NCBI GenBank assembly: GCA_030295235.1
Contig: AP026149.1
Location: forward strand, 496,001-560,000
Source of the DNA: Fistulifera solaris
Taxonomy: Eukaryota
DNA: 64,000 bases
Reading direction: 5' to 3'
Position numbers and translations under genes: made by a program. Under the pieces are notes generated by a model. That model saw nothing but the letters and a program-made list of their open reading frames with translations, did no database searches and was not told the DNA's origin. Positions 1-64,000 of the stretch are shown here, piece after piece. Each line of letters opens with the position of its first letter. Position 1 is the first letter of the stretch.

Positions 1-868
1 TCTTATAGACACCTTTGTGGAAAATCATCTTGGTGCCAGAGGTGGGATTCAGGGATATATTCGGACCTGGTCTGTAGCTGAGGCCCCTTCTAGAAGCAAC
101 GGGAACGGCACAAGTGCACCCGCTTTCATAACCTACCAGATGAGTCGCAACCGTTGGTGTGAATGCATCGGACGCGCTCATCGAAGCAACAATATTCAGT
201 GGACAGTAGATCTACGCTTATGGCACTGCATCCAGTCATGTCATGACCCAGACTGTCGAATGCTTGGCTTTCGAGGTACGCCAGTTCCACTCCCACAGGA
301 TATTCGGGATCAGGTGGAAGATCAAATTTTCGAAGAACAACTTGCCCGAGTGGACGAAGACACTCTGATAGATCAGGCCAGATCGATGACAAAAGAGCTC
401 ACTCCTAGTCAATCACTCCAAACTGCATTGTCTTCCTTAACCATCAATGGCGAGGCAGAAGAAAAAGCGAACGATCACAATTTCCTACCTTATTATGAGA
501 AATCTGGAGAGGATTCATTCGAGCAGCAGCTACTGAACTTAGACACAGCCGGTGGTGACCTCGTATCAAAAGCAGAGGAAACCTCACTCCTTGCATGCGA
601 CGGGCTCTCTGAAGAGGAATCGTTTGAGGCGCAGCTTCTGCGTTTAGAGGAAACTGTCACATCGACCCTGAAGAAAGCCTCATTGAAACCAGAAGACGTT
701 GCCGTGTTACACCCACAAGAAGCGGAAGTGTCAAATGAAAAGATTAATACAATTGTTACCTCCAAATCAAAGACAGTCGAAGAGCACAAACCATTAAACG
801 AACCCTACAGCGAAAGCAGTGACGATGACAATGATTTTGATCTTCTTGCATTTGTGAAAGAGAAATAA
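1..868 (+). CDS. PRIMPOL: PrimPol-like primase-polymerase, 3' part (UL52-type zinc finger plus acidic tail); 5' end lies outside the window
   Basis: RWCECIGRAHRSNN...QSCHDPDC matches the C-H-C-C zinc finger of the PrimPol/CCDC111 C-terminus. Confidence 0.8.
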   Translation, partial: LIDTFVENHLGARGGIQGYIRTWSVAEAPSRSNGNGTSAPAFITYQMSRNRWCECIGRAHRSNNIQWTVDLRLWHCIQSCHDPDCRMLGFRGTPVPLPQDIRDQVEDQIFEEQLARVDEDTLIDQARSMTKELTPSQSLQTALSSLTINGEAEEKANDHNFLPYYEKSGEDSFEQQLLNLDTAGGDLVSKAEETSLLACDGLSEEESFEAQLLRLEETVTSTLKKASLKPEDVAVLHPQEAEVSNEKINTIVTSKSKTVEEHKPLNEPYSESSDDDNDFDLLAFVKEK

Positions 869-906
869 GATATTTTTATAATATGATTACTTTCTTTTAG
901 TTATGA

Positions 907-2071
907 CTATTGTTTGTTTGTGAAGAAGTTGTCCTTAAAACTAAACAGAGCTTTCAAGCCTCTATCTAGAGCAGACTTAACTTCTTCCGTGGTCAAATTG
1001 ATATTGTTACTTTCAATGATTTTTCTCATGACGAAGCGCTTACATCGTTTCTGCTGCAACCAGAGGCCGGTTGTATCGTATCTTCGCCCTGTCTTATCTT
1101 CAAACAAAATTTCGTATCCTCGTTTGCGGTAGAATTCCAAAGCAAGTTCGTTGTCGTCTTCCACTTCCAAAGTGATTTCATTCTTGTTCCACCGCGCTTG
1201 TACTTCTTCTTCACATCGTTGCGCTAAAGCAGAACCGACACCGGATCGCCGTGCAGAGTATTTGACTGACAAGTTGGTCAAGAATGGTCTCACCGGTGAC
1301 TGACTTTTCGCATCTGCGGTATCCTCTTGTTTTTGTAAGAAGGAAAGCAGATTCGCTGATTGACTTTTCTCTTTATAACTTTCATAGGGTCCCAAGCCGT
1401 AAGGTTTCTGCGTTACTTCCACAAACCCCACCACTTCCCCCCCGCACATAGTCATCTTGCGGATTGCCGATAAAGTTGTAAACATGATCGAAATCGAGCA
1501 ACAACGGTGCATTGTATTCAACATCTTTCGCCGGAACAATCGTTCGTGCCACTAGCATAAAGTTATTTTCCGCTTGCTGCTTCCTTCGTTGTTCCAAATC
1601 ACCCTGTTGCAAGGTTCTCAAGTACGCCAATTGGTATTCTTTCCACGGTGCCGTATTATCTTTCCGGCCTCCATCATTGAAGAAAGCATCGATGCACATG
1701 TCTGAAATTTCTCGATACACACGCGGATGTGGTTTGCTGGGAAGTGCTTCTATGACAAAGGGAATTCGGCCCGATCGTTGTTCCTCCAACGAAAATCCCG
1801 TTGATTTCGTCGCAATCGCGTCCAGAGACGACGAACGGCGGGGTGTTGTGGAGGCAAGTGACACTCTAAAAGCATCGACTTTGTAAGACAAAGAGAGAGT
1901 AACCAGCAGGAGTGAACACAGAGACAGTGTTACACAATGCCGCTTTCGTCTTCGACGGAAATTGAGAAGTGAAGAACGAAGGTCCTGATTATTTACACTT
2001 CCTAGAGCGAATGAGCGTACTGCGTTCCCGTCCCTCGGCACCGCCGTCGATCGGCGTGATCCGGTTGTCAT
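907..2071 (-). CDS. GNAT-family N-acetyltransferase, split by a frameshift at a G7 run (~1437-1443)
   Basis: FLTNLSV..ARRSGVGSAL (acetyl-CoA motif A) and LEVEDDNELALEFYRKRGY; ORFs 1382-2125 and 907-1539 join as DDYVRG/EVVGFVEV if one G is removed. Confidence 0.8.
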
Positions 2072-2619
2072 GGCGGAACAGACACAAAGACCCGGAAAAG
2101 AATGCAGCAAGGCAACTCTCGACAAACAAATACGACGTCAACAAAACAAAATACTGAAACAAAGGTTTTTGTCGGCCAACGCAGACCGCCGCGAAAGCGC
2201 AGCGCGCGGATCGCGAGCACGCAGTAGTAATTTGCGATCGCGATGGGACACGTCAAAGACAGTTCTTCTTCCAATAAGTTCAAGTGTGTGAACGAACGAT
2301 AACGGACGACAACGGACGACTCACGACCAAATCCATCCAGTCGTGAGAAAACGTCGTCTACACTTTAACACATAATAAATGACAGAATATAATGATGAAG
2401 TGTACCCTCGACACGTACGCGCTTCATTTTTCTTCTCAACATTTTCTGCATCATTTTTTGCACGATGTGGTGAGGTTTTCATGACACCATGTCACGCTCC
2501 TCCATGGGTCATCATCGTCATTATTATTTCTTCACATCGTGTCGAATACCATTTCTCGGCCGCGTTTCACAAGCAAGTAGAGACGATTCTTCCGATTGCC
2601 AAGACAGATTCGTGATAAT

Positions 2620-3779
2620 ATGTCCGCGAAGCTAGGGACAATCGCCCAGCCCTCTTCCGATACAGAACAAAAGCAAGTAGTTGCTTCGACTATCCGTCCC
2701 AGCGAGACGCAAAGCGATGGCCTTCAGGAAGTCGATCATATTCTCTCCAATGCGGCTCTCTGTGATTCGAAAACGACTCGTTCCGACACGACCACCCGAA
2801 ACGAAGAGATACTGTCCGTGACGAATCGACTGTTGGGACTGCGAGGATTGCCACCGGGAACACTCGCCACTCTTTCCGAACACGAAATCAAACGTCTGTG
2901 CGCGCAAGTTCGTCCTATATTGTTACAGCAACCTATGTTACTCGAACTCGAAGCGCCAATGCAAATATGCGGAGATATTCACGGACAATTTCCGGATTTA
3001 CTGCGATTATTTCAATTGGGTGGTTATCCACCAGAGTCGAACTATGTGTTTCTCGGGGACTATGTGGATCGAGGGAAGCAGTCAATTGAAACGATTTGTC
3101 TATTATTGGCCTACAAGGTACTTTACCCGGATCACGTCTTTCTTCTCCGAGGCAATCATGAACATCCCGGAATCAATCGAATCTACGGCTTTTACGATGA
3201 ATGCAAACGACGCTACTCTATCAAACTATGGAAATCATTCTCCGATGTATTCAATTGCTTACCAGTTTCAGCTGTAATTGACGACAAGATAATATGCATG
3301 CACGGAGGATTATCACCCCAGCTCAAGTCCATGAAGAACATTGCGGATATACCAAGGCCTTGTGATGTCCCGACTGCCGGATTGATGTGCGATTTGCTTT
3401 GGAGCGATCCGGATGATACAGTCACGGGCTGGCGTGCAAGTGACAGGGGTGTTTCTTTTGTCTTTGGAACGGACGTAGTACGTGACTTTTTGAGAGAGCA
3501 CGACCTTGACTTGGTAATCCGGGCCCATCAAGTAGTCGAAGACGGATACGAGTTTTTGCAGGAAGGGGACTCGTGACTTTGTTTAGCGCGCCAAACTATT
3601 GCGGAGAATTCGATAATGCCGGCGGCATGATAGCGATCGCCGAAGACCTCATGTGCTCATTTCAAATACTGAAACCGTCACCTCAACCTGCTTGTATACC
3701 TAAGCAATCGCAGCAACAGCAGACTTTGACAGCTCCACGGAATCGCTTTACGTTTCCATTACTGCCCTTCTCAGCGTAG
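2620..3779 (+). CDS. PP1: Ser/Thr protein phosphatase PP1 catalytic subunit with N-terminal extension; frameshift at a T run ~3553-3558
   Basis: [36 protein letters not shown], then [18 protein letters not shown] in the next frame. Confidence 0.93.
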
Positions 3780-3846
3780 ATTGTCGCACTATAGGCGAAA
3801 CAATTTAGCACGACGTGTACTTAATTGTTTCTTGTCAAGTCAATTG

Positions 3847-5081
3847 TCATTCATCTGCAGTTTCCGCCACTGCCTCTGAATCGCGAAAGGTAGAACGTGG
3901 CTCGTGTTCTAAGCGAAAAGCATCATTGTGATGGCCCGATCCATTACTCGTTTCTTCCTTGCGTCCTACATTGACCAGAACAAACCCTCCTAGAACCGCT
4001 AAGGCCCCCATTATAGAACCAGCAGTTAACACGTCACTGCGCTGCAGCAAAATGTCACTGGCAAATGCCAGCGGTATTGTCAACCCCAAACCAACCGTCG
4101 CGACGGTGGCACTCGTCAACATGATGGCCCTCAACCACAAATAGTCACTCAGAACATTGTCAAAAGTCCTTTCAAAACAACAAACCCTAAAACACTCATG
4201 CTCAAACTGGATTGACTGCTGAATAATTCGTAAATGGCAATGGGCGACAGAACTACCATATTGTAAAAGTCCAATGTAGCCCAGTAATACTTGCATGCTG
4301 TAGCGACGTTCGTCATGGGGACACAAGATTCGTGTTTGTACGGCATATGCACCATACCCAACGGCGGAAAGGAGACCCAAAGCATCCCCCCAAACGACCG
4401 TGGACGATCGCCCCATATCGTTTGCCTTATCGTCACTATTTTTCCGATCCTCAAGTGCGGTCAGAATACTCCCGGTCACACCCAAGAGTACGCCACTGCA
4501 TTTGACCCAATTGAATGTCTCGTCTTGACAGCTCACGGCAAACAGAAACGTAAACAACGATCCGGTGGATGCCAAGACGGTACTGGAAGTGATGGACGTG
4601 TAGGCAAGAGAAGCATTGTAGGCCCAGTTGGCCAGGAACCAGACGGGGGCAATTTGTCGAGCGGCGTGTTGATGATCGGCCACCGTCCAAACGGAAATGA
4701 CTCGTGATGTTGGAGAAGTCTCCCCTGCCTCCAACTCGTCCCTTATGTTCTCCGTGGAATCTTGACTCGAAACAGAACCATCGGTGTGGACGACTGCATA
4801 GGATTGTCGAGCGTGAGATGAAGAAGACATTTCCATCACGCCGATCGATGTATGTCGATCTTGTAACGCCCAAGCAGACAACAACGAATGCGTCGGCAGC
4901 CATAGAGAAAATAGTGACACACCGATATATGTTAACAAAAGGGAGAATCAAAGGATACATCCTCACTGTACAGATATTGCACTAAAATAGAAGAAGCCGT
5001 CCAGATGAGAGCGACCAGGACAATGAAGAAAAGACCCAACGAGTATGCAGCACTGACGTGCGCGGTCGGATGATCGGGCAT
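3847..5081 (-). CDS. SLC35F5-like drug/metabolite (EamA) transporter with several small frameshifts
   Basis: Multiple TM segments; WFLANWAYNASLAYTSITSSTVLASTGSLFT, GDALGLLSAVGYGAY, VATVGLGLTIPLA; upstream frame gives MPDHPT..LGLFFIVLVALIWTASS. Confidence 0.8.
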
Positions 5082-5203
5082 TTATTTGGAAGCCGCAATG
5101 TGAAAGGATAACTTCGGTAATTGAGATAACGGGCAGTTGCAAATGAATGAATGAATGATCTATTGGTGATCAATAATATTCAACACAACAATCAAAGAAT
5201 AAC

Positions 5204-5361
5204 GACGTTAAAATTCTGCCTCGTCGTGGATGCTACGTAGAATCTTGTACAGGGAACGGCGTTAAAATTCTGCCTCGTCGTAGACGCTACGTAGAATCTT
5301 GTACTGGGAGGCAGAATTTTAACGTCCTTCCTACTGGGAGGCAGAATTTTAACGTCCTTCC
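5204..5361. repeat. Compound direct + inverted repeat (two 54-bp-period units, then two 30-bp units carrying the inverted core)
   Basis: CGTTAAAATTCTGCCTC at 5206 and 5260; its reverse complement GAGGCAGAATTTTAACG at 5308 and 5338. Confidence 0.9.
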
Positions 5362-5516
5362 CCAGTTGTATGTACTACGTACAAACTATTAATCATCGTC
5401 GCGCAGTCGCGCAATACTTTGTGTGATACTACGTAGTATCGTAGTATCCCTGAACATAAGGAAAAGATGATGATTCTTCCGTAGTATACAGTGTCTAAAA
5501 GTACCAGGTACTGGTA

Positions 5517-7593
5517 CACCCTCCGTTCCAAAAAAAGCTGGTTCTAGAATTATAAAGATATTCCGTATTAAGCTGGGTAATTTTTACAGTAAGGTGATAA
5601 GTACCAAAAGTACCCGGATAACCTTAACCACTAATCTACAAGTCCTTCAAAATGCGCACCATTAGGGAAAAAGCCAACATTCCGACTTGTAGGAAACAAA
5701 GAAATGTTGTGTATTGTCTTCCTAAATTAAAGACTATTACTAGGTTTGCATCTGTAACAAGTTACAGGCTTGCCGTACCCTTCTTCGCCATCTGAGGTAC
5801 CGCAGATTGCATGCACAACATAGGAACAAATCAAACAAAAGTGTGCAGCATCAGCAGGTTTTCCACAGAAACCACAATTGACCTTTTCACCCACTTCACA
5901 AAGGGAAAACAACTTGCTTCCATCAGGTGGAGGTGCAATCATGGCATTTGTAGAAGGAGCGCTCACCCTCAAAGTCAAAGCAGTAGGAGTTGCCAAAGCA
6001 TTCACAGCAGGTGCAGTTGCGGCATTTGTAGGTGCGCTTGCCCTCACAGGAGTATGGGTCACCCTAGCCAGAACTGCGGCACGATCTAGAACAGTAGGAT
6101 CGCACAATAAACTTTCAGGCAATAGGTTCTTTCTGCGCAGTGCTTTCTTTTCATGTGCCCCAACTTGTAGCTGTTGCCGCCACCACATCTCATTGTTGCC
6201 TGCATAGCCATTTGAAGACTAAGGAAAACATCGTTGAGCGTGTCGCTAGTCAATTCATCAAACGATTCCTCCACTGCGGCAACCAGATCATCGATTATCT
6301 TTGGTACCTTCTTGTGCTGTAATGACTGGATAGAATTTAAAAAGCCCAGGTCAAGGACGTTTAGATCGGGGCTATTTGGCGGTTGGCACCTGAATGAAAT
6401 GCCGAAATTGCCGTCTTCTGCTGCTTCTATGAGAATAGGGTCATCAACATCACAATGAGGTTTTGCATTGTCTTGCTGAATAATGATCCGGTGGCGTTCG
6501 CTGCAGAGCATCTTTTCTTTGATGGCCGGGAGGAGTTCCTCAATAATCATCTGTCGAATGACATCCTTTGTCACTGAAGTCATCGCTTTTGTTTCCAATG
6601 TTCCTCTTTCGCGATTTTTAGAGTTCCGCTTCACCGGTTTTTTATAAACAAAGGGCCAGATTCCAATTTTACCGTCGAAAACCTTGTTTTCGACATGATC
6701 GAATCTCGGCCGTGTAACGGCAGCTAAGAACATCACTTTCGTAATGAACCTTTTACTTTTTGTTGTTCGCTTAGGGGTCTCTTCCCATGGCAACAAGTAA
6801 TAATTCTCGTTGACCTTGGTCATATAGAACCACTTTTCATCAATGTGAATGTAATTCATCATCCGATCGAACATCCCATCCTCTCCAACGAATGAACGGC
6901 AAAAGTTGAATCGTTCCTTCTTGTTTTTATCAGTGAGTACAGGCTTGATTGCATTGCTATGCCGGACAATCTTCCCAGATTTCAACAAGCGCCAAAGTGA
7001 TGTCTTTGGTATACTGATTGCAAAAGATAAAGACATAAGCGTGGTCCTCTTTGGTCCTCGTCACGATACTTTCTCTTGCGCCCACTATTTCCTTTCTTTC
7101 GGTTGGAGATGTCAACTTCCACATTTGGATCAAGAACTCCTTCTCTAGCTTGTTTCCAGAGGCTTTGAATCTGGGATTTCTTGAACGGGAAGAGGGTTAG
7201 AGCTTCTTCGAGGGCACCCTTAACCAAACGCCCCTTTTATGGCGTTGTGAAAGAAAAACGACAAGACTTGTGCGGTCCGCATCTGACGCATTTGGCTTCC
7301 TGTTGGCTAAACCTCGTCTTGCAATTATTTCATTCAACTGTTCATTCATTTGTTCATTCATTCCAAATCAAAAGTGAAGCCTGGTCGAACCAATTTAGCA
7401 TTGAAAACACGCGGTGATTTTCCAATGCTCACGATGAGGATGATGAAACAGTGCGCTACCACAGAATTGGGGCTTGTTGAAAAGCTCTCGAAAAGTAGAA
7501 TATTTTGATGTTTTAAAATATGTAATTAGTCCAAAAACCGCAATAAATAAGCAAAAATGCGTAAATATCCAGCTTTGTTTGGAACAGAGGGAG
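5517..7593 (-). mobile_element. Tc1/mariner superfamily DNA transposon, DD39D (plant-mariner type), 2077 bp, 25-bp TIRs, TA target-site duplication
   Basis: Left TIR CACCCTCCGTTCCAAAAAAAGCTGG (5517-5541) vs right TIR revcomp CTCCCTCTGTTCCAAACAAAGCTGG (7569-7593), 22/25 identical; TA at 5515-16 and 7594-95; CTCCCTCCGT-type terminus as in Stowaway/Osmar elements. Confidence 0.93.
5727..7361 (-). CDS. DD39D mariner transposase with probable C-terminal PHD-like zinc finger; three frameshifts (~7236, ~7045, ~6148)
   Basis: HIDEKWF, KVMFLAAV, GKIGIWPF, QQDNAKPH-...-PPNSPDLNVLD with 39 residues between the 2nd and 3rd Asp; N-terminal basic GRKRK; tail C-x2-C-x9-C-x2-C-x4-H-x2-C-x14-C-x2-C. Confidence 0.88.
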
Positions 7594-8108
7594 TATCTTG
7601 TACAAATTTTATTGTTTCGTTGTTATCATCCGCGCGATGTCAAGCGCGATGGGCGACCATATCTTTCGGTTTTGCGCTTTCGTCTGTTGCTATAAAGGAT
7701 TATTTCTCCCTTTCATAAGGCAATAAGGAAAGGCACTGGACTACGTTATCGACGCTCAGTTTGTCAACCCAGAAGACTTTAAATTGCTTGAGATCGCAAC
7801 ACATTACCTCAAGGTGAAAATCCATCTCGACCACGTTTTCTATGTAGCCGACTCCTGTGGGATACCGCCCTATCGCAATCGAGGCCCGAGAAGACAGAAC
7901 GGTCGGCCTCCATTGCCGTAAAGATAGACCAAAGAGATCCAATGAATCATCGTAGAACGATGAGAAGGAAGCCTGCGAACGAGGTAGAAGGTGCTCACCA
8001 GCACGTTGCGCCGGAGGTTGACAGTCGACCTCCATTGCGTTAAAGTTGACGGAGCTATAGCAAATTGTTTCTCTTTCTCCAATATAAGCTGAAGTAAAAT
8101 TATGATTA

Positions 8109-9241
8109 TTAAATTTTACCTTGATACCAAGTCGCATGACCCAATAAATCATCTATATCGGTTAACTGCCAGTTTCCGATTTCATTCTTTGACAGCCAGC
8201 AGAATCCGTAGGTTTTGACATCAACTTCGAAGCGTGCTAAGTGCACAACTCGCTGCACCGAACCGTCAGGGGTACCTTGAAGCACGGCGCCAGTTTTCGA
8301 ATCGATTACTTGAAATACTTCATCGCACTCAATGAGTACTTGCATCTCCACGGTGGTTGTTACGTAGTCGGGGACCTGATCGTCGGAGGGTAAAATGTGT
8401 TGATAAATGGAATTCACCACAGGATAGTCGGCGCGAAAAACACCGTCTACCACCAGTCCCTGAAGAAGTGATCGTAGTACCGAATCTCCTTCAACCATCT
8501 TTCGTGTCAGAAATGGAAAGCAAAACAAATTGTACAGAATGCATCGTCCCGTCGGATTCATTTCCAAGCGTATACGCAGTTGGTCCTTTCCTGACTGGTG
8601 CGCCGACTCGTAGAGTTTTCGAAGTTTACTGTGAAACATGCCATCACTCTGGCTGGATACTTTTAATAGTTCTTCCTTTTCCGCAATCTTGTCAGGATCG
8701 TCATCTGCCGTTCCATTGTCGCGAGGGAATTGAAAGTCGATTTTCAAAGAAGAATCATCATCGTTTTCCAGAGTACTAACAGTATTCGAGACATTGTACG
8801 TGTTTTGTATCATCGCTCCCACAGCTTGCGTAAAAGCCCAACCGGCGTTATTCGCCAATTCGTCTTTCCAGTGGGTCGACGTAAAGGACGTCACAAACTT
8901 GGACAAGAAACCGGATTTCGAGTTCTGCAAAAGAGCGCGTGCAAAAAAGCCAGCCCTCCCGGTGATAGCGTCAAATTAAACGCATTTTCAGGTGTGTCGG
9001 GGGTCAAACGCGGTAACATGGTCGTCTCGTGACGCCAAGGAAAGATTGGGCGCAATGGTGTACTCTTCTCTGGGGCGACAACTTTTATTCCTTCCGCTGT
9101 TGGATCAACGCTCGAGCAAAAACTGCGGTGATTAAACGCATTATTGCATCCTTTGAGCGTTATAGGAAGAGATGTATGATCCAGTAAGCCGCCTTGGCAG
9201 AATAACCGAAGACTGTGGCAGGCGCTTCTTCTCATTGTCAT
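8109..9241 (-). CDS. Probable mitochondrial Tim44-like/MAIP1-like domain protein; frameshift ~8930-8970
   Basis: Arg/Ser-rich presequence-like N-terminus; C-terminal VEMQVLIECDEVFQVID..VLQG..VVHLARFE..WQLTDIDD resembles the Tim44-like fold. Confidence 0.5.
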
Positions 9242-10130
9242 GTAGGTTCCGATGAAGCAATTGAAAAGATAGAGATTGCGACGAAAAGTGACAGCTCAGA
9301 AACCAGAAAGAACGGCTTTCGGAACTCTGCGGCTCTCGATCTTGGTCCTCGTTGACTGATAGAGTATGCTTTGAATGAACTTACAACGCAGCCTGACGAT
9401 TGAGGATTGGGCGAGTAGTTTGTTCGTAGTACTCGTCGTCAACCAACGCTTCGTGACCGAATTCAGTCATGACTCAATCTTGCATCAGTAACAATAATCC
9501 GTTCATTCGGGATTCGGGAGTAAATACATGTAATCTTTGAAGCTGCTTTGCATTCTCATTTCCAATATTCCCTGTCCAGCTTATGCCATGAAGGAATTTG
9601 GAAAGCGACGATCTGCTGTGCAATCTTCAGTAACCATGGGTGATCATCATGACTGCAGTTGAGCCTCTAAAGATTCATTATGCTAGAAAGATAAAAATGT
9701 TTGGCTACGGAGTACAATTTATGCATCCATTGATCATTCACGCGGAACTCCTACCGCATCATTGTCGCCAAACTTCCAAACTGCATCGTACAATTACCGA
9801 TTCCATCGTGTGGTTTACCTGGTACAAGTATGCGGCGAAACGCGCTCAGCTCGAGTTGGGCGACTTACCCTTATACCCCCGTTAAACCGAGATTACGCAC
9901 TTGCTGCACACAAGGTCTCCCGTCTCCTCTATTGCTACCAGGTATCGTCGCTCTTCGCTATTTTCTGTTTTTTGGCTTCCCAAACGTTCCTAAAGTTGAA
10001 CTTGGGAAATGTGATGGCGTATCATGTATTGTGTACCGTAAAACGTCGCCTATCCAACAGTCTAATCACCAAAAGTCATCCATAGGCTCCGAGAAACAAG
10101 ACCGTACAAAGCTAAATAAGCGCGGACGAG

Positions 10131-10165
10131 CAGAAGCAGAACGCAGAACGCAGAACGCAGAACGC
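10131..10165. repeat. 7-bp tandem microrepeat (GCAGAAC)n
   Basis: gcagaagcagaacgcagaacgcagaacgcagaacgc. Confidence 0.85.
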
Positions 10166-10740
10166 GTGCGCTTCTGTGTTCGGATTTGTAGCTACAAGTC
10201 ACAGTTCTTTAACTTTTGTCTGTATCAATACATTAACGATTGACATGGATTTGTTAATAAGATCCATGGTGAATGACAACCCCAAAACGGAAAATCCAAT
10301 ACCGGGTTTGCAGCTGGTCGACAACTTTGCAGCTGGTCCACAACTGCACTACCAAGGTTTCGAGAAAAGCGTCATCGTGAATCATGATCGAACCTTAAAC
10401 TTCAAGTTCTGCCTCTAATTACGAAAACGTATCTTTTATAATACGTTTCCCACTTGTTGTGTGACATACATTTCTGATGACCAAACCATAATTAGTGCTA
10501 TTTTGTATCACCCTCTCATTTTCCAGTGTAAATTAGGCTTCGCGCCCAACGGTTTCCTATTTCGTTCTAATTTCTAATTCTCCACCTTGGAATCGGGCTA
10601 AATTGTTGTACATTCCCTCGTAACTTGTCAGTGCGCATTTCACATGCTTTCTCCAGAACAAGCCAGTAACACATCATTATCTCGCCGTCCTGGATGCAAT
10701 CTTTGTTACAATCAGCGCTCAAAAATAAGACGCTTACACC

Positions 10741-11451
10741 ATGCCTTTGTCGTCAGATCCACACGCGGCAACTCCTTTGCAACAAGCCATAGAAATGAAC
10801 AACAGAGCGGCTAGTTTCATGGTGATGGGGCAAAACAGTCAAGGGCTGCAATGTTTTCAAGCCACAATTCGAGCAATGAAGGAAGCTTCCACCTTCCGCG
10901 CCGCTGATGATGCGTTGATTGATAAATTTCATTCCACCTTGATATCCGACGAGTCGGCTAGTTACATAATAAAACCATGCGCCAAGGCATTACTACAACA
11001 AACGCAAACTCACACATACATCTATGACCATCAGTTCCTTTTTGAAGAGTCCTCCGGTGTCTATTTCGACTATGAGACGCTATTGGCGCTTTATAGCGGC
11101 ACCATGCTTTTCAACTTTGGCCTCGCTCTCCACACCGACGGTCTAATGAACGGAAGCAATGGATTCCTGAGAAAAGCGCTTTACATTTATGAGATGGCAC
11201 TTTGCCTTCTACGGCCCAACGCTCGGTGCGAACCATTCGCCGCTGTGCTTGCTGTCATCCTTAACAATAAGGCGTGCATTTACTCTATTCTGGGCGAGTT
11301 CACAAACGCCGAACGTCAATTCTCTCATCTCGCCGACATTTTACATGGCATGTATCGGCAGCTATGTCAAGTACTTTCTCCTCCTGCTCTGGAAGAGCTG
11401 TATCTTAACACACTGGTTTGTCGGAGTCCCTGTGCGTCTCAAGCAGCCTAG
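10741..11451 (+). CDS. Hypothetical helical/TPR-like protein of a diatom-expanded type
   Basis: 236-aa ATG ORF; AIEMNNRAA, MLFNFGLALH, LRKALYIYEMA, AVILNNKA; ends ASQAA. Confidence 0.7.
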   Translation: MPLSSDPHAATPLQQAIEMNNRAASFMVMGQNSQGLQCFQATIRAMKEASTFRAADDALIDKFHSTLISDESASYIIKPCAKALLQQTQTHTYIYDHQFLFEESSGVYFDYETLLALYSGTMLFNFGLALHTDGLMNGSNGFLRKALYIYEMALCLLRPNARCEPFAAVLAVILNNKACIYSILGEFTNAERQFSHLADILHGMYRQLCQVLSPPALEELYLNTLVCRSPCASQAA

Positions 11452-11551
11452 TCTCTAGACCGGACTGTTCGAAAGACATATATTCATGATTACATTTTTA
11501 CTTGATAAAAAGTCGGAACAATGAAAATATAAAAGTTAAAAATAGAAATTG

Positions 11552-12300
11552 TTACTCTTTGCTTGGCACTTCTTCCGTTGGTGCATTTTGTAACACCGGC
11601 ATTTGAAATACGTAGCGTTCCCACAGTTTCGAATCAGAGATTAAATCTTTCATGAATTTTGCCACGAGTGAACGCGCAATTTTTGTGTCACCAAACAAGC
11701 TTCCTACGGGCTTGTCGTGCACTTGATAGTCGGATGTCGCATCTTCCACGAGATTGGTTGGGCGGACAATCACCCACTTAATACCGTCTTGTGTGGAAGG
11801 AAATTGAGTTTGCAAGTAGGCCGCTGCCTCTTCATTATCGACGTGCGGAGTGAATAAGTAACGGAAAAAGGAGAGGATAGCTCGTTCCGTAAAGGACGAA
11901 GGTCATCGTTGGGACCCACGACGCCATCGGAGCTCATCAGAATGAATTTTTTGTTTTTGGCGGCTGCTGTGAGGCGTTTGACCGTATCGGTGACGAGGCG
12001 ACGATCGGCCCGACCCCAAATACCCGAGAGGTTCAAAGTATGACCGAGACAACTCACGAGAATGTCGGCTTGGTCTACCAGTTCTTGATATTCGGCAGCT
12101 GACAAGTCATTGAAAGAGGGTGCTTCTTTGACTGTCAAAAGATCTTTTTCCACTTTGTCGGTGTCAATCAATGAGAGTAGACGCTCTTTGGAACGTACAA
12201 TAACGGAAACCGGATAACCGTCGGTAAGTAAACTTTGCACGAGGTGTTTGCCTGTAGCACCGGTGGCTCCGACAATCAAGACGGTAGGATTGGTTTTCAT
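11552..12300 (-). CDS. NAD(P)H-binding Rossmann protein (flavin reductase/atypical SDR-like); frameshift ~11890
   Basis: VLIVGATGATGKHLV, ILVSCLG, ILMSS; second ORF WVIVRPTNL..IARSLVAKFM. Confidence 0.85.
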
Positions 12301-12687
12301 TGCTATCAATGTTTCTTTTCTAAGTGAATCGTAGTAGGTACACCTCAACCTCTTAGGAGATGCTGCTCAATGTGATGAGTACCCTGATACTGGTAGCTTC
12401 CGAATAAAAGAATGGTATCTTATTTGCGCGGTTTTCCACGAAATCTTCTTGTTCGCGTTTGACGTTTGACGTTACACTGTAAAAAGAAGTGCAAGACACC
12501 CGCCATTCGTAACCGTAACGTGAGTCACGAGTGAAGGTTACTATTCGTGATTGAAAAGCGATGAAATGATTGAAAAAGTTGAACCTATAATTGGAAGCAG
12601 CCGCTCCTTTATGCATTGACCATTCTGAAATCATACTGTACGGTACCTGATCTGTAATGGTTTTTGTCGAAAAGTCTCCTCAACGGT

Positions 12688-13413
12688 ATGCTTATCACGG
12701 TCAAAAAGCACGGTTTTCTCGTTATTTTATTGGTCGAGTATGCTGTGAGAAACTTTAACTCTGTCTTGAGCTTCACAAGTCTTCCTCCCGTTCCTTTCTT
12801 TGATGTGACTTTGCGTCATTACAATCCAAAGCCGTCGTCGTATCTATTGTTTGCTTCACCAGACACGCCAGCCCTGTCGATTCACCATACTGCATTGAAA
12901 ACGCGGAATATTACGACAGCTATTGAATTCTATTCTTTATTTGGTTACCAAGTGGCGTGTCGCTTCCGCGCAGGTCCGGCTCGTGCTGCATGGCTCGCAT
13001 TGACTTCTTCCCGCTTGGCACGCTTGGAATTAATTGAAGTGCCAGATTACATTTTGCGAGAAGAATTTGGCACTCGCGCGAGAGCGATAGATTTAATGCA
13101 GCGACCGGAATTCTTGGGCTACAACCATGTAGCTGTCGATGTGACAGAACAAATTTTACATGCTGGATTTATGAATTTGAACGAGTGGCTAGATCAACTG
13201 AACCGCACGAGTATAGATCGATTTCAACGATCACTACGAATTGCTGTCAAACCTCGTCAACAAATGATAGGACGGGGTGTTTATGAACTGGCTTTTCTGT
13301 ACGATGCGGATGGATGCTTGATTGAAGTACTACACAAACAGAGCGAAATCTCGCAAGAAATGCAGTCAGGATGGGATCCGTGGGACGGAGAAGGATTTGT
13401 GGGCCGACGATAA
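12688..13413 (+). CDS. Glyoxalase/VOC-family protein with N-terminal targeting sequence
   Basis: IHHTALKT, RLELIE, GYNHVAVDV, FLYDADGCLIEV (H/E/H/E metal ligands). Confidence 0.85.
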   Translation: MLITVKKHGFLVILLVEYAVRNFNSVLSFTSLPPVPFFDVTLRHYNPKPSSYLLFASPDTPALSIHHTALKTRNITTAIEFYSLFGYQVACRFRAGPARAAWLALTSSRLARLELIEVPDYILREEFGTRARAIDLMQRPEFLGYNHVAVDVTEQILHAGFMNLNEWLDQLNRTSIDRFQRSLRIAVKPRQQMIGRGVYELAFLYDADGCLIEVLHKQSEISQEMQSGWDPWDGEGFVGRR

Positions 13414-13496
13414 CAGTGATTAAATGATTTAGATGCAAACGGTTGGTAAACCCATTTAGTTTCTCTTTTTTATTCGGTCATAGGAATAATCATTTA

Positions 13497-14096
13497 TTAG
13501 TAGCCAGGAGGCATACCACGTCCCATACCCGGGGGAGCGTATCCTCCGGCCCCCGGCGGTGGTGGCGGTGGAAGATTTCCTCCGCCGATGCCGTGCACGG
13601 GGGCAGCACCCAATCCAGGAGGAGCCATGCCCGGCATCATACCTCTTCCAGCACCTCGTGCCATGCCCGGTCCTCCAGGTGTCAATTTTCCGGTGATGGA
13701 TGGCGGAGGAGGTCCTTCTACTGCCAAACTGGTAACATTCTCTCCACGTATCAAAACGAGACCCAGACTTCGTTTCTCCGTTCGTTCTTCCAGCAATGCC
13801 GCACTCCCGCCTTGACTTTTCTTTAGCATGCGAAATTCTTCAGCTTCACTGAGAACTAAATTGAGATGTTTGTCAAATGCCAGGAATGTTCCTATAATAT
13901 ATCGTCCATCATGAAGAGTCACCCTCAGTCGGTGTTCGACGTATCGAAGCAACTTACTTCCCTTTCCCGTTGGCTGTCAGAAAACGAAGAAGCATGTGTT
14001 AGAAACCAGGTTACAGCTGCATTATAAACTCATTTATTAGTATTGAGAATCGAGAATCGAAATATAATAGCAACAACTCCAAATCATGCTTACCAT
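13497..14096 (-). CDS. SNRPB: Spliceosomal core protein SmB; ATG-only first exon, intron 14093-13974
   Basis: Spliced M|PTGKGSKLLRYVEHRLRVTLHDGR..FDKHLNLVL..LVLIRGENV; Pro/Gly/Met-rich tail; GTAAGC donor and CAG acceptor. Confidence 0.93.
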
Positions 14097-14390
14097 GGTC
14101 AAATAATTATGGAAACAGCATCAATAATCTCGCAAACAATCAGCGGCGGTTATTGCGGTGCAACAGATACTTGTACTGTCCGCCGCACGTTTATTTGGAA
14201 CGTACCAAGTACATACAGTATTCAAGACGCAATACAACGGTCGCGCGATAAGAAAAGGATGCGAGATGCGAGATCTTTTCTTTGGCGTCATCATCATTAT
14301 GAATGCTGCAACATTAACCATCGAACATCGAATAAATTTATCGTTCGCTCGCCACATAAGATAGCTTCCATAGGCAATACAGATTGGGCG

Positions 14391-15595
14391 ATGAATCGAG
14401 AGCAAGTTACCGTTACCGTTTTCACAGTGTTAGTGGCTACGTTAGCCACAACGAATATCACGAGACTGCGTCGTATTCTTTCGACAATTGTGTCTCGCTT
14501 TCGTTTGCATTTTATCGTTTCTACAAAGCCTCAGGAAAGCGATTCGAAGCGTCAAGTTTCGCAGCTCCATATTTACCCAAGTACGTATCGTGCCGCTCCG
14601 TTGCGCGGCAATAAACTACGACGTGTCACTGATTTGACAAAATGTTCCTCTCATATAAATTGCCACAGTCAAGTCACTGCGCGCCGTAGATCAACAAACC
14701 GTACAGATTGAGAAACGCGGTTTGGTGGGAGATCGGGGATATATGTTGGTAGTACCAGCACCATTGCCGGCATGGGGATCGTTTGGACCCCAGGATCCGA
14801 CACATCGCTTCCTGACGCAACGACAATGTCCCAGTCTCGCGACGATAGTAGTTGTTACTGTAGAGAACGATCAATTCACTTTGACGAGTCATTTACTACC
14901 GAATGTGACAGCTAACTTTTCGACGCAACCAAATCCCGATAGCCCCAAGTATCGCGCCACTCTTTGGGGGGGATTGTGTGCAAGTTCAGGACATGGGTGA
15001 CACCGCTGCCCAATTTCTGCAATCGATTGTCGACCAAGATCCCGAAATGCCCGATGATCTCAAAGCACTAAAAGTACGATTAGTAATCCAATGTCCCGAA
15101 GACGTCCGCGTCGCCAATGAGCAATATGTTCCCCCTGCCACACGAGGTTGGTTCGGTCAAGGACCTGTCGTCGCTTTGAGTGATGGATTTCCTATTTTGA
15201 TCGCCAATGACAAATCATTGGAAGAACTCAACCGGAAATTGCAAGCCAAAGGTAAAGCGTCACTTTCTATGAGAAACTTTCGACCCAATATTGTCGTGGC
15301 AGGATTGGAGCCATTCGAAGAAGATCGATGGAAAGTGATTCGGATTGGGAATGCCATTTTGCATGTCGTTAAAGGATGTCCCCGATGCAAACAATCGTGC
15401 ACTGATCAAACTTCGGGCAAAGTTAGTGCAGAACCACTGGAGACAATGGCTGAGTTTCGTGCACTCGAAGCAGGTTCGAAGAATGTGTATTTCGCACAAA
15501 ATGTCGTCCCGTCTCCTGCCTCTGTGGGTTCGTTGATTTCAGTCGGTGATTCAGTGGAAGTATTGGAATGGGGAGAACCGGTGTGGGGAGACTAA
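14391..15595 (+). CDS. MOSC-domain protein (mARC/YcbX-like); intron ~14582-14668, frameshift at a G run ~14966
   Basis: VSQLHIYP|IKSL, DRGYMLV, FLTQRQCPSLA, SDGFPIL, RNFRPNIVV, FEEDRW, CPRC; N-terminal TM segment. Confidence 0.88.
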
Positions 15596-15914
15596 TCCTC
15601 TATGGATGGTGTTATTGTATCAAGGTGTATGTTGGTTTTAAGGCTCTAGGTTGTACGACATAGCTATAAAATCAAAGCATCTTGGAATCATTGCTTCATG
15701 AACCTGCACAAACACCGAAGCCAATGGATAGGCTGCCAGGCGAAAACAACCGTGATTGGTGTGTGAGAAATGCTGGGCAGGTACGAGTCACCTCGTAACA
15801 GATCAACATTTTCCTTGTTAGTGACTATTTCGGTTGAGGAAAAGTAAAAAAATTGCACAGAGATTATGCCTGTTCCAGCACTGCTCTTCGTTTGTTCGTC
15901 TATTCAAAAGTATA

Positions 15915-16790
15915 TCAACGGTCAGCATCATTTGAGTCAAAATTGCTTGTTCCATCAGTGACGTTCCGAGCCCGCAACCGCCGCAGAATATCGCCTTTCT
16001 TCTGCGTCAATTTTGTGTCAGTGTTGCTGGTCATGATTTGCTCCAAGGCTGTTGTTCCCAACTCCTTCTCGATCATTTCCAATAGCTCAACATTTCGTTT
16101 CCACACCAATCCAGCATCACCCCCGATTTTGTCGACGGCCCGTGTAACTTCATCTTCCCGTAAAATGTGAAAAATGGGATACGGACTGCGATTCGTCCAA
16201 TTGTCGGAATTATCCGTGCCGGAGCCTTCAAATTGGAAGAAGGGATGGAACGGTGCGACTTGGACCTGTCCTTTTAAAGCTGGATCGTTTTCTATGATTT
16301 GTTGTACAAGATCCAGTACGTCAAGATACGCGTTAAAATTGTCGGGATGCAATTCGGGGCACACCATGAGGGCGGTTCCGGATGCGCGAATTCGATAATG
16401 GAGCTCCTTCCAAATCTGTTCGACAATCCATTCGACGTCTGTTCCACGAAGAATATGGATATGTATTTGTTTCTTTCTCATGGGCTTATCAGCAAACGGA
16501 CACAAATTCATTCCAATCACTACATCCTTCAGCCATTGGGTTGTTTTCTCTCGTACTATGGCGTCGTCTTCTCCTATGTCTTTCTCTGGGGCTGCCTTTT
16601 TCGAAAACGAGTGTACGCTTCTTTGTTGATTCCTTTGAAAGGTACTTCGCCTCAGAGGGTTTGTATCCATCCGCCAGCCTGCAAGTCGTTGTCTCGCAGT
16701 GCTTCGAACGACAAACGATGATGATTCTTCGACCATAGTCATAGCCGCCATCGCCCATAGTAATTGAGGGTTCCGAAACAGTCCTTTCAT
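15915..16790 (-). CDS. DUF1415-family protein with a signal/plastid-type presequence
   Basis: WLKDVVIGMNLCPFA, QVAPFHPFFQF, NWTNRSPYPIFHILRE. Confidence 0.85.
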   Translation of the reverse strand: MKGLFRNPQLLWAMAAMTMVEESSSFVVRSTARQRLAGWRMDTNPLRRSTFQRNQQRSVHSFSKKAAPEKDIGEDDAIVREKTTQWLKDVVIGMNLCPFADKPMRKKQIHIHILRGTDVEWIVEQIWKELHYRIRASGTALMVCPELHPDNFNAYLDVLDLVQQIIENDPALKGQVQVAPFHPFFQFEGSGTDNSDNWTNRSPYPIFHILREDEVTRAVDKIGGDAGLVWKRNVELLEMIEKELGTTALEQIMTSNTDTKLTQKKGDILRRLRARNVTDGTSNFDSNDADR

Positions 16791-16901
16791 ATGGCTGTCT
16801 AAAGAGAACTGCTTGCTTAATGATTATTCTATCAATCGCTGTTGTTATTGTTGTCATCGCGTATCGATGCCGCACGACGGCATTTCATAACAGGCGCCGA
16901 C

Positions 16902-17067
16902 GTGTTTTCACGTTCCCAGAAAATGTGGGCAAGTGGTTTTTCACGTACCCAGAAAATGTGGGGATGTGGTTCTTTCACGGTCCCAGAAAATGTGGGCATG
17001 TTTTTTTTTAAGTCTCTCACGTCCTTTGAAAATCTGGGGAACAGTGACTTCTACAGAAAATTTGGGG
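16902..17067. repeat. Degenerate tandem array of a 31-34-bp unit (3 good and 2 decayed copies), same family as 47103-47298
   Basis: TTTTCACGTTCCCAGAAAATGTGGG, TTTTCACGTACCCAGAAAATGTGGG, CTTTCACGGTCCCAGAAAATGTGGG, then GAAAATCTGGGG and AGAAAATTTGGGG. Confidence 0.88.
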
Positions 17068-17282
17068 ACGCGTGGTGTGTGGTTTTTAACTTTTCATCCG
17101 ATTGTCTGTCCGTCACCAACAGGCAAGACATGCACCACCGAAAAAATCCCCGACATCGCTAACGCGTACACACCATCACGCCACAAAGATCCGAGACAGC
17201 GATCCCAAGTGTCAAATAACAATTCGAGTTTATATTTTAAGTCCCATACTGTGTCATTATTTAACATCAAACACATTCAAAT

Positions 17283-17744
17283 ATGGCAGCCGACGGAGAC
17301 GAAGAGGAAACCAAGACTGTCGGCAAGACCTACGAAGAACGCCTAGAAGCCGTCAACGTAATCAGTCAGCCGCTAGCGTCGAAAAAGAGCACCAAGAAAG
17401 CACACAAGCTCGTTAAGAAAGCCGCAGCTAGCAAACATGTACGAAGAGGCGTTAAAGAGGTTGTGAAAGGCTTGCGAAAAGGCGAAACTGGATTAGCGAT
17501 TTTGGCGGGTGATATTTATCCCATCGATGTCATCTCGCATCTTCCTATTCTGCTCGAAGAAAAGAATATTCCTTACATCTTTGTTCCTTCGAAACACGAC
17601 CTCGGTGCTGCGGCTTCTACCAAGAGACCCACGAGTTGTGTTCTCATTCGTACGCCCAAGAAATCCTTTGATGGACAAGATTTGTTCGATGCGCTCACGA
17701 AAGAAGCTAAAGAATTCGATCCGACCACTATAGTTCGCCGGTAG
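17283..17744 (+). CDS. NHP2: H/ACA snoRNP subunit NHP2 (L7Ae family)
   Basis: ISQPLASKK, RRGVKEVVKGLRKGE, LAGDIYPIDVISHLP, YIFVPSKHDLGAAASTKRPTS. Confidence 0.92.
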   Translation: MAADGDEEETKTVGKTYEERLEAVNVISQPLASKKSTKKAHKLVKKAAASKHVRRGVKEVVKGLRKGETGLAILAGDIYPIDVISHLPILLEEKNIPYIFVPSKHDLGAAASTKRPTSCVLIRTPKKSFDGQDLFDALTKEAKEFDPTTIVRR

Positions 17745-17836
17745 AACAAATAATGCAACCATAACTCCATTAACGAATGACGTACTATAATTCAATAAAT
17801 CTAAATATTAGCGAAAATACACTGCTACTCGTTTGG

Positions 17837-18470
17837 TCATGACGAGGATAAATCTCCCGATGTCGCACTTGTGTGATCACCGGCAATTTCTCCCAAGACT
17901 TGTCGCAACTGTTTTCCCATGGCATTTGGAACTGCCTTGGCACATGCCGGTGACAACTGACCGCCCATCTCGTGATAGATTTCTTGTCCTAGAATGTTGT
18001 AGGTTGCCATCATTTCGTCATTACGAAAGCCACTAAAAAGAAGCACTGGAACTCCTCGTGTGGTCGTCCCTTTGCTGACGAACTACCCGCTATTGTCGTA
18101 TCCATCATGTAGTTCAAACTTTTTCCAATGTCATATCTAAAACGGCATCGTCTTGTTCAGTCAGTCGATAAATACGACATTTCTTTCGGTGCGCTTGTGG
18201 TGCTCCATCCGAGATCATGTCATTGATTTCGTCGTCGTCAATGTTGGGCGGTACCTGGTAAAGGACTAACAGAGGCCCCGGACCGTATTCTGTTTCACTG
18301 GAATCCAAACGAATGAAATCAGCTTCTCGTTGAGTCCAGAAATCGGAAAGAGAATCCAGAATTCCCATGGACAACGAGGAGATAATGTTATGAGGATGAC
18401 AAACGGGGGTGGAAAATGCCCAACCAAGTGATGGAGCCAAGATCAGAGATAGAAAGTAAGAGAACTGCAT
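17837..18470 (-). CDS. Probable plastid-targeted protein with DUF3783-like C-terminus; frameshift ~18118
   Basis: Signal peptide ending LGWA-FS; second part VLLFSGFRNDEM..ACAKAVPNAMGKQLRQVLGEIAGDH. Confidence 0.55.
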
Positions 18471-18744
18471 TTCTTTGGCTTTGTAGAATATTATATCGTT
18501 GATGGAATGGAATTCGGCGTGTGGGAGGTGTCAATGGACAATTATAGCAAGAAAAAGTCCGCGCCTCATTTTTTCCGCGACTCAATTTTGAGGCGCGCCG
18601 ACGTTCGCGCGGTTTAGGGGAGAAGATGAGCGATCGCGATGCGTTTTTTTCTTGCTCCGCGACGCAGTTTCTCGTGCGTCGCAATTACCTAAATCTATTC
18701 TCGTTTCGCATGAAAACGTAACAAATGTCGGTCACCGAGCAACA

Positions 18745-19543
18745 ATGAGTTCATCGTGCGTTCAGGAACGTTTCTCGGCCGATGGATATGTATGGGAGAA
18801 ACAAGTTGTGCCAGCTTGCGTCATTGAATCATGGAAGGACTTTACGACCGTCGTGGTCGAACAAATATTTGCCGCACTGCACAAGAGACGTGACGTCTTG
18901 GAAAGCGACAAAACAGATATCATGAAAGTTGGAATTAAACACGGATTTCGAGAAATTGTGATGCGAAGTCCGGGAAGATACGAAATTACTCTCAAAGAGT
19001 CGTCGAAATTTTTGCAAATCAGCAACATGCCTTCCCTACAGGAACTGCAGTCGTTTCTTCCCTTTGTTCCTGCTTTTTTTAAATGCAACGTCCTGGGATG
19101 ATGTACAAATTTGTCATGTTTCCTTAGTTTTGGCCCTGCCCGGATCGAAGGAACAGAGTTGGCATGCCGACGGCGGACATGTCGACTTACAGCATCATCA
19201 GCCCTGTCACTGTCTGAACATTTTTATTCCTTTACTGGATCTGACATCTGACTTGGGTCCTACCGAATTGAGACCGGGTACGCATCTTCACACACGGAAT
19301 TTGGTGCCACTGATGTTGGCTGCCAAGGCGCGGAAAACGTTGCAAGCACCAACAACGCCCTTGCTGCAATGCGGTGATGTACTCGTGTTTGATTATCGCA
19401 TTTTGCATCGGGGTCTAGCGAATGTTTCACAGCAGAATCGACCCATTTTGGTTTTGACGGTGGCGCAAGCTTGGTTCAAAGATGTACTTAACTTTCCAGC
19501 GCGAAGCTTAAAGGATCATAATAGGAGTGAATCAAAAGAGTAA
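18745..19543 (+). CDS. Phytanoyl-CoA dioxygenase (PhyH)-like Fe(II)/2OG oxygenase; frameshift at a T/A run ~19074-19083
   Basis: QSWHADG (HxD), NIFIPL, GPTELRPGTH, GDVLVFDYRILHRGLAN, RPIL. Confidence 0.87.
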
Positions 19544-19971
19544 AAGGCTCGCTTTATTTGCTTGCGGTGAATGTAACCATGAATGTAACTAGTAGACACG
19601 TAATGCCAACCTCGACAACTTACGCTGCCATACATTCCAAAGAAAAGCAACAAACGTCAAATGTTTCTAGTTATGTGAGCACATATTTGTCCGAGTTGTA
19701 CTAGTGAGTACATCACTCTAAAAAACGTTCCTTTACATATCACGGGCGTAGACCTACGAAAAGTCGCTTCGATGCGGTCCCCGCCCACATCGGAAAAACG
19801 TGTTCGATTTTTTTTAAGTTTTGAACCGTGTCCGAGAGCGATTGACCTTTGCAGCTGGAAGGAAAGGTCTACTTTCATTCTGATAGTGCCCTTGTTCGTC
19901 ACCATCTGGACTGGCACTTTGCAGTTATTCGGGGATGGGATTGGATAAAAGTGATGGATCGAAGAAAAGTC

Positions 19972-20000
19972 CATCACATCACATCACATCACATCACATC
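19972..20000. repeat. (CATCA)n pentanucleotide microsatellite
   Basis: catcacatcacatcacatcacatcacatc upstream of the 20107 gene. Confidence 0.85.
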
Positions 20001-20106
20001 TAACATAACTTGCTTTGTAAACGAGGAGTCTGTTTCCTGCAACTATTACTTAAGAAAACAGAAAACTTCCTTCTTATTCTTCAGTAACTGCTCCTGCATT
20101 TTTAAC

Positions 20107-20663
20107 ATGAAGTTTGTCATCGGGCTTTTTCTTGTCTGGGCGGGTTGTTCGGCTTTTCAACAACCATTGCCTTCTCAGCGCCAATCTACAAGACTCTTTC
20201 TTGAAGGTACGCCGCATTACTCACAGTCGCTGGATCTAAGCGTGTTAGCAAGTGCAATCTTACATTGCGTCTTTCACTAGACTGGGTCGCCGACTTGATC
20301 GATAAGGAGTTGTACCGTGAGAAACATCGAAAGGAGTTCGAGAACGAATGGATGGAAAAGAACCGTGCGGCCATTTTTAGTCAGCTCAACGATGAAACCA
20401 GTTTTCTTCAGGATGATTTCAAGGAAAACTTCCGGGAGTTTCAGAAAGACAAGCGATTGGCGGAAAGGTCGCCCGAAAACTACTGTGCGGATCGTTGTTT
20501 AGCTACGGGAAATTGTGATGTTTACGAAGACATGTTTCAAATGACACCCTCGCAAGTCATCGAATTCTGCACGAATTGCGTCTTGGCAACGGACGATGAA
20601 GATCCCGTAGAATGTGATATTCCAGAGGCCTTTTATGATTCTGCTCAGAAGTTGTCGCCGTGA
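20107..20663 (+). CDS. Small plastid-targeted hypothetical protein with a Cys-rich C-terminus; intron ~20207-20280
   Basis: MKFVIGLFLVWAGCSA-FQQP (ASAFAP-like); GTACGC...CTAG intron; YCADRCLATGNCD..FCTNCV. Confidence 0.75.
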
Positions 20664-20874
20664 ACGCAATCGGTGCGGAAATTCGAGATCAGATTTCCAT
20701 AAGCCTATCCCTTCGTAACGAAGTTGCAGGCACTCTACGTCATAGCATATTCTGTCACGTGCTCAATTGATTGGATGTAGATTTATATATAGTTTCCTAC
20801 TAGATGTTATATTGAAGTTGGCGTTGTGGTAGAAGTGTTCATAAAGCACACAGATTGCGAATCGACGCGACTTG

Positions 20875-22350
20875 CTAAATCACTCTCCTGCGTTTATGTT
20901 CGTTGTTTTCCGTTAACGGTGACGAATTAACGTTTTCATGATCCTCATCTAGAAGTACTGCTTGAAGGAAATCATGCACTACATCGGAATGATTCGACAA
21001 TAGAAGAGCGATACGCTGAAAATCGTTCGAGGCACTGTTCATTAAAGCGTTGCCTAACAGAATTGGTCGCTCCGGCGCCGCGACCATACTCGCCAGGCCG
21101 CAGTAGAAACGGTTGAATGCATAAAGCTTATCAATCGACAAACCATTTGAGTAATTACGCCCCACACAATTTTTGACTGCGACACTTCTATTGTAAGTCA
21201 AGAATTCACGAAGATAAGAGAAAGCAGGACCAAATGCGTACGTGGGTGCATTAAGCTTCAATGTACGAAGTTTTTTGTGGTCCCTGAGACCGTCCAAAAA
21301 AGTCTTCACGTGACGACGCCAGTGGAATAATTTGACTCGATAGCACAAAGTTAGAGATCTTAGATTGAGATTGGAATGCCCGGCGCGAATTATTTCTTCT
21401 AAGACACTATCCGGGACATCGCCACCAAGTCGTCCATGAATTGCGACTTCCAACTCCACGAAATGGCCCAAAGTAGCCACGCGACGGAAAAAGCAGCGGA
21501 TAGCTTCAAATGGAAAGTTGCCGTCATATTTGTGGTAAATTTTAAGTGTAGTTTCTTGGTCACAATCGGTAAACATTGAAACGCACTTTCATGCAGCGAC
21601 GATGTTTCGATTTTGTAGTCCAAATGATCCACTGGCGTAGAGAAGGGAAGAAAGACAAGATCCTCCTCCTGAAACAATGGTAGAGTAAGCTTCTCTATTG
21701 TGTCGACTTGTAACAGACGTCTCAAACTGTCGATTCCAAAGTGAAAGTAGTAAAGTAGTAACGCTAAGGAGCCAAACGATGTTTCACGGCTTGCGAGTGC
21801 ATCAACAAACGCCGTGCCATGATCTTCGAAGTTACATTTCCGCAGAGTTAGTTGCATAGGGTGAGACCTTGTTGCTAAGAAGATAGACTGTTCGACACTC
21901 AACGTCAATCTCTCCAAGATCAGATGTCGGGATGAAGCTGCCCAAGATAAACATTGACATCCAACTGGTCGGAAATCGAAAAAGGTGCGCGAAACGACAG
22001 TCACATCAGAGTCCGCTTCGCTTGGCCCCGTCACAGCCAAGAATAAAGCAGCTGTCTCTGCTATTGCTTCCTCAGTTTCACCTACGATGTGTAAACTAGA
22101 ACCATGAGGTTTAAAATCCAAGCACAGGTCTTTTTTAAGATGAGAGGTAGGATAGGCGTTGAGACCGTAAGGTGTCACGTACGTCAATGTGCCGTTTTCC
22201 CGCCAAATAGCCAGAAGGTTTCCCCAAGAATTTAACTCTTCCAGGTTCAAAGGTGTTCGACGCAGCTTGTACGTAGGCGATTCTACCCCGTTTTCCCATC
22301 GAGCAATTTGCTCTTCTTTGCAAAAGGAATAATTTCAAAAACGGAGCCAC
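20875..22350 (-). pseudogene. RNI/LRR-like protein of a lineage-expanded family, in three frames with a GTG start; pseudogene or assembly-damaged gene
   Basis: ORFs 22135-22350, 21399-22250 and 20875-21576; LRR-like NLRSLTL and KLRTLKL, C-terminal IDKLYAFNRFYCGL..FQRIALLLSNH. Confidence 0.55.
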
Positions 22351-23074
22351 GTTTTGCGCTTTCGCTCGACATCTCTCTTTGAAAAAGGAGTGGAGAAGGT
22401 TTTGAAGCAGCAGCTCGTTCTAGAGTGAGTAAAGCGAAATGAAAGCAGCAGCAAGCGGCGGGGCGGGGCGGGGCGGGGCAGGTTTAGAAATCTTTTCAAC
22501 ATATAAGAGTAATAGATTATCCCAGCTAATCACCTACCAGTACTCTCTACTCCAGTCATCACTTGCCCACATCTTCTCCAAAACCTCGTGCGCGAATAAA
22601 GCGGACACATCAAGAAGCATTGCATCATGATCATGACTAAAAATCCAATCGTGGCGAAATAAAAGTGGACTTTGAAAATAGTGAAGCTTGAGGAGAACGA
22701 TAATGGGGCTTTTCGACCTAATCAAACGTCAATGACCGTCAACATAATCCTCGAATCGCTTGACTCAAATGACTCAAATGATCAGAGAACGGAGAATGCT
22801 TTGCCAGTAGTACCAGAAATTAGAAATAATAGACATCGATTTTCCTGGAAATGGAACAGGGATTTATACCTAGCCAATTCGTTCAATTAAAAGATATGTT
22901 TCGTGGATAGTTATTTCTCCGAGCTGCACATAACTTATGCTATACTTGTATCAAGCGATGAGAACTGTTTCTCATTCATAAAAATATTTCGAAATCATTC
23001 ATGCCGGCAAAGAACGCACCAAAACGGAAGAAGGATGACAACTGTTTCTAAAGTGGTGGTTTCTGTATTTCTTA

Positions 23075-24499
23075 CTACCCATGAATAAAATTAGGTTGTT
23101 CAAACTTCAATCCGAAGTCTGTTCGCCTAAGTAATTGATGGACCGTCTGGATCGCCGACCTGTGGGCGTTTTCCTGCAGCGCTTCATAGCCTGTGCCTTC
23201 TTGAGCTGCCGGCGCACCCACGTTAGCCCTATTCGGATCGTCACGGCCCTGTTCATAATCGTTGGAAACGTAGTTTGCTTGACCGTTGCCTTGACTGTAA
23301 TGGTAGTTCGGATCATTTCCTTGCTGCTGGTTGTTGGCGTCGTAATTTTGAACATAGTTTCCTTGTTCATCGTAGTAGCCCTGATCGTAGTAGCCCGGTT
23401 GCCCGTAACCTTGTTGGTCGTAATATCCCGACTGTGGTTGAACCATTTGTTGTCTTTCTCGTCCTTCTTCTCCCTCTGAGTCATCATCCTCATCCTCGTC
23501 GTCGTCATCATCCGAGTCGGAATCATCTTCTCGACGAATTCTACCATCGCGATCGTCTGCCAAGGCCGCAAAGTACGAGTATCGCTTGCGTCCATCCTGT
23601 GTCACTTCCGGGATAGGATACTTATCATGTTCACCCTCGTAATAGAGATCTGCCAGATCTTGTTGCTCGTCTGTAATAATCTGATTGGGATCTTTCTTGC
23701 GTTTGAACCAGGGACGACGTTCGCCATTGTCGCGGGACGGACCTTCCGGTGCCGCACCACCAAAAGCTTTTGATGGTATTTGCGGAGGACAACCAAAACA
23801 TGAATGTCGTGAGTGCATAGCCACTACCTTGTGCTACATCGCACTTGTTTTCCTGGCAAAATTCCGATCCAAATACCAGAAAACTGAGCCCCATGCAAAT
23901 GGACGCAATGAGATACGCCCACATCAACCAACGAGCAAACATGCTCTGCGAATACGCGCACATACAAGTACTGAAAACAATAAAGAATGCCACGGTACCC
24001 AGAAACATACTGAGCCACGTAAAGAATTTCGAAGCATTGACCCAGGCGTCGATGATTTCCGCTTTCTCGTCTTCCGCATAGTAACTGCAGGACTTGTAGT
24101 CTGACACCAATCCATAGTCCGTTTCCCTTGAATAAAAGCCGTAACCACGCTCACTGCCAGGAATGGGATCTCCCGTCACTGGATTGATGATATGGATGCG
24201 TTGCATAAAACAGGAACCCAAAGTATAGACATTAAAATAGACTCCACCGAAAGCGGACATGATGCTCATGAACGAAAAACAGCATCCGTGGGGCCATGCA
24301 CTAGAAAAGTAAAGAAAAAGAGGAACAATATGATGATTGATAGGATAAGACAGACGCTTACGAATGCTTGACAGTGACGAAAGAAAAGGACTTACCATAT
24401 TCCGCGAAACTCGGCATCGGGGATATTGCAGGTCGCACAATACCGCACGACATTGCGAGGCCGACAGGGCTCACAACAGCGTGTAATTACACCTCCCAT
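23075..24499 (-). CDS. Multi-pass (claudin/LHFPL-like) membrane protein with an acidic then Gln/Tyr/Gly-rich tail; intron ~24395-24301, frameshift ~23765
   Basis: About four hydrophobic Cys-containing segments; GTAAG/CTAG intron joins GIC|AWPH; low-complexity tail GYYDQQGYGQPGYYDQ. Confidence 0.6.
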
Positions 24500-25225
24500 T
24501 TGTTACCTGAAGAATACTTGTGTGTGATTCTTTGTGATTGACGAGAAAGGCAGGCTCCGATTTTGTCTTGGTATTTCAAATTGCAATGGAAAGGGATCAT
24601 CGCGTCGGAGGCACTGTGCGCTAATTTGATCTTGGAACGCGTTTACATTTTGGTACTGTACAAAAAAATTGCAAGGGTCATAGCTATGGTCATTCTGAAA
24701 TTGGGAGTGTCGTCTTTCTTTCATACTTTGTACTCATAACCTTACTGGAAAAATTGAGCATGACAAAAAAATGGATGTTTTCCGATTAAGGAATGGGGAC
24801 CGTGTAAATGAACGCCATCAGTAAGGTTAAAGCTTTTGTTTGCTAGGCACCTTTTGTAGGTACAGTTCATTTCTGCAACATCGTGAGAGACAACAAAACC
24901 GATAAAGACTTAATTTTCTTGTTACTCCTTTCTTACACAATCGTTACTTTTCCTAACTGCACGGAACTGATGTTGGTGATGGGAATATTCGTGTAGACAA
25001 GCCATGTTGACTCATGACTGAAATCCAGTCGGAATTACCACAGCGTCAACACAGTAAAATTGAAAAGGAAACGAAAATGTTTGTTGTACCTTGTAACGGG
25101 TACGCTGCGGCGACGACGCAATAAACGCCTGGTGATGATAAGAATCTTTGTTGCCTTTCCTTTATTCATTTATTTTATTGTTCTATTCTTTTTACAACTA
25201 TTACCTCATGACTAAACAAAGGACC

Positions 25226-26372
25226 ATGGAACTGGAGAAATCACCCTCTGAAACGAAGGAAGAAACTAGCCAACCGGATGCTCGATTTCACCTCGATGAG
25301 GCGGCACTCGAAACCCTTCGCACGGAAGCGCCCTGGATGAAAAATCCCAAATACTTTCAATCCGTGACAATTTCTCCGTCGGCAATCATTAAAATCATGA
25401 TGCACTGTCAATCGGGTGTCGACAAAGGCATTCAAAAGGGTGGTGCGTGTGTGAGAGCGAACGCTGATGGGACAAGAGAGACTCGATAGCTCACTCTTTT
25501 CTTATTTCTCCTTTTACTACAGGCAATCCCATTGAAGTTATGGGATTACTATTGGGTCGTCCGGACACACTAAATTCGAATACACTCATAATTACGGATG
25601 CTTTCCCGTTGCCGATTGAAGGATTCGAGACTCGTGTTGTGGCCGATGATGAACATGTGGTCAATCACATGATCAGTTTGGGCGAATCGCTCGAAGCAAC
25701 CCGAAAGGAAAAATTCATGGGATGGTATCACTCGCATCCGTTCGATCTGAGTGAACATTCGCACTGTTTTTTGTCACAAACGGATTTAACGACACAGTTG
25801 CAATGGCAGCGCGCGGAAGATCCGCACGGTAATCCTTTGTAGCCCTCGTCGTCGATCCGTTGCGTTCGATGTACACCGAATATCCCGAAATCAAAGCATT
25901 TCGTGCCTATCCTCCCGAATACAACAGCCCCGTGCCGATTGAGTGTCCGAATGGGTCGATTGAAACATCCGATCAGATACGTCTGGAGAAATGGGGAAGT
26001 TGTTGGAATCGCTATTACGAACTCAAAGTCGAATACTACATGTCAACGGTGTCACGAAAAGTCATTGTGGATGGATTGACACAAGATTCATTGTGGATGC
26101 GGTCGTTGGTTCGTGCACCGCCGTCGTTGTGGATGCCGCAGATGAAGTCTGTAGCAAACGACTTTGTGCACGCGGCCAATTCCAAAATTGTGGGCAGTGC
26201 GGGCGGTGGCGGTAGATCTGCCATGGGAAGTCGTTCCTCCGTGCGTCCCGATCCACCGCAGTCGCAAGAGTGGAACAAAGTGGTCATGCAAGTCAGTGAT
26301 CTGGCCATGGAGCATTTGGCACAGGAAACTTTGCAAGAATCCAAGAACATAGTGTTTAGCGTTGGCTTGTAA
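25226..26372 (+). CDS. CSN5: COP9 signalosome subunit 5 (JAMM/MPN+ deneddylase); intron ~25443-25521, frameshift ~25837
   Basis: PWMKNPKYFQSVTISPSAIIKIMMH, IEVMGLLLG, DAFPLPIEGFETRV, GWYHSHP..S..D, FRAYP, YYELKVEYY. Confidence 0.9.
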
Positions 26373-26480
26373 GTCGTTCCCATTGGAGTCCGATCGTAAA
26401 GTACGGTTCTAGAGAACAATATAGTGTATATAGAAAAGATATCTACATTAACTGTACCTGTATCATCTCATTTCCAGTTC

Positions 26481-27429
26481 TTATTTCGAACTTCGTTTAG
26501 CCGTAATAATGAAAAGCGGGTCACTTCTTCCTGGATTAGGGCTCGCATCGGTACATTTGGGTGGATCAAAGCAGCCAGCATAATGAAAGAAACTTCCCAC
26601 GATAAAAATGTGTTCCAGGTCGCTGGTTTGTAACCAAATTTGCATCGCTTTGGTAGGGAAACACCTGAAAAAAAGAGTGAGCTGACGCTTCCGTCAAAAA
26701 GCTTTCCCCCGCCAATCGTCCTCGACGCATTGAAAAGACGTACCGATTGCTGATGCTGATAATCGCTTCGCCTCCGGGGCGCAAGACTCGGCCAATTTCT
26801 TTGACAACTTCCAGTGGCTGTGTCAAGTAATCAATGGAAACAACACACGTAACCTGATGAAACAGACGATGTTGTAAGAAAAGAAAGCGGTATCATAATA
26901 GCAGCACCAAAATTGTCATTCATACCTTATCAAAAGAAGCATCGTCAAAGGGAAACTTCGGGTTCTTGTTAAGATTTTGTACAACATAGTCGGTCAGTTG
27001 AGGGTTCTTGCTGAGCTCAAACTCGTTCATACCCAATCCAACGACCTTTCCGCCTTTGAAGTTCTTTGGATAATGCGATACCCATGAACTGCAAATATCC
27101 AGCACATCATCTCCTTCTTCTAGACTTGTCGCATAATGTTCGGTGAGTGCCAATACGGCTGCATCGTCGATGTGATAGACAAGTCGCGGTTGGCTGTAGA
27201 AGATCTCGTCTTCCGACGGATCCATGACAGCAAAGTCAACTTTGTCATCGTAGGGCCAAGATGCTGGCCATTTGGGATTGGCCAAGACCTTTTCGGCCAT
27301 ACCTTTTGTAGAGAAAGCGACCGGAAAACGAAAGCCCGGTACGCGGGCCGACGGAAAGAACGCGGATGCAGAAGTTGCCAACAACAGTGAAGGGAAGAGG
27401 TGATTCATCAGTCTAGTTTGCACTCTCAT
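26481..27429 (-). CDS. Plastid-targeted class I SAM-dependent methyltransferase (type 11), three exons
   Basis: ASA-FFP presequence; FYSQPRLVYHID, VLDICSSWVSHYP, GLGMNEFEL, CVVSIDYLTQP, RVLRPGG, SNR|CFPTKA. Confidence 0.87.
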
Positions 27430-27994
27430 TATTCTTTCGTGTGATGTTTAGGCTGGCGTTTACGAGTTACGAACTATATGAAGATACAAGGACGGCGTCG
27501 ATGCAATCGCATCATCTTTTATCTCATCATGGTCGCGGTGCGCGATCGGTAACACGAAATGAGAAAAATGCGAGCATGAATGACGTGTTGCGTGACTCAC
27601 AATCACGTGTGGCGAATGAAATAACGCTCCCCCTAATGAACTTTGAAGCTTCGATCGTCTGCTGGCTCCCAAAGCTAGAGCTATGTCTAAAGTCCTTGGA
27701 GCTTCTAGGATCTATCAGATCCTAGTCTTGCGTTGTTATGGGTGGGTAATATTAACGCAATTGCAAGAGCCACAACTGCACAACTAACAAAAGGATGTTG
27801 GACCGATCTGTACGGGTTGGTAAATTTACGTAGACACGAGACAAGACAGTATTTGCTACCATAAGAAAAAGAGAATCGTGATGTGTGAGCCGTGTTTAGT
27901 CTACCCAGTGACGTTCTTTTATTTCAAAGTGAAAATAAGGGGATGCCTTGGCTCAGATCTGCCATTCGACCAGCTTACAATGACTCGGTTTACT

Positions 27995-28562
27995 TTATTT
28001 ACCAGCCAGTTGTTTGGCTATGCGGTCTTTGAGAGGTTTCAAAAGTGCAATGTGCTCATCGACTGACTTGGCGGTACATGACAGCCACGTATCCTCTACT
28101 TTGCGCATTTTTCGGGCGTCGTTTTCATCTCCTGGATTCAACATGTCTCGAACTTTGTCCTGACAGTCTTGCATGGAACGACCGAGACGATTCTTGTAGT
28201 TTGATACTTCCTGTCAAAAAATGATTATAAAAAAGAATGAGTCGCAAGTCTTTGTGAAGTAGAGAGTTACGATGTAGATGCGGGAAAACAGACGTTCCTC
28301 CATTGCTAGTAAATTGACTCACTTGTTGTAGAATATTACTGGCTTGTTGATAAGGCATTTGACAGTTCTGAACGCATCGTCCCAACGTTTCGGAAGGACC
28401 TGCTGTACCTGCTTTGTCAAAACAAGCGACGCAGCAAGCATATGCCTCGCGGGCCTGTTTGCGCACGTGCAATCGTTGGATTTCATCAATTACAATGCGC
28501 TCTTGTCCTTCCAGTTTGGCCATGAGTGCCTGTGCTTTCGCTTGTACTTCTGGATTTGACAT
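27995..28562 (-). CDS. FAM136A/DUF842-like twin-Cys protein, two exons
   Basis: CCVACFD, RCVQNCQ; exon 2 EVSNYKNRLGRSMQDCQDK..SCTAKSVDEHI. Confidence 0.75.
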
Positions 28563-29105
28563 CTTGTTAAACTATTTGAGCAGTTTGGTTGTACATTCAA
28601 TCTGTTGTTATTATTGCTTGTTCTTGCATCGGATCTTAGTCATCGATCTTTTTCCATTTTTTAGGGTATGGCGAAAATGAGCGTCTCCGTTTAAGACTAT
28701 AGGTCAAAGTGTATGGTTACAACTACCAAGGGTTAGTGTATATAGTGTTGTCCCCGAAAAAGTAACATATCCTTAATGAAAAGAAACCTAGTATTTTCAG
28801 GCTTATGGTTTTGATACTCATCCATACTTTGTATATTCAAAAGAGTTCCAAAATGGTTTTAGATGCTTATCTAAAGATCGTCACTTCACCAAGTAAACTC
28901 CGTCAATTTTACAAAAGGATTGTAAGGTTTAAGACAGCACTTTCATGCTTTGATGCTGTCTCTTGTTTAAATTGGTCTTTATGAAGGAGAACACCTGCAT
29001 TTGACTCCGTACAGACCAACTTCGCATCTCAGCTGAACGGAAATGGCGAGTTTATTGTAAAGCGGGCCTTTTGTAAGCATTTGTGACTTTTCCTCTAGTT
29101 TTACA

Positions 29106-31109
29106 ATGGGCACCACCGAATCCATTCTTTACGACGACGAAGACGACGATCAACATGAAAAGGAAGTCGCCGATCTATTTACACCGGATTCACGTCGAAA
29201 AGGGAGACCGTCAACGACTCCCTTGCCTTCCACGGCAAGACGACGGAATGTTCAATCGCCATCCGAAAAGAACCCTCCATTGTTTGTGTTGAATGTCACA
29301 ATTCTTGGATTAACGAAAGCGGGAAAGCAAACTTTGCTACATCGACTACGGGGAAAAGATCCATTTTCGGTTGTGCTGGAGAAACAAAGCTCGGCTCAGG
29401 TGCCGTACCAATCACCTCGGCCAGTCGAAGATCGCATTCAACTTCACGCACAAATTCATCGAGAATCTAGCAATTCACAACTACAGACGGATCTGGCAAT
29501 TTTACTGATTGATCCACGACACGATCGAAAGCGGATAGAGCAGTCAATCGGTGAAGCCATTCAATCGGTATGGCGCTCGACGCAAAATGAAAACAACAAA
29601 CCATTTTGTCTATGTATACTCCTCAACTTTTGGGACAAACTCCACAAGAGTGATAAGAAACAACGGAAAACGCAAGTCTCCGAATCGGATGTTCAACAAA
29701 TGACGTTGCTGGCTCTTCAAGACCTATCCACGGATGTAGAACCCTCGCGACTTCATCTGCAGTTTGCAACATCGTCTCTCTTCAACTGCTACGGTCTGGG
29801 AATTTTACACTTTTTCATTTATCAATCTTATTTGCTACTCAAACAATGGCAGTTACATAACAAATTACAAGCAATTCGACAAACTTTCCAACAATCTCGA
29901 GAATCGGTACCTCAAGTCATTCCTTATGAAGTTTATCTTAAGCAGCTGCGCAACCCACCACCGGTCCCCTCTCCCGAACAACCCAAACAATCAACAACTA
30001 GAGATTCGTCACAGGCTTCAACCCAAATAGAAACCCAGCGACGACCTGTTGTGATGCCGACGGAAGTATCCCTTAAGCCCACCAGCTCACTGCAGAACGC
30101 GGAAGCTTCGAGGAAAGCTCTTGAAGCATTTTTGGCCGACGAAGATGACGAGGATGAGGTCATTTTTAAACAGCATAATGTGTACGACAGCGACGAGGAG
30201 AGTGAAGTGTTCATCGATGAGTCAGGACGAAGGCATATGGCGGGACCTGACAATAGCAGAAGTGATAGTCGATCAGAAATATCCTTTGAGAGCAAGGCAG
30301 GGCAAAGTTTAGACAGCAAGACAAAGAACAATGAAACGGGGGACTCTGTAGAATTTCGGCAAAGCGGCGCCTTGACTTCAATAGGCTCAAATTGTGACAA
30401 TAGTAGCCATAGCCCTTCCCGTACGTCGTCAGCAAAGGCGGATATTGTAGAGGTCGGATCTATAAGTCCGCATGCCTCGAACTTTTCCGAGGAGGACTCG
30501 GAACATGAACCCAGTAATTACATCAGCCCTCCGGTCGAAGCCGAAACGTCAGATAAGCACCGCAATGAGGAATCTACGATAGTAGACGAAGAGCTCACCA
30601 AACACACACGCAACGGTGACCGTCACAAGAAGGCCCAAGCTACCCTTCCAGTGACTGCTAATAAGGTTGATGAAAACCCAACACCGATAATAGTGTCAAC
30701 GAACAACAATGCCGTCGAAAACGCTGAGGACGGGGATGAAAGCGAGTTTTTTGTGGAAGAAGCTGATGGTGCTTCAGACCCTATTCCAGAAGCATCTACA
30801 AAGGCGATTGCAAACAGCCCCCGGCCCTCAGCAGAATCCGCTTCGATTGACACACAGGACGCATCCATTGCTGCGAAGGTACCTCTTACGAATGGAAAGA
30901 GTCAAGATCGATCAAGTCAGATGAGTCCAGCAGTACTTGTCGCCATTGCCGCTGCTCAGCAAGCAGCAGAAGCAATGCTTGAGCAGCAGTTGTCACAGGA
31001 AAGTGAAAAGAAGGCGCGTGAAAAGAAACCGAAGAAGGAAAAGAAAAAGAAGGAGAAAAGGAAGAAAGAAGTTAAGATCCAGAGGGAATTGGACGCCCTG
31101 TCGGACTGA
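29106..31109 (+). CDS. RABL6-like protein (degenerate GTPase domain, acidic disordered region, Lys/Glu tail)
   Basis: VTILGLTKAGKQTLLHRLRG P-loop-like, ILLNFWD, SSLFNCYGLGILHFFI, KEKKKKEKRKK tail. Confidence 0.6.
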   Translation: MGTTESILYDDEDDDQHEKEVADLFTPDSRRKGRPSTTPLPSTARRRNVQSPSEKNPPLFVLNVTILGLTKAGKQTLLHRLRGKDPFSVVLEKQSSAQVPYQSPRPVEDRIQLHAQIHRESSNSQLQTDLAILLIDPRHDRKRIEQSIGEAIQSVWRSTQNENNKPFCLCILLNFWDKLHKSDKKQRKTQVSESDVQQMTLLALQDLSTDVEPSRLHLQFATSSLFNCYGLGILHFFIYQSYLLLKQWQLHNKLQAIRQTFQQSRESVPQVIPYEVYLKQLRNPPPVPSPEQPKQSTTRDSSQASTQIETQRRPVVMPTEVSLKPTSSLQNAEASRKALEAFLADEDDEDEVIFKQHNVYDSDEESEVFIDESGRRHMAGPDNSRSDSRSEISFESKAGQSLDSKTKNNETGDSVEFRQSGALTSIGSNCDNSSHSPSRTSSAKADIVEVGSISPHASNFSEEDSEHEPSNYISPPVEAETSDKHRNEESTIVDEELTKHTRNGDRHKKAQATLPVTANKVDENPTPIIVSTNNNAVENAEDGDESEFFVEEADGASDPIPEASTKAIANSPRPSAESASIDTQDASIAAKVPLTNGKSQDRSSQMSPAVLVAIAAAQQAAEAMLEQQLSQESEKKAREKKPKKEKKKKEKRKKEVKIQRELDALSD

Positions 31110-31197
31110 TGATACATGCTACAAAAGCCGGAGAAGGTAGCCAAACACTTTCATGAACTAATTTTGCTTCAATTTGTAAACTGATAATTTTCATTCT

Positions 31198-32019
31198 TTA
31201 TAGTTTCTCGAGAGCAGCAGTTACTTCTTCTGGGGTTGCAATATGGAAGCCCTTCTCAGGAGTTACGCGGGCCAGTTCTATATTGTCAGTGGAAATTTTT
31301 TCTTCCATAACCTGCTTCAGGGTGCTAAGCGCCAGAACTTCAGCTTCGTCTAAAGTCATCGTGTCCGAATACGATTCTTCCAAGTTGGATTGAGCACCCT
31401 CACTACCCGCTCCGATGGCTTTCGCCTTGTAACGCACGAAGGTTCCCGATGGATCACTAAAGAACAATTGACAGCCATCGAGATCGTCGTAACCCGCCAG
31501 CAACAAAGCAACACCAAAGGGTCGACTCATTCGCTTTTTCGAATCACCATCGCTTCCTTCTCCAAACGACAATGCCAAATCGCAGACCGCTTGCGTTAAC
31601 GCTTCCACTCCCATCGGTTCATCATAAGTGAAACGGTGATTTTGTGCTTCGACACGAGCATGATCTACCAGTGTGCGAGCGTCGGCAATCAATCCAGACA
31701 TGGCTGCTCCCATATGCGAGTCAATTTCCGCAATCTTCTCTACGGAGGCCGGGTCCAGCAGAGGACTTGTCAAACGCTTTTCAACTGCCAAGATACATCC
31801 TTCCTTTGTTTGCAAGCCGACTGCTGTGGATCCGAGTTTAATAGCTTCAATAGCGTATTCGACCTGGATTGATGCAAGTGAAAGATGTAAGATCACAGCA
31901 GATAACTAATATTGATCACAAGAGGATTCATTGACGACGCATACACTTACTTGAAACAAGCGTCCTTCCGGGGAGAAAGTATTGACTCCCCGATCGTATT
32001 CAGAGCGTGTCAAGTACAT
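31198..32019 (-). CDS. PSMA5: 20S proteasome subunit alpha type 5; intron ~31950-31865
   Basis: [57 protein letters not shown]. Confidence 0.96.
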
Positions 32020-32535
32020 GGTGCGTGAGTATACTTTAAATAATCAACTTAATAGTCGTAGAAGCGGATGCAATCTGCCATTGTCGAAACAAAAAGCTAT
32101 TCTGGTAACGGGTTCGATTGTCGATTGCAGCCAAATGCATGCACTACCGTCTGTCCGACTAGCCGTACCGGAATCCTAGCGATCATCATGGAAAAAAGTG
32201 AAGGAGAACAACTGAAAACTAAAACACGAGCTGAGTCTGAGTCACGAGTCCCTTGGCAGACGGAATGAGGCATCTGGAATCATACTAATTTTCTTGAAAA
32301 TTGAAAGGCAAACGTTCGCCGCGATAATCGGCTCGAGCAAATAATACTACGGAGTAAAATGGACCTTGCAGCCGCACACCATGACAACATGAAACATTGT
32401 ATCGCGACGCCAATAAGAAATCCAAGCTATACACGCCTTTCTTTGCAGTGTGAATTGACAAATTGATTAAATTCAGAGAGATAGACCAAGAGCGCGTATT
32501 AAATATTCCTTTTCAATTGATTCCTTTTGGAAATA

Positions 32536-33162
32536 ATGTTGCAACCGAACCCTACTCTTTACCTCAAAAATATAGACTGGAAGATCAAGAAGCCGTTCCT
32601 ACGTCGAGCATTATACTCCTTATTTACACGTCATGGAAAGGTTCACGAAGTAATTGTTCTTCGACGTGAAGGTCTTCGTGGACAAGCCTGGATCATATTT
32701 GATGATGTACAAGCTGCCGTAGCGGCACTTCAGGCAGAACAGGGATTTACACTCTTCGGCAAGGATTTGGTGATCGAATTCGCCAAAGCGCCTAGCGACC
32801 GTATTTCGAGGCGTGATGGGACCTATGTTCCAAAAGCGAAGAGGGCGAAGACCGACGACAAACGCGCTGATGAAAACGAAGGAACCACAGCAGCCACGGC
32901 AGTTCCTGCCGCTACTCCTCTACCCGAAGCACCTCCTTCCAAGTATTTGCTGGCCGACAATTTACCACAGGAATGCAATGAAATGATGCTCGGTATGCTA
33001 TTCCGACAATATGCTGGATTCAAAGAAGTCCGCATGCCGCGTCCAGGTTTAGCATTTGTTGAGTTTGAGGACGAGCCTCATGCTACGTTAGCGAAGAACG
33101 GCTTGAATGGCTTTCAAATTACCGCAAATGATCGGCTTAATCTAAACTACGGGAAAAATTAG
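32536..33162 (+). CDS. U1A/U2B'' snRNP protein (two RRMs)
   Basis: PNPTLYLKNI, LRGQAWIIF, PPSKYLLADNLP, LFRQYAGFKEVR, LAFVEF. Confidence 0.9.
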   Translation: MLQPNPTLYLKNIDWKIKKPFLRRALYSLFTRHGKVHEVIVLRREGLRGQAWIIFDDVQAAVAALQAEQGFTLFGKDLVIEFAKAPSDRISRRDGTYVPKAKRAKTDDKRADENEGTTAATAVPAATPLPEAPPSKYLLADNLPQECNEMMLGMLFRQYAGFKEVRMPRPGLAFVEFEDEPHATLAKNGLNGFQITANDRLNLNYGKN

Positions 33163-33922
33163 TCCCATTTCTCTGGACTCCGGCGTGTCAAAGTGCAACA
33201 TTAACATAACAGCATTCTAAATATTATATGACTAGATTCGAGCAATAGCGCAGAATCTTCAGGAGGGTCGATTTTTATTTGATCATGAATGAAAACGAGA
33301 GATGTTTAGTCTAGAGCTTTGTTACTCTGTAATAAAATAGTTACGCCGAATAACTTTGCTTCACCCGGTACCAGTACGACCCATCATATGTTGAGTGCTG
33401 GTTCGACAGGAACAAAATCCGTCGTGGAACACGTTCTACGAGTTCTGAGCAAGCTCTGAGTCACACTATAGTGACGGGTAACGCTGAGTCGTCGTCGCAG
33501 TCGACTTATCTGACGATAAAAAGGTGATGCGAAGAAATGACGAACAATCCACTCTGATCTGGAGAGAATGAGAGCGACAAACTGATGACGTGTCAAACCA
33601 CCATATACATGTTTTGTGTACAGTTGTCATCTGTCATCTGACTCTGATTCGATCGAATTCCTGTTCTTGATGGAGTTTTGCCGTGGAACGGTTTCGGTTC
33701 CTCTTATAATTTCTTGGTAACAAATTCTACGAACCATCACGTACATTTCCTTCGAATTCGCATAGAGACCAAGCGAAACGGCCTTTTGACACGTGACGAT
33801 TTCGAGCAAGAATAGCTTCCGTTTCACAAAAACTAATAACTTCATCGAAACCAATCAGTTCATTTAAAAAGCAATCAGCACAAAGTTTAAAGCGAATTCA
33901 CAAGTCAGATCATTAAGAAACC

Positions 33923-35293
33923 ATGGCGAACCACTTTGGATCGAATACAAACTCAATTTCAGTCAAACAACAAAACATGCAACCCATGGATGCCAAACAA
34001 CAGCGCGTGTCTGGAAGTTACTCGGCGGGTTTTTCGGGCGTTGCTATTCGGCGCATTCGAGAACCACACAAGCACGACGTTCTCAGCGGGCGTGGCGGAG
34101 GTATCAATAGCCACGAGGGCAACGTTCAGTTCCGAAAATGGGTAGCCGACCGAAAGAACGATTACAATCTGGCAGCCAACAAAGCAGCGAAAGCCGAGGT
34201 AGCTAAGGAGGTCATTGCAATGGTCCAAAGTCAGGACCCTCCCGGCCGCTTCTTGCAGAAAGACCCTTCCTCGATGGGGAACAGTTCATGGTGGATCGAG
34301 CTGGACGATGAAAAAATCATGGCGAAAACCAGTCAAGCGCTTCGCGAGGGAGCTCCCCAGATTCGAGCCGCTCATAAAGATGAACTTTTGGAAAATCGCG
34401 CTCGCTCGAATACCCGACGTATCAAGGAGACTGTACCCATTAGTCCTAAGAAGAGGAAAATTGGGTATGTTGAGCCTGACGAGGTGATTACGAGGATGGC
34501 AGACAAGCCCCGAGTCCTTAGTATTTTGCAACAAAACATGAAGGCTGCCCAAGAAACGGGAAAAGACGAGCCTTTGGAGTTCGAGCAACCAGAAAAGCGA
34601 TTTCGTACGGCTTTCAATGGACAGACTTTGTCACCCTACGATGATACGCCGCCTTTAACTGCTGCTCCTGCTCCAGACATCATTCCTCTTGAGTCAGCAA
34701 TGATGCCTCCACCAGCAGTCATGCGGAGCAATAGCAGCTTCGCCCGCACAAATTCTTTAGCACTTTCTGATATTAGTGCCGGAGACTTTGACGTCAATGA
34801 AGATTTCGTCAACCCTTTTGAGAACGAAAGTGACCTGGAGAGTTTGCACGGGTTTGCGATTCCACCTCGACTTGGAGTGTACAGAGAATCAAGTGTTTCC
34901 AGTGATATGGGTGGATACGAAGCTCTTTTCGGACCAGCACCGCCCAAGCCGCCGCGAAGGACATTCGCACCGTCAGGGGTACGTGTAAAATCGATTAGTT
35001 CGCAGTCGAACAAGAACGAGATTCAAAACGATTTTCTACCTCCTTTTGGTGAAACCGAATCTCTTCACGACTGGAATCGCGGTCCTATTATTTCTCACAA
35101 AATGAAATCGCCATCCAGGTCTCTTTCGGGTCTTTCGGAACTTCCAGAAATCAGTCATCTGAACAGCGACTTTAGCGAGGGTGTAAAGGAAATTTATGAT
35201 GCCCTGCATCGGGAAGATGATGAGGCGTACTTTGCCTGGCCTCGCCGCTCGTCTTCGAGCGTCTTTTCTTATGCCCCTTCAGATCGCCAATAG
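33923..35293 (+). CDS. DUF6824-type diatom-expanded protein with a long disordered C-terminus
   Basis: PHKHDVLSGRGGGINSHEGNVQFR, PPGRFLQK, WIELDDEKIMAKTSQALRE. Confidence 0.8.
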   Translation: MANHFGSNTNSISVKQQNMQPMDAKQQRVSGSYSAGFSGVAIRRIREPHKHDVLSGRGGGINSHEGNVQFRKWVADRKNDYNLAANKAAKAEVAKEVIAMVQSQDPPGRFLQKDPSSMGNSSWWIELDDEKIMAKTSQALREGAPQIRAAHKDELLENRARSNTRRIKETVPISPKKRKIGYVEPDEVITRMADKPRVLSILQQNMKAAQETGKDEPLEFEQPEKRFRTAFNGQTLSPYDDTPPLTAAPAPDIIPLESAMMPPPAVMRSNSSFARTNSLALSDISAGDFDVNEDFVNPFENESDLESLHGFAIPPRLGVYRESSVSSDMGGYEALFGPAPPKPPRRTFAPSGVRVKSISSQSNKNEIQNDFLPPFGETESLHDWNRGPIISHKMKSPSRSLSGLSELPEISHLNSDFSEGVKEIYDALHREDDEAYFAWPRRSSSSVFSYAPSDRQ

Positions 35294-35492
35294 AATGTAC
35301 AGAAAGCAACGCAACGTGTCAGCAGAGAACGGTGGATAAAAAGTGTGTGGGATTTAGTCTCGCATCGGTCGGTACATGGATATGTTTAGCGCCAACAAGC
35401 TTTACCGTTTTTTATCTTATTCATAAACATTTAGAACTGAAACAAAGTACCTGGTACTGGTATTACACTAGCCTTCAGTTTATAGAGAAAGC

Positions 35493-36773
35493 CTATGCTT
35501 CGGTTATGCGCACGATAGCTTGGTTTGTAGTCAAGCTGAATGCCAAATATTCATACTTCCATCCAAACCGCTTGCACGTTTCTCGCCATGCACGAAATTC
35601 GTCTTGACGCCACGAAGGATGGCCAATGTACTCGTCAAACACTATAATGGTCCCAGGAACCACACGTCCATGCATTGCCTCCAATATATCTAGCGTGGAG
35701 GAGTATAGATCGCAGTCAATATTCGCGTACGCTAAGAAAGCTTCCGGTCCTCTCTCTTTCAGAAACGGAGTGATCGTCTCTCCAAACAGTCCCTTGTGAA
35801 ATTGAACCTTTCCATCCATTACAGGTACTCTCCCACCCGTCGAGTAGGAACCTGCCGGCTCATTGCCCCAGGGCTGGGGCAATCCTGTGAATGTGTCAAA
35901 TCCATGAAGCTCTGTTGTGAGCGGAAGTATTTCCTGCGTAAAACGCATACTACGTCCCGACCCGACACCAAATTCGCACACGAGACCACCCTGTTCTACC
36001 AAAGGAAGCGCCGCTTTTAACGCCAATTCCAGCATCGACCGGGTTCCGCGGTATAAGTTTAACGGTTCTGTTTTTCGTGTATGCCAGCGGACATAACCCC
36101 AGGAGTCCACCAGACAGGCATATTTGGATTCTTCACGTCGCAAAATCTCCATAATTTCTTCCGCCTCGTGCTCTTCCCCCTGATCGTTCGAGCGCTACCG
36201 CCAAATGAAACAAAACATTCCGGTCCGCTGGCTGAATTTGTAACGCGCTACGATACGGAGGAATGGCTTTTCCACAGATCCATCTGCTTGTATGCTATTC
36301 CCCAGACCGGTATAACTAACCGCCGACGGAATCGGATCGATCGAGGCGGATTCCTTGTATAATTTCGCCGCGGCTTTGGGATCTCCCAACGCATCGAGAT
36401 TCAAAAACGCCAGTCGCAGGCAGGTATACGCCAAGATGGTCGTACAGTCCTCTTCCGGTAGACACGTGACGTGCCCAAATTCGCTCTTGCGGTCAACAAA
36501 GCACTGATACAGCGTAGCGGCTTCGTGGAACGAGGCCGAAGCTTTCCTGGCTTGACCATTCTTTTCCAGTAATACACCGAGCCGAAAGGCACGATCCGCT
36601 TCGCCGACGAGCGAATTCCATGCTACATTGCCCGCGACGAGCTCATGGAGTAAACTAAATTCCTGTGACAGTGCGGATTGAGACGACGAGAGAGTGCTAA
36701 ACGCGAGACCGCTCGTGGACTGATGCGCTATTGTGAAGAGACAGAAAAGCGATCGTTTCAACAAACTTTTCAT
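35493..36773 (-). CDS. TPR-like N-terminus plus TylF/MycF-like SAM methyltransferase; frameshifts ~36200-36300
   Basis: CEFGVGSG, GFDTFTGLP, FHKGLFGETI, ANIDCDLYSST, GTIIVFDEY; signal peptide + AFS. Confidence 0.8.
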
Positions 36774-37243
36774 TGTATTGTTATATTTATATATGATTGC
36801 AGAGATCAGGATTTATCCGCAAATCCAAGAATCATTGCTTTTGATGATCAATCTGTCATGATTTTGTCGTTCATCTTATTATTTCATATTTCACATCTCA
36901 TCATCGCGACTTTTTTGGGGGTTGACTTTTTTTGACACCATTGTCACGTCTCTTGACAATAGCTTAGAAAGTAGTCTCATGCGTTTCTCGATTTAATGAT
37001 TTGTTACCTGCTGCGACTACTTGCTGACCCGGTGTGGTTTTGCTTGTACTATAGCACAAATAGTAAATGGTGCATTTTTTTCTCGCACCGCTCTCGTTCG
37101 TGTGAATTATTGTTGCTCTCTCTTTGTCATTAAATGACATTAAATGACAAAAAGCTTTTGCTTATCGATTGCGAGACCCTTTAACAAAAAAACAAAGCAT
37201 AGGAGTCATCTATTAACAAACTTATTGCTGAAACGAACAAGAA

Positions 37244-38538
37244 ATGGTTGTACGAATTGACATGAAACGGCGGCAAAATGGTTTTAGCACACCGTATTCC
37301 GTGCCACAAATTGCTGCGTGGATCGCTTTGGTGCTGTCATTTCTGGAATTTATTCTTTTCTATCACCCTTGATGCCACTGGAAATTTCGATACCTGTCAC
37401 AATCTATTTCGTGGCTCTCATTGCGGGAGTTGTCTATTTTGGTTCACGGACACAGCTGATGGACCCGATTGACATTCATCTTTGGAAAGATTTGCGCAGT
37501 GTTAGCCAAGAAGATTCGGCCAACAACGCCTCCGATTACTTTCATATCACTGGAAAATGCTTACCGCAACTATACAAACGCTTGAATCCTGAAATAACAT
37601 CCTTACCAGAGGAAGAAATGAAACAGTGCTGGATTTGTGAGACGATGGTGGCCGATCATTCCATGCATTGCAAGTTCTGCAACAAGTGTGTGTATCATTT
37701 TGATCATCATTGCATGTGTAAGTATATTAATGAAACATATGCGCGAAAAAAGATGTGTCTGACAAGTGTATCATCAGGGCTCAATACGTGTGTGGGGTCA
37801 CACAATTACAAGGACTTTTTTCGAACCATGTGTTTTATCTTTGCCATGGAAGTTTCACATTTTGTCATTCATGTGGTTTTACTTATTATGAGCTTTGTCG
37901 ATGATTCCGATATTGCGGACGATTGGCTGGTCGATGGTTTGGCGGAACTCGTTTACGCGGTGTTGCTCTTCTTCGTGCTATTCAATGTAATGTCGATTCT
38001 GTTAATTGGTCAACTGTTGCAGTTTCACGTTGGTTTACAGCGTGATGGCATTACTACTTATCAGTACATTGTAAGAGATCATAAACTGAAGCGGGAAAGA
38101 TCTCGTTTGGAAGATGAACTTAGAGGACAGCGAGCGCAAAAAGTTGCGGCGGCGCGAGAGCAGGGTAAATCGTTCGAAGTCATGCGACTGAGAATAGGGG
38201 ATCAATGTCGTTCGACCGGTTGTGAAATGTGCGACCCACTGACATTACCCGAACCAAATCCGGAACCGGATCCTGAGGCGGGATTTGCTGCGGCTTTGGG
38301 GACGGGCGCTAATGCTGGGGATCACGAAAGCAATGATGAGCTTGATGTTGAAAACGCGGATGCTTGTGATAGTCGAAACACAACGGGCTTATTCGTAGAA
38401 AATAAGGCTTTCAGCAACGGTTCTGGTAAACTCGTACAACAAAGCGGAGATCATGAGAGGGATGATGGGGCGAATGATTTTTCAATAGCAAGCGAAAATG
38501 TAGCATCACCCTACGAAGAAGACACGTCATCTCACTGA
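37244..38538 (+). CDS. DHHC palmitoyltransferase; intron ~37718-37778, frameshift ~37356
   Basis: CWIC..HCKFCNKCVYHFDHHCM|WLNTCVG..NY, GITTYQY; N-terminal RQNGFSTP. Confidence 0.92.
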
Positions 38539-38585
38539 CAAAGACAACAAGCTATAAAAAATGTTGATAAGGTATTAGCAAGTCG

Positions 38586-39305
38586 TTAATCCATCCGTCG
38601 TTCGACATTGATTCGTTGTACCTGGAGCGAAAACGGAAATATACCTTCACCAAAAGTGCTCGTTGGGTTGGGTACACCACCCGCACGATAAAGAGAGAGC
38701 ATGAGTCCTATTTCACGCATGGAAGTTGGGTCGAGTTGAAGCTTTGCAAGCTCCTCCGAGGAAGGTCTAGACTGGCGCCTACCACCAAATGTTGGTTTGA
38801 AGTCACTAAAAGGGAGAACTGTTTCCTGCCAGTCGTCATCATTGGACGATTCTTTGGTCGGCAAATCGATTTGCCATGAAGGTGTTACTGTAGGATTGCC
38901 AGACCCGCGATTTGCTTCCGACAAAATCAGTTTGTAGGTTTTACCGTCACCTCGATAGCGAATTCGAATTCCTGTCGATGAATTTTTAATAAATCCTTTT
39001 GGCGCCTGACTCCTTATCGATGCAAAACCTCCGCCGTTTGTGTTTATGATCCCGGTAAAATGCAACCGACCCTCATTGTCAGCGCAATGTGATGTTTGTG
39101 ATTGCCCGCCCATGATTCCATCGTCTAATCGAAACCATTCAAGCGATGTGTCGTCGAGTTGTAGCGCACAAACAGTTCCGTGATCGGATGAAACAAGAGA
39201 GTTCATTCGACTCGTCGCGTTCGCTCTTTCAAACCAACGAAGTAGGTTGAAACTCCTTTTTCCGCGCGGGTAGTAGCAACGTGAAGTAGAAAGTAAATAA
39301 GGCAC
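38586..39305 (-). CDS. CIA30/NDUFAF1-like domain protein
   Basis: WFRLDDGIMGGQS, NGGGFASIRS, RGDGKTYKL, WQETVLPFSDF. Confidence 0.85.
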   Translation of the reverse strand: MPYLLSTSRCYYPRGKRSFNLLRWFERANATSRMNSLVSSDHGTVCALQLDDTSLEWFRLDDGIMGGQSQTSHCADNEGRLHFTGIINTNGGGFASIRSQAPKGFIKNSSTGIRIRYRGDGKTYKLILSEANRGSGNPTVTPSWQIDLPTKESSNDDDWQETVLPFSDFKPTFGGRRQSRPSSEELAKLQLDPTSMREIGLMLSLYRAGGVPNPTSTFGEGIFPFSLQVQRINVERRMD

Positions 39306-39530
39306 AATTTGGTGATCCTTTGGTGCATTGTAAATGAATGTATCAAGTGTAATAGCGATACCTGGTTATGGCAACGACCGCGACGATGAGCGGTGCAATC
39401 GGTGCAATACGAAAACGCTCCGACTTCCGGAATTAACATTTGAGTACCGGTGGGTTTTGTTCGTTCTCTGAAAATGTACTTTCAGAAATACATTATCGAC
39501 ACACTTTTGTATACCAAAGTACTCCGTAAC

Positions 39531-39789
39531 GAACATCGATATTCGCGCTATAATAGCGTATTATACCTGAGCCTTTTTTCCCAATATCGATTTTTGTCGA
39601 TATTTGTGCGCCTGACAGACTAATTTGAGGCTTTTTGGCTTTGAAGACAGATGGTCCATGGTACGTAGTATTAATATCGGATATAATATCATATAATACG
39701 ATATTGATATTCGTAAAAAATCCAAATATCGATTTTTGTTGAACTATAGTATAGTACCTCTGTTTCAGCTTTCACGATAATCGATGTTC
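39531..39789. repeat. AT-rich segment with 10-bp terminal inverted repeats and many CGATATT/AATATCG motifs (possible MITE remnant)
   Basis: GAACATCGAT (39531) / ATCGATGTTC (39780); 15-bp direct repeat AATATCGATTTTTGT at 39583 and 39725. Confidence 0.5.
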
Positions 39790-40283
39790 ATTCCCTGTTC
39801 CTTGAATTCATTTACGATCAATCGAGACCCATTTGTACACTACAACAGATACCATGTAAATGGGCCAGCATGGTAGCAAGTGATAAGTACCAAATACATA
39901 AAGGAAGATAGTCTGTGGTCTTAGTGAAAGTTTTAAGCGAGAAAAGCTTACGCAGATCTTACATAATAGGCAAGAGTGCAATTTTGTCCGCATTTTTCTG
40001 GGCTTCATATTACCTAAGTAAAGTTTTCTTTACTTCTCATTTCCGACTTGAAGGGAATAATTGCGCTTAGCGTTGGCCTAGTGTTGGGAAACCAAGATTC
40101 TTCCCCAACGAAATCTGATCACAACAAGTAAAACCATCGCATCTTTGCGCCACCTTCGAAAGAAAATACGGAGTATAAACAATTCGCCCCTTCCTTGTTG
40201 TTGTTCCTTCAATGAAAGGTCTATCTCCATTCAAAACTTATTAATTTGATGAGCATTGGATCAGATCATTTGAAGCCTTCAAG

Positions 40284-41219
40284 ATGTACAGCACGCCATT
40301 TCGAGGGAGACAGTCTTTGAGCTCTTATCTGTCAGCGGAAGATCGCAGATTCATGAGCCCTCTTTCGGAAAAGGAGACAGATTCGTATCCCACGCAAGAT
40401 ACAGACTCCGACACTTTCTTTTCGGCTGAAGAGTACTTTAGTCCATCTCCTCGTCGACGTTCTCGACGACCAGCGAGTATCCAGTGGCCAGATCAGGTTG
40501 GACAGGAATTAGAAATCATTCATCCTCTGCAGGATGATTTAGAGCCGGCTACAGTGCGAATCGTCGTGTTCCTTGTCAACTCGAAAGAGAAGAAATACGA
40601 ATTTGTTCACTGTGAATTTTGCAATGAAGAGAGGCTGCTTGTCTCTGATGTATTACAACAGCTCAAGTTTACATCGGTTCTCACGCAATGGGAAGCGTTT
40701 GATAGCCTTATCCAAGAAAAGTCGGGTGAAAAATTACGGAACACTCATGATCTAACGAGTTACGGTTTGAGAGATGGAGAGATATTGATTGCAACATCGG
40801 GTTGCAAGGAGAAGGACGGTATCAAATATTTCAAAAGTATTACAAAGAAACATGGCCGATTTCTTCGCAAGGCCGTTAAGAAAGCCCGCATTCAAGGACG
40901 GGCTTTGCAGTGTTTGTTTACGAGCGCGCAGTGGGCGGAAGTTGCATCTTGCGAAACCGTGTTGCGCAAGTTTGCTATCGAACGAAACGAGGCGTTTGGT
41001 GATTTTGGCTACAAATCCTCTGATGATGAAGGCGATTTCAAAGGCTCGTCTCGTGGGGGCTTTCTCTCTCGCAAAGTCCTACGAGAATTTCAAATGAGGA
41101 CTAAGGAAGCACTGGCTGCCAAGGAAGCGAGACGTCAAAAATGGAAAGAACGCAATCAGAAATTCAAGAACAGAATTCGCCACTTTCCCATGGTGATGGA
41201 GTGGTACCGTGTCAAGTAA
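40284..41219 (+). CDS. Hypothetical protein
   Basis: 311-aa uninterrupted ATG ORF with a globular-looking core IVVFLVNSKEKKYEFVHCEF. Confidence 0.7.
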   Translation: MYSTPFRGRQSLSSYLSAEDRRFMSPLSEKETDSYPTQDTDSDTFFSAEEYFSPSPRRRSRRPASIQWPDQVGQELEIIHPLQDDLEPATVRIVVFLVNSKEKKYEFVHCEFCNEERLLVSDVLQQLKFTSVLTQWEAFDSLIQEKSGEKLRNTHDLTSYGLRDGEILIATSGCKEKDGIKYFKSITKKHGRFLRKAVKKARIQGRALQCLFTSAQWAEVASCETVLRKFAIERNEAFGDFGYKSSDDEGDFKGSSRGGFLSRKVLREFQMRTKEALAAKEARRQKWKERNQKFKNRIRHFPMVMEWYRVK

Positions 41220-41512
41220 AAACGATTGCCGAGATCAGCTCTTGATCTCATGCTAGAAATAGAAGCAAAAGAGTAGAAACTGTTTATAAATGCAAAAAAA
41301 GATGGAGGTTCAAAAGACTCCAGTTGTCTACCCAATTTTGATTAGGGTACCTGGTAATGCAGTCGTGGAATAGTGGCCAAGCCTACACTTTGGACTATAG
41401 TGACTGGTAATTCGCGGACACGGCCCTCGGCATTACAGCCTTTGTTACAGCTGGTGAAGCAATCATTTCGACCTGCAAAAATCATTTCAACTGCGTTCCT
41501 ATACACTCCAGA

Positions 41513-42498
41513 ATGAAATGCATGCTTTCTTTAGTAGTTTCTCATCGTACGCTTGCGTTCAGGAGGATTTCCGAGCGAGCCGTTCGAAGAGCAGGTACAG
41601 GGAACATCAATAGTATCCAGAGTCGTTCGCCGGAACCAACTTTTCGACGGACACATCGTCGATTGCACAGCACCTCTCCCAACGAAAATGATGAATTATC
41701 CTTTCTAGAGACGGTGCAATTACTTGCTTTTCGCGGTGCCCTGGCTGCGAGTACTGTGTATGTAGTCACGGAATACTGCGTTGACGTTACATTGTGTGAA
41801 GGCCCTTCGATGCATCCGACTATTCAATCTTCGGGGGAAATCATCTTGGTTGACAAGTGGACGCCTCGTAGTCATGGCATGGCCGACGGTTCTGTTGCGG
41901 CGGGACGAGTTATGGCTGCGCGGAGCCGGCAACGTGCCTATCAAAAGCAACAATCCCCACCTCACCAAAGTTCGAAACAGCATCCATCCTTCTTTTGGCA
42001 CGAACCGCGCGTGTCTGTCTCCGATCTACCACCTTACACTTGGTCTGACGCTTGGCAACAAATGCAATCTCCTCTGAATGTGGGTGACGTCGTTGTCGTC
42101 CAGCATCCCTCTCGAAAAGGAACCGTGTGCAAACGCATCGTGGCTCTACCCGGCGACACGGTCATTGGGAATACCGCACCGCGAAGAGCGACCTTTATTC
42201 TCGCAGCAACGTTTCGGTCGTAGTTCCAGATGGCTGTTTATGGCTAGAAGGTGACAATCCGGCCAATTCGTCGGATTCTCGTGATTACGGGCCGATTCCG
42301 GCCAATTTGTTGGTAGGCCGAGTCGTCGCCCGCGTATGGCCTCCGTTTGTGTGGATGCCACGGGGGTCTCCGCCTCGCACCAACCAGCCGGGTGGATCGA
42401 CGGTCTTGCCCGCGGGATATCAAGGTCAGCAGATCCGGAAACAGTTGCCGCTTGAGAGGGATGATGATCAACACGACATCAATTCGGCGAGCAACTGA
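41513..42498 (+). CDS. Mitochondrial inner membrane peptidase IMP1-like (S26), copy A; frameshift ~42190-42215
   Basis: CEGPSMHPT (catalytic Ser), GDVVV, VCKRIVALPGD (Lys), VPDGCLWLEGDNPANSSDSRDYGP. Confidence 0.87.
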
Positions 42499-43196
42499 TT
42501 TTGCTGCAGGCAAACTAATTAATTATGTCGTCATTCAATTATTTAAGGTTAGACAGCAGACTAAGTAATATGTTTGGATCTTGATAGTCATGTAGTCGCT
42601 CATAAAGATGTGTCTAGTGTCCATAGTGTACGGGACTGAACTCTTGTTGAGTCACAGGAAAAGGCCGCCTACATGTTAGTTGAGAGTGAAAAGGACCCAA
42701 AGAATGGAACAGCTGCCATTGAGAGGAATAGCGAGGCAGAAGCAAAGAATGGAGGGATGCAATGCAGCTATAACTTGGTCTTCTTCACTTCGTACAAAGC
42801 CAACGAACCAAGTTTCGGGACTGTATCTGCGCTGCGCCCCGAGAACGGAACCCGTACGACATACCATCTCACTGTATTTGCATGCGAAGCTGGGTCGATG
42901 ACGCGGGAAGAAAATGCCGTGTCGCGGACCAAAGATATACTGTGGTCTCCAAAGTAAGCGGACGAAATCTTGGCTCTCTTTGGCGGAGACTGAAAAAAAA
43001 CGCCCTCCGATCCATCGCTGCACATGCGTGCGGAGATCCATTCCGTTCTCTTTCGGCATGGGCCTTTGACACGGCGTTTGGCTTTTGATACTAAAACGTA
43101 ACAAAAACGAAACGAATCAAGCCTCAAGAGTTGGGTGACTTCTATATTATTGCGCTTCTTTCTCTTGTTAATCTTGTTTGATTTTTCCTTTTGAAA

Positions 43197-45796
43197 ATGG
43201 AGGTACGTTGCTGGTCGCGAACGACAGCGGAAATATAGCTTGACACAAATCTTTCCCCTCATCGGCGGTGTCGGCTCCTACGGAGTTGCAGGACAATGAT
43301 GCAACATAACTCAGCAGTCTCTTTCGTTTTTTTTGCGCTTCATATTGAGAGTGATCTCTCACACAAACATCTACATGTCTCTTCTTCTCTTCTTCATTCA
43401 CAGATATCAGCGAGCAGTCTCATTTTCCTCGCCGGCGTCGTGGGCATTGCCTGGGCGTACAGCCAATTCCGTATTATTGCCAAGATTCCCGTCGAAAGCA
43501 ACAGCGGTAACTCCGAATCGCAGCCATTGACCAGCAGCGGCAATGACGCCGAGAAAACGGCGCGTTTGCAAGAAATCTATCAAGCCATTTACGAAGGAGC
43601 CGAGTCCTTCTTGCGAGCCGAATACATCGTCTGCTTCTGGTTCATTAGTGTCTTTAGTATTATTGTGCTGGTCCTCGTTTCGTGGGGAACAGGTTGGGAT
43701 GCGGCGCGTGGTGTATTCACGGCGCTCAGTTTCTTGCTCGGTGCTATTACTAGCATGGGCAGTGGCTATTTGGGTATGAAGGTTGCCGTCTTTTCCAACG
43801 TGCGTACTACGGTCAGTGCCCAGAAACCCGGGTGGACCGATTGCTTCAACACGGCATTTCGGGCCGGAGCTGTCATGGGATTTGCTCTCTGTGCCCTCGG
43901 TTTGCTCATGTTGTACATGACCATGTTGGCCTTTCGTGTGCATTATCCCGAGGCCAAGCAGTGGATCTATCTTACCGAGTGCATCACCGGTTATGGTCTC
44001 GGTGGTTCCGTCATTGCCATGTTTGGACGTGTTGGAGGAGGTATTTACACCAAGGCGGCGGATGTTGGTGCGGATCTAGTTGGAAAAGTCGTGCACGGAA
44101 TTCCGGAGGTGAGTCGAATTTGTTAGCTCATAATAAAAATGGGTTGCATTCTTTTTTTTCTCACTACCTTTTCGAAATCCAGGACGACCCACGAAACCCT
44201 GCTACCATTGCGGACAATGTCGGTGACAATGTTGGTGATGTCGCTGGTATGGGAAGTGACTTGTTCGGAAGTTTTGCCGAGTCGACCTGTGCCGCTCTCG
44301 TCATTGGTAGCAGCATTGGAATTTCGGGAGGTTGGGATGCCATGGTGTTCCCCATTCTCGTCAGTTCGGTTGGTATCTTCGTTTGCTTGATCTGCAGTTT
44401 CATTGCGACGCACATTAAGACCGTCAAGCGTGAAGCGGATGTCGAAATGGCTTTGAAGGTGCAGCTCATCTCCACCACGATTGTCATGATCCCCACCGTC
44501 TACTACACGGCCATGTCCTACCTCCCGGCCAAGTTTCAATTGGCAAAAACGGTCGGCACTGGAAGTCTGGATATCACTCCCTTGGATGCTACCTACTGTG
44601 TTGCCATGGGTGTAGTCGGTGGTCTCATCATTGGTTTGATCACCGAATACTACACCAGTCATTCGTACCAGCCAGTTCGTGAGGTTGCCAACTCGTGCAA
44701 GACGGGTGCCGCTACCAACATGATTTACGGTATTGCTTTGGGATACAAGAGTGCGATTATCCCCGTTCTCGTGTTGGCTTTAGTTATCTACACTTCGTTC
44801 ACGATCTGCGACATGTACGGTGTGGCTCTGGCGGCGATTGGTTTCTTGTCTAACTTGGCGACTGGTTTGACCATTGACGTTTACGGTCCAGTTTGCGACA
44901 ATGCTGGTGGTAAGTTGCTTCAATTGATTCGTGTAGTACGATGCTCTGTTGATTATACGATAAATTTATTGTTTTGCTTTCCTTCTTTTGCTACAGGTAT
45001 TGCTGAGATGGCCGAGCTCGATCCTAGTGTACGCGAAAAGACCGATGCTTTGGATGCTGCTGGTAATACAACTGCTGCTATCGGAAAGGGCTTCGCCATC
45101 GGTTCCGCGGCTCTTGTCTCTCTCGCTCTCTTTGGTGCCTTCGTTACACGCATTCGCCATGCTTCCGGAGACAAAGTCTTTGCCGATGGTGTCAACATGT
45201 TGGAGCCTGTCACGTTTGCCTTCTTGATTGTGGGTGGTATGATCCCGTTCGCATTTGCTGCTCTCACCATGAAGAGTGTTGGTGAAGCCGCCATGGCTAT
45301 GGTCTTGGAAGTCCAGCGTCAGTTTGACGAAAAGCCTCATCTTTTGGATGCCAACCCTACGGAACGACCGGACTACGATGCTTGCATTGCCATCAGTACT
45401 CAGGCTTCTCTCCGTGAAATGGTTCCCCCTGCGGCCATGGTTATTTTCACTCCTCTTTTGACCGGTATCTTCTTTGGAGTTTCGGCTGTCTCGGGTCTCT
45501 TGGTTGGTTCTTTGATCGCTTCCATTCAGTTGGCCATTTCTATGTCCAACTCGGGTGGTGCTTGGGACAATGCTAAGAAATATATTGAAAAAGCTTCTCC
45601 GGACAGTGAACTTCAGGGCAAGGGATCGGACATTCACAAGGCGGCGGTTGTCGGTGACACTGTGGGTGATCCGTTCAAAGACACGTCCGGACCAGCCTTG
45701 AACATTGTCATGAAGTTGCAGGCCGTCTTGGCTCTTGTCTTTGCGGATACTTTCTTCGCCGTTAACGCTGGAAAGGGTCTTCTCAAGATGGGCTAA
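43197..45796 (+). CDS. Vacuolar-type H+-translocating pyrophosphatase, K+-dependent type; introns ~43203-43403, ~44110-44182, ~44910-44997
   Basis: [54 protein letters not shown] (Ala = K+-dependent), [14 protein letters not shown]. Confidence 0.96.
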
Positions 45797-45915
45797 ATCA
45801 TTATGTCTCTGAACCAAATAATAAATGAAATGCCGGCCGTTAGCTTAAAGATGTCTAGCTAAAAGAAAAGTAAAGTGCTGCTTCTGTCTACTGTGTCCTT
45901 AATTTCTCATGTCTT

Positions 45916-46881
45916 TTATTGTTTATTCCTAGTTGTCGGTTGTGGCGGAATGCTCCGAACAATCATTTGTCCTTGATAACCGGCTGGCAAAACAGTCGAC
46001 TCGGCTCCATAAGTATGAGGAAGGACGGGAGGCTCGCCACGACGAAACCACGCTCGTTTTCGAATGGGCCACAGCCGCAATAGAACACGTCCGATGACCA
46101 GTTCCGTGGGTACAGGACCATAATCACGCGAATCCGACGAATTTAACGGATTATCACCTTCTAACCACAGATAACCGTCGGGAATCACCAACAGTCGTTG
46201 GTGCGGAGGTAGATGGAATCGTTCCGCTTGTTCCCGACACAACAATACCTGATCGCCAGGCAATCCCAAAATACGCTTACAAATCATTCCTGGTCGATGC
46301 GGATGCCACGTTGCGACTAAATCACCCACACTGAGTGGCGAAAAGAAGTGTTGGAGTTTACCCCATAACGAAAGTGGTTGATAGCGATTTAATTCCGTGA
46401 CCGAAACTTTGGGTTCCCACCAAACGGCTTGCTCCTCCTCACCTTGTTGTTGCTGAGCATATCGAATGCGACTTTTTCCGGTTCTACCACCCGCCATGGC
46501 ACGACGACACCAGAACTTTTCCAGTAAAATGATTTCTCCAAAGGGCTCGAGAGTGGGGTACATACTCGGACCTTCACATTGTGTGAAATCGAAACAATAC
46601 TCGCGAACAAAATACACCCAACCGGCAGCCAGGATAGCACGTGGTGCTATAATCCAGAATTTGGATGACACTGATAAGGAATCGTACGATGGTGATGAAT
46701 GAGGTAGAACAGGTTGAGAAGGATTGGGCGATGAAGACGGTGAATGATAAGTAGCAGATTGACGTCTCGGTCGGTCCTTGCAAGATACATGACAGTTGTT
46801 GCCTGGGCGCATAAACTTCCCGTTGCTACGACTCCCTCGTGATATGGTTTTCAACAATCCTGGCAGTATGATTCGCTGCAT
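45916..46881 (-). CDS. Mitochondrial inner membrane peptidase IMP1-like (S26), copy B
   Basis: CEGPSMYPT, GDLV, ICKRILGLPGD, IPDGYLWLEGDNPLNSSDSRDYGP. Confidence 0.9.
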   Translation of the reverse strand: MQRIILPGLLKTISRGSRSNGKFMRPGNNCHVSCKDRPRRQSATYHSPSSSPNPSQPVLPHSSPSYDSLSVSSKFWIIAPRAILAAGWVYFVREYCFDFTQCEGPSMYPTLEPFGEIILLEKFWCRRAMAGGRTGKSRIRYAQQQQGEEEQAVWWEPKVSVTELNRYQPLSLWGKLQHFFSPLSVGDLVATWHPHRPGMICKRILGLPGDQVLLCREQAERFHLPPHQRLLVIPDGYLWLEGDNPLNSSDSRDYGPVPTELVIGRVLLRLWPIRKRAWFRRGEPPVLPHTYGAESTVLPAGYQGQMIVRSIPPQPTTRNKQ

Positions 46882-47102
46882 TTCTTCGTCCGCCTCGACT
46901 TTTCGAAAGAATATTAAGAATTACCAGGTATCTGTTTCCCCTCGCTCGAGTACTTCGCCTGTGATTTCGATGAACCGGAGTAATCGAATGTTATGTTCTT
47001 AAAAGAGACGAGGATGTGCGATATTAAATGCATGACGCATTTGTTGCGCTCAGAAAAATCGGTTGAAGCAAATGCGCAGCACAACATGCATCCGTCCACA
47101 TA

Positions 47103-47298
47103 AAAATCTGGGTGTGTGTTATTTCCACGTTTCCGGATAATGTGGGTGAGTGGTATTTTCACGTTTCCAGAAAATGTGGGTGTGTGGTATTTTCGCATAT
47201 CCAGAAAATGTGGGAGTGTGGTATTTTCACGTGGCCAGAAAATGTGGGTGTGTGGTATTTTCGCATAGCCAGAAAATGTGGCGGCTTGGTATTTTCAC
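47103..47298. repeat. Tandem array of a 34-bp unit (~5.5 copies)
   Basis: Consensus GTGTGGTATTTTC-N9-GAAAATGTGGGT; cores ACGTTTCCA, GCATATCCA, ACGTGGCCA, GCATAGCCA. Confidence 0.93.
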
Positions 47299-47537
47299 TT
47301 GCATCATGCATGTCAGGCCCCTTTCGTCAAATTTATTTATTGCCTTATAAACTATTGCTTTGAACGACTTTTATTCTCGGTCCACTAAATTGTTTCTTAG
47401 TATAAGAAGACATTCGAGGAATAATTTCTTTTAGGGTGGACGAGGCAATAAAACGGAGGAGGAAAACGAAACGATTCAGCTCTTCTACAATGAGTTCAGT
47501 TTGTTAGCCTTCTAAAAATGACCTTAGTTTTCCTCCG

Positions 47538-48804
47538 ATGCAAACGAATTGCCTGGAAAGGTCTATTTCTGGGTATATTTCTTTGCTGGGACATCAGTGC
47601 ACATTTTTGATAATTCGCGGCCCCATGGCGACGTTACCCGTGGCGATGAATGATCCAGCTCCCAATGTCTTTCTCCCTGAGTTACCGCCCACCGATAAAA
47701 CTTCTTCGCTGTGTACTTCGATCACTTCAGTGCAAGAACTGGAAACGTTTCTACCGAATCATACAACCAATCAAACGACAAATTGGGACAAGATATGGAA
47801 AGTCCCCGGAATATTGAATAGTAGTAGTACGACGACGATCTTTCCGGAGAAATATCTGAATCAATCTACTTGTTTCTTTTTGCGACACCCCAATCCAAAC
47901 ATTTCCCCCACGCGATGCAACAATTATATCGTTGCTGGTCTTACTGGAGACGGTATCCCGAATCTACTCCTGTACTTGTTGGACCATCTCATCATCGTGG
48001 CTTTCGTCCCACAGTGCGTCCCGACTTCTTTACCAATATGTTGCACGCACTACAGACCGCCATTGGTTTGCACGTAGTCGCCATGAATTATTCGACCATC
48101 TCTGAATTGGATGATGTGATGGAAACTCACGGAATTCGTTCGGTGCGTTCTACCTTTGAACACGGAGATGGCTTTGCGCTGGCATCGTCACACGATGCCG
48201 TAGAATTACGCAATGCGATTCTCGGTAATCGTACGAACGACAAAAGGCGCGATTGGCAAACGGGTTGTCCGTTGCTTGTTTCGGAACGTCTTCCACGGAT
48301 CGCATTGTTGAACCGGGATGAGAAACAGTCACAGCGATCCTTTTGAACGCCATTGAAGTGGCACAGGCCATCACGGACAATGGTTTGTCTTCAGAAGTCC
48401 CAATCATCTACTTTGAGAATGCCACATTCGTCGAGCAAATCCAGTTTTTCAATAATGTCGACATTGTCCTATCGCCGCATGGAGCCCAATTGACCAGTAT
48501 GGCCTTTTTGCCGTCGTGTGGAGGGGTTTTGGAATTTTTTCCACGGGGTTATTTTGTGCCGTACTATTTTGGATCTTTGGCCCGTGCTGCCGGTCTCCGT
48601 TACACCGCTCTGTATCTATCCGAGAATCGGGATGATTGGGAGAAAGAAACGCGTGAGGCGACTCGCAGTGTGCAATCGCGATTCCGTATTCGACAGAGCA
48701 ACTTGTGTCCATCCGTAGATGACGTGGTACGCCTTGTCAGGGAAGATGGTGAGCCACTGGACCGATTGTTGTGCACGAATCGTTTCCCGGTCGTAAAGAA
48801 ATAA
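47538..48804 (+). CDS. Glycosyltransferase family 61 protein; frameshifts ~47885 and ~48343
   Basis: HFPHAMQQLYRCWS, RIALLNR, FENATFVEQI..DIVLSPHGAQLT..LPSCGGVLEFFP. Confidence 0.82.
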
Positions 48805-48873
48805 AAATGTCATACTTAACATCTATTATAACATTGAATGTTTTGATTATTTCATGGCTCCATTTTCCAGCAG

Positions 48874-51065
48874 TCAAAAGGAGAAACATTTTCCAAAGTT
48901 GAATTCGAAACCGCAAGCATGCCACCCCTGCAACTGTTTGGGACTTGACGAGTTCTCGACATGATGCTCGAGTTTCGTCTCCAATTCATTTCTCAAATCA
49001 GCCAAAGTCCCCTTGTCTATTGTTGTTTCCGACATGGCTTCGGTGAGGCCTGGAGTGAGTGGCAATGATGGATTATTGGCATGCTCCTCTTTTGACTTAG
49101 CGCACGAATGGATAAGACATCGGCTTTCTTTCTTTCTACGTCGAAAGCCGGATATGATTGAGTGATAGCGTGTTCATGCTTCTCCTTTGGCGACAGTATC
49201 GATAGAATGCTAGCCTCTTCTTGTTCTAACACTCTCACTTCGAAGGGGATTTGACCTCGATATGGCGGCTCTTCTGTAAAATCATCTTGGGTATCGACGG
49301 CCAATATATCGTGCATAGCAGCCTGCAACAAATTTTCTTCGGATTTGTTCGCATGTATTCGTTGATCTGTGGTATCGGTAGCTATCATTGCAGATGGACT
49401 GCCTATCAAACTGCCCTTGCCAGTCTTCGCGAACGGGAAGGATGGGTTATGTTTGTTCCGGAGGAAACTTAACACACTGCTGGCTCTTGATTTGCAGCTT
49501 TTCATTGAGTAACCATTGATAACAGATAAGCGTTCTTCATTTTCAAACGATGTCACAAGCTTCCCGTCACGAGCCATCCAGGACGCTCTTGTCGAAACAA
49601 AATCTCGATCTGATACTATTTCGGATTTAGCGTTGTCAATCATCGACCCTTTGGGTTCAGTGTTATAAATTTTGTTCTGATTTGCAACTCCGTCGCTTCT
49701 GCCTTTTACAAAATTATCAGCTGTACCTTGCGTAATAGCCTTTTCCGTGATCTGGAAACTCCGGCTTATTCGGCTGGTACCACCCCTTCCGTCATTGAAA
49801 TTGACATTTTCTCTTGCACTGGAATCCGGTCGCTCATTTGGACGAGCATTGCTAATCAAAGGCGTATTGTTTGACGCGCTCCAACGCGATGATACAGAAG
49901 GATTCGCTGATCGGTGTCTCCTAAGAAAAGTCTCTAGTGTCGGTGTAGCCTCAGCGGTTTGTTTGCATTCGGCATTGCCGTCTTTCCTCGTGTCTGCCAA
50001 TTTGCAAGGATCGGATGCATCAAGTGATACAGAATGAAGAGCGCGGTTTTTCCGCCTGTCGCCGATGAGATTCACATCACGCGTCAATGAAAGATCATTT
50101 TTCTTATGATGGGCTCCCAATCGATGCGAATCGCGCATCTTCCTCCTTCTTATCTTCATCGCCATTTGGTTCCGGGTCGATGCGACTGAACTAGGTGATA
50201 AACAAGATTTTTCATTGCTAAACATCATCACGGCTCCATCAGAAAAATTCGATCCAAGCACCAAAGAGCTTGAAGACTTCGACAATTTAAAGTTTCCACA
50301 TTTACGTAGTGAACTGACGCGCCGAGCAATATTGTAGGCCTTCTTCTTCTGAGATGAAAGAATGGACATGGGCGATTGACATGATTCTTCGGAACGACTC
50401 GCGGAAAGCTGAGCATTGTTAGGTGATGCTGGAGATAATTGGGCACGGTACAATTGCTTGCAATTTGTGCTCATGGCTGTACTGCGGGTTGGACTTGTCG
50501 ACAATTGCAGGGACAAGTTTGGTCGATTGGAACTTTCATCGTCTGCGCGTGAAACATGTCCAGCCGTCGAGCGCACGATGCAGCTACTGCCAACTTTCGA
50601 TGGATTCGATGTTTTCTTTGATATCGATGGAGAGGCAACTTGCTGTTTTCGACAAGAAGCAACGTTGTTCTCACAATTGTTCCTGGTCGATGAGATTGTA
50701 GAATCTTTCGTCCCTATTTCCTTAATCCACTTTGCTTCAACCTCTCCTTTTTCGCGCCCAGTGTCATCCCTAGTTTCTGGTCCTTTGCTATCATGGCTCT
50801 TTTCCAGAGAACTTTCTTTTTCTTCTCGTCGCTCAATGTGACCTGCTTGGTCATGTTTGTTATACTGCTCTTGATTCAAAATGAGTTCGAGCATTTTATT
50901 CTTGCCGTTTGTGTTTGCGTAAAAATACCCATCGTGACCGGCTATTCGGATCATACCAAACTGAGTGGGTCGAAAGGTCTCTCCCGAGATTGAGCCAGCA
51001 CAGGTCTTGTTGTCAGCTTCGTCAACGGCATCTGGACACGATGGAGGATGGATAACCTCAAACAT
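48874..51065 (-). CDS. Large Ser-rich, largely disordered hypothetical protein (probable 3' frameshift ~49065)
   Basis: 682-aa ORF with a short conserved-looking N-terminal FGMIRIAGHDGYFYAN; no family recognised. Confidence 0.6.
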
Positions 51066-51604
51066 TTCCGAGATGTATTTCGCTCGCTTTCGACTAGTTA
51101 GTTACTTTGCGCAAGCAATCCATTAGTTATTGTTGATTTGCTTGCTTTGGGTGAGGTCTTTTCGATTCTCGTTGCAAAAGACTTACCATGATTGATTTTC
51201 CGTGTGTTCATTGTTTGAGAATAGAAGTGCGCGATGATGCCGCGAGAGACAGTTTTATTTCCACGAGAATGAGCAAAATTTATTTAGGGGCGTGATCCGG
51301 CCGAGGTTCGTTTATCTAAGGATTAGCGATACGTCAGACAACAGAAAGCACCATACTGTATATTAACAGAAAATGGTAGCTTATATATGAAGCCACTTTA
51401 GGGCTCGTACCGGTACTGATAGAGAGGACGAAGTTTTAGTGAGATTGTTCCATCGAAGGACGAACGATCGCGGGCGTCGCCATCATCATATCGCATCGCC
51501 TGCAATAAAAAGCCTTAGACTACAACAAGCGCATTCATCGATAGCAAGAAGAAAAATCGAGAACAGTATCAGTAAAGTGAACTAACGTATCAAAAAAGAG
51601 AACC

Positions 51605-52948
51605 ATGAAGCCACTTCGAATCGGCATGTACGGCGGAGGCACCGTTGGTGGCGGTGTCTACGAGCTTATCATGAAAAATAAAGCCAGCAGCATTGTCATC
51701 AGCAAGATTTGCGTGCGTGACCTTAACAAACCTCGAACATTTCAGATCGATGAAAGCGTTACCACGCTAATGGCGGATGCCGAAGAAATGATGAAATCGG
51801 ATGACATTGACTGTGTCGTTGAAGGTGAGAAGCACGAAGTGATTAATGATTTTTTTGTGCAGTATTACCTCTTTTCATTCTCACTGAGAATTATATTTAT
51901 TCATAAATCCAGTCATGGGCGGCACGGGTCTCGCGAAAAAGGTTGTTGAAAGTGCACTAAAACAGGGCAAGCCCGTTGTGACGGCAAACAAAGCCCTTCT
52001 TGCGGAACACTGGGGAGAGCTTCAGGACATCATTAAAAACAACAAAAATGCATCGCTTCACTGGGAGGCAGCAGTTTGTGGCGGTATTCCAATTATTCAA
52101 ACGCTGCAATCATGTTATACGGGTGACGATATTTCAAGCGTTACGGGTATTTGTAACGGTACAACCAACTACATGTTGACGAAAATGTCGACGGGTGCTG
52201 CGGAATACGATGACGTGCTCAAAGAAGCACAGGAACTTGGATATGCCGAAGCAGATCCGACTGCTGATGTCGAGGGACACGACGTACGCGCCAAAATAGC
52301 TCTTTTGGCGGGCGTTGCATTCGGTGTTCCTGTTCCTTCCGTCGACACAATCCCGTGCGTTGGTATTTCGAAAATAACTTCGGCGGACTTTGCGTACGCC
52401 GCTCAGATGAATTCCACCATCAAGCTGTTGGGAACAGCAAAAAGACGCAAGATAACAAACTAGCGGTTTATGTGTCACCCGCTTTGGTGAGTATGCAATT
52501 GCACTCGGTGGCACACTGCTCAGGCGTAGGAAATGTTGTATCTGTTACATCTTCGAATCTTGGTACATGCAGTTACTCCGGCCCTGGCGCTGGTCGTTAT
52601 CCCACCGCTAATTCAATTGTGGCAGATATTTACCGCGTTGCCTCGGGGGCATCGTCTAGCGCAGCGAGTACAAGTTATGCGAAAGACTTGGAATTAGACT
52701 GCAATTATGTCGCAAAATTTTACGTGCGCGTTCCTCTGGTCGAGGGAATGAATGTGCCCATTACGGAGACAGGTGCGCTGGCAGAGAAGCACGGTGTGAG
52801 TATTAATTCCATCATGTCAGGAGATGGCAATTTCTGCTTGACGACGAACGATAGTAAATTGGGTAATATTCAGGCTTTCAGCGAAGAACTAGCGACGGCC
52901 ACGTTCTGCAATGAAGTGCCATGTTTTATGCCGCTTTTGGGCATTTGA
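51605..52948 (+). CDS. Homoserine dehydrogenase with ACT-like C-terminus; intron ~51825-51912, frameshift ~52445
   Basis: IGMYGGGTVGGG, VVE|VMGG, VVTANKA, EAAVCGGIP, GICNGTTNYML, GYAEADPTADVEGHD, GPGAGRYPTANS. Confidence 0.93.
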
Positions 52949-53758
52949 GATGAGTACAGTCGTGTATGATAATAAATCATTCAACTCGGTTTGCGCTGCT
53001 AAATCTCTTTAGATTCAGTTTTTAGATCGGAATGGCGACTAAGGATATTAAGAACCGGATAGGCTAACGCTCGAATTTTGCTACCCCATGCGTCCATTGG
53101 TAATAGGTAATGATCAGCAATTGCTCACCATCAACAAGAAACTCGGGACGAAGGGTCATTCACCGAGAACCATGAAGCAAGAAGCTCACCAAACAGTGAC
53201 GTTCGGAGTTCGGAGTAACAACCAACAAGAAATACGGAGCAACTATGAACAGCGGCGAAGTTTTTTCAACTCAAAACTTGAAGCAACTTGACACTATTGA
53301 ATGTCAAAATTGCATTCTGCACTTTTAAGCATTGTCCTCAAGTCTGTTATTATATTGCCTACGATCTACTCTGTAGAAATGACGTGGACTTTATTGAGGA
53401 AGAGGAAAATTTTCGTCCGTTTACCAGGTACCTCGATCGGACGACTCCTCGACCCTCGTCCGCCGCTCTCGTCGCGATTATTCGCGATCATCGGAACTCG
53501 GAACAATCATTGTTGAAATTGAAAAGGCATCGAAACAAAGTGCGTGTGGAACTTTGTCAGTCACATTAAGCTACTCGGCATCAAAAATGAATACGGAGTA
53601 CATTTGAGAAAACAAGACGAGACTCGGTCACAACAAAGCATAACCCACGAAGAGGCAGAGTATTCAGCATGCAAGATCGGCTATCGTCATCGGCTGTTGC
53701 TTAATTGCTTCTATTTGTTTGTGAAAGCCGACCATAGTTCAATCAAAGAAGACACATA

Positions 53759-55490
53759 ATGCCTCCTGCGCAAGAAAGTCAAAGTTTTCTAGACAAATTT
53801 AGACGATCAAATGACATGTCTTCCTTGAGCAGTGTCGGATCGACAGAGATGAACCAGTCAAAAGTAACGGTGGAACTGTCAGTCTCCCTCTCGTTACCGG
53901 CCGAAGAAATGCGCGACAATCCGAAATCGTTCAAACGATGGCTCTTTGACTACTATGGCGAAGAAATTATTCATGCAGCTCAAGTTCAGTTTACGGAAGA
54001 AGAAAAAGAAAAACTAGATGTCACGTTTGATCGCCGCAACTTGGAGCCCACGACCGGTGGCAATGCGGGGCCACTCCAGCAGCACAGCGTCCGTTCTTTA
54101 AACTCGTTCGAATAGGATTTTGATGAAGGGGAAGCTTAACGACTCGATCTCTTAGACAAGATAGCAGTTGATCAAAGTCATTTTTGAAAATTGATGACCC
54201 CAAAATTGTGTATTTATGTTTGATGGATGGTATTCTAGACCTGATGCAAAGTGAATTTGGCTTCATTGGAGAGACAAATTACGACGAGAAAAAAGAATAT
54301 GTCTCTTCAAACACATCGACTACTACTGTTGGATGGGAGCAAGAAACCGTTCAGTATTTTAAACAACATTAGGGGGTGACGTTCACAAACATGGATTCGT
54401 AATGGGAAGAGTACTAACAACAAGAAAGGCCTTGATTTGCATTGATGTCGAGTTTGCAGCAGCTTCTCTACCCGGTGGTCATCCGGATGTCACTAGCTCT
54501 GTAGAAATTCCACTTTCCGTCGGCGGTGAGATAATCGGAAATATTTGTACTGCGAACAAAAGAGGTACAAAGGCACAGTATACGGAGAAAGACATTGAAT
54601 CCCTTGAACTCTTTGCTGTGACGGGTTGCAATCTAATTCAGGCATACCGGGAATTGGAAAGAAACAGACTGCTTATCGACACGTTGGAAGAAAAGGTCAA
54701 CGAGCGCACTATTAAACTAGCTACTGCAAATAAGGAACTCGAAACAGCGAAAGAACGAGTCGAGCAAGCGTCCAGGCTCCAACAACTGCTTCTTAAAGGA
54801 TCAAATATCGTCGCGTTTTGATCGTTTACAGGCTCAGCGGTCACGATTCACGACCCCAAATTATCTGCTTGGTACAAGAAGATCTTTTCCTGAAATGATT
54901 GAGAGGCTAAAGCAAATTGTACCCTTTCATCTGACAACCTTCGGTCCCAAATACTTGGTAAAAAGGACAGAGAGGCATTTTCGTTCTTTGATCAATGTCC
55001 TTCCTTCTGTCTTAATGGAATCGCTAGCAGAGCTGATTTGTGTACAACTGCGATCCAAATCAGACTCCTCGTTAGGGGGACTTGCTCTCCGATCTCTTGG
55101 TGTCTTCAAAGTACCTTTGCGCGACATCCGAGTTCTGGTGGCGAAGGACAATCTCGTGAATCAAAAAGTAATGAAAAGATGCTAGGTCGAATTGGAACAG
55201 AGAGCATCGGAATTGTCGACGACGGTCATAAGGCCGTTCACAGAGAAGCCCACACTTCGTACGATATCATATTGATGGATATGACAATGCCAGTCATGGA
55301 CGGCGTTGCAGCTTGTCGCGAGATCCTTGGTGGAGAAAATGGGCGACCCAAGCCAAAGATAATCTTTGTCACAGCTCATCTCGCCGGTGACTATGAAGAA
55401 GAATGCATGAATGACTGTACATCGGGATATATCACGAAGGCATTCAACATGAATGAAATCACAAACGCGTTAATGGTATGTATAGAATAG
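53759..55490 (+). pseudogene. Degenerate hybrid histidine-kinase remnant: GAF domain, coiled coil and receiver, with no HisKA/HATPase core
   Basis: GAF: MQSEFGFIGE..LPGGHP..IPLSVGGEIIG..AN; coiled coil LEEKVNERT; receiver VLVAKDNLVNQKV..YDIILMDMTMPVMDG..IIFVTAH; in-frame TAG at 54370 plus frameshifts. Confidence 0.75.
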
Positions 55491-56200
55491 AGATGTTTTT
55501 GCGTTTTGATTATTTAGTCTTTTCAAACGCACAGGCTACTTTGATGGCTGCTTACATTTCGGGTCAACACGAACGAACAACCTACGTTTGCATTGGCATT
55601 GCGCATCTCAGCACTCTCGAATTTTTACGTCAAAAACCTTTTGCATGATGGATCTTTTCGACTATTCCTTTCTCTTCTACAATGCAACTAATCTCAATGG
55701 GATTTGCAATGCAAATATTTGAGTTACGATGGGGAAAAAGCCTTGTATAGCTGTACCTGGTAAAGTACTATAAACCCAGTGTACGTTCTTGGGTAACACG
55801 ACTGGATTGGAGTCATGAGTCACAATTTCGTCCATAAAGTCTGCGTGATTTTGTTTTTAAAACCCATTCATACTTAACTCCGGTTTAAAAGAGCTTTCCA
55901 TGCAGTACCTGGTATCGCAAGCGTAAGTCTTGCTGAAATGAATACTCCCTAAGGAGTTACAACAGCACGCTTATTTATAGACACCCTATTTTTCTTTTTT
56001 GCAGGCTTGCAGATACCGGTACTGGTCGTCTGACCTCGTGTCCTCCATAAATGAATGAAGGTAAATCTTGCGGCTCGCGCATACACCGTCGACCGCATTT
56101 GCCGCCGTGATGTTATTGTCGTCGTTACCAGTATATGAATCGAAGACTGCCGGGTGATTGTCTAGCGGCTTTCTTCACTCTCATCAACAGAAAGAAACAG

Positions 56201-57603
56201 ATGACATCTATTGCTATATCAAGACTTGTCACTTCTTCGCGAAGAGCACGCGCATTTGTGGGGCTCGACCGAATCACCGCTACATCACGCTTCTCCACCA
56301 CCACATCCGAGCGCTCCGGAGACGAAGACATCACTCCTAGTCAACCCTTTGTTAAGACTCGCATTCGACCCGGAGAATGGGATCCAGAAACGCGCACGAA
56401 TCTCTCTATCGCCCCAAATTCCGTTCGAGGGCCAAAATTTGGAGCGGTGATGATTTTGCGCGTCAACCGACGGTAGGCTTTTCCTCCGAGTACGAATCCT
56501 TCGTCGATGCGGCTGTCACGTTGTCATGGTTGACGCAGAACGATCAAAAACAAATTTATCGTCTTTATTGTGACATTCTGGAAGCCACGACCGAGGGAAG
56601 TCGCACTTCGCATGAATACATTGTTCGAGTCGTCGCTCAGAAATTCAACTTGACCCCCGAACGTGTCGCGGCGGTCATTCAACTTCAGCACAATGAAGAG
56701 CAAATGATTCGAAAACAACAAGAAGGCGACGACAGCATCAAGCTGTTGACGGAGGCTGCCGAATACATGGACAACGCAATCCAGCAAGAAATCAACGAAG
56801 CTTACCGGGGATTTGGTTTGAAGAAACCCGATGAGTTCGTGGAAGACCCTACCTTTATTGGTATTGGACAGGAAAGCAAGTCGTGGAAAGTTATTGATGA
56901 TCTTTTGATGTTGATCAGCTCATGAAAGACGCGGCTGTCCGTGATGAGAAGGAAGCCCGGGTGGCGATTGACGGTTACGTGTATGTTGAAGATGTGGACG
57001 AGAGTTCCGTGAAAATTCCCATTTCGAAAGACTGCCGTGAGCTTATTAAGTCTGTAAACCGCTTCAAAAAGACCTTTTCCAACGAAGGCGATATCGAATC
57101 GACAGACGCACTGCCTAAAGGGGGCGAGCGTCGCGAACGATGGAAGTTTGTTGCCCAAGTTGTGAATACTCGCCAGCTTCGTCGCCAGCGCAATAGCGAT
57201 GCCAAGAAGAGAAAGAATCGCGCACCACGGAGCTACGCGAACAATGCTCCAGTCAATTCTCTTGTGGAACAAAACGGCTCCGTAAGAGCAGCCACGTTGG
57301 AAGATGTTAAGCAGACCGCGTGGAAGCCTGTTCGTCATGTTTGTGAACATATCTATCAGGGGGGCAAAACAGGGATGGTTGGATCGGCGCCTACGGGGCG
57401 ATACAAAAGCATGGGGAAGAGCTCCCCCAGCACCTGTTACACCACCAAAGACGGTTTCGGCGAATGAGAGTTCGGCAGAGAGAGAGCCAGTGAACGAGGA
57501 GGAAATGGCCCAGGATGCGAACGATGGCTCCGGTTCTAATGAAGAAAATAGAGATTCCGCGGATCAAGGCAACAGCTCGCCAAAAGACGATAAAGAGTTG
57601 TAA
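56201..57603 (+). CDS. Probable mitochondrial protein, possibly Bot1/mS45-like mitoribosomal; three frameshifts
   Basis: Arg/Ser/Thr-rich presequence; HTH-like VRVVAQKFNLTPERVAAVIQL; four overlapping ORFs chain end to end. Confidence 0.45.
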
Positions 57604-58046
57604 CGGATTAGATGGCTATGGCTTCCTTTTATTTGTTGCTACGCTACTGTACCAGTACCGGCTATCGGCAACTGTCTTGAGTCGTCGTCATTCGTCATGA
57701 ACTGTGACTGGTTCTTTCTGTCCTACGAGTACCAGGTTATATTTTATATAGCCCGAGAAGTTGTCTTGGTTCTCGTCCAGTAGTTCCTTCCTTAACTATA
57801 ATCTGTCAACCCATTCATTGAACGCTTGTCGAGCCGTTGGTTTTGAAAAATTCACATCCCATCATCTTTCAGCGACGAGAATGTTATGCCCATTTTTTGC
57901 AGAGCTTATCATTCGATCCCAAATAAGAATTATACTACCCACTATAATCCGCTTTTCTGTCCACGACGGTCGATAAAAGGAACTTCGGGGACAATTTTTA
58001 GTGAACGGAACCCTGTTGCTGATCACAGCAGACGACCGTACTCAGG

Positions 58047-58367
58047 ATGAACAATGGACGAGCCGAATCACCGCCTCGTAACCTGATTTTGACAACCGAA
58101 AAAATTCTGCGAAATCCACCTCAAGCACCCAAAAGGAAGAAACCTGGACCGCGTGAGTTCGAGGATAATGAGTACATTCCGAGCGATCTCATAGCACCTT
58201 GGATGATTCCAACATTCGACAACCATAATGAACCCGAATGGGTCTCTCCTCGGTTCCTTCCGCGTAGACGACTTTTTGACGACGATTATAGAGGCTTTGG
58301 CTCGAGTATCGATCTAGTTGGGAGCTCCTCTAGTGATAAAACAGCGACAAGAAGTGATCGGCGTTAA
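58047..58367 (+). CDS. Small Pro/Arg-rich hypothetical protein
   Basis: 106-aa ATG ORF with PPQAPKRK and PRRRLF motifs. Confidence 0.45.
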   Translation: MNNGRAESPPRNLILTTEKILRNPPQAPKRKKPGPREFEDNEYIPSDLIAPWMIPTFDNHNEPEWVSPRFLPRRRLFDDDYRGFGSSIDLVGSSSSDKTATRSDRR

Positions 58368-58585
58368 AAAGATGATAATATGATGCAGGGAGAAGGCCGT
58401 TTGTTTTGCTGCTATACGCGATATTAAGAGGGAGTTTAGACACCTTTTGTGTGTTCAAACATTTAATAGATCAGTTTTGAGAGTTTTTAGCAGATAAATT
58501 TCTGCTCATAGAGTATGATGACCTTTCAACGAAGAGATTAATAGTAATGAAACGTGCATGGCGCGACTGAACGCGAACATCCGTT

Positions 58586-59185
58586 TTACATTCGCATGCG
58601 CTTATTCGATGGTTCCATGTCATCATCGTCTTCGCGAGACCCATTAAAGTTTTCGGCACCTGGTTCTGTTGATTCACGAGGCTCCTCCGAAGGATTATAA
58701 TCGTTTCTTTCGCGCTTCCTTGCTGCTTCAGCCTTACGGTCGTGACGCACTTGACCTCCTTTCACTCCGCGTCCGAATTGACGTCCAGGTATAAACCCTG
58801 AGTCCAATTCAACTCGAATCACTTGCCCGTCTAATTTCGTCGAACTCAACAGTGACACAGCCGCCAGAGCATCCTCCCGCGAATAATACTCCACGAAGCA
58901 AAAGCCACAAGGCATTTTCTTGTTCCTATCTAGGCCCATGTGAATTTGTTTTACCGGTCCAAGCTGCGAAAAATGGGATCGAATGTGGGCTGTGCGGGTG
59001 CTAAAAGCGACGTTACCGACATACAGAGTGGAACTGGAAGACAGTGCTTTCATTTGAGCCTCCGGTGAATCATAATGTGAGCGATCCCAGTATAGTTTCT
59101 TGTCTTCCGCGCTAAAAATCAAATCAGGAGCTCGAGGAGGGGGCGGTAAGATGAGCTGAGTTGAGGTTAATGGGGAGTTGTCCAT
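58586..59185 (-). CDS. NCBP2: Nuclear cap-binding protein subunit 2 (CBP20)
   Basis: STLYVGNVAFST, MGLDRNKKMPCGFCFVEYY, LDSGFIPGRQFGRGVKGGQVR. Confidence 0.95.
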   Translation of the reverse strand: MDNSPLTSTQLILPPPPRAPDLIFSAEDKKLYWDRSHYDSPEAQMKALSSSSTLYVGNVAFSTRTAHIRSHFSQLGPVKQIHMGLDRNKKMPCGFCFVEYYSREDALAAVSLLSSTKLDGQVIRVELDSGFIPGRQFGRGVKGGQVRHDRKAEAARKRERNDYNPSEEPRESTEPGAENFNGSREDDDDMEPSNKRMRM

Positions 59186-59526
59186 TGTTTAGAACGACAA
59201 AATTTCGCTTTGTGGTGTCCCCAAGAGGTGCTAATAAACGTTGGTGCTTTTGGACAAGTAGTAATTAAGGCCCTCGATTAGTTTTCGTAGCGCTTTACCG
59301 ACGAATACTTTTTTCACGGCGTTGATAATCTTCAAGTTATATTGAAGGAGATTTTCAAGAGAACAGATACATGCTGCAACGCGAAGCAAAAAGCAAAAAA
59401 CCGCGACGCACCGTGCCGTTAAGTCCGTGGCGTGACATGATGCATGAGCAACGACTGACGACCCGGGAAAATTCAAACGTTAAGGATATGGTTTTGTGTT
59501 TTCTTATGCAAAGCTAGGGTAAAGGT

Positions 59527-59559
59527 TACCGGTACCAGGTACCGGTACCGGTACCGGTA
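59527..59559. repeat. Concatemer of TA-CC(A)GG units
   Basis: TA CCGG TA CCAGG TA CCGG TA CCGG TA CCGG TA. Confidence 0.9.
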
Positions 59560-59733
59560 GCTTATCGCACTTCGCACTCTAAGGTGATGATGATGCACCG
59601 GAACGTTGCTAATGGGCACAAAGCTTCGCTACATTTGCATTAACCTGTAACATTCAGCCTGCACTAAGATCTCTAGCAACTAGTGGGAAAATATACTATT
59701 AGGCGGTCTATTGAGAATACAGATATTAAGATC

Positions 59734-61185
59734 CTAGTTATAAAAAAGCGCGATTGCTGTTGATATAACAATTGAGACCGCGGCTTTGTTTCTATCCACA
59801 GAGGAGGACAAGGAACTGGTCTCTGGTTCATCGCTGGGCGTTTGAGAATCGTTGTCGCCTTCAAATTTGGAGTCAATCTCAACGAGGCAGTCGTCTTCTG
59901 CTGGCAAGTCTAATTGGCTCAGGATGTTTTGCATTATTTGAATTTCGTGATTCTGGCGGTTGATAAGTGATCTTATGAGAGACTCCATCACACATCCCTC
60001 ACATTGTATAGCGTTCGATTTCAATAAAGCTTTCCCCATATTCACAGCATTTTGGTGATGAGGAATCATGTGGTGTAGAAAGAGGCCGATTTCCGAAGAT
60101 GCTGTCATCCCTGTCGTCATACCAGCGAACATGTGACAATTCATGGCGTTGTTACAGTCAGCATAAACCTGCAAAGATTCAGAGGCATCCTCCGAATCAC
60201 AAACAAACGTCAACGGGCACTGCGGATGCGGTAACTGGAAGTCTGCTAGGCCATGAGTACCGCAAGTCTGGTCAAAGTCACTGACAACTGGGCTATAGTA
60301 GTCCTCCGGAAGTGCAGGAGTGTCTTCATCGTTCACAGGGACACCGCGCCTCAACAGTTTGATTCGACCAGCCATCATATTGTGAATGTGACAGTAATAA
60401 AAGATATCTTCCCCGAACGTAGCATCGTCGAAATTCAGCTCGACGCTCCACTCCCCTAGCCATGCCTCGAGCGGTTGAAAGAAAGAGCTACGATACTCAC
60501 CCAGGCCGTGATCAGGAACCTCTTCCCAGATCCCAAACGCTCCTTGTCGAAAGGCCAGGGAGGTATTTCCTCTGTTGTGAAGAGGCGCTGGACAGGAAAG
60601 CGACGCCATGCACTCGCCGGTTGGCGAATAGTAATGCTCCAGGGAGCCGACCGCCGTCCCATTCATCCCTGTACTCGCACTGTGATTCATGCCCATCATA
60701 TCACTTTGTCTGGTAGATGTGAAATTGCTTATAGTTGGTGTGTTGTTGCCTGTGTTGCTAGTGCCTGTTGTAGTGCCGGTGGTAGTGCCGCCCATACCGT
60801 GACTCGCGTGGCCCCCGCCCATGCTCATGTCCCCGTGCGCGTGCGCTCCGTGAGAATCGTGAACGTACCCGAAACCGAGAGGATGATAGTAATTCGAAAC
60901 ATGATTCTGAACAAATGTATACTTTTCCCCGATTTCCATGCCGATGGTAGGATTGACTGCGTCGCCGCACTCCTCGAATTTGAAGTACCCTGAGGATTTG
61001 GTACGATTAGCTAATGAATGAGGAGCGTACGAGATGGGGCAAAGAGAAAGAAGAACAATGGTCTTCTACGTACCAAATTCTCCTGCATATAGGTCAACTT
61101 GCACTGTATAGATGTTGTTAGGTGAAGTACAAATAGCTGCGTTTGCGAGCTTGAGAAGAAAAAGATAAGCGAGTGACTTCCACAT
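59734..61185 (-). CDS. Secreted cupredoxin-like + DUF305 (ferritin-like) protein, ISIP3-like, copy A with a hydrophobic GPI-like tail; one intron
   Basis: Signal peptide MWKSLAYLFLLKLANA; YHPLGF..FYYCHIHNMM; MIPHHQNAVNM..INRQNHEI; tail AAVSIVISTAIALFYN. Confidence 0.8.
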
Positions 61186-62668
61186 TATTGAAAAAAAGGT
61201 TTGTTTCAGTCAAAAGGGAGCTTTCGTTATTTATGTGATCAAGGGTTGTTTGTTGTTTGTTGTTAGTAGTGCGTTATTACTACTTGGTGTTTCGTTTGGT
61301 GTTGCGTTCTGTGACGCTCTGAGCTGTGGGGAGTGGGGAGTTGGGAGTTGGGAGTTAGGCCTTAACGAAACGTAGCAGACCATAGTTACCAGCGCAACGG
61401 TTAGTTGAACGGAATGGCAGAGCACATCGTTGTAGTCGCCGAGGCAGTCGTGCGTTTTTCAGAAGTCTTCTTCACACATGTAGAGAAAGTACCTATTTTT
61501 TTATAATGTTGTTGTCTCCTTTTAGATTTTGGATTTCCGTAACAGTCGAAAAAGGCCTTCAATTAACAACGACCCTCATCACACCCTTCGACAAGAAACA
61601 TACACCGCCCATTTCATTGCCTATATGTTGTTTATAACAATCCTTTCTTTAGCATTAAGGTCGGCTTTCACAAAATCAAGCAGAGCCTTTACGACAATGT
61701 GGAAGTCACTCGCTTATCTTTTTCTTCTCAAGCTCGCAAACGCAGCTATTTGTACTTCACCTAACAACATCTATACAGTGCAAGTTGACCTATATGCAGG
61801 AGAATTTGGTACGTAGAAGACCATTGTTCTTCTTTCTCTTTTGCCCCATCTCGTACGCTCCTCATTCATTAGCTAATCGTACCAAATCCTCAGGGTACTT
61901 CAAATTCGAGGAGTGCGGCGACGCAGTCAATCCTACCATCGGCATGGAAATCGGGGAAAAGTATACATTTGTTCAGAATCATGTTTCGAATTACTATCAT
62001 CCTCTCGGTTTCGGGTACGTTCACGATTCTCACGGAGCGCACGCGCACGGGGACATGAGCATGGGCGGGGGCCACGCGAGTCACGGTATGGGCGGCACTA
62101 CCACCGGCACTACAACAGGCACTAGCAACACAGGCAACAACACACCAACTATAAGCAATTTCACATCTACCAGACAAAGTGATATGATGGGCATGAATCA
62201 CAGTGCGAGTACAGGGATGAATGGGACGGCGGTCGGCTCCCTGGAGCATTACTATTCGCCAACCGGCGAGTGCATGGCGTCGCTTTCCTGTCCAGCGCCT
62301 CTTCACAACAGAGGAAATACCTCCCTGGCCTTTCGACAAGGAGCGTTTGGGATCTGGGAAGAGGTTCCTGATCACGGCCTGGGTGAGTATCGTAGCTCTT
62401 TCTTTCAACCGCTCGAGGCATGGCTAGGGGAGTGGAGCGTCGAGCTGAATTTCGACGATGCTACGTTCGGGGAAGATATCTTTTATTACTGTCACATTCA
62501 CAATATGATGGCTGGTCGAATCAAGCTGTTGAGGCGCGGTGTCCCTGTGAACGATGAAGACACTCCTGCACTTCCGGAGGACTACTATAGCCCAGTTGTC
62601 AGTGACTTTGACCAGACTTGCGGTACTCATGGCCTAGCAGACTTCCAGTTACCGCATCCGCAGTGCCC
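60215..62668. repeat. Long inverted repeat: arms 60215-61186 and 61696-62668 around a 509-bp unique spacer
   Basis: Arms are reverse complements; by eye only a 1-nt T-run indel in the intron and one synonymous AAA/AAG change differ. Confidence 0.95.
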
Positions 62669-63059
62669 CGATACTTTTGTCTGTAATGCCGAGCAAATCA
62701 CCAATCCTTCGCTAGCTAACTTTGTGGACTGCTTGAATGCTATGAATTGTCACATGTTTGCTGGTATGACAACAGGAATGACAGCGTCTTCTGAGATTGC
62801 CTTGTTCTTAAATCAAATGATTCCGCATCACCAGAATGCAGTAAACATGGCCAAACTCTTGCTAAGAAGTGGCAAGGTAACCTGCGAAAATCTCAAGAAC
62901 GTAACTGACCCCATGTGCCAGCTGGAAATACTTCTGCGGGGAATCATCGGCGAGCAAAACCACCAAATCCAACTAATGCAACAAGAGCTGAAACAATATT
63001 CTCCTTTGGGGGAATGCGTCGTACATGTCACAGAAACAAGTCGCATATCAAGCAGGTAA
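61697..63059 (+). CDS. Secreted cupredoxin-like + DUF305 protein, ISIP3-like, copy B without a hydrophobic tail; intron 61809-61893
   Basis: Same N-terminal part as copy A; MIPHHQNAVNMAK..IIGEQNHQI; ends ETSRISSR. Confidence 0.8.
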
Positions 63060-63107
63060 AGGGTTTTTATTAGCGCTAACTGATAAGTCATTTTTTTACT
63101 TTCGGCG

Positions 63108-64000
63108 TCATGGACTAGATTTAAGACTTTCGACTGCTTGTTGCGGGGTAATGAAATTACAAATTACAAGCAAGTGCCTGATCTCGTTATCGTCTATTGT
63201 TGAACCGAGCCACTGTCTCCATTCATCTGGTTTGCATTGCTGAAAAGTTTGAAACAAATTAGCAAGTTTGGAATAAATTCTTTTGCATTTTTCTCGACTT
63301 CGCCACTGTAGTTGAATGGGCAAAAGCTTTAAGTAAGGAGCCAAAAAATCTTTTAGACCAAGCCGAAACCCGCACCCGAACAACACGTCCTTTGGGACAG
63401 ATGATATAATGTCCAAGAATGCGGCCCAGACTGATTCCGTGTAGGAGTAACCCCAATGGCGAACAATTACGAAAACATTCGTGTTCATGTAATGGGCCTC
63501 TAGCGGATAATCGAATCCTTCTCCATGAACCATACCTCGGGTCCCATTATCGCGTTCTGTGTTCGACGCATCGTGTTCAAGGAGCAAGGCAAAGTCCTTT
63601 CCTCTTCGAAGCACAATCAAAGGGTGTCTTCGGGCCATGTCGTTTAAAATCTTGATGGAGCGGAACTGTCCGCTGCTAATGGACTCTATAACTTCGTTAA
63701 TTTTGTCATCCAAGCTTGATACCCATTCAGAAAATTGTTCCTGAAACAATTCAGAAGCTTTCATTAAAAGTCGACGAGTTCGCTCAGGGTTGAGATCAAG
63801 CCACAAAGAATGCTTGAGGTATAATCTTAGGAAAAATGAAGAAAATACCGGTTTCAGAATAAGGTCCGTGTCAGCTTTAATCTCAGCAATAACATTTCGA
63901 GTGACTGATTCAAAAGGCGATTTTCCCAAACTAGATACCCACAATCCGAAATCGAAACCGAGTGCGGCGTGACTGTCGTGTATAGATGCAGCGCATTTCA
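63108..64000 (-). CDS. 3' part of a large helical protein, possibly Integrator subunit 1-like; 5' end lies outside the window
   Basis: Long open frame; MARRHPLIVLR resembles the INTS1 C-terminal HPLLLLR motif. Confidence 0.4.
   Translation of the reverse strand, partial: KCAASIHDSHAALGFDFGLWVSSLGKSPFESVTRNVIAEIKADTDLILKPVFSSFFLRLYLKHSLWLDLNPERTRRLLMKASELFQEQFSEWVSSLDDKINEVIESISSGQFRSIKILNDMARRHPLIVLRRGKDFALLLEHDASNTERDNGTRGMVHGEGFDYPLEAHYMNTNVFVIVRHWGYSYTESVWAAFLDIISSVPKDVLFGCGFRLGLKDFLAPYLKLLPIQLQWRSREKCKRIYSKLANLFQTFQQCKPDEWRQWLGSTIDDNEIRHLLVICNFITPQQAVESLKSSP

What the first reader, a model, noticed from the sequence alone, without database searches (positions are those of the whole stretch)
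5727..6190. DD39D mariner transposase apparently fused to a PHD-like (C4HC3) zinc finger
Seen: adding one A to the run at ~6148 turns the transposase end into YKLGHMKKKALRRKNLLPESLLCD, which reads like a normal DD39D C-terminus. The frame then continues through an Ala/Pro/Thr linker (RASAPTNA..RVSAPSTNA) into C-x2-C-x9-C-x2-C-x4-H-x2-C-x14-C-x2-C (5876-5748), inside the TIRs. Established: this is PHD ligand spacing; cross-brace zinc fingers serve RAG2 and piggyBac transposases but are not part of canonical mariner transposases. Inference: a mariner lineage with an added chromatin- or DNA-reading module that could bias target choice. The Trp usual before the last CxxC of H3K4me3 readers is missing, so the ligand is unknown.
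Basis: partly seen in the sequence, partly recalled or inferred. Interest (0 to 1): 0.78.

Follow-up and report, generated by a model that had tools for sequence, protein, structure and literature searches.

The report
Diatom mariner transposase with added zinc finger
This is a damaged copy of a plant-type mariner transposon from a diatom whose transposase really does end in an extra zinc-finger module, one that also occurs on other kinds of transposon enzymes and may tether them to chromatin.

Summary
On the minus strand, TA-flanked inverted repeats (5517-5541, 7569-7593) enclose a DD39D (PlantMar) mariner transposase gene. Its frame, shifted by one base at 6147/6148, runs through a 73-residue Ala/Thr/Pro/Val linker into C-x2-C-x9-C-x2-C-x4-H-x2-C-x14-C-x2-C (5876-5748).

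Contigs built from reads of the same organism carry the extra base at 6147 and another at 7234. Intact relatives of 494-573 aa encode the same fusion, and a diatom transcriptome peptide has it too.

The finger passes Pfam's cut-off for Znf_SCAND3 (PF23663), not for PHD. Its fold is a generic cross-brace, only weakly like PHD or FYVE. The same module sits on pogo-like DDE_1 transposases and Ginger-like integrases, so it is a promiscuous transposon accessory.

Among PlantMar relatives it is rare: 10 of 121 proteins and 0 of 80 metagenome loci. All carriers lie in one sublineage. The finger core is as conserved as the catalytic domain (60% against 63%; linker 15%).

What the finger binds was not tested. 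I infer a tether to a conserved host (chromatin) ligand. It is a new variant of a known kind, of moderate interest.

The parts
5515..5516 (.). TA target-site duplication, 3' side of the element as read on the minus strand
   Evidence: TA directly flanks the TIR. X2 contigs diverge at 5518 (table 7).
5517..5541 (-). 3' terminal inverted repeat (CACCCTCCGTTCCAAAAAAAGCTGG on the plus strand), Stowaway/PlantMar type
   Evidence: pair I2: 27 nt including TA, 89% complementary; 3 matches in the window against 0.06 expected by chance.
5542..5726 (-). 3' untranslated part of the element
   Evidence: X1 has one extra G behind 5664 here.
5727..5729 (-). Stop codon of the fused ORF
5748..5876 (-). Cross-brace zinc finger core, C-x2-C-x9-C-x2-C-x4-H-x2-C-x14-C-x2-C (Pfam Znf_SCAND3)
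   Evidence: coordinates. (PF23663, 43.1 bits against a cut-off of 27). (ligands 90% or more conserved in 73 family members). (model pLDDT 87.3).
5877..6095 (-). 73-residue low-complexity linker (A15 T9 V8 P8 L7), with a pre-finger stretch PPDGSKLFSLCEVGEKVN at its end
   Evidence: Mean pairwise identity among relatives is 15%. X3 and X4 contigs and P0001 lack 48 nt in frame (6016-6063; table 5).
6096..6147 (-). Conserved transposase C-tail KKALRRKNLLPESLLCDP, read in the finger's frame
   Evidence: Homologous to the ...LP..L.C.. end of canonical PlantMar transposases.
6147..6151 (.). T4 homopolymer where the window is one base shorter than read-derived contigs, giving an apparent frameshift
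   Evidence: table 4: T put in behind 6147 in X1 (17.3 of 17.3 depth), X3 and X4. One search gives the sequence context.
6148..7048 (-). Second HTH and DD39D catalytic domain. Catalytic Asp codons at 6839-6841, 6470-6472 and 6350-6352.
   Evidence: ORF 6086-7060. (HTH_Tnp_Tc3_2 and DDE_3, both weak). (spacing 39). (2265 relatives at E<=0.001).
7049..7056 (-). Real lesion: 8 nt stand where P0001 has 12 codons (HIEKIREVPLSQ), a net loss of 28 nt that shifts the frame
   Evidence: compared by eye. X1 record 8 (6638-7640) has a single gap, the one at 7234, so the lesion is in the reads' assembly too. The deposited model P0002 starts downstream of it.
7057..7234 (-). N-terminal DNA-binding region (DUF7769-like HTH)
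   Evidence: PF24964 at 19 bits, below the cut-off. In relatives it reaches 32-70 bits.
7231..7234 (.). Second T4 homopolymer one base short in the window
   Evidence: table 4: T put in behind 7234 in X1 (17.9 of 17.9 depth). One search gives the context.
7235..7361 (-). Start of the ORF (ATG at 7359-7361): MNEQMNEQLNEIIARRGLANRKPN...
   Evidence: It matches the N-termini of P0001 and P0271.
7569..7593 (-). 5' terminal inverted repeat (CTCCCTCTGTTCCAAACAAAGCTGG on the minus strand)
   Evidence: An X3 contig diverges after 7595 (table 7).
7594..7595 (.). TA target-site duplication, 5' side

Best explanation
**What it is (shown).** The locus is a 2,077-bp non-autonomous (damaged) copy of a PlantMar/DD39D mariner-like transposon in a diatom. 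The closest named protein is from Fistulifera solaris. Its family encodes one continuous transposase. That protein has two N-terminal helix-turn-helix motifs and a DD39D catalytic core. It then has the usual short C-tail, a variable flexible Ala/Pro/Thr-rich linker of about 40-90 residues, and a roughly 45-residue two-zinc cross-brace finger of the Pfam Znf_SCAND3 family at the very C-terminus.

Two of the three frame breaks in the window are homopolymer length differences that are absent from read-derived contigs. The third, a net 28-nt loss between the two HTH motifs, is real and inactivates this copy.

**How it most likely works (inferred).** Cut-and-paste is done by the standard mariner machinery: the HTH motifs bind the TIRs, the DDD triad cuts and joins, and the target is TA. 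The finger is an accessory tether on a flexible leash. It binds a conserved host nuclear ligand, most likely a histone tail or another chromatin protein. That would concentrate the transposase on, or steer integration to, particular chromatin, as chromodomains do for chromoviral integrases and the PHD finger does for RAG2.

I put about 0.9 on the architecture and about 0.4 on the tether function. The overall figure reflects both.
For: **Architecture**
- Pfam PF23663 scores 43.1 bits against a cut-off of 27.
- X1 contigs carry the extra base at 6147 and at 7234.
- Intact fused ORFs exist: P0001, P0271, P0121, P0004, P0007 and P0014. The transcriptome peptide P0028 is fused too.
- TIRs and TA flanks are present. 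Relatives' contigs end at the same termini in other flanks (table 7).
- The DD39D spacing is 39.

**Constraint on the finger**
- Finger core pairwise identity is 60%. The catalytic domain is 63% and the linker 15% (15 pairs of 6 divergent fused proteins).
- All eight C4HC3 ligands are invariant in 8 of 8 fused sequences and conserved at 90% or more in 73 family members.
- Indels in the linker are in frame (48 nt, table 5).

**A portable module aimed at a shared ligand**
- The same finger, with a near-invariant non-ligand loop G-x-E-G-[YF]-G, occurs with Integrase_H2C2/rve in 2 of the 28 longer family members scanned. It occurs with pogo-type DDE_1 in 3 of those 28.
- These elements have unrelated ends, so a conserved host ligand fits better than element-specific DNA.
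- Finger-less PlantMar transposases are the rule, so the finger is not needed for end binding. It is present in only 10 of 121 proteins and 0 of 80 metagenome loci.
- The family's net charge is about neutral: median 0 over 71 fingers, and 0 for the window's finger.

**PHD-leaning hints**
- Jade-1 PHD matches at E 0.005.
- The top protein-atlas clusters are PHD, score 0.93.
- PHD fingers head the Foldseek list for the better model, though at E 0.77 or worse.

**Precedent in print (passages read)**
- PHD and Chromo readers are recurrently fused to TE domains, with tethering proposed (bioRxiv 10.1101/2021.11.30.470311).
- Ginger1 transposases carry extra C-terminal PHD/Ulp1/OTU domains (PMC2836005).
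Against: - No binding data of any kind exist for this finger.
- It fails Pfam's PHD model: no PF00628 row at E<=1.
- It lacks the Trp before the last CxxC that H3K4me3 readers use. The column is V/I/T.
- Structure searches are not significant. Foldseek's best E is 0.77-1.0.
- VIA-align's best Z is 3.9, to FYVE-type Rab-effector fingers rather than PHD. The piggyBac DNA-binding finger 5lme is also listed, at Z 2.0.
- A neutral net charge does not exclude DNA binding.
- A ninth conserved residue, His30, has no counterpart in PHD fingers and is unexplained.
- The window's own copy is dead, so nothing here shows current activity in this genome.
- Only Logan contigs, not raw reads, could be laid on the window. 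The two homopolymer differences could in principle be allelic rather than assembly errors.
- The fused forms are few, 10 clusters at 90% identity, and most come from short unnamed metagenome contigs.
Confidence: 0.5

Rival explanations
1. The finger is a DNA-binding domain for the element's own ends, like the C-terminal cross-brace cysteine-rich domain of piggyBac transposase. It would help assemble the synaptic complex rather than read chromatin.
For: - It has the same position (extreme C-terminus) and the same fold class as the piggyBac CRD.
- 5lme appears among the 15 chains with Z>=2 out of 48,161 searched, at Z 2.0.
- The abstract of PMC5861402, seen in the listing, states that the CRD is essential for transposition and binds DNA sequence-specifically.
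- 30 of 71 family fingers carry a net positive charge.
Against: - The same finger, with the same conserved surface loop, is attached to three transposase or integrase types with unrelated ends.
- Most PlantMar transposases work without it. Canonical tails are 28-38 aa and 0 of 80 related loci have a finger.
- The window's finger has net charge 0 and the family median is 0.
- Z 2.0 is within noise for that search.
Confidence: 0.2
2. The finger mediates another protein contact: transposase oligomerisation or regulation, nuclear import or turnover, or recruitment of a host repair or SUMO/ubiquitin factor. It would have no role in target choice.
For: - The nearest solved folds by Z are FYVE-type zinc fingers of Rab effectors and RIM, which are protein-protein modules (Z 3.5-3.9).
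- The conserved GEEGYG loop and the extra His30 fit no known histone-reading motif.
Against: - Those Z values are below the level at which the search's own notes allow any inference.
- Sequence and language-model leads point to PHD rather than FYVE.
- Nothing here tests oligomerisation.
Confidence: 0.2
3. The fusion is not a transposon feature. Either it is an artefact (a chance open frame after a real frameshift, or a captured host exon), or it is a host gene domesticated from a transposase.
For: - The window as given has the frameshift.
- This copy is N-terminally broken, yet about 444 codons downstream stay open.
- The deposited gene model P0002 (382 aa) lacks the DNA-binding N-terminus.
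Against: - The Pfam hit is above the cut-off.
- Ten divergent clusters keep the reading frame and every ligand.
- TIRs, TA duplication and contigs of relatives ending at the same termini in other flanks show mobility.
- High-depth end pieces in X2 (110-190x against 9x for a flanking contig) suggest many copies.
Confidence: 0.05

Closest known systems
PlantMar / DD39D plant mariner-like elements. Named by Dupeyron et al. 2020, PMC7325037 (passages read). Osmar, Soymar1 and Ppmar are examples recalled from memory.
   Same: DDD triad with 39-residue spacing, TA duplication, short Stowaway-type TIRs (CTCCCTC...), and the N-terminal DUF7769 and Tc3-type HTH motifs. The transposase is 50-57% identical to land-plant proteins.
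   Different: Canonical members end 28-38 residues after GGNxYKxPH. This lineage adds a linker and a zinc finger, giving tails of 104-149 residues. The host is a diatom. The paper describes the family as plants plus a few oomycetes, with a 'typical' structure, and contains no occurrence of 'PHD'. A named diatom transposase, P0334 (Pseudo-nitzschia multiseries), lacks the finger.
Znf_SCAND3 (Pfam PF23663) fingers of Ginger/GIN-like integrases. For comparison, Bao et al. 2010 (PMC2836005, passages read) report Ginger1 transposases with extra C-terminal PHD/Ulp1/OTU domains.
   Same: Same Pfam finger family, placed downstream of the catalytic domain of a DDE enzyme. P0137 has Integrase_H2C2, rve and Znf_SCAND3 at 64 bits.
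   Different: The catalytic domain is a retroviral-type integrase, not a mariner DDD. There the finger is internal (385-432 of 579), not terminal. I did not test whether Bao's 'PHD' (smart00249) is this same family.
Pogo-type (DDE_1) transposases with a C-terminal Znf_SCAND3 finger (unnamed database proteins P0131 and P0212)
   Same: They belong to the IS630-Tc1-mariner group and carry the finger at the extreme C-terminus (254-288 of 290; 273-307 of 309).
   Different: Different transposase family (pogo). The pogo survey PMC7386202 has no occurrence of 'PHD' in its text.
piggyBac transposase C-terminal cysteine-rich domain (PDB 5lme; PMC5861402, abstract seen in a listing only)
   Same: A C-terminal cross-brace two-zinc finger on a cut-and-paste transposase.
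   Different: Structural similarity is only Z 2.0 and no sequence match was found. The piggyBac domain binds transposon DNA, whereas this finger is shared by elements with unrelated ends.
Chromatin-tethered recombinases: the RAG2 PHD finger, chromodomains of chromoviral integrases such as MAGGY, and the SET-mariner fusion SETMAR (cited in bioRxiv 10.1101/2021.11.30.470311, passages read)
   Same: A small reader-type module appended to a DDE enzyme. That is the mechanism proposed here.
   Different: No reader activity is shown for this finger. SETMAR is a host gene with an N-terminal enzyme domain. The survey used Pfam 33.0, which predates PF23663, and its Supplementary Table 6 could not be opened.

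Membership tests
PlantMar / DD39D mariner-like elements | DDD catalytic triad with 39 residues between the second and third Asp | tested here: met
   Spacing is 39 in the window (D at 6470-6472 and 6350-6352). The same spacing was found in nearly all of the relatives where both motifs could be located.
PlantMar / DD39D mariner-like elements | Short TIRs of Stowaway type and a TA target-site duplication | tested here: met
   TIRs of 25 nt plus TA on each side, 89% complementary. The pattern occurs 3 times in the window against 0.06 expected.
PlantMar / DD39D mariner-like elements | N-terminal paired HTH DNA-binding region | tested here: inconclusive
   In the window, DUF7769 scores 19 bits (cut-off 27) and HTH_Tnp_Tc3_2 21.8 bits (cut-off 31.5), and the region is broken. 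In the fused relatives P0004 and P0007, DUF7769 passes at 32.2 and 29.7 bits.
PlantMar / DD39D mariner-like elements | Transposase groups with plant mariner-like transposases | tested here: met
   50-57% identity to many land-plant proteins at E about 1e-100. It sits in a 43-row sister clade to the 79-row plant clade (quick tree).
Pfam Znf_SCAND3 (PF23663) | Score above the curated gathering cut-off | tested here: met
   43.1 bits against 27, E 4.1e-11. P0001, P0004 and P0007 score 39.8, 35.7 and 40.6 bits.
Pfam Znf_SCAND3 (PF23663) | Family signature C-x2-C...H-x-C-x2-C-x4-H-x2-C-G...G-x-E-G-[YF]-G...C-x2-C | tested here: met
   C19, C22, H30, C32, C35, H40, C43, G44, E50, G53, C58 and C61 are conserved at 90% or more in 73 sequences, and all are present in the window.
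Canonical PHD finger (Pfam PF00628; histone H3 tail reader) | C4HC3 ligand order and spacing | tested here: met
   C-x2-C-x9-C-x2-C-x4-H-x2-C-x14-C-x2-C at 5876-5748.
Canonical PHD finger (Pfam PF00628; histone H3 tail reader) | Match to the PHD sequence profile | tested here: not met
   No PF00628 row at E<=1. The only rows are PF23663 and a weak C1_2. The best solved PHD by profile is Jade-1 at E 0.005, with single stretches at E>=3.7.
Canonical PHD finger (Pfam PF00628; histone H3 tail reader) | PHD fold | tested here: inconclusive
   The model has pLDDT 87.3. Foldseek lists PHD fingers first but at E 0.77 or worse. VIA-align's top matches are FYVE-type fingers at Z 3.9.
Canonical PHD finger (Pfam PF00628; histone H3 tail reader) | Aromatic cage, with a Trp before the last CxxC (a feature recalled from memory) | tested here: not met
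   The window reads GKPVTCYRC, and the family columns there are V/I/T. A near-invariant Tyr/Phe in G-[YF]-G lies six residues before that Cys. Its role is unknown.
Canonical PHD finger (Pfam PF00628; histone H3 tail reader) | Binds a histone tail | not testable with these tools
piggyBac-type DNA-binding cross-brace domain | Structural similarity to the solved CRD | tested here: inconclusive
   5lme at Z 2.0, rmsd 2.7 over 40 residues, rank 15 of 15.
piggyBac-type DNA-binding cross-brace domain | Sequence-specific binding to the element's own ends | not testable with these tools
   Indirect only: the same finger occurs on enzymes of elements with unrelated ends.

The most novel reading that the evidence does not exclude
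A single small cross-brace finger (Znf_SCAND3) may be a shared 'address label' passed among three unrelated DNA-transposon enzyme families: PlantMar mariners, pogo-like transposases and Ginger-like integrases. It would bind one conserved chromatin feature and steer integration. If so, this diatom lineage would be the first mariner-type transposon whose target choice is set by a chromatin reader rather than by TA dinucleotides alone. The extra invariant His and the GEEGYG loop would define a reader surface different from that of known PHD fingers.
Probability: 0.25. Interest if true: 0.75.

Novelty: new variant of a known kind. Interest (0 to 1): 0.5.

Why it matters
Mariner-type transposons are the textbook case of near-random, host-independent insertion at TA, which is why they are used as mutagenesis and gene-delivery tools. 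A natural mariner lineage that keeps a reader-type finger under constraint would matter in three ways:

- It extends to this superfamily the theme that mobile elements capture chromatin-binding modules.
- It gives a compact natural module, about 45 residues on a flexible leash, whose effect on integration sites can be tested directly.
- It offers a handle on how transposons and chromatin interact in diatoms, where DNA transposons are little studied.

The finding also shows that a Pfam family known only by name (Znf_SCAND3) is a promiscuous accessory of transposon enzymes. That helps annotate hundreds of orphan proteins.

Tried and rejected
- **Own genome.** None is held, so copy number, intact copies and insertion polymorphism in the host could not be examined.
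- **Phage collection.** No match. This was an unsuitable collection.
- **Word-index search with the finger alone.** It returned only 4 proteins among 18 candidates, so it says little about the finger's range.
- **Metagenome scan for DNA of fused copies.** All 80 kept loci were finger-less PlantMar elements, 0 of 80 at E<=0.01. TIRs and dN/dS of other fused copies therefore could not be studied.
- **Substitution count.** 19 listed differences of the X3/X4 contigs were classified: 2 synonymous and 2 non-synonymous in the finger core, 6 and 6 in the linker. That is too few for a test, and 25 further differences were not shown.
- **RNA evidence.** No RNA holder was listed. X1's kind is only guessed as 'RNA?', so nothing is concluded about expression in this organism.
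- **First structure model.** From 8 sequences, only 1 of 5 models was confident (81 against 42-47). It was replaced by a model from 73 sequences.
- **AU test on the full tree.** The 122-row test did not finish in two 288-second runs, so I used a 48-row subset. The groups were named after seeing the tree.
- **Earlier findings of this scan.** Nothing came back by place, sequence or words.
- **Papers not held.** Nguyen et al. 2014 on Amphora mariners, and the journal version of the chromatin-evolution paper under a DOI I recalled. bioRxiv supplements are closed, so its Supplementary Table 6, which lists 823 TE-chromatin fusions, was not seen and might include this architecture. Additional File 4 of PMC7325037 (PlantMar structure) was not opened.
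- **Solo TIR-like match at 3463-3478.** No partner arm was found. I treated it as chance or a relic.
Full report
**1. What is in the sequence**

Read on the minus strand, the region 5515-7595 is a complete transposon frame.
- TA plus a 25-nt terminal inverted repeat lies at each end (5517-5541 and 7569-7593). The pair is 89% complementary over the 27 nt reported.
- The outer bases are CTCCCTCTGTTCC / CACCCTCCGTTCC, the Stowaway/plant-mariner type.
- The 16-nt TIR pattern occurs 3 times in the window against 0.06 expected by chance.
- Between the repeats, four minus-strand frames together spell one transposase: 7361-7235 (MNEQMNEQLNEIIARRG...), 7234-7057, 7048-6148 (the 324-aa frame 6086-7060 holds the catalytic core), and 6147-5727.
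- The last frame reads KKALRRKNLLPESLLCDP, then a 73-residue linker rich in A, T, V and P. It ends CGFCGKPADAAHFCLICSYVVHAICGTSDGEEGYGKPVTCYRCKPSNSL and a stop.
- The C-x2-C-x9-C-x2-C-x4-H-x2-C-x14-C-x2-C pattern lies at exactly 5876-5748.
- The catalytic Asp codons are at 6839-6841, 6470-6472 and 6350-6352, with 39 residues between the last two.

**2. Are the frame breaks real?**

No whole genome is held for this window. I looked for public runs that hold the stretch and laid four of them on it. All four are kept as assembled contigs, not raw reads.
- Run X1 holds 95% of the sampled words and covers all 30 bins at about 17x. It shows no base substitution and extends into both flanks, so it is the same organism and locus.
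- X1 differs from the window by one extra T behind 6147, one extra T behind 7234 and one extra G behind 5664.
- The first two sit in T4 runs.
- Metagenome contigs in X3 and X4 (90-95% identical) also have the extra T at 6147.
- The deposited protein P0002 is 100% identical over the shared 243 residues and is named Fistulifera solaris FisN_13Lu158 by its source. It reads GHMKKKALRRK, which the window's DNA cannot encode without that base.

The breaks at 6148 and 7235 are therefore most probably homopolymer errors of this assembly, or less likely an allele.

- Between the Glu codon at 7059-7057 and the Arg codon at 7048-7046 the window has 8 nt.
- The intact relative P0001 has 12 codons there (HIEKIREVPLSQ). 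That is a net loss of 28 nt.
- X1's contig over 6638-7640 has a single gap, the one at 7234, so this lesion is real in that assembly too.
- It explains why the deposited gene model starts at a downstream Met.

This copy cannot make a full transposase.

**3. Is the fusion real elsewhere?**

A search with the 324-aa catalytic frame found 2,265 relatives (E<=0.001, 2,992 candidates), of which 120 were listed.
- Eight of the 120 carry a precomputed PF23663 domain.
- A profile built from the fingers, and an independent C4HC3 regular expression, both found the finger in the same 10 of 121 proteins: P0001, P0002, P0004, P0007, P0009, P0010, P0014, P0028, P0073 and P0121. Seven of the ten had been used to build the profile. 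The regular expression is not affected by that.
- Six are full-length uninterrupted ORFs of 494-573 aa. Cluster mates P0271 (538 aa), P0275 and P0279 (513), P0281 (500) and P0282 (656) also have the finger.
- P0028 comes from a transcriptome collection (a diatom by its source label), so in at least one diatom the fused ORF is on an mRNA.
- A second search with a profile of ten fused proteins found 1,506 relatives at E<=1e-30 (120 listed) but no further fused cluster.
- None of 80 related metagenome loci has the finger.
- A named diatom transposase (P0334, Pseudo-nitzschia multiseries, 503 aa) lacks it.

Tail lengths make the same point.
- Canonical relatives end 28-38 residues after GGNxYKxPH.
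- The fused forms have 104-149 residues.
- Three others (P0013, P0051, P0107) have long tails without a finger.

**4. Mobility**

Related contigs in other samples stop matching exactly at the TIR termini and run into unrelated sequence. X2 does so before 5518 and X3 after 7595 (table 7). In X2 the end pieces and the 5554-5911 piece have depth 110-190, against 9 for a flanking contig. Relatives are thus inserted elsewhere and are multi-copy, and the finger lies inside the mobile unit.

**5. Phylogeny**

On a tree of the transposase with the finger's own columns removed (122 rows, quick IQ-TREE, LG+G4):
- Land-plant proteins form one clade of 79 rows.
- All finger carriers lie within a 15-row group (SH-aLRT 89) of the other, 43-row clade.
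- One subclade is P0004/P0007/P0014 (100*).
- A second subclade (100*) has ten rows: eight carriers plus P0003 and P0005.
- P0003 is 468 aa and stops 28 residues after the motif.
- P0005 is C-terminally cut, so it cannot be scored.

On a 48-row subset the carriers alone are rejected as one clade (p-AU 0.0026). Carriers plus P0003 and P0005 are not rejected (p-AU 0.26). The groups were named after the tree was seen. One gain with a later loss or truncation is compatible with the data. It is not proven.

**6. What the finger is**

- The tail scores 43.1 bits against Pfam Znf_SCAND3 (PF23663), whose cut-off is 27. It gives no PHD (PF00628) row at E<=1.
- A profile of eight fingers, run against 1.84 billion representative proteins, found 486 at E<=0.001 and 28 at E<=1e-10.
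- I scanned 28 of the longer hits. All match PF23663. One of them, P0251, scores 22.6 bits, which is below the cut-off.
- Two of the 28 also carry Integrase_H2C2 (one of these with rve). Three carry pogo-type DDE_1, and in two of those the finger is at the extreme C-terminus. The rest carry nothing else of note.
- In 73 aligned family members C19, C22, H30, C32, C35, H40, C43, G44, E50, G53, C58 and C61 are conserved at 90% or more. The loop G-x-E-G-[YF]-G is nearly fixed.
- His30 is a ninth candidate ligand with no counterpart in the C4HC3 scheme. I cannot explain it.
- With the 73-sequence alignment AlphaFold gives pLDDT 87.3, and all five models lie between 82.9 and 87.3.
- Foldseek finds nothing at E<=0.001. 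PHD fingers (KDM2A, TAF3, BHC80, PHF13) head the list at E 0.77-1.5.
- VIA-align against 48,161 chains gives 15 with Z>=2, the best at Z 3.9. These are FYVE-type fingers of Rab effectors and RIM. The piggyBac finger 5lme is last at Z 2.0.
- By sequence the best solved match is the Jade-1 PHD at E 0.005.
- The protein atlas puts PHD clusters first, at 0.93.

The fair label is a cross-brace finger of the FYVE/PHD kind, Pfam family Znf_SCAND3. It has PHD-type ligand spacing, but membership in PHD proper is not shown.

**7. Constraint**

Among six divergent fused proteins (15 pairs), mean pairwise identity by region is:

| Region | Mean identity |
|---|---|
| N-terminal region | 53% |
| Catalytic domain | 63% |
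| Short C-tail | 46% |
| Linker | 15% |
| Finger core | 60% |

Linker length differences are in frame: 48 nt are absent in X3, X4 and P0001. The finger is kept as carefully as the active site, and the linker is only a leash.

**8. How it most likely works**

- **Shown.** The element is a plant-type mariner with all the parts for TA-targeted cut-and-paste, plus a constrained C-terminal finger.
- **Inferred.** Most PlantMar transposases lack the finger. The same finger, with the same conserved surface loop, rides on enzymes of elements whose ends are unrelated. So it is unlikely to recognise the element's own DNA. It more likely binds something common to the hosts' nuclei, a histone tail or another chromatin protein. 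It would then tether the transposase or bias integration.
- **Precedents read in print.** PHD and Chromo readers are recurrently fused to transposon domains, with tethering proposed (bioRxiv 10.1101/2021.11.30.470311, passages). Ginger1 transposases carry extra PHD/Ulp1/OTU domains (PMC2836005, passages).
- **Against.** There are no binding data, no PHD profile match and no cage Trp. Fold matches are not significant, and net charge is neutral (median 0 over 71 fingers), which decides nothing.
- **Rivals.** A piggyBac-like end-binding domain (0.2), another protein contact such as oligomerisation or regulation (0.2), and artefact or domesticated host gene (0.05).

**9. Novelty**

The general theme, reader-type fingers on transposon enzymes, is known. 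The Pfam family exists, and UniRef already labels P0002 'SCAN domain-containing protein'.

I found no description of a Tc1/mariner or PlantMar transposase with such a finger.
- The PlantMar survey calls the structure typical, names plants and a few oomycetes as hosts, and has no occurrence of 'PHD' (PMC7325037, passages).
- The pogo survey has none either (PMC7386202).
- No paper in the library holds 'PF23663' or 'Znf_SCAND3'.
- Searches combining mariner, transposase, PHD finger, diatom, stramenopiles and PlantMar gave nothing relevant.
- **Limits.** The Amphora mariner paper is not held. The supplementary fusion table of the chromatin paper could not be opened. That study used Pfam 33.0, which I believe predates PF23663.

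**Verdict**

The function is open. This is a new variant of a known kind, of moderate interest.

Noticed in passing
8 nt stand where the intact relative P0001 has 12 codons, a net loss of 28 nt between the two HTH motifs. The roughly 444 codons downstream stay open.
   Followed up: partly
window 5201-5362: A cluster of 22-32-nt inverted and direct repeats (AACGACGTTAAAATTCTGCCTC and its complement) lies about 150 nt outside the element's 3' TIR (pairs I1 and I3-I5). It may be another small repeat element.
   Followed up: no
window 3463-3478 (-): A solo TIR-like match CTACGTCCGTTCCAAA with 2 mismatches. No partner arm was found within 2600-4300. It is chance or a relic end.
   Followed up: partly
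window 6590-6667: The contigs of run X1 break here into six alternative pieces of 31-55 nt with different depths (table 8). This is a variant bubble, suggesting a second allele, homeologue or copy that differs at this spot.
   Followed up: no
window 5515-5911 and 7541-7595, as covered by run X2: In a wetland metagenome, contigs covering only the TIR ends and the 3' part with the finger have depth 110-190. A 1,896-nt flanking contig has depth 9. This looks like a high-copy relative, possibly including short derivatives.
   Followed up: no
window 6016-6063: 48 nt (16 codons of the linker, RVTHTPVRASAPTNAA-like) are absent in frame from the X3 and X4 contigs and from P0001. The linker of this copy carries an in-frame insertion or duplication (table 5).
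   Followed up: partly
protein P0046: A PlantMar transposase is labelled by its source as a protein of a Cyanobacteriota metagenome-assembled genome. This is most likely a eukaryotic contig binned by mistake.
   Followed up: no
protein P0282: This 656-aa cluster mate of a fused transposase has an extra N-terminal stretch of roughly 120 residues before the transposase. It was not examined and may be a gene-call read-through.
   Followed up: no
finger family alignment A2, position 30 of the window finger (window 5841-5843): A His one residue before the third Cys is conserved in 71 of 73 family members. This ninth candidate ligand does not fit the eight-ligand C4HC3 scheme.
   Followed up: partly
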